Assembly (NCBI GenBank): GCA_964016885.1
Contig: OZ024752.1
Location: forward strand, 21,266,001-21,330,000
Direction: 5' to 3'
DNA: 64,000 nt
DNA from: Eledone cirrhosa
Taxonomy: Eukaryota
In this document: positions 1-64,000 of the stretch, one piece after another
Position numbering within the stretch: the first letter of the stretch is position 1
Layout of the letters: each line of letters opens with the position of its first letter
Made by a program: the position numbers and the translations under genes
The notes under the pieces: generated by a model
The model's input: only the letters and a program-made list of their open reading frames with translations
The model's database searches: none
What the model was told of the DNA's origin: nothing

Positions 1-980
1 AAAAGAGCATCTGTGGTACTTTTACTTGATACAAACCCAAACTGCAGTTCATCTAGATCGATTTGCTCTCTGATTAGTTGTGTTATAACTCTTTCTGTGA
101 CTTTCATGACCTGGTCAACTAACTTAATGCCTCTATAGTTTCCCCTATCTAGGGCATCTCCTTTACTCTTGTAGCAGTTAATGATGATGATGCTACACCA
201 GTCATTTGGTATGACCCCATTCTGTATTACTTGGTTTACTATCCAGGTGATGTCTTACCATTCCAGATGCTTTCAACATCTCAGCAACTATCTCCCAGCT
301 TCTTTGCCTGTCTTCATATCTTTGATTGCCTTACTTATTATACTACCATTAACTTGCACAGCTGGTTCCTCTATTGGATCTATTTGGGGCAGACTATCTT
401 TTTCCCATTTATTCTCCTGATTTAGTAGTCTCTCATAGTGACACTTCCAAGCTACCTTCTTATCAATATCAGTGAGGGCAAGTGTACCATTCTCATTATG
501 GACACACTTCTCCCTGACAATAGCATGGTTTTCCATGACACATTGTCTGGCAATTCTGAACACCTCACGTTTTTGGTCCTCGTCGTGTAGAAAATGCTTG
601 AACTTTCTTTCCTCTGCTTTCCTTCTTGCAAAGCACATTTGCCGCCTAGCTTCTCTCCTGAGCATTTGATAGTGTTCTCTACTACCTCCATCCCGCCATA
701 TTTTCCAAGCCTTCTTTTTGGCTTTGATTCTCCCCTTCACCTTACTGTTCCAACACCAAGTTAATCGCTTCCTGCCTATAGGTCTGCTCCAGCCACAGAT
801 TTCATCTGTTGCCTTCAGCAGGTTAACTTTTAAGAATTCCTAATGTTCCTCTATATTGTTCATCTCTAATCGCCCTTCCTTACTGTAAAAAGCATAAAGT
901 AATAAGCTTTTAAATTTTTTACTCTCTATGCAGTCCTTCAACTTCCCTATTCTTCTCCTCAGAGTAGTCCTCATCTGTCG
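1..980 (-). mobile_element. RTE-clade LINE fragment (linker to RT start), decayed
   Basis: ORF 288..740 (KAWKIWRDGG...KKVAWKCHYERLLN) is collinear with the intact RTE ORF at 22405-25581. Confidence 0.9.
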
Positions 981-981
981 A

Positions 982-3900
982 AATACTGTTGAAAATATAT
1001 AGTATAGTATTACTGTTGAAAATATATAGTATAGTAATACTGTTGAAAATATATAGTATAGTAATACTGTTGAAAATATATAGTATAGTAATACTGTTGA
1101 AAATATATAGTACAGTACAGTATTACTGTTGAAAATATATAGTATAGTATTACTGTTGAAAATATATAGTATAGTACAATATTACTGTTGAAAATATATA
1201 GTATAGTATTACTGTTGAAAATATATAGTACAGCATTACTGTTGAAAATATATAATACGGCATTACTGTTGAAAATATATAGTACAGTACAGTATTACTG
1301 TTGAAAATATATAGTATAGTACAGTATTACTGTTGAAAATATATAGTACAGTACAGTATTTATGTTGAAAATATATAGTACAGTATTACTGTTGAAAATA
1401 TATAGTATAGTACAGTATTACTGTTGAAAATATATATTACAGTACAGTATTTATGTTGAAAATATATAGTACAGTATTACTGTTGAAAATATATAGTATA
1501 GTACAGTATTACTGTTGAAAATATATATTACAGTACAGTATTACTGTTGAAAATATATAGTACAGTATTACTGTTAAAAATATATTGTATAGTATTACTG
1601 TTGAAAACATAGTATAGTATAGTATTACTGTGGAAAATATATAGTATAGTACAATATTACTGTTGAAAATATATAGTATAGTATTACTGTTGAAAACATA
1701 TAGTATAGTATTACTGTGGAAAATATATAGTATAGTACAATATTACTGTTGAAAATATATAGTATAGTACAGTATTACTTTTGAAAATATATAGTATTGT
1801 ATAGTATTACTGTTGAAAATATATAGTATAGTATTACTGTTAAAAACATATAGTATTGTATTACTGTGGAAAATATATAGTACAGTACAGTATTACTGTT
1901 GAAAATATATAGTACAGTACAGTATTACTGTTGAAAATATATAGTACTAGCAGTGGTACCCGGCGTTGCACGAGATAAGGTATTTTGGAATGCCGGCCGC
2001 CAACAGACCTAATCGTGGAAAAACTGCATGCCTCGACAATATGTCAAGAAAATAAACCGAATACTCTGATGGCTGGATAATCTTTAAGATTTTCCTTGAT
2101 GAAACAGGAAAAATGCAGGTTTTCACCTAATGCACGCCCTAGGGCATCAAGAAAATTAATTTTTTTTATGTGCATAATATGCCTTGAAATTTCGGGAAAA
2201 TCGGCTAGGCGTAACGCCTAAAAAAAGCCCTAAAAAGCTGAAAAAATGAAGTTTTTCACCTAATGTGGGCCCTAGGCCATAAAAAAGTTGGATTTTGTTT
2301 GCTCACGGTATGAAGAAGAGACTGACTAATACATAGTTACAATTTCAAGCAAATCGGTCTGACATAACGCCTCAAAATACCCCTAAAAAGCTGAAAAAAC
2401 GCAGTTTTTCACCTAATGCGGGCCCTAGGGGATCAAAAAGTTGAATTTTTTATGTGCATAACACTCCCTGAAACATAACACGGGCCGCCAACAGACCTAA
2501 TTGTGGATAAACTGCATGCCTGGACAATATGTTAAGAAAATAAACCGAATACTCTGATGCAATTAGTATTAGGTATGTTTCTCCTTCCACGTGGAGAAAA
2601 TCGGCTTGGTGCTTTTGTACTTTAATACAAACCTGATTTTTGAATCGCAGCAGGATCGACTTTATTTCACTCGCTCCACTAAAAGTTGGATTTTCTTTGC
2701 TCACGGTATGAAGAAGAGACTGACTAATACATAGTTATCGGCTTTCATTTTTAGTGTTGTGTGAAATATATAACCGCCTTAGCTAAGCTTAGTATTGCCA
2801 CAACCACGGCTGGCAAAGAAGTAAGGGTCTGGTGGTAAGTAAGTAAGTAACACTGTGGCTTAAAACGTGAGGAAGAAGTTGTGTGCACTTACCAACTGTT
2901 TGGGGAATGAGTGTGAGATTTGTCTTCAGCAAGGGTGGCAAAATAAATGGAGGCAGTAGGCCGTAAGTGAAAAATCTGCACGCAGAAGGAATTTTGGGAA
3001 GTGACGTAATGCAGACAGCCAGACATACAGACAGATATTATAAGGGCGCCTTCTGGACTCAGAGGGAATTGTGGGAAGTGATGTAATGCAGACAGTCAGA
3101 CTTAAAGACAGATATTATAAGGGCGCGACGTTATATGTATGTATCTATCTAAAAAGAGAAAGACTAAGAATTATAGAGAGGGATCGCTAAATCGGTCCCT
3201 AGGGCATTGAAAAATTGAAATTTGTTTGGCTCAGAACACTCTCTTTACATGTGTAAAGTTTGAAAACAGTCGGTTGGGTGCTTCTAGAGTTTTAGGGATT
3301 CAAACACACACACACACACACAGACAGATATCCTCAGTTTTATATATATAGATAGTATTATGGTAGAAAATATATAGTATAGTATCACTGTTGAAAATAT
3401 ATAGTATAGTATTAATGTTGAAAATATATAGTATAGTATTAATGTTGAAAATATATAGTACAGTATTACTGTTGAAAATTTATAGTATAGTATTACTATT
3501 GAAAATATATAGTATAGTATTACTGTTGAAAATATATAGTATAGTATCACTGTTGAAAACATATAGTATAGTATAGTATTACTGTTGAAAATATATATTA
3601 CAGTATTAGTGTTGTAAATATATAGTATAGTACAGTATTACTGTTAAAAATATATAGTATTGTATAGTATTACTGTTGAAAACATATAGTATAGTATAGT
3701 ATTACTGTTGAAAATATATATTACAGTATTACTGTTGTAAATATATAGTATAGTACAGTATTACTGTTAAAAATATATAGTATAGTACAGTATTACTGTT
3801 AAAAATGTATAGTATTGTATAGTATTACTGTTGAAAACATATAGTATAGTATTACTGTTGAAAATATATAGTATAGAATAGTATTACTGTTGAAAATATA

Positions 3901-4520
3901 TAGTACAGTATTACTGTTGAATACATATAGTACAGTATTACTGTTGAAAATATATAGTATAGTATAGAAAATATATAGTATAGTATAGTATTAAACATAT
4001 AGTATAGTATTACTGTTGTAAATATATAGTATAGTATTACAGTTGAAAACATATAGTATAGTATTACTGTTGAAAACATATAGTATAGTATAGTATTACT
4101 GTTGAAAATATATAGTATAGTATAGTATTACTGTTGAAAATATATAGTATAGTATAGTATAGTATTACTGTTGAAAATATATAGTATAGTATAGTATTAC
4201 TGTTGAATACATATAGTACAGTATTACTGTTGAAAATATATAGTATAGTATAGTATTACTGTTGAAAATATATAGTATAGTACAGTATTACTGTTGAAAA
4301 TATATAGTACAGTACAGTTTTACTGTTGAATACATATAGTACAGTACAGTATTACTGTTGAATACATATAGTACAGTATTACTGTTGAAAATATATATTA
4401 CAGTATTACTGTTGAAAACATATACTATAGTATTACTGTTGAATACATATAGTATAGTATAGATAGATAGTATAGTATTACTGTTGAAAATATATAGTAT
4501 AGTATTACTGTTGAAAATAT
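982..4520. repeat. 27/32-bp AT-rich minisatellite (tactgttgaaaatatatagtatagtat), split by a Helitron-type insertion at 1947-3352
   Basis: Unit repeated through 982-1946 and 3353-4520, with variable 5-bp agtat/agtac additions. Confidence 0.95.
1947..3352 (-). mobile_element. Non-autonomous Helitron
   Basis: Minus strand begins TCTATATATATAAAACTGAG and ends CTAG after a cgtgcaacgccgggtac hairpin-like motif; inserted between A1946 and T3353 without TSD; internal duplications (~1990-2070 and ~2480-2560). Confidence 0.75.
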
Positions 4521-4684
4521 GTACACGAATATATAATTATATATATAATTAATTAATTAAAAGTTGGTTACAAGTGAAGTCAATGCAGCCAGGCTGCATT
4601 GACTTCACTTGTAACCAACTTTTAATTAATTAATTATATATATAATTATATATTCGTGTACATATTTTCAACAGTAATACTATA
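4498..4684. repeat. Perfect palindrome, 93-bp arms, 1-nt spacer (A4591)
   Basis: ...caagtgaagtcaatgcagcc-a-ggctgcattgacttcacttg..., with arms matched base by base. Confidence 0.95.
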
Positions 4685-4740
4685 TATTTCCCGTTACATA
4701 TATATAAGTTTACCGTTACGCATATATTTTATATTTCTTA

Positions 4741-4851
4741 ATAGTCTCTGATGAAATGGTTGATTTCAGATGTATTGTAAATTGAGTTATACTGTCTCCA
4801 GTATTTAGCAATTTATAGACAATTCTATCATGGAAACAATTGTAAGACTGT
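4741..4851 (+). ncRNA. Type I hammerhead ribozyme with extended stem II
   Basis: atagtct-CTGATGA-[78-nt hairpin]-GAAAC-aatt-GTA-agactgt; stem I 7 bp; palindromic stem III ACAATTGT. Confidence 0.75.
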
Positions 4852-4929
4852 AAATACATTTCCTTGTTTGTACTGTCAACCATGTTATTCTTCACTTATA
4901 TATATATATATATATATATATATGATATT

Positions 4930-5950
4930 TTGATTCTGTCAGGGAAATGGCCATGTTCGATATGCAGAAAAGGAACTGGCATAAATTCTATAAAATGCAC
5001 ACAATGCAGATCCTGGGTACACAAGAGATAGAGTGTGATAGCAAGCAAACTAACAGGTAGGGAGAAATACGTATGCAGTAGATGTACAGGGAAATTTGAC
5101 AGTAGAAGTCTCATTGATAGACACATTTTTCAAATGCAGGTGGGTGCTATAGAAGTGGTTGATAGCTTCCGGTACCTAGGTGATCAGATTAGCATGGTAG
5201 GGGGGGGGGAGTCTTCTGAGGCCATAGTATCTAGAATAAGGAGTGGTTGGAAGAAGTTTAGGGAGCTGCTTCCTCTGTTGACAAAGAAGGGTTTCTCCCT
5301 GCATACGAAAGGAAGGTTATATGATGCCTGTGTGATATGCGGGATGCTGCATGGTAGTGAGACATGGGCAGCAACTGCAGAGGATATGCGACGGCTGCAG
5401 AGAAATGAGGCAAGCATGCTCCGTTGGATGTGCAATGTCAATGTGCGTGAATGACCGAGCATGGATGTGTTGAGAGAGTAACTGTGTCTGAGAGGGATAA
5501 ATTGTAGTGCGGGAGAGGAGACTGCGATGGTATGGACATGTGATGCGGATGGAGGATGACCAATGGGTGAAGAAGTGCCAAGAAATGCCAGTTGAAGGAA
5601 GACGTGGTGAGGTAGACCACGCAAAACATGGGCGGAGGTGGTGAGAGCAGACCTCAGATCGCTGTAGCTTACGGAGGAGATGATGAAGGACCGTGACAAG
5701 TGGAGAGATGCTGTGCTGAATAGGATCCGTCCCACTCTTGCAAGCAGGGAAAAGCAGATGTAAAATGATGATGATGATGATATAATATATATATATATAA
5801 TATATAATATATATATATAATATATATATATATAATATATATATATATATTATATATACATAATATGTGACGGGTGGAGAGATGTGCTGAATAGGACCCA
5901 TCCAACCCTTGCAAGCAGGGAAAAGCGGACGTAAAGTGATGATGATGATG
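4930..5950 (+). mobile_element. RTE LINE 3' fragment plus a second short 3'-tail copy (~5860-5950)
   Basis: FRYLG and MLHGSETW in ORF 5035..5454; both end in cttgcaagcagggaaaagc..gtaaa(tga)n. Confidence 0.9.
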
Positions 5951-5999
5951 ATATATATAAATATGTATATATATATAGAGGTAGAACACTGGAAGGTGA

Positions 6000-6490
6000 T
6001 ATCCGTAGTAGTAGAGCACTCAGTCTATGGGACAAGTTAGGTAGAAGTGGTAACACAAGTTAGTTCACCATACCGAGAACAATTGTTTCACCTTAGCCGA
6101 TCTTAGCTCGGACTGGTGTTGGTTATACGGGATAGGAAGAATAACTGCATGAACGCGCATGCGCAGAAATAGTCACTTCAGCCAAGCGATACAATGCCAC
6201 GGGCGAAAGGTGTAAGGGAGATAACTGCGAAAGTCCGAAAAGTAGTTTGAGTTGACAAGAAAATTAGTATGTTATTGTTATTCAATCCGGAGGTTTGTAG
6301 TTATGTAAGATGTGTTTCCAGACATGTGGACACAGTTCACAAGACGGGTATGGCTTGGATTTAGTGATGGCTTTCCATTGAATGGAGTAGTCTATACTTG
6401 AGTCCTTCAGGGACCATACGTGGCTCGCGAGTTTCATGGATGATCGTTTGTCCGGGTATCTAAAGTTCTAATAGTTCAGGTAGCTTGGAA
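6000..6490 (-). mobile_element. Penelope-like element 3' end with a degenerate hammerhead at 6073-6111
   Basis: Minus strand translates MKLASHVWSLKDSSIDYSIQWKAITKSKPYPSCELC (PLE GIY-YIG C-terminus); downstream ccgag-CTAAGA-...-GAAAC-aatt-GTT-ctcgg. Confidence 0.7.
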
Positions 6491-7743
6491 GTGTCACTAT
6501 GAGAGACTACTAAATGAGGAGAATAAATGGGAAAAAGATAGTCTGCCCCAAATTGATCCAATAGAAGGACCAGCGATGCAAGTTAAAGGTAGTATAATAA
6601 GTAAAGCAATCAAAGATATGAAGACAGGCAAAGCGGCTGGGTCTTCGGAGATAGTTGCTGAGATGTTGAAAGCATCTGGAATGATGGGACATACAATGGT
6701 GACCCGGATACTAAACCAAGTAATACAGAATGGGGTCATACCAAATGACTGGCGTAGCATCATCATCATTAACTGCTACAAACGTAAAGGAGATGCTCTA
6801 GATAGTGGAAACTATAGAGGCATTAAGTTAGTTGACCAGGTCATGAAGGTCACAGAAAGAGTTATAGCATAACTAATCAGAGATTGAATTGATCTAGATG
6901 AAATGCAGTTTGGGTTTGTGTCAGGTAAAAGTACCACAGATGCTCTTTTCCTGTACGAAAACTACAGGAGAAGTACCTAGCTAAAAGTAAACCCCTCTAC
7001 TTAGCTTTTGTTGACTTGGAGAAAGTCTTTGACAGAGTCCCATGTTCCATTATCTGGTGGGACCTTAGAAAGCTAGGAGTACATGAATGGTTTGTGAGAA
7101 CTATACAAGCCAAGTATAAAGCAACAGTCAGTAAGGTTAGAATTAACAATGAATATAGTGAAGAATTTAGCGTAAAAGTCAGTGTTCATCAAGGCTCTGT
7201 CCTTAGCCCCTCCTGTTTATCATTGCCCTTCAGGCTATAACAGAGGAGTTTAAGACTGACTGCGCATGGGAACTTCTATATGCAGATGATCTAACGCTCA
7301 TAGCTGAATCTATGGCTGAACTAGAGAAGAAATGGAAGCATGGCCTAGAATCAAAAGGCCTTAAAGTTAACTTGTCTAAGACTAAAGTTCTAGTATGTAG
7401 AAAGGAAAATAGAGCACAGATGCCCTCTGGGAAATGGCCATGCTCAGTATGTAGGAAAGGAGTAGGTAGAAATTCCATATTATGTCCCAAATGCAAACTA
7501 TGGTACATAAAAGATGTAGTGGGATCACAGGCAAGCTATCTAAGAACGTAGATTTTATGTGGCCGATGCTCAGGTACAATAAGCAACAAGTGCCCACAAG
7601 ATCCTAGCTCCTTCTACTGCCCAGATGGTTCCATAGAAATAGTGGACACTTTGTGTCACCCATCCAATCTTGCTTCAAATGGGACAATTCCCATCTAACC
7701 CATGCTAGTGTGGAAGATAGATGTTAAACGATGATGATGATGA
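6490..7743 (+). mobile_element. RTE LINE fragment (RT region, internally deleted, with 3' tail)
   Basis: YRGIKL and HQGSVLSP in ORFs 6576, 7016 and 7312; (tga)n tail. Confidence 0.9.
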
Positions 7744-7899
7744 TATATATAAATATATATATATCAACGCAGAGGGGGTATAGCAACTCCTTGAGGTGGC
7801 CTGGTCGAAGACCATCAGCACCTCCGCTGCTGCTAGCTGGGGAGGACTTGATGGCAGACATGATGTCTGCGTCTATGTAATATTCATTCATTATTTATT

Positions 7900-8227
7900 C
7901 GGGTGGATTGGCAGTATCGGTAGAGAGTCGGACGCCATGCTTTCCAGCATAGTTACGTCCCTTTACGGTCTGAGTTCAAATCCCGTCGAGGTTAACTTTG
8001 CCTTTCATCCTTACGGGGTCGATAAAATAAAGTACCAGTAATGTACTGGGTAATTGCTGGCCTTGTGCCTAAAGTAGAAACAATTATTTATTCGGCCCTT
8101 GCCATTCTGAGTTCAAATCCCGCCAAGCTTTAACTTTGCCTTTCATCCTTACAGGGTCGATAAAATAAAGTACCAGTAATACACTGGGTAATTGCTGGCC
8201 TTGTGCCAAAAGTAGAAACAATTATTT
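7900..8227 (+). mobile_element. tRNA-derived SINE family B, one full and one partial copy in tandem
   Basis: A-box-like tggcagtatcggtag, B box gagttcaaatcc, body tttgcctttcatcc..gggtcgataaaataaagtaccag; further copies at 43788-44228 and 59773-59961. Confidence 0.8.
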
Positions 8228-8229
8228 AT

Positions 8230-9400
8230 TCAAAGTAATCCAACTTATTTTACAAACGGGATAAAAAAATATATTCCGGACACAGTCCTGCACTCCTTAC
8301 TTTATATCTTTGCGCTGACAATACAACAGAACAAATACGAATAAGGAAAATATGTTTATTCAAAAATATAGACCAGCATTAAATATAGTTTAATATACAT
8401 TATGTTAACACCATAACATGCTAACTATCCAAACAGACACATACATACACACACACACATAACACCTATATTCGAAAATAAAAACCAGAGCTAAATAAAC
8501 CTTAACATATGTTAATACTCTAACACCTTAACATGCTAACCATATCCCCCCCACACATAACTCCCGTCCCCATTTCTACTAACGGAATAATTTTCCTACA
8601 CACACACACAAAAATATATATTCTCTCCATCTTAACATGCTAACCATACTCCCACACACACATACACACACATATAACACCCCCCCCCCCCCCCACACAC
8701 ACCAACACACAAATAAACATACATATTTCTACTTTCTTTATTTCAATAGAAAGTCTGAATTTTGACACCCCAGCACATCAGCCATACTCACTGAACCAAA
8801 ACAATTCTCCCCATCCCTTTTTTCTTGACCATTATCTTTTGTTTGGCACAAAATTTTCTAAATGGCTACAAAAAAATTCCCAAATACGGGTGCGAAATTT
8901 AATGTACTTATTCACGCGACAATCATAATTTCATTTATAACCAATCAAATTACATTTATAAAAAAACCTACTTGAACCACTTTTTTTTAAGTAAAAAGAA
9001 ATTCAAACACAAACTGGTGCGAAAGTTGATGTGCTTATTCACGTGACTGCATCAACCAACCAAATTTCACTCATATATGAAAAAACAATCTGAGCCCCCC
9101 CCCCCCCCCTTTAAAGACAAATATAATAAGAGCTTTGTAACGCGAACTGGCGCAAAATTTATTATACTTATTCACATGACAGTCATCAACCAACCAAATT
9201 ACTTTTCTAAAAACCTAGCACTTTTTTGCATATAAAACAGAAGTAACATTCAAACCAGATGCGAGAAAAACCACAAACCCTCCATCTCAATTCTACTTTG
9301 AAAAGCACAAGAACTGCGAAACCGGTAAAGGGACCAAATAAATATTTTAAAAAGACACCAGTTGCATTTTCGATTTCATCTTTTTTCCTTTTATATATAT
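8230..9400 (+). mobile_element. Probable Penelope-like 3' end and UTR with a hammerhead-like variant near 9296-9330
   Basis: Frameshifted EQIRIRK-ENMFIQKYRPALN resembles a GIY-YIG tail; ctt-TGAAAA-gca..tgc-GAAAC-cg-GTA-aag. Confidence 0.45.
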
Positions 9401-9401
9401 A

Positions 9402-10210
9402 TCATCATCATCATCATCATCATCATTTTACGTCTGCTTTTCCCTGCTTGCAAGGGTGGGACGGGTCTTATTCAGCACAGCATCTCTCCACTCGTCACGG
9501 TCCCTCGTCATCTCCACCGTGAGCTTCAATGATCTGAGGTCTGTTCTCACCACCTCCGCCCATGTTTTTCGTGGTCTACCTCTATCACGTCTTCCTTCAA
9601 CTGGCATTTCCTGGCACTTCTTCACCCATCGGTCATCCTCCATGCGCATCACATGTCCATACCACCTCAGTCTCCTCTCCCGTACACTACATTCTATCCC
9701 TCTCAGACACAGTTTCTCTCTCAACACATTTATGCTGGGTCGTTCACGCACATTTACACTGCACATCCAACGGAGCATGCTTGCCTCATTTCTCTCCAGC
9801 CGTCGCATATCCTCTGCGGTTGCTGCCCATGTCTCACTACCATGCAGCATCGCGCTCCTCACACAGGCATCATACAACCGGCCTTTCGTACGCAGGGAGA
9901 AACCCTTCTTCGTCAACAGAGGAAGCAGCTCCCTAAACTTCTTCCAACCCGTCCTTATTCTAGATACTATGGCCTCGGAACACCCTCCTCCCATGTTAAT
10001 CTGATCTCCTAGGTACCGGAAGCTATCCACCACTTCTATAGCGCCCTCTCGCATTTGAAAAATGTGTCTATCAGTGCGACTTCTACTGTCTAATTTCCCT
10101 GTACATCTACTGCATACATATTTCTCCCTACCTGTTAGTTTGCCTGCTATCCTGCTACATCTCTTGTGTACCCAGGACCTGCATTGTGTGCATTTTATAG
10201 AATTTATGCT
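9402..10210 (-). mobile_element. RTE LINE 3' fragment
   Basis: ORF 9428..10258 with WVHKRC, FRYLG, RLRWYGHV and GRPRKTW; (cat)n tail. Confidence 0.92.
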
Positions 10211-10580
10211 ATATAGTAATATATAGTAATAATAATAAATTTGAAGACTAAAATCCAAAGAGGGATCGATAACGATAAATATATATCAAATATATAAGAA
10301 CCGTCGAGCAAATTTATACCATAAACGTGGTTTTGTCTTTGCGTGTAATTGTTTTCACCACTCCAAATAATGACGTATTATCCTCGTTTTTTCCGTTCTT
10401 TGACAGGGAACGTTTCCACGAACCAAAGTATCGTCTTTCTGTCTTCCTTCGGTTGCAACGTTTTTTGAAATATTTACTTCTGCGTTCACAGATTAACTTT
10501 TTTAGTTTCAGAAGATCCCGTTAAGGGTGAAAGCAGCGATAACTTTAATCTGTTATTTTAATAAATATATACATATATAT

Positions 10581-10793
10581 ATATAAATTCAGCGAGAATC
10601 GCATTTCGGTGGGTATAAAAAGCGAAACGAAACGCAAAATCAGAGTTATGCTGGCAAGCGCTCTATAGTTAAATAACCAGAGCTAAACATATGTTAAAAC
10701 GCCATACAAGCTAAAAAAGTGGTCAAGAAGGCATTAACCACCTAAGCCAAAAAACAAGTCAAGCTAAACAGGTCAGACAAAATAAATGATAAA

Positions 10794-10839
<46 letters not shown>

Positions 10840-11301
10840 CACACATATTGGAATTGATGGTAAAATCGAAATACGGGGTTTCTATGTCACCTAAATCAAT
10901 TATACTGTCTGCTTAAAACTATAAACTTTTGGTATAACGATTGAACAAGGAATATCACGTTATCAACAGGTATTTTGTTCTGCGCCAACTTTGTGAATGA
11001 CGCAGAGCTTTGTAAAAGCACATGTGTAACTCACAAGGGCAAAAACCCCAGATTTTGGCAAATGAATTCAGTATGTGTAAATCATGCAAAAAATTGCATA
11101 AATAGCACAAATCGAATAAGCTCTCGACCTGGTAGTTTTTAAAATAAACTTATGCAATTAATCTGTCAATAGAACTCGGGAGATTAACAAATATAAATTC
11201 AGCGAGAATCGCATTTCGGCGGGTAGAAAAAGCGAAATGAAACGCAAATCAGAGTTATGCTGGCAAGCGCTCTATAGTTAAAAAACCAGAGCTAAACATA
11301 T
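10581..11301. repeat. ~110-bp direct repeat at 610-bp spacing (10581-10692 and 11191-11301)
   Basis: atataaattcagcgagaatcgcatttcgg...ccagagctaaacatat occurs twice. Confidence 0.85.
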
Positions 11302-11312
11302 ATATATATATA

Positions 11313-26058: not shown

Positions 26059-26226
26059 TATATATATATATATATATATACATCTATATATATATATATA
26101 TATATATATACATCTATATATATATATATATATATATATACATCTATATATATATATATATATACATCTATATATATATATATATATATATATACATCTA
26201 TATATATATATATATATATATATACA

Positions 26227-26264
<38 letters not shown>

Positions 26265-26272
26265 TATATACA

Positions 26273-26335
<63 letters not shown>

Positions 26336-26336
26336 C

Positions 26337-26382
<46 letters not shown>

Positions 26383-26408
26383 TATATATATATATATATA
26401 TATATACA

Positions 26409-26456
<48 letters not shown>

Positions 26457-26457
<1 letters not shown>

Positions 26458-28170
26458 ATTGAAACAAAATGAAAACGAAATTTCATTTCTCACTCTTAGT
26501 ATGGCACTTACTTAAATGTAAGTATGCGTGTCAGTGTTGAACAAAAAGGTGACGTGGTTGCCTTAACACCGTATGGCATAAACTCAGGCTGTTCAGTTTG
26601 TTTACAAACGAACAAAGCGACGTTAGCGCCGCTAAACTGATACGTGCATATATGTATGTGTACCTGTATGCATATGTATGTATATATGTATATATATATA
26701 TATATGTGCATGCTACTGTACGTCTGTATACATATATGTATGTACGTATACATGCATACTTACATTTAAGTAAGTGCCATACTAAGAGTGAGAAATGAAA
26801 TTTTGTTTTCATTTTGTTTCAATTTATCGTTTTCGGTATGCCTGACCGATTTAACTCACTCAATATGCAAATTAGGCTGCTCAGCCGTTAATTTTCATAA
26901 GGAAAGTATATACTTTCGAACGTTCAACTATCTGGCAGATGGGTAAACGGTGCTGATGATAGCTAACAAGCTTGAAACTAGTACATCGTTCCCGTGTCAG
27001 TGTTGAACAAAAAGGTGACGTGGTTGCCTTAACACCGTCTGGCATAAATTCAGGCTGTTCAGTTTGTTTACAAACGAACAAAGCGACGTTAGCGCCGCTA
27101 AACTGATACGTGCATATATGTATGTGTACCTGTATGCATATGTATGTATATATGTATATATATATATATATGTGCATGCTACTGTACGTCTGTATACATA
27201 TATGTATGTACGTATACATGCATACTTACATTTAAGTAAGTGCCATACTAAGAGTGAGAAATGAAATTTCGTTTTCATTTTGTTTCAATCTATCGTTTTC
27301 GGTATGCCTGACCGATTTAACTCACTCAATATGCAAATTAGGCTGCTCAGCCGTTAATTTTCATAAGGAAAGTATATACTTTCGAACGTTCAACTATCTG
27401 GCAGATGGGTAAACGGTGCTGATGATAGCTAACAAGCTTGAAACTAGTACATCGTTCCCGTGTCAGTGTTGAACAAAAAGGTGACGTGGTTGCCTTAACA
27501 CCGTCTGGCATAAATTCAGGCTGTTCAGTTTGTTTACAAACGAACAAAGCGACGTTAGCGCCGCTAAACTGATATGTGCATATATGTATGTGTACCTGTA
27601 TGCATATGTATGTATATATGTATATATATATATATATGTGCATGCTACTGTACGTCTGTATACATATATGTATGTACGTATACATGCATACTTACATTTA
27701 AGTAAGTGTCATACTAAGAGTGAGAAATGAAATTTCGTTTTCATTTTGTTTCAATTTATCGTTTTCGGTATGCCTGACCGATTTAACTCACTCAATATGC
27801 AAATTAGGCTGCTCAGCCGTTAATTTTCATAAGGGAAGTATATACTTTAGAACGTTCAACTATCTGGCAGATGGGTAAACGGTGCTGATGATAGCTAACA
27901 AGCTTGAAACTAGTACATCGTTCCCGTGTCAGTGTTGAACAAAAAGGTGACGTGGTTGCCTTAACACCATATGGCATAAATTCAGGCTGTTCAGTTTGTT
28001 TACAAACGAACAAAGGGACGTTATAATAAGCGCCGCTAAACTGATACGTGCATATATGTATGTGTACCTGTATACATATGTATGTATATATGTATATATA
28101 TATATATATGTGCATGCTACTGTACGTCTGTATACATATATGTATGTACGTATACATGCATACTTACATT
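26457..28170 (+). mobile_element. Retrozyme-like tandem array: ~3.5 copies of a 466-bp unit preceded by a 71-bp inverted piece
   Basis: Identical HHRs start at 26946, 27412 and 27878 (exact 466 spacing); 26457-26527 is the reverse complement of part of the unit. Confidence 0.88.
26946..26990 (+). ncRNA. Minimal type I hammerhead ribozyme (repeated at 27412-27456 and 27878-27922)
   Basis: aacggtg-CTGATGA-t.agct.aaca.agct.t-GAAAC-ta-GTA-catcgtt; palindromic stem III ACTAGT. Confidence 0.9.
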
Positions 28171-28642
28171 TATATATACATCTATATATATATATATATA
28201 CATATATATATGTATATATATATATGTACATATATATATATATATATATGTACATATATATATATATATATATGTACATATATATATATATATATGTACA
28301 TATATATATATATATATGTACATATATATATATATATATGTACATATATATATATATATGTACATATATATATATATATGTACATATATATATATATATG
28401 TACATATATATATATATATATATGTACATATATATATATATATATGTACATATATATATATATATATGTACATATATATATATATATGTACATATATATA
28501 TATATATATGTACATATATATATATATATATGTACATATATATATATATATATATGTACATATATATATATATATATATGTACATATATATATATATATG
28601 TATGTACATATATATATATATATGTACATATATATATATATA

Positions 28643-28680
<38 letters not shown>

Positions 28681-28703
28681 TATATATATATATATGTACA
28701 TAT

Positions 28704-28935
28704 ATATTGTTATATTTGGGGAGGGTCATATTTGCGTAATATTGCCAGAATTAATAACAGAACACACTCACTGTTTGGTTGGTTTTCGCTTCTCGCTGTC
28801 TTTTATATCTGCGGTCTAACTTACTCGCAGATATAAAAGACAGCGAGAAGCGAAAACCAACCAAACAGTGAGTGTGTTCTGTTATTAATTCTGGCAATAT
28901 TACGCAAATATGACCCTCCCCAAATATAACAATAT
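28704..28935. repeat. Inverted repeat, 110-bp identical arms, 12-nt spacer
   Basis: Arms 28704-28813 and 28826-28935; related to the PLE terminus at 32335-32386 and 33101-33131. Confidence 0.95.
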
Positions 28936-28990
28936 CTGTTTCGACACACGATTTCATATAAAAAACCTCGCAAAACTAATTCATCGCCGC

Positions 28991-29046
<56 letters not shown>

Positions 29047-29075
29047 TATATATCTATATATGTACATATATATAT

Positions 29076-29118
<43 letters not shown>

Positions 29119-29132
29119 TATATATATATATA

Positions 29133-29188
<56 letters not shown>

Positions 29189-29207
29189 TATATATACATA
29201 CATGTAC

Positions 29208-29376
<169 letters not shown>

Positions 29377-29546
29377 TAGATACATAGATAAATATACACT
29401 GGTGTGTATGATTGTGTATAGAAGATTATATTAATAAAAGGAATTCCAACTTTGTCTGATTTACTCGTTTTATTTACAATCCTTTAAAATTTATAATGGT
29501 ATTAGAATGAAATAGTATGGTAGAATATTAAATGTTAAGTGTTAAT

Positions 29547-29585
29547 TGAACAAGTACTTTCATGCTTTCGCAATATTCAGGTTCA
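29547..29585 (-). ncRNA. Minimal hammerhead-like motif, core variant CUGAAUA
   Basis: tgaac-CTGAATA-t.tgc.gaaa.gca.t-GAAAG-ta-CTT-gttca. Confidence 0.65.
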
Positions 29586-29652
29586 TATATATATATATAC
29601 ATATATACATATATATATATATATACATATATATACATATATATATATATAT

Positions 29653-29699
<47 letters not shown>

Positions 29700-29710
29700 T
29701 ACATATATAT

Positions 29711-29957
<247 letters not shown>

Positions 29958-30039
29958 AAAGTTCTATTTAAATTGTTGGGATACAACAAGTAAATATTTT
30001 TATAACTGATATAAAGCACTCGACAAGTATTTGGAGTAG

Positions 30040-30396
30040 ATATACGATATTAACAAATGGAAACTATATTTATAAAACCATATTTATTTCATTATACATA
30101 TTTCAAGGATACCAAGTTAAATTATGGTATGCCTTCATCAGACAAAATACAATATATATCAGTTTTACAAATAAGCATTGACTATATATCAGTTTTACAA
30201 ATAAGCATTGACTATCCTGATGTCCTCCAAAAGTAATGGTCGCATTTTGAAAGGGTACGTCAATGCTTATTTGTAAAACTGATATATATTGTATTTTGTC
30301 TGATGAAGGCATACCATAATTTAACTTGGTATCCTTGAAATATGTATAATGAAATAAATATGGTTTTATAAATATAGTTTCCATTTGTTAATATCG

Positions 30397-30401
<5 letters not shown>
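30040..30401. repeat. Inverted repeat, ~143-bp arms, 76-nt spacer; each arm carries a hammerhead (30085-30149 minus, 30292-30356 plus)
   Basis: tattttgt-CTGATGA-aggcatacca..tggtatcctt-GAAA-tatgta-TA-atgaaata; the spacer starts with a 30-bp duplication of the arm end. Confidence 0.88.
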
Positions 30402-30427
<26 letters not shown>

Positions 30428-30510
30428 ATAATAATAAAATTGAAGACTAAAATCCAGAGAGGGCTCGATAAAATCTGTTATTTTAATAAATATATATATA
30501 TATATATATA

Positions 30511-30562
30511 TAAGTATGTATGTATACGTACATACATATATGTATACAGACGTACAGTAGCA

Positions 30563-30610
<48 letters not shown>

Positions 30611-31046
30611 TACATACAGGTACACATACATATATGCACGCATCAGTTTGGCGGACGCTTATTATAACGCCGCTTTGTTCGTTTGTAAACAAACTGAACA
30701 GCCTGAATTTATGCCATACGGTGTTAGGGCAACCACGTCACCTTTTTGTTCAACACTGACACAGGAACGATGTACTAGTTTCAAGCTTGTTAGCTATCAT
30801 CAGCACCGTATACCCATCCGCCAGATAGTTGAACGTTCGAAAGTATATACTTTCCTTATGAAAATTAACGGCTGAGCAGACTAATTTGCATATTGAGTGA
30901 GTTAAATCGGTCAGGCATACCGTAAACGATAAGTTGAAAAAAAAATGAAAACGAAATTTAATTTCTCACTCTTAGTATGGCACTTACTTAAATGTAAGTA
31001 TGTATGTATACGTACATACATATATGTATACAGACGTACAGTAGCA

Positions 31047-31104
<58 letters not shown>

Positions 31105-31569
31105 TACATACAGGTACACATACATATATGCACGCATCAGTTTAGCGGACGCTTATTATAACGCCGCTTTGTTCGTTTGTAAACAAACTGAACAGCCTGA
31201 ATTTATGCCATACGGTGTTAAGGCAACCACGTCACCTTTTTTTCAACTTATCGTTTTCGGTATGCCTGACCGATTTAACTCACTCAATATGCAAATTAGT
31301 CTGCTCAGCCGTTAATTTTCATAAGGAAAGTATATACTTTCGAACGTTCAACTATCTGGCAGATGGGTATACGGTGCTGATGATAGCTAACAAGCTTGAA
31401 ACTAGTACATCGTTCCTGTGTCAGTGTTGAACAAAAAGGTGACGTGGTTGCCTTAACACCGTATGGCATAAATTCAGGCTGTTCAGTTTGTTTACAAACG
31501 AACAAAGCGGCGTTATAATAAGCGTCCGCTAAACTGATGCGTGCATATATGTATGTGTACCTGTATGTA

Positions 31570-31639
<70 letters not shown>

Positions 31640-32075
31640 TGCTACTGTACGTCTGTATACATATATGTATGTACGTATACATACATACTTACATTTAAGT
31701 AAGTGCCATACTAAGAGTGAGAAATGAAATTTCGTTTTCATTTTTTTTTCAACTTATCGTTTTCGGTATGCCTGACCGATTTAACTCACTCAATATGCAA
31801 ATTAGTCTGCTCAGCCGTTAATTTTCATAAGGAAAGTATATACTTTCGAACGTTCAACTATCTGGCAGATGGGTATACGGTGCTGATGATAGCTAACAAG
31901 CTTGAAACTAGTACATCGTTCCTGTGTCAGTGTTGAACAAAAAGGTGACGTGGTTGCCTTAACACCGTATGGCATAAATTCAGGCTGTTCAGTTTGTTTA
32001 CAAACGAACAAAGCGGCGTTATAATAAGCGTCCGCTAAACTGATGCGTGCATATATGTATGTGTACCTGTATGTA

Positions 32076-32117
<42 letters not shown>

Positions 32118-32230
32118 TGCTACTGTACGTCTGTATACATATATGTATGTACGTATACATACATACTTACATTTAAGTAAGTGCCATACTAAGAGTGAGA
32201 AATGAAATTTCGTTTTCATTTTTTTTTAAA

Positions 32231-32233
<3 letters not shown>
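30511..32233. mobile_element. Second array of the 466-bp HHR family: ~1.5 inverted units then ~2 direct units
   Basis: HHRs at 30766-30810 (minus), 31370-31414 and 31876-31920 (plus); strand switch near 31240. Confidence 0.88.
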
Positions 32234-32268
<35 letters not shown>

Positions 32269-32295
32269 TACATATATATTTATAATATATAATAT

Positions 32296-33126
32296 ATTTC
32301 GTTTCTGAATTTGTTTAGCAAGATTCTTTATCTGAAAACGTGTGTTGAAACTGATATTGTTATACTTTGGGAAGGTCATGTTGCCATAATCTGTAAACTA
32401 AGCCCCCATATTAACTGTAAAACTAGAAACATAGTATATAGCATAAGATGTACTGAAGGACAATGTAAAAAGAAGAATATAGTGTACATAGGTGAGACAG
32501 CTCGTAGTATAGGAGAACGATTAAATGAACACTGGCGAGAGCTTCAAGATAGAAAAGAATAATTAGTACTCCCCCAACATGCTAAAATAGAACATAAGGG
32601 CAAATTAGAGAACATGGAAATAAAAATAAAATCTACACACGAAAAGACGCAATGTTTAGACAAATCACAGAGGCAGTAAACATAAATGAACTCCAACCAA
32701 AATTAAATAGAAAACATGAATGGAATAGCAGCATCACAACTTACAATTAAGGACAAAATGAAAACACATACACATAGAACAAACAACCAACCAGTAACAT
32801 GTAAATAAACAAATAAATAAACAAATAAAAACACACACAGACACCCGGATGTAACATGCGCAAACTAAGCACACAACACACACAAAAACAAGATGGCGTA
32901 GGACAGAATTAAGGAGAGGCACAAAACAAAGAGAAGAATCCCCAGTCACTGAAGAGGTCACAGAATGTGTGACAAAAGAACTTTGACAATATAGGAACAA
33001 CCATTCGGTTGTGGAACCAACAAACCAACCGGAAATTTATAAATTTTTTAATTTATAATAAATTGGAGTGAAAGCAACTGGTCTGTGTGTTTCTTATTGG
33101 CAACATGACCCTCCCGAAGTATAACA

Positions 33127-33131
<5 letters not shown>
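32296..33131 (+). mobile_element. 5'-truncated Penelope-like element (GIY-YIG end + UTR) with an inverted terminal copy at its 5' side
   Basis: NCKTRNIVYSIRC...VYIGETARSIGERLNEH; atattgttatactttgggaaggtcatgttgcca at 32354 is inverted at 33101-33131; decayed HHR gtca-CTGAAGA-g.gtcac..gtgac-AAAA at 32945-32987. Confidence 0.85.
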
Positions 33132-33184
<53 letters not shown>

Positions 33185-33227
33185 ATATATATATATATAA
33201 TATATATATATATATTATATATATATT

Positions 33228-34645
33228 ATCATCATCATCATCATCACCGTTTTACGTCCGTTCTTCCATGCTAGCATGGATTAGACGGGTTGTCCTGTTG
33301 TGGGCAGTGTCTGGTCGGCTGACTATGCCTTGCTCATACAGGAACTGATTTTGGCTTGATTTTTACAGCTGGATGCCCTTCCTAACACCAACCTCATTTA
33401 CAGTGAGTGCTGGGTGCTTTTTCCGTGGCGCCTACACGTCCACTTTACATTGTGGGCTGGGTGCTTTTTTGCCGTGGCACCTCCACGACCACCTTGCAGT
33501 GGGAGGGTGTGGGAGCATATTGTCTATATGCTTCACCTTGTACCCATGGGAGGTCGGGTACTCTGTATTACTGCGTGACGCCAGAGGTCACGGTCGTGTG
33601 TCATCGCCTTTTAGAGGTGTAATTGGGTAAGGTCAGCTTTTATCACCTCATCGCAGGTCTTCTTGGGTCTCCCCACTCCGCGGTTTCCATTGACTTCTAG
33701 TGCTCTGCACCTCTTTATACAGCTGTCATCCTTCATACGCATCACATGTCCATACTAACGCAACCGCCTCTCCTGCACACAACATTTGATTCCTTTTATG
33801 CTCAGTCTCTCTCTCAATTCATTTATGCTTTGTCGTTCGCGTATATTACTATTACACATCCATCAGAGCATGCAGGCTTCGTTTCTTTCTAATCTATGTA
33901 AGTCTTCCACCTTCAGCGCCCAGGTCTCACTACCATGTAACATTGCTGTTCGTATTCTCGCATCATACAGTCTGCCTTTCATTTTGAGGGAGAAGCCTTT
34001 TGCAGCTAGCAGTGGCAGTAGTTGCCTGAACTTCTTCCATCCTGTTCTTACCCTAGTTATTGTACTTTCAGAACACCCACCTCTGCTGCTAATTCGGCCA
34101 CCTAGGTAGCAGAAGCTGTCTACTGTTTCTACAGAGCCCTCCAAGAGATTGGTGGTACTTGTTTCCTGTGGCTGGTTGCTGCTTGCTGTCCCAGCACAGC
34201 TGCTGCATGTGAAGCCTACATTCTTAATTAAGCTTCCTGAGATCCCGCTATATCTCTTGTGTACCCATTGTTTGCATTTGGGGCAGAGAATGGAGTTCCT
34301 ACCTACACCTTTCCTACATACCGAGCAAGGCCATTTCCCAAAGGGGATCTGGGTTCTGTTTTCTCGTCTACTTACAAGGCCCTTAGTCTTTGTCAGGTTG
34401 ACTTTGAGACCCTTTCTTTCCAGTCCCTGCTTCCAAGTTTGGAATTTCTTCTCTAGTTCTACCATAGATTCAGCTATAAGTGCGAGGTCATCAGCATAGA
34501 GGAGTTCCCATGGCCCTCCGGTCTTAAACTCCTCCGTTATTGCCTGCAGGACTATGATGAACAGGAGAGGGCTAACAACAGGCCCTGGTGGACACCAACC
34601 TGTACACTAAATTCCTCGCTATACTCATTGCTAATCCTAACTGGC
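33228..34645 (-). mobile_element. 5'-truncated RTE LINE
   Basis: ORF 33863..34465 with the PHD-like finger and MLHGSETW; (cat)n tail. Confidence 0.9.
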
Positions 34646-34684
34646 TTACTATAACATTCGTTTTATGAGGGGAGGGGGGGGGTT

Positions 34685-35944
34685 CTAGAGTTAGTCATAC
34701 CTATAGTCGGATATAATAGAATAGATAACCGCACTAAAGATAACGACCCCGGCGACGGTGACCACTGTAGATTACTCGAACTATTCCCCTATTACAAAAC
34801 CAACAAAGGCGACGGCCTACTACCAACGCCTTCCAACCAACATCTTCCTGTACATAAACATGGAAGAGGTAGGAAGAGTGCACCCGAGCATAAAGTGAAA
34901 GTGGCACCGAACGGGCGACTGCGCATTAACACACATAAGAGCGGTCACCTAGATGGAAACACCCGTAGCAAACGTACAAGGACACGTAATCGCCACCATA
35001 ACGTCCTATGGTTCCATCACCCCCTACTCTCGGAGTGTGGCCTCCAACATACCCCGAACGTTCTTCGAAGCCTTAGAGAAGAACTTCCCGCCCAACCATA
35101 GGTATAGAAAAATTCTTAATAGGAACAATATAAAAATATCCTTCTCTACTACTCCTAACCTAACAGACATCATAGGAACAACGAACCACAGTAAGATCAC
35201 CAAGACACAGCACCTCGACACAGACGCACCTACACCTGACAATAACTATATCGACCTTAACAACTCCCTGGCAGCATCCAATAGTGTTGGCAACGGCATC
35301 CGCAGACGCAACTAGCATAACCGCGAAATGACTGGGGAACATGCAGGACATGACGTGCGGAATAACAATCGCACCACCCCGCGTGCTGTGGGTTGTAATG
35401 GTGCTAACGACAGCTGCGGTAGCGTAGGTAACAATGTAGGCAGCAACAATGATAGCCTTACCGTGGGAAATAGACGGAACCGCGACAGAAATTGCAACTG
35501 CCGCGACAGAGGACGCTGCCCCCTTAGAGGATACTGCTTGACTGATAGGGTTATATATAGATGCACTATAACTAGCCACAATAGCGTTAAACATTATATA
35601 GGGGCTACCTCCGGCCCGTTCAACATTAGGTTTCGAACACATCTCCACTCTTTCACAAATAGAAAACTAAGGCACTCCACTTCGCTCGCGGACTACATCA
35701 CATCACTAAAGAACTTAAACATCAGCTTCTCCACGCACTGGGATATTGTCGACAGGGCTGCACCGTTCAACTTCAAGAGGAAATGCGATCTTTGCCTCAT
35801 GGAGCTCTACCACATCATAACTGCACCCCACGAGCACATCAACAGCAGAGCTGAAACAGCGATAAGTTGTACACATCGCTTAAAAATATCACTGATGAAG
35901 GACTAACTTTATTCATATGTAACCCATTAGCAACCACGCAGCAC

Positions 35945-35947
<3 letters not shown>
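34685..35947 (+). mobile_element. Penelope-like element fragment (linker + GIY-YIG endonuclease)
   Basis: FPPNHRYRKILNRNNIKISFSTTPN; CNC..CPL..CL..VIYRCTI..YIGAT..FNIRFRTH..CDLCLME. Confidence 0.9.
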
Positions 35948-35949
<2 letters not shown>

Positions 35950-35999
<50 letters not shown>

Positions 36000-36135
36000 T
36001 ACATACATAGCCATACAATTATACACATACATATACATACATATCACAAACACGCACAACCAAATACAAACACACACATATATATATGTGTGTGTAAAAC
36101 TCATTCTTAGCTAATTCATATGAACCTTATTTACC

Positions 36136-36213
<78 letters not shown>

Positions 36214-36713
36214 ACATACACATACATACACATACATACTCACATACACATATATACCTACACACACATATATACATACACATACGTATGCATACGCACA
36301 CACACACACACACACACACATATACATATATAACTCAATATATATATATGAGAAAGAAGATAAATATTATAAAATAAATATTGTATATATAAAAAATATT
36401 GTATATATAAAATAAAAATAAAAATAAAAATAAAAATGAAAATAAAAAGTTGGGAATACGACAAATAATAAATAAAAATATATATATTTAGAAAAGGGTA
36501 TAAATGCCCATAGCGGACCTAGAGCACTCAACAAATTCCTGGAGCAAAAGATCAATGAAAATAATCATCAAATCACTATATGTAATGATGCACATACATA
36601 CACCCTTATACATATATACATACACACACACACACACACATATATATACATACACACACACACACACAAAAAAAAACACAACCACAGAAATACACACACA
36701 CATACAATTACGT

Positions 36714-36744
<31 letters not shown>

Positions 36745-36925
36745 CACACATAGGAAAAAGTCTGACCTTACGGCAGAGCTCAAGCCTTTTCTGAGGCTAT
36801 TATATAAAAGCACAAAACCATTATATAAAAATACACATACACGCACAAATATACACACGCCCATACACACACATTAAAGTTATATATACACACATACATA
36901 CATACACATATATACATACATATGT

Positions 36926-36967
<42 letters not shown>

Positions 36968-37232
36968 TACACACATACATACATATAAGTATATACACAC
37001 ACGCGCACAAATACAACAGAAATATATATTTAATCGTATATATTATATATTTCTGTTGTATTTGTGCGCGTGTGTGTATATACTTATATGTATGTATGTG
37101 TGTATATATGTGTGTATGAGCGTGTGTATATTTGTGCGTGTATGTGTATTTTTTTAATATAATGGTTTTGTGTTTTCATATAATAGCCTCAGAAAAGGCT
37201 TGAGCTCTGCCGTAGGGTCAGACTTTTTCCTA

Positions 37233-37306
<74 letters not shown>

Positions 37307-37771
37307 CGTAATTGTATGTGTGTATTTCTGTGGTTGTGTTTTTTTGGTGTTTGTGTGTATGTATATATATGTGTGTGTGTGTGTGTGTGTATATGTATAT
37401 ATGTATAAGGGTGTATGTATGTGCATCATTACATATAGTGATTTGATGAATATTTTCATTGATCTTTTGCTCCAGGAACTTGTTGAGTGCTCTAGGTCTG
37501 CTATGGGCATTTATACCCTTTTCTAAATATATATTTTTTTATTTATTATTTGTCGTATTCCCAACTTTTTATTTTCATTTTTATTTTTATTTTTATATAT
37601 ACAATATTTATTTTATAATATTTATGTTCTTTCTCATATATATATATATATATATTGAGTTATATATGTATATGTGTGTGTGTGTGTGTACGTATGCATA
37701 CGTATGTTTATGTATATATGTGTGTGTAGGTATCTATGTGTATGCGAGTATGTATATATGTGTATGTATGT

Positions 37772-37817
<46 letters not shown>

Positions 37818-37975
37818 GTTAAATAAGGTTCATATGAATTAGCTAAGAATGAGTTTTACACACATATATATATATGTGTGTGTTTGTATTGGTTGTGCGT
37901 GTTTGTGATATGGTATGTATATGTATGTGTATAATTGTATGGCTATGTATGTATGTGTGTGTATATATATATATG
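35950..37975. repeat. ~1-kb-arm imperfect inverted repeat centred near 37036
   Basis: Unique blocks (aaactcattcttagctaattc; gcccatagcggacctagagcactc; ggcagagctcaagcc; cgcgcacaaatacaacag) are mirrored in order, with a few substitutions and microsatellite length differences. Confidence 0.9.
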
Positions 37976-37997
37976 TATGTATATGTGTGTGTATATA

Positions 37998-38028
<31 letters not shown>

Positions 38029-38606
38029 TATGTATTTGTGTATGCGTATGTATGTGTTTATGTATATGTATATTTATGTGTGAGAGTGTGTGTATGTATT
38101 TATTTTTACGTGTGTATGTGTACGTGCATTTGTGTGTATTGCTTACCACGTGTGTTTGTTCATTTATTTGTTGCCTGTATTTATAATAGTCTTTATTTTC
38201 TTTTTTATGTCTTTTATTATTATATATATTTTTTCCTATATTTATTTGCGTGTGTGAGTATGTAGAGGTGTGTGTATATTTTTCTATTTTTGTGCATGCG
38301 TATGTATGCATGTATATATGTGTGTATGTATGTGTATGTATGTACGTGTGTATATACGTATGATTGTGTGTATGTATGTATGTATATGTATGTGTGTATG
38401 GCTATGTATGTGTATGTGTATGCATATATATATATATATATATATATTTATATTTTTATATACATATGTATATATATGTGTGTGGTTGTATATATGTATG
38501 TGTATGTATGGATATGTTGATATTTATGTGTGTATGTATGTATGTGTATATGTATGTGTATGTATATATACACACATATATATGTGTGTGTGTATATGTG
38601 TGTGTG

Positions 38607-38680
<74 letters not shown>

Positions 38681-38801
38681 GTGTGTATGTATATAATTGT
38701 GTGTGTGTGTGTTTGCATGTGTGTTTTTATTTTATTTTTCCTTTCCTTCTTCCTTCTCTTTTTGTTTTTAAAATCCAATGTCAATAAATACGCCAGGATT
38801 T

Positions 38802-38860
38802 TTTCATTCTGATGATTGAAAGCAAAATTTTTGCTTTTAAGAAACCACTGGTAAATGAAA
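38802..38860 (+). ncRNA. Type I hammerhead ribozyme
   Basis: tttcatt-CTGATGA-ttgaaagcaaaa.t.ttttgcttttaa-GAAA-cca.c.tgg-TA-aatgaaa. Confidence 0.85.
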
Positions 38861-38925
38861 TAATTGCCTTATATTGTTTATTACATAACTATATATATAT
38901 ATATATAATATTTATATATATATAT

Positions 38926-38965
<40 letters not shown>

Positions 38966-39261
38966 TATATATATATATATTTTTTTTATATATATATATA
39001 TATATAATATTTATATATATATATATATATAATATTTATATATATAATATTTATATATATATATATATAATATTTATATATATATATATATAATATTTAT
39101 ATATATATATATATAATATTTATATATATATATATATATAATTATATATATATATATATATAATATTTATATATATATATATATATAATATTTATATATA
39201 TATATATATAATATTTATATATATATATATATAATATTTATATATATATATATATAATATT

Positions 39262-39353
<92 letters not shown>

Positions 39354-40081
39354 ATATTTATATATATATATAATATTTATATATATATATAATATATATA
39401 TATATATAATATATATATATATATAATATTTATATATATATATATAATATTTTTATATATATATATAATATTTTTATATATATATATATATAATATTTTT
39501 ATATATATATAATATTTATATATATACATATATATAATATTTATATATATACATATATATAATATTTATTTATATATATATATATAATATTTATTTATAT
39601 ATATATATATAATATTTATTTATATATATATATATAATATTTATTTATATGTATATATATAATATTTATTTATATATATATATATAATATTTATTTATAT
39701 ATATATATATAATATTTATTTATATGTATATATATAATATTTATTTATATATATATATATAATATTTATTTATATATATATATATAATATTTATTTATAT
39801 ATATATATATAATATTTATTTATATATATATATATAATATTTATTTATATATATATATATAATATTTATTTATATATATATATATAATATTTATTTATAT
39901 ATATATATATAATATTTATTTATATATATATATATAATATTTATTTATATATATATATATAATATTTATATATATATATATATATAATATTTATATATAT
40001 ATATATATAATATTTATATATATATATATAATATTTATATATATATATATAATATTTATATATATATATATATATAATATT

Positions 40082-40112
<31 letters not shown>

Positions 40113-40128
40113 TATATATATATATATA

Positions 40129-40412
40129 TGGTGCCGCGCCATAGGCCGAAACAAATGAGATCGTGTAGGTGTCACGACAAAAAAACACACAGTCCACGCT
40201 GTAATGTGGCCGTGTAGGCAACACGGTAAAAACCTCCCAGACCCACACTGTAAATGTGGTTGGTGTTAGGAAGGGCATCCAACTGTAGAAAACCTGCCAG
40301 ACAGTCCTATGCGAGCAAGACAATCACTCTTGCCTCAAGTGGGACTACCCCTGTCCAAACCCATGCAAGCGTGGAACACGGACGTTAAACGTTGATGATG
40401 ATGATGATGATA
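40129..40412 (+). mobile_element. Short 3'-end copy of the intact RTE
   Basis: Near-identical to 25693-25983; lies inside a TA-rich tract. Confidence 0.92.
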
Positions 40413-40419
40413 TATATAA

Positions 40420-40466
<47 letters not shown>

Positions 40467-40485
40467 TATATATATATATAGTATT

Positions 40486-40517
<32 letters not shown>

Positions 40518-40540
40518 TATATATATATATATATATATAA

Positions 40541-40641
<101 letters not shown>

Positions 40642-40654
40642 TATATATATATAT

Positions 40655-41052
40655 GGAGGCACATGGCTTAGTGGTTAGAGCATTGGCCTTGCAATCGAAA
40701 GGTTGTGAGTTCAATTCTCAGACCGGGTGATGTGTTGTTTCCTTGAGCAAGACACTTTATTTCACATTGCTCCAGTTTACTCAGCTGTAGAAATGAGATG
40801 ATAGGGACTGGGGTCCCTATGATTCCACTGTAAAGTGGTCGTGGAGGTGCCACGGCAAAAAAGCACCCAGCCTACACTGTAAAGTGGTCGTGGAGGTCCC
40901 ACGGCTAAAAAGCACCCAGCACTCACTGTAAATGAGGTTGGTGTTAGGAAGGGCATCCAGCTGTAGAAATCAAGCCAGAATCAGTTCCCGTCCCACCCTT
41001 GCAAGCAGGGAAAAGCGGACGTAAAATGAAATGATGAAATGATGATGATGAT
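40655..41052 (+). mobile_element. tRNA-derived SINE family A (partial copy also at ~47520-47670)
   Basis: A box tggcttagtggttag, B box gagttcaattc, central ccttgagcaagacacttta, tail cccacccttgcaagcagggaaaagcggacgtaaaatga. Confidence 0.88.
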
Positions 41053-41084
41053 ATATATAATATTTATATATATATATATATATA

Positions 41085-41138
<54 letters not shown>

Positions 41139-41165
41139 TATTTATATACATATATATATAATATT

Positions 41166-41203
<38 letters not shown>

Positions 41204-41209
41204 CATATA

Positions 41210-44200
41210 TAACCAAAGATTAATATGGTTCATTGATTACTCAATGAATACAGTTTTACAATAGATTAAAAGCATTCAACAGTGAGTTTTCCTGGAGTTT
41301 TTAATATTATTCAAAATTTTAACAAATGAAGATATTCACATAATCAAAATATATGCTTTATTATATATATTTTCATAAATCTCAACATTTATATACCACA
41401 AATAATAATATGATAAACTTAAAGAAGAAAAGGAAGTGGGGCGAATTAGAGATATAAGAGAGGGTGTGAAGAGGAGGAAGGCAAGAGAAAAAAAAAAATA
41501 AATACATAAATGAATAAAAATAAATAAATGGATGGATGAATAGAGGAAGAAGAAAGGAGAAATAACGACAAAAGAGAGCGGACATAAAATATAGGGGGAT
41601 AGACAGAAAAAACCGTTGTTTTCAAATATTAGGTCAATTGAGGCAACCAATCAATTATCATAAACCATTGAATATCTCTTGTATTTGATTATCGTTATGC
41701 TAATTATACTTATATATTATATCAAAATTAATCAAAATACATTACTTTTTATAGCCGTCACATAATTAGTTTAATTAAAAATTTATATAATTTAATTTAA
41801 CTCATTTTAGATTATAATTTTTGGTTTAGGTAATATATTCCTTAAGTTACAACTTTAAAAAAAATTTTATCTTTAAAACAAATTAAAAACATTATTAAAC
41901 ATGCATTTAAAATATATATTAAAACACATGCATATATCACCATCAATATATATAATATATTAAGATCATTTTTTTATCCAAATTATTTTATTTAAATAGG
42001 ATATTCTCTTTATAAAATCATTTCTATTGTTTAATTATCATATAATTACAGGATTAAATTGCAGTTATATTTACCCTCAAAAGTTTTATTTCGTTAATTT
42101 ATATTTACTTCTGTAATTACATATCATTATAGTTTCCTTTTAAAGATATTCTTATTTTATTAAACTACATAATTCATGTCAAATATAATTTAGCAAGCTA
42201 TTCAAACAGAATAAAAATATTTACGAAGAATGTAAACAAAAGGAAGATAACTCATTCACCATATGTGAACATTTAAATCCTGTATCTACTCTGAAATCTA
42301 GTGATATTTCTAAACCATAAATCAACAATTGTCTAGTTAAATATTGAACTGTCCTAATCAAAACATAGGATACAGAGACTCTTAATGAAATTATTCTAAT
42401 AAAGTATTACCCCAGTAAGGCAAAAATTTATATATATTTTTTTTAAATGATTAATTGTCAATATTTTTTCGAAACTTGTACAATGCCTGGAATGTTTTAC
42501 CGAATTTATGTTGGCAGCTGCTGAATAATTCATTTTTCTTGTTAATTAAATTGTCATAATTTGTAATTATCAATAGTCTCCAACTGAGGTCAAGGCTAAA
42601 TCTATGGAAGGGCACTAGTGAAGTCATAGATTGGTTCAATAATATCGAAAATAAAAATAATCATAAGTTCATTCAAATGACATAGCAAGTTATTATTCCT
42701 CCATAACTCCTAACCTACTAAATAAGGCGCTATCATATGCATATAAACACACGGATCTATCTAGTGATGAGATAAATATTATTTTAACAGCAAGGCGAAC
42801 ATTGATAGATTTTATTAATGATCTTTGGACTAGATTGGATAGGCAGAAGAACTTTGACATTACTATGGGCTCGTCTGATTCGGTGCAAGTTACCGATCTT
42901 GTGGGAATTTTCATCCTTAACATGATAAATAGAAAACTGCCGGAGATTACCAGTGGTTTATATAGAGACGACATATTATTTATTGTAGAAAAACATAATA
43001 ATTACGAATTAAATAGAGTAAAGAAAGTAATTATAGAATTTTTTTTTAAATTACGACCTGAAATTAGAAGTAGAAAATAACAATAAAATAGTTAATTTTT
43101 TAGATGTAACTCTTAATTTGAACTGAGGCCTTCATTACCCTTTCCATAAACTCAATGAGAACTGAAATTATGTTAATTTTTATTCTAATCATCCTAAAAG
43201 TGTTAAGAATGCAATAGTCAACAGTGTACAACAACGTATATCCAGACTATCTGCTAATAGATCCATATTTAATAGTAAAGCCGTATATTATAATGAAGAG
43301 TTACGTAAAGCTGCATATAACAATAATATTGAGTATATAGAAAAAAATACTGAAAATAATATTAATTATAATCACAGTATTCATAATAATAATAATAAGA
43401 ATAATAATAAAAATTGACTATAAAAACAATAACTTGAGAAATAAATCGGGGAAAAAAATAAGAACTAGATCTATAATTTGGTATGCTCCGCCAGCACCTT
43501 TAGCTATTAAAACACCTTTAGCACATTTATTTTTTAAAGTCTTGGATAAATGCTTCCCTAGATCACATAAATATTACTCTATCTTCAATAGACACACAGT
43601 TAAACTCTCTTATTCAACAACTATGAATATTGCTCAAAATATAGCAAAAATAAATAGTTAAAATCTTAATTTGAACCAACATATAAATAGCGATAATAAC
43701 AATAATAATAATAATACATTAGTTAATGGGAATAACAATAATAATAGTTTAAATATGAATAATAGTAGAACACCTGTAAATAATAATAATAATTGTTTCT
43801 ACTTTAGGCACAAGGTCAGCAATTACCCACTACATTCAGACTCAGACTCAGAAGCTCCCGCGTCTTGCAACGCATGAGGCAATCATAGTGTTCCACCGCG
43901 TTCGGTCAGCAGCCAGTTGCACAGCGTCCCGCCATTGTCTGTTTGTCGCTCGCAGGTCCCTCTCAACTGTCTGGCGCCAGTTCATTTTGGATCGCCCTCT
44001 CCGTCTGCTTCCCTGTGGGTTCCATTTAAGTACTTGGTTCGCCAGTCTCTCCAGGGGAAGTCTCAAAGCGTGCCCAATCCAGCCCAGGCGTCGCTTGCAG
44101 ATGGCAGAAGAGACTAGCTGCTGGTTGGTGCCAGTACATTACTGGTACTTTATTTTATTGACCCCGTAAGGATGAAAGGTAAAGTTAACCTCGGCGGGAT

Positions 44201-44745
44201 TTGAACTCAGACTGTAAAGGGACGTAAATAATAATAATAATATGAATAGTTTAGGGTATAGAAATAACATCGAGAAGAAATGTAACTGTAGAACGAAGTC
44301 AGAATGTCCCTTACAAATTAACTGCCTTGACAAGAATCTAGTATATAAATGTACCATTAAGACAAATAATAATATATATAACTACATTGGTGCCACTTCA
44401 TCTAATCTAAATTTAAGGTTCGTTGGTACAATCATAACAATTCTTTTTCTAAACTATAACAAATTTTCAACCCCACTCTCACAATTAATATGGTCTTTGA
44501 AGGACAAGAATATTAAATACTCCATCTCTTGGACTCGGTTAAAGAATGGCAATTCCTATCGGAACATATACATTTCGGTAAATTGCAATCTTTGCAATCT
44601 TGAGACTCTATTGATAATTGCAAATTATGACAATTTAATTAACAAGAAAAATAAATTATACAGGAATTGAAATATCAATAGAGGTATGTCATATATCAAA
44701 TCATATATTTTGATTATGTGAATATCTTCATTTGTTAATATTTTG

Positions 44746-44752
<7 letters not shown>
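41210..44752 (+). mobile_element. Decayed Penelope-like element (RT 42590-43330, GIY-YIG 44270-44670) with an upstream inverted copy of its 3' end
   Basis: DITMGSSDS..DLVG, GLYRDD, FNRHTVKLSYSTT, CNCRTKSECPL..LVYKCTI..YIGAT; 42530-42582 and 41303-41355 are reverse complements of ~44605-44657 and ~44703-44752. Confidence 0.85.
43788..44228 (-). mobile_element. SINE family B interrupted by a fragment of a different RTE (~43838-44130), nested in the Penelope element
   Basis: WNPQGSRRRGR..W..TVERDL; flanking duplications ccactacatt/ccagtacatt (RTE) and gtaaataataataataat (SINE). Confidence 0.75.
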
Positions 44753-44833
<81 letters not shown>

Positions 44834-45139
44834 AATATATATATATATATATATATACATATAAAATATATATATATATATATATACATATAAAATATAT
44901 ATATATATATATATACATATAAAATATATATATATATATATATACATATAAAATATATATATATATATACATATAAAATATATATATATATATACATATA
45001 AAATATATATGTATATATATATATATATAATATATATATGTATATATATATATATATAATATATATATATGTAATATATATATATATATTATATATATTG
45101 CAAATTTATATGGTATATATTGTATATAGATATTATATA

Positions 45140-46920
45140 TAGAATAATCAAGCTTAGATTAGTTGTAGGCAAAAGACTACTGACAACCATCTCTGCCTAT
45201 GCTCCCCAGGCAGGCCTAGGTAAAGAAGAGAAAGACTGCTTTTACGAGAAACTTTTACAAACAGCCGCAATGACAGAAGACGGAGACATCATTATGCTAG
45301 CAGGGGACTTCAGTGGTCATGTTGGACAGCTCCAGGATGGTTACACTGGGGTACATAGTGGGCACGGTTACGGCTAAAAAAATGAAGAAGGGGTGAGACT
45401 TCTTGAATGCACTAACCATTTGCAACACTAACTTCCAGAAACCTGCCAACCACCTAATAACCTACAAATCAGACGAGCACATAAGCCAGATCGACTTCTT
45501 GCTAGTTAGGCAGCGGGACCAGCTGATGGTGTCAAATACCAAGGCATATCCCGGGGAAGAAGGTTAGTCGTTAGTATCTCAGTAAGCAAGAGACGGAATG
45601 AGACATACAGGAAGGTGTGGAGAAGAAAGATCTGGAAGCTAAAAGACCTTTCACTAAAATACAAATTTAGGAAAACCCTTCAAGATGTGTATGACGAAAA
45701 AGAAGACGATTTAGAGTTGTATGACATAGATGATAACTGGAATTACTTACGTGACAACTTACTGCAGGCTACTGATAAAACTTGTGGCCGGTGCACTTAG
45801 TCTCACGAATGATCAGAAAAAGAAGGCCTGGAAATGTCATTATGAGAGACTGATAAATGTGGAGAACGAATGGGAGAGAGAGAAGTTACCCTCAGTAGAT
45901 CCGACAGAGAGACCAGCTATAGAGATTGATGAATATAGGGTCCAAGAGGCGATTAAGGAAATGAAAAATGGTAAGGCTGCTGGACCGTCGGGGATAGTTG
46001 CTGAGATGCTGAAGGCATCAGGGGATGTAGGCACTAAACTGGTTGCACACATCATCAATCAGGCTATATATGACGGTGTCATACCCAAAGACTGGTGTAG
46101 CAGTATTCTTATAAATTGCTACAAAGGTAAAGGGGATGCTCTGGAGAGGAGCAATTATAGGGGCATAAAACTGATGGATCAGATTATGAAAGTGGAAGAA
46201 AGGATATCAGCGCTACTAATTAGAGAAAGGGTCAAACTAGATGAGATGTAGTTTGGTTTTGTGCCTGGAAAAAGTACAACAGATGCCCTCTTCTTAGTGA
46301 GACAATTACAAGAGAGGTTCTTAGAGAAGAATAAGCCACTATACTTAGCTTTTGTTGACCTAGAGAAGGCTTTTGATAGGGTACTCTGATCTGTAATCTG
46401 GTGGTCCCTAAGGAAACTAGGTATTTGAGGAATGGCTTGTGAGGGCAGTGCAAGGCTTGTACAAAAGTGCTGTCAGTAAAGTGAGGGTAGGAATGGAGGT
46501 TAGTGAGGAATTTCAGATACAAGTAGGAGTACATCAGGGTTTGGTCCTTAGCCCCCTCTTGTTTATTATAGTCCTCCAAGCCATAACAGAGGAGTTTAAG
46601 ACTGGCTGTCCATGGTACTTCTCTATGCTGACGATCTGGTTCTTATAGCAGAATCAGTAGAGGAGCTAGAGAATAAATTCTGGCTATGGAAACAGCAGTA
46701 GGAATCAAAAGGACTGAGAGTGAACCTAGCTAAGACAAAAGTGTTGATGAGTAAAAAAGAGGACACAACTCTGATTCCGTCAGGGAAATGGCCATGTTCG
46801 ATATGCAGAAAAGGAACTGGCATAAATTCTCTCTCTATATATATACACAATGCAGATCTTGCATACACAAGAGATGTAGTGGGATACCAGGCAAACTAAC
46901 AGGTAGGGAGAAATACGTAT
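45140..46920 (+). mobile_element. Decayed RTE LINE (APE to RT to PHD-like finger)
   Basis: ISAYAPQ, AGDF.GHVG, YRGIKL and HQG; many stops. Confidence 0.92.
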
Positions 46921-47014
46921 ATATATTTATATATTTACATATATATATATACTAACAGAATGGCCTGGCGTTGCTAGGGATTCTAAACATAGATTGGCAT
47001 ATTTATCCCTCCTT

Positions 47015-47520
47015 TCTGAAACAGTTTCGTCGTATGTTCACCAATTGATGCAGAAGTCCTAATAAAAAGTAAAGTCGCCTTGGGTGAATAGGCAAATAAT
47101 TTTCCATTAAGATTTTTCAAAAGCATGTAATTGCGTTCCCTCTCTTTTGTTGTTGTTGTTTTTGCTGCTGTTGGTGTGATAGCGGCCGTTGGTCGTACTA
47201 CTAACACAGTCTCGTCCTTCGTCAGCCAATCGTGTATATCCCCTTCTGCCTCGTCAGTAATGAGAACAATATTTGCTCTAGGGTTCTTATATATTGATAT
47301 ATATTTATCCTTATCGAGCCTCATGAAATAAATACGTTTGTTTATATTTTGTTATTGTGTATGCAAAAATATTTGTATACGAATATATAATTATATATAT
47401 ATATATATTAAAACAACAGATTAAAGTTGAAGCAAAGAATCGCTGCTTTCACCCTTAACGGGATCTTCTGAAACTAAAAAAATCAATCTGTGAACGCAGA
47501 AGTAAATATTTCGAAAAACG
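47015..47520 (-). mobile_element. Repeat family carrying a CAGAAGA hammerhead variant (47425-47475); other copies at 10215-10565, 30422-30490 and 53590-53699 + 55230-55461
   Basis: Shared blocks aaatatttacttctgcgttcacagatt, agtttcagaagatcccgttaagg.tgaaagca and gataaatatatatcaa. Confidence 0.7.
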
Positions 47521-47699
47521 GGTGATGTGTTGTTTCCTTGAGCAAGACACTTTATTCCACATTGCTCCAGTTTACTCAGCTGTATAAATGAGATGATAAG
47601 ACTGGGGTCCCTATCATTACACTGCAAAATGGTCGTGCAGGTGCCACGTCAAAAAAGCACCCAGCACACATGTTTCTGAAACGCATGCTTATTCAACAT

Positions 47700-50600
47700 T
47701 TGTCACCTTAAAGGAGGTTTAGTTAATGTGTTTATGGTCATAAGGTTCCAGTTTATCATGATGTGATTTTTCGTCCATTTTTGCCCGTATCCTTTCAATG
47801 GTTAGTACTTACTTATTGCTATGTTCGAACTGAACAAACATACTGACACTTAAATTTGTCTGGTACACAAAATCTTGCAAAACATACCCACTTTCTCAGA
47901 CCACATAGATTTATCACATTATCTGTGTTTAGATTTGCTTACTTATTTGTCCACTATTTATCGTTCTCTAAAAACAATGTCCCCCAAGAAAAGAACTTTC
48001 ATTGGTCGATTATCTAATGAAGCAAGTAGGTCTAAACGAAGGCGTCTACCCGAAGATGTAAATGCGACTGCGATCAGGCTCTCACAGAATGCTGTGCAGA
48101 CGCCAGCTGCTAGAGCGGAGGAGGATGACAGTCGGTGTGAACTTCAATGGAACAAAGATGTTGCCGCGACTGCCACTGCTGGCGCTCGAGAGGATGAAGG
48201 ACGATGCGCCGTTCAACGAAGCAGGGACCCTCTGCAACAGCCGCTGCTCGCGCTCGAGAGGATGAAGGACAACGCGCCGTTCGACGAAGCAGGGACGCTG
48301 CTGCCACTGCTGCTGCACGAAATACTGAAACCATAGAGCAATGACATGGCCGACTTTGTGGCACTTCTAGGACTTGCAATTCACGATGGTTGTTGAAGGC
48401 CTTTAACTACGACCCCTCCTCCGACTACGCTGTCCAAGCAGATATTCAAATTGGGGAAATGACCTCTACTTGCCAGATTTGTCGTACAAAAAAGTGGCCA
48501 GGGGAGAGAGATGGAATGAGCTGTTCAAACGGTAAAGTTAGACTACCTCCTATTCACGACCCTCCAGAGACATAGCAACTCTTTTTGACAGACACGACGG
48601 AGGAATCATCAAAGTTTCTGTGTAATATCCGCCGCTACAATTCCGCATTTCAGATGACATCCTTCGGAGCAAAGCTTGACTCAGAACGTGGGTTTATGCC
48701 AACTTTCAAGGTCCAGGGGCAGATCTACCACTTGATTGGGTCTATTCAGTCTCTGGCAGAAAAGGATCCTCAATTTCTTCAGTTATACTTCGTTAGAATC
48801 TATCAGCAGCCGGCAGAGATGTGAAACTCTATTTCATCCGAAATTAACATTGAAACCATAATAAAACATACATGCTGACCGAAGGCCATCTGGAGAACAC
48901 GCTGGTCGGTTCAACGCACCAACATGTAATAAGATTGCTGTGGTTATTTGTGGTGAACAGCACAAGAGAGATATCATTCTAAAGCACCGAGACAGCACAT
49001 TACAACGTATCAATGAGACACACAGGTTCTATTATGCACACCAGTATCCATTGCTATTTGTCAACAGCGAGGATGGATACCATTTCGGCATTCCTCAACA
49101 TTTGGCAGGCAATGGTGAGGCACACAATCTGTCACCTGCATGGATTTCTACACTTTCTGATTTATGGTAAGGGACAATTCATTCAACCATCTACACCATT
49201 CTCAGGACCTTTTCCAACAATTTGCTGTTCTGTTGATATGGCCGTTAAAATGGAGTCCGAGAGATTATGGTTCATTAAATTAAATCAAAAGTAACTTCGA
49301 TCTGAATGCTACATTCATCTATGCGATGGAATTAACAATGATGTATCCCCAGACAATTTAGGGAAAGTGTGTATTTTGCATTCAACGTTCACAGGGGGAC
49401 CCCGATACATGCACGAGAGGACTCAGGACGCCATGACTTACGTATGACATTATGGACCTTTTCATAACGTTTACATGCAATCCCAAGTGGAAGGAGATTA
49501 CAAACGAACTGTTCCACGGTCAAGCGCCAAGACACAGGCACGATCTCATAGCAAGAGTGTTTCGCCTGAAATTATCCAAATTAATGGATTTATTAAATAA
49601 AGGACAGGTTTTGGGGCCTGTCAGGTGCGACATGTACACGGTTGAATGGCAGAAACGAGGGCTGCCGCATGCCCATATTTTGATTTGGTTGGTTACAAAA
49701 ATCAGTTCAAACTACATCGACAAATTCATTTCTGCCGAACTACCTGATCCGTCGATTAACAAGGACCTCTATAGTCACATCAAATATGGTCCATAGTCCT
49801 TGCGGACATGGACTCAATATGAAGTCCCCGTGCATACACAACGCAAATTGTACAAAACGATATCCCAGGCCGTTTTTACAGGAAACATAGACTGGCGGTG
49901 ACGGATATCCGTTGTGTAGGCGCAGGAGACCTGAAGACGGTGGGTTCACAGCAAAAGTTGGTGAACGTGAAATCGACAACAGCTGGATAGTGCCATATTG
50001 CCCCCTCCTCTTGAAAGCGTTCAACGCCCATATAAACGTCGAATTTTGCAACTCAGTAAAATCAATTAAATACGTTTGTAAGTACATACACAAGGGATCG
50101 GATGCTGCCGTCTTTGGTCTTTGTCATGAAAACAGAATAGACGAGGTATCTGACTACCAAGCAGGCCGATACATTAGCAGCAATGAAGCCTTTTGGTGCA
50201 TTTTTAGCTTCCCACTGCACCAACGACACCCCGTCATTAAACAACTTGCCGTTCACCTTGAAAACGGTCAACGGGTGTATTTCAACGATGAAACAGCTGC
50301 TCAGGTAGCGATCTCACCAAAGGAAACTACACTCACCGCTTTTTTCAAACTTTGTCAACATGACGACTTCGCTCGAACTCTGCTGTATTCTGAAATACCG
50401 TCTTACTATACATGGAACTGGACAAAATGGCTACGAAGGAAGGTAGGGCAAGAGGTGGTTGGACATCCAGGCATCAAATTCGACAATTGCCTTGGGCAAG
50501 TTTATATGGTCTACCCTACCCAACATGAATGCTTCTACCTGCGACTTCTGCTTCATGAGGTAAGAGGGCTGACCAGCTTCACTCATCTGAGAACCGTCGA

Positions 50601-53254
50601 TGGATGCGCCTGTGGAACGTACGTGCTTGAGGCGTGGACTTTTATAAGATGACGCACAGTGGGATACAACCTTGACGGAAGCTACCATCTCACAATCATC
50701 CCGTAGTCTAAGGGCACTTTTTGCTATCCTCTTGCACGTCTGTGAATTGAGCGATCCTTACTCTTTATGGCAAAAGTTTAAAGATGATTTTGCAGACGAA
50801 TATAGGTGTATCGCTCAATTGCAATCTCCAAACTTAGATGTCGGCTTTTCAGACGCTATATATAACAGAGCTCTGATCGATACTGAAGACAGAGTGGCTT
50901 CAATGGGCGGAGATGTCTTGGAGAAATATGGGCTTCCGCAAACACTTCAAGATGCGCCATCTGACATTCCCAACGACATTATACGTGAAACGTCATATGA
51001 TGTCGACGAACTCAAAAGGTGTGTTGAAGAAAATGAACCAAAACTTCTAATGGATCAAAAACAAGCCTACAGCATTGTCGTTGATTCCATCTGTAATCGG
51101 GGAGGGGGAATATTCTTCCTGACGCACCTGGAGGCACGGGCAAATCATTTGTAATCAAACTTTTACTCGCTGCAGTGAGGCAACACGGAAACATCGCATT
51201 GGCCGTGGCTTTTTCCGGCATTGCAGCAACTTTGCTGCCTGGTGGCAGGACGGCACATTCTGTCTTCAGTCTTCCTCTCAACGTGGCAACATCTGAGACA
51301 CCCACGTGCAACATCAACAAGTCTTCCGGAAAAGCACTGGTGTTAAAGCGCTGCCTACTAATTATTTGGGACGAATGCACAATGGCCCACAAGGCGGCTT
51401 TCGAGGCATTAGACCGGTCACTCAGAGACATCAGGGAACGTGAAGAACCAATAGGAGGTGTCACTTTCCTGTTATCTGGGGACTTCCGACAGACTGCCTG
51501 TAATCCCAAAAGGTACGTGGGCTGATGAGGTTGGTGCATGCCTTAAGGCCTCCCCACTTTGGCGTTATGTAAGAAAGCTGACGCTTACAACAAACATGAG
51601 AGCACAACTGCAAGGTGATGAGACATCAGCGGGTTTTGCTGTTGCCATTTTGTCTTTGGGAGATGGCAAAGTCCCACTCGACGGAGATGGTGCAGCGGAC
51701 CTCACAAGGATTTGCAGATGCGTCAAGTCAATTGCTGAGTTACGGACGTTTGTTTTTCCTAATCTTGAGGAGAACTACACAAATCAAGAGTGGTTGTGTG
51801 AACGCGCAATATTGACTTCGAAAAATCACATAGTTGGAAACATCAATGAACAGCTCATGCTGTGCTTGCCTGGAGACCTGCACGTCTACAAGTCCCATTG
51901 CTGATCCGGACGAAGTTGTTAATTACCCCACATAATTTCTTAACTCCCTAGACCCTCCCGGATTGCCACCACACTTACTGCAACTTAAGAAAGGTGCCCC
52001 TGTCATGCTCCTCAGGAATTTGGAACCCCGAAGGCTTTCCAACGGCACACATCTGGTCGTCCAAAAGGCGATGCCTTATGTTATTGAGGCAACAATACTT
52101 ACAGGATGTGGTAAGGGGGATACTCTCTTCATACCAAGGATACCTCTCATTCCATTCGGTAAAGACATTTCTTTCACATTCAGAAGGTTGCAATTCTCTC
52201 CCCGGATCAGTTTCACCATGTCGATTAACAAATCACAGAGTCACACGCTGACGGTCGTAGGGCTTAATTTATAAGAACCGTGCTTCTCCCATGGTCAACT
52301 ATATGTTGGCTGCTCTCGAGTGGGGAGCCGACATAACCTATTTGCTTTTGCAACTCACGAGAAAACCCAAACTATAGTCTATAAGGAAGTTTTGTAGGCA
52401 CCCCATCCACCAACAAGTAATCGCTGTTTTTTTTTTGTATAAATGCTTACATTTGCTGTATCCGTGTGCTATTTTTGTCCTTTTGACAATACCACGCACG
52501 CCTCTGAGGTTGCTTTTACTATACGTTATAAATATTCAATGTCTCCGTTTTCCGCATTTATATGTTGCTATTACACTTTGCTATCGATGTTCCATAGTTT
52601 TAACCTAATTAATCTACTTTTCCCTACATCTTATTTACACATTTTTTTGACATTCCAGCATGATCTTGCCAAGACCGTTTTTGTGGCCATCGACTGTTAC
52701 ATGCTTTTCTAGGTTACAATCTCAAATAACAAGCAAAGCAAATAAGACACACTAAAGTGGTATGAAGGACTTCTTAAGGGCCACCACCTCTAATTGGAGT
52801 CGTCTTTGCTGACAGCTCTGCCGCTGAGACTTTTAAGAGTGAACGATCCAAGGCCCTCTTCAAGTTTAAATTGTTACCATCGGATTCATCTTTGCTGGCA
52901 ACACCGCCGCTGAGATATTTCAAAGTGAATGTTAAAAGGTCCTCTTCAGGGCCACCAACTATAAATTGTTATTGCTGGATTTGTCTTTGCTGGCAGCTCC
53001 GCCGCTGAGACTTTTAAGAGTGAACGACCCAAGGCTCTCTTTAGGGCCACCAACTTTAAATTGTTACCATCGGATTCGTCTTTGCTGGCAGCACTGCCGC
53101 AGAAATATTTCAAAGTGAACGTTCAAAAGCCCTCTTTAGGGCCAACACCTATAAATTGTTACTTCTATAGTTGTGTTTAATGGAAGTCTTTCGGTTCATT
53201 TGAACGACTACTCCATTGAGAGTTATACTGGGCAACGCCGGGTACCTCTACTAG
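47700..53254 (+). mobile_element. Decayed autonomous-type Helitron (RepHel remnants 47977-52397)
   Basis: FITFTCNPKW, VEWQKRGLPHAH, KYVCKYIHKG, GGRTAHS, WDECTM, MSINKSQ; subterminal tandem repeats 52775-53165; hairpin ctgggcaacgccggg then CTAG at 53251-53254; 5' end not located. Confidence 0.93.
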
Positions 53255-53500
53255 TCTATATATCTACAACAGAGAATGTCTGTATGTCTGACTCCCTAAA
53301 ACTCGAGAACCACCCAACCGATTTTTTTCAAACTTAACAAAAGTAATACTTATGGTCGTGTGAGTGTTTAGAGCATTAGGCAATTTAATGATCTCTCTCT
53401 CGCTTTCTTAGTCTGACTTTTCAGATAGATACATGGCTATAAGGTCGCGCCCTTATAATATCTGTTTGTATGTCTGGCTGTCTGCATTACAACATTATGG
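53255..53500 (+). mobile_element. Helitron 5'-end sequence related to the element at 1947-3352
   Basis: Starts TCTATATAT; shares ccctaaaactc.agaa.cacccaaccga and gtcgcgcccttataatatctgt. Confidence 0.7.
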
Positions 53501-53540
53501 CACTATCTGTGTGTATGTGTGTATATATGTATATATAGTG

Positions 53541-53581
<41 letters not shown>

Positions 53582-53699
53582 TGTAATGTTTTTCGAAATA
53601 TTTACTTCTGCGTTCACAGATTGATTTTTTTAGTTTCAGAAGATCCCGTTAAGGATGAAAGCAACGATTCTTCGCTTAAACTTTAATCTGTTATTTTAA

Positions 53700-53910
53700 C
53701 CCTTTCGCATTTACATTACTCTATATATACTATTATATTTTCATGGTAAAGGCTTTATCTCGCATAATTATCTCACATAATATCGAATCTATGAGATTTT
53801 GAAAATATTTATTTTCAGAACAATACCTTAACATTAGTTTGAGTGAGCCAGTTTCAACAGAAAGAGATAGAGAATTCTGGCCGGTTTTGACCGGTTTGAA
53901 CATTAAAGGG
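53700..53910. mobile_element. piggyBac-type MITE
   Basis: TTAA-CCCTTT...AAAGGG-TTAA, 211 bp; removing it restores the flanking repeat. Confidence 0.7.
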
Positions 53911-53926
53911 TTAATATATATATATA

Positions 53927-64000: not shown

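Follow-up and report, generated by a model that had tools for sequence, protein, structure and literature searches.

The window analysed here is a stretch of 64,000 nucleotides from the genome of Eledone cirrhosa (GenBank assembly GCA_964016885.1, contig OZ024752.1, positions 21,266,001 to 21,330,000 of the forward strand). Between positions 26457 and 28172, it carries an insert made up of direct and inverted copies of a single unit, set between two (TA)n microsatellites (Table 1). TRF gives a period of 466, with 3.5 copies and 98% matches, over 26527-28172. Units are numbered from the first base after the GUA triplet of a hammerhead ribozyme motif, which is taken as +1. The direct arm crosses three predicted cut sites and stops, at its outer end, at a position hereafter called site A (the short end), beyond which TA repeats begin. 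The inverted arm has one base in common with the direct arm (26527). As the first-pass annotation had noted, this 71-bp inverted piece overlaps and extends the point where the array ends, since unit positions +307..+237 cover +247..+251, where the direct arm stops; it is a second, short cDNA arm that ends at another position, site B. The layout is therefore one of tandem units with an inverted arm, and not an LTR layout. An 11-bp sequence is repeated at the two edges of the insert. The motif that interrupts it is found 14 times on the left of the insert but just once on the right, directly at the junction, which makes the 11-bp repeat a fair candidate for a target-site duplication.

Table 1. 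Features of the insert, its flanks and the sister insertion (window coordinates; unit positions carry a plus sign).
Feature	Position	Strand	Remarks
Left flanking (TA)n microsatellite, the target	25982..26456	.	left of the insert
Candidate target-site duplication, left copy, 11 bp	26446..26456	+	last unit of left microsatellite
Inverted arm, 71 nt, unit +237..+307	26457..26527	-	outer end is the long ('tail') end, site B
Direct arm, 3.5 units of 466 nt	26527..28172	+	inner, truncated end at unit +10; outer end at +247..+251 (site A)
Type I hammerhead 1, extended stem I	26932..27000	+	core 26953-26959, predicted cut after 26983
Cut-to-cut monomer, 466 nt, predicted releasable/circular RNA	26984..27449	+	release inferred
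TA/TG microsatellite within the unit (about +122..+236), an imperfect palindrome	27105..27219	+	predicted long hairpin
Two-hairpin segment with sites A (+247..+251) and B (+305..+310)	27220..27293	+	one per unit
Type I hammerhead 2, identical	27398..27466	+	predicted cut after 27449
Second cut-to-cut monomer	27450-27915	+	predicted
Type I hammerhead 3, identical	27864..27932	+	predicted cut after 27915
Candidate target-site duplication, right copy	28172..28182	+	at insert/TA junction
Right flanking (TA)n microsatellite	28172..28706	.	right of the insert
Sister insertion, same family	30505..32232	.	about 89-90% identical, 506-nt unit, head-to-head
Sister minus arm, +19 to site A	30505-31247	-	hammerhead at 30803
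Sister plus arm, +296 to site B	31237-32232	+	hammerheads at 31377, 31883

The full units differ from each other at 4, 7 and 5 positions and the fourth, partial unit bears a 6-nt insertion. Each unit has one TA/TG palindromic microsatellite, and the two-hairpin segment next to it (27220..27293 in the unit of Table 1) would be the region where reverse transcription starts. No sense-strand frame of 120 codons was found in the unit outside read-through of the microsatellite, and no frame for a reverse transcriptase with a GIY-YIG endonuclease lies within the insert.

CUGAUGA cores are found at 26953, 27419 and 27885, and GAAACUAGUA ends at 26983, 27449 and 27915. Sequence comparison bears out the earlier observation of three identical hammerheads at exact 466-bp spacing, each with an ACUAGU stem III; indeed, the 86-nt ribozyme regions are all identical. 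Each of them is built, in order, of CUGAUGA, stem II (3 bp on top of a U-U), GAAA, the ACUAGU palindrome and the GUA cut triplet. The base of stem II is a U-U, the usual G10.1-C11.1 pair is absent and the first pair is A-U; this base counts against the model favored below. The same earlier reading had called the motif a minimal hammerhead; the palindromic 15.2-16.2 feature agrees with this name, but the 2-bp helix III places the motif closer to the type I form with a 'short palindromic helix III' (PMC4209133). Stem III is self-complementary and, within one molecule, would consist of 2 bp and a 2-nt loop, so that cleavage is expected to occur as a dimer; the duplex of two ACUAGU copies has a computed energy of -6.8 kcal/mol. 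Dimer cleavage is the mode expected for hammerheads having a short helix III (PMC4209133). Related hammerhead motifs cut poorly alone, and eight out of nine frog retrozyme dimers are described as uncleaved in vitro. Self-cleavage of the transcript as a dimer is thus a prediction, in which activity is not assured.

A comparison of 200 locus-distinct copies shows 97-100% conservation at the catalytic positions, variation being found at N7, in loop II and in stem I. In the same copies, pair 3 of stem I is G-U in 104 cases, U-G in 79 and A-U in 10 (98% paired). This pattern supports a ribozyme under constraint, with compensatory changes in stem I, a claim that concerns pair 3 and does not extend to the distal pairs of the stem. 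Between two subfamilies of the element (see below), core identity is 30/31 vs. 205/276 elsewhere, a contrast that is partly circular because most copies were selected by that core. Folding of the monomer ribozyme gives z=-1.74, which is not significant, and the value for the whole circle (z=-7.4) is driven by the palindromic microsatellite. No Rfam match to the array reaches the gathering score. The hammerhead family is absent among the 150 listed of the 170 weak Rfam matches; every listed match is to a TA-hairpin miRNA model and scores well short of its cut-off.

All sequence-level features that were tested agree with a metazoan non-LTR retrozyme, i.e. a non-autonomous Penelope-like element, and this is what the element likely is. 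Exact matches to its 37-nt core number 10,333 in the 3.0-Gb genome, against 0 for the reversed control; hence, the motif is not due to chance. A looser core pattern has 25,465 genome matches, again with 0 for the reversed control, and a metagenome scan for the core returned 0 matches. The comparisons that follow use 136 locus records. Two sets are unbiased, one of 50 records covering the first 100 exact matches (contig 1) and one of 46 records for those of the first 100 looser-pattern matches that the exact set had not already covered; the remaining 11 and 29 records were drawn from best-hit searches. An older subfamily has a unit of about 424 nt and is about 74% identical outside the ribozyme and the microsatellite. 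The sister insertion at 30505..32232 is an independent event. An inverted arm beside direct copies is present at the locus studied here, in the sister and in 45 of the 96 loci of the two unbiased sets.

The outer ends of the arms are fixed at unit +247..+251 (site A) or +305..+310 (site B), after which TA follows, and the classed outer ends border (TA)n in the records examined. From the 136 records, 253 arms were obtained, 87 of them ending at A and 109 at B, with 55 unclassed and 2 at a record edge. The 69 head-to-head pairs comprise 43 A+B pairs, no A+A and no B+B pair, 24 pairs with an unclassed end and 2 with an end at the record edge. After removal of one local duplicate, the occurrence of A+B in 43/43 classifiable pairs has a probability of about 1e-13 under independence. 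The present locus obeys this rule, its long arm ending at A and its short arm at B. The older subfamily, in spite of its lower identity, ends at the homologous A and B sites, and the segment between A and B contains two predicted hairpins in both subfamilies. The combination of one A and one B end is the 'tail at one end' footprint of Penelope elements.

The inner ends bear on another claim of the first-pass annotation, according to which the start of the array would reflect a cleaved RNA end. The coordinate is right, since the direct arm begins at 26527, i.e. at unit +10, 9 nt past the predicted cut. The offset was rejected as a mark of cleavage. A sample of 120 inner ends, chosen by intact core, was taken from 60 head-to-head junctions, 9 of the 69 pairs being dropped because of long overlaps in the palindromic microsatellite. 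Eight of these ends lie within -10..+12 of the cut, vs. 5.7 expected (p=0.21), and five lie no more than 5 nt from it (at -2..+5), vs. 2.6 expected (p=0.12); over three windows, the excess at the cut site has p=0.12 to 0.23. Inner ends near the cut amount to 3/88 in the two unbiased sets and to 4/18 in one selected set. The ends are spread round the unit in a slightly non-uniform manner (KS p=0.046), with fewer in the microsatellite and more near +265..+310. The bin just upstream of site B holds 16 of the 120, about twice the average, and at this locus the short arm ends 10-14 nt beyond site A. In contigs of a sequencing run (X1, of unrecorded type), seven joints connect the inverted arm to further places scattered over the unit. 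Since the inner ends are scattered and show no significant excess, the +10 start is best read as an ordinary truncation point and looks like chance. There may be a small excess of inner ends at +1, and the cluster near +265..+310, like the end of the short arm here, may mark places where copying halts at the hairpins or against the second subunit of the enzyme. Across copies, array ends are thus unrelated to the cleavage site. This result goes against the offset only, since two other sites in the unit determine where the arrays end.

Information on the template comes from rare alleles. Those common to all overlapping units of an insertion number 39 in 58 insertions, 23 of them across both arms, and a second set yields 24 in 50 insertions, 13 across both arms. 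The shuffled control gives about 2 (maximum 10, 200 shuffles), to be read with the facts that two loci supply 7 and 10 of the fixed shared alleles and that the shuffle ignores relatedness within sub-lineages. Two loci account for most of the partly shared alleles (10/15 and 13/19). In one insertion (L037), six differences from the window's unit are common to both arms. Rare alleles shared by units and arms mean that one unit was usually copied repeatedly and in both directions. They fit rolling copying of one circle, a uniform linear multimer being expected to look alike. Unit junctions at the cut site are seamless.

The array in the window, as assembled, is a mosaic. The 6-nt insertion occurs only in unit 4 and 56C only in units 2 and 3; among 43 scorable multi-unit insertions, only this one mixes units with and without the 6-nt insertion, and the allele combination of unit 4 is absent from the six closest other loci examined. 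Because its units are mosaic, the array does not fit a single circle without later conversion or template switch. Elsewhere in the family, an array of 27 units (C3:180042500-180056200; records L033, L092, and L034) forms a 10-unit higher-order repeat in which the stem III palindrome is broken in 14 units, the change being present in both arms. Such a higher-order repeat, with broken stem III in both arms, points to uncut multimer templates or to growth at the DNA level. Taken over the family, the sequences support a monomer or circle as the probable template, to which this array is a poor witness. The array had been read earlier as a multimeric cDNA of a ~466-nt, possibly circular RNA; what stands is a retrozyme-type retrotransposed multimer, the circle being predicted. 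That the insert is a retrotransposed multimer rather than a plain satellite follows from the thousands of dispersed copies, the fixed ends in (TA)n, the candidate duplication and the compensatory changes in stem I.

Insertions of Penelope elements are described as incomplete tandem arrays that carry an inverted, 5'-truncated copy and, often, a tail at one end only, and (TA)n is a frequent target (PMC8557442). The same insertion structure was described for rotifer Penelope elements (PMC3846280). In experiments with a purified Penelope protein, AT-rich DNA was cut and extended on both strands, and copying began at two positions inside the RNA, by which the tail is defined; the protein was modelled as a dimer (PMC11167929). 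In the account of the anole element, ribozyme cleavage is dispensable for insertion in vitro, no reads end at the cut site and the main substrate is unprocessed RNA (PMC11167929). Retrozymes have been proposed to be moved by Penelope elements (PMC7229834; bioRxiv 10.64898/2026.07.22.740005). For the family studied here, Penelope-type mobilisation, considered by itself, is very probable.

Coding Penelope families co-occur with the retrozyme in the window and in the genome. Weak evidence designates one of them, young and by its motifs probably of the Hydra clade, as the best candidate for a helper, and no more. One copy (L115, 1963-4390) has an open frame of 809 codons with RLRW, DKT, and CxCx5C motifs, an asparagine-rich linker and a 3' region of ~1 kb ahead of its hammerhead. 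There is one cysteine only inside the GIY-YIG core, as in the Hydra clade (PMC8557442). Pfam, at curated cut-offs, gave no match for two fragments of this Hydra-like family. The family is abundant, with 2795 first-look candidates in the genome, and one short and one tailed end were read by eye in 9/9 two-armed copies from 16 loci, one automatic flag being overruled in this way. Among 62 unpaired arms, direct fusions of retrozyme and Hydra-like sequences occur at two loci (L056, 3208-4640, and L161, 5400-7870), one in the same orientation and one head-to-head; the L056 insert has the tailed end of the coding family on one side and the A end of the retrozyme on the other. Retrozyme sequence is present in 3 of the 42 locus records of the Hydra-like family, whose hammerhead and repeat are unlike those of the retrozyme. 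In the flanks of a few hundred of the ~25,000 cores, no pLTR or coding element sharing the retrozyme unit was found. A coding parent suggested by widely spaced core pairs (L161, L162) was rejected, these being separate or duplicated insertions.

The window contains a number of other repeats. An uninterrupted LINE frame of 1068 codons (22375-25581, + strand) carries an APE endonuclease, a reverse transcriptase and a PHD finger, and has shorter relatives at 15349-16614, 33863-34606, and 9428-10285. It is the long frame nearest to the insert and was rejected as a helper, being a LINE with these domains located 870 bp away, beyond other repeats. A fold-back with arms of about 110 nt between TA tracts (28707-28980), in which no hammerhead was seen, probably represents the two ends of another Penelope-type family. 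A second fold-back insertion between TA runs (29955-30400) has a different type I hammerhead on each strand (at 30300 on + and 30141 on -), and its relatives were found in many of the loci examined. Two decayed Penelope endonuclease regions lie on the + strand, one with two cysteines inside GIY-YIG (32295-33150) and one Hydra-like, which shares 36% identity with the candidate helper across 78 residues (34655-35935); a damaged or cut-off hammerhead follows each of them. On the - strand, a PIF1 helicase fragment of 450 codons (11950-13302) is probably derived from a Helitron. Among the locus records, L046 includes another tandem hammerhead repeat, unrelated to the present one, which starts at 6047 and has a period of 310 bp, 8 copies and the stem III palindrome ACGCGU.

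On balance, we favor a model in which the locus is a head-to-head insert in (TA)n, produced by Penelope-type copying of the predicted 466-nt circle onto both cut strands. Tandem copies would be transcribed. Two hammerheads would then pair via their palindromic stem III and cut at GUA, and the monomer would be ligated into a circle, as may be deduced from PMC7229834 and PMC4209133. A Penelope-type protein, presumably supplied in trans, would nick both (TA)n strands about 11 nt apart, and cDNA would begin at site A on one strand and at site B on the other, leaving the footprint that is observed at the outer ends. Copying would go round the template over differing distances, which at this locus amount to 3.5 turns from A and 71 nt from B. 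Finally, the truncated cDNA ends would join with little or no overlap, giving the structure actually seen, with fixed outer and scattered inner ends. A more specific version would have a dimeric Hydra-clade enzyme act on one self-cut circle, with one start site per strand, and roll both ways into a (TA)n double-strand cut; this version is put forward tentatively, as possible rather than probable.

The same two-end insertion could also use an uncut linear read-through transcript as the template, the hammerhead serving as a late or protein-assisted switch and no circle being formed. This would accommodate the mosaic units of the present array as well as the 10-unit higher-order repeat, both arms of which include units with a broken stem III, and it recalls the anole element, which used mainly unprocessed RNA (PMC11167929). 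However, many rare haplotypes are each uniform within an insertion, inverted arms included, which would require many uniform source arrays, and partly shared alleles are concentrated in the two loci mentioned above. In addition, 5' truncation only shortens arrays, so that some step must rebuild multimers from one unit. We therefore regard such a template as rather unlikely, while keeping it as a real contender. Mosaic units would also be explained by a pool of cut linear monomers, with the reverse transcriptase running off the cut 5' end and jumping, in which case arrays would tend to stop at the cut. This is the reading nearest to the claim on the 9-nt offset, and the few inner ends at -2..+5 (5/120 vs. 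2.6 expected; 4/18 in one selected set) go in its direction. It is made very improbable by the lack of significance of that excess (p=0.12 to 0.23), by the uniformity of most insertions, the 6-nt indel being mixed in 1/43 only, and by the seamless unit junctions at the cut site.

Two further explanations concern the way in which the arms arose. An antisense template that folds back and primes its own copying, as was suggested for palindrome-containing junctions of rotifer Penelope elements (PMC3846280), would create the inverted arm with no second target-primed event. The inner coordinate is indeed the same for both arms in 4/60 junctions, but the two coordinates are 12 to 229 nt apart in the other 56/60, and fold-back alone leaves the constant A and B outer ends unexplained; we consider it very unlikely. 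Lastly, the array could be a plain satellite grown in place by slippage or unequal crossing-over, in which the hammerhead would be a passive relic. DNA-level growth is likely for some long arrays, such as the one with the 10-unit higher-order repeat, and the units here are ~1% different. Yet the family is scattered through the genome as thousands of short insertions whose outer ends are fixed and whose inverted arms have rare alleles in common; together with the candidate duplication of the target and the compensatory changes in the stem, this leaves the explanation hardly any credit. Penelope-type copying of a circle onto both strands thus remains the preferred reading.

As its class is known, the locus alone is ordinary, and the interest of the family is as a test case. 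It adds a footprint-level link to Penelope chemistry, a rule of one site per arm and allele evidence on the template, and it offers thousands of young copies, a substrate of 466 nt and a candidate helper whose frame is intact. With the strict end rule, the allele evidence, the 466-nt substrate and the helper frame, questions on the enzyme that moves animal retrozymes, on a circle as its template and on the origin of the tandem and inverted structures of Penelope can be tested in the published anole in vitro system. If the dimeric-enzyme reading is true, a single mechanism would account for the arrangement in tandem, the inverted arm and the presence of a tail at only one end of Penelope elements, and the helper of a retrozyme would be named from its footprint.

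As far as its sequence allows it to be placed, the family is a previously unreported member of a class that is already known; a literature search, supplements left aside, returned no report of this family or of a one-site-per-arm rule in retrozymes. Two other hammerhead-bearing forms were considered and rejected. In the plant LTR retrozyme, a type III hammerhead is found in two LTRs with a 4-bp duplication, whereas type I hammerheads in tandem units are found here. The strictly minimal PLE hammerhead, as given in PMC4209133, has an extra nucleotide between 9 and 10.1, a G10.1-C11.1 pair, a long helix II and no helix III, whereas helix II here has 3 bp above the U-U with A-U as its first pair and helix III has 2 bp.

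Endonuclease-bearing Penelope-like elements, in the descriptions cited (PMC8557442; PMC3846280), share with the present family the tandem units, the hammerhead in the repeat and insertion in (TA)n, as well as a 5'-truncated copy that lies inverted at the 5' end and a one-ended tail. Unlike coding Penelope-like elements, the family has no reading frame, and its tail is about 58 nt vs. 30-40 for theirs (PMC8557442; PMC3846280). Craig et al. attributed the tail to endonuclease resolution of an intermediate (PMC8557442). As with PAc, the green anole Poseidon (PMC11167929), two internal sites downstream of the hammerhead, here putative start sites, define the tail, targets are AT-rich and both DNA strands would be cut and extended. 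PAc is autonomous, however, and an AC-rich stem-loop, 111-118 nt inside its reading frame, contains its start sites; moreover, its start site in vitro is reported to be equal on both strands (PMC11167929), whereas one site per strand is used in each insertion here. The family also resembles Chlamys MRC1, a non-coding Penelope derivative with multicopy head-to-tail insertions (PMC8557442). MRC1-type Chlamys elements share 3' sequence with autonomous families, and their clade was reported to be without canonical hammerheads (PMC8557442).

The closest relationships are with metazoan retrozymes (PMC7229834; bioRxiv 10.64898/2026.07.22.740005), which are likewise described as non-coding tandem repeats of low GC content with one type I hammerhead per unit and a short palindromic helix III, present in thousands of copies in genomes that have Penelope elements. 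The U-U at the base of helix II is common with the axolotl HHR_Amex2 of the same sources. For metazoan retrozymes, circles and cleavage were demonstrated (PMC7229834; bioRxiv 10.64898/2026.07.22.740005), whereas both are predictions for the present family. Conversely, head-to-head arms, two fixed ends and (TA)n targeting, all present here, do not appear in the portions of these retrozyme descriptions that were consulted (PMC7229834; bioRxiv 10.64898/2026.07.22.740005). Finally, the link between retrozymes and Penelope pLTRs is drawn from sequence in bioRxiv 10.64898/2026.07.22.740005, whereas here it is drawn from the footprint of insertion.
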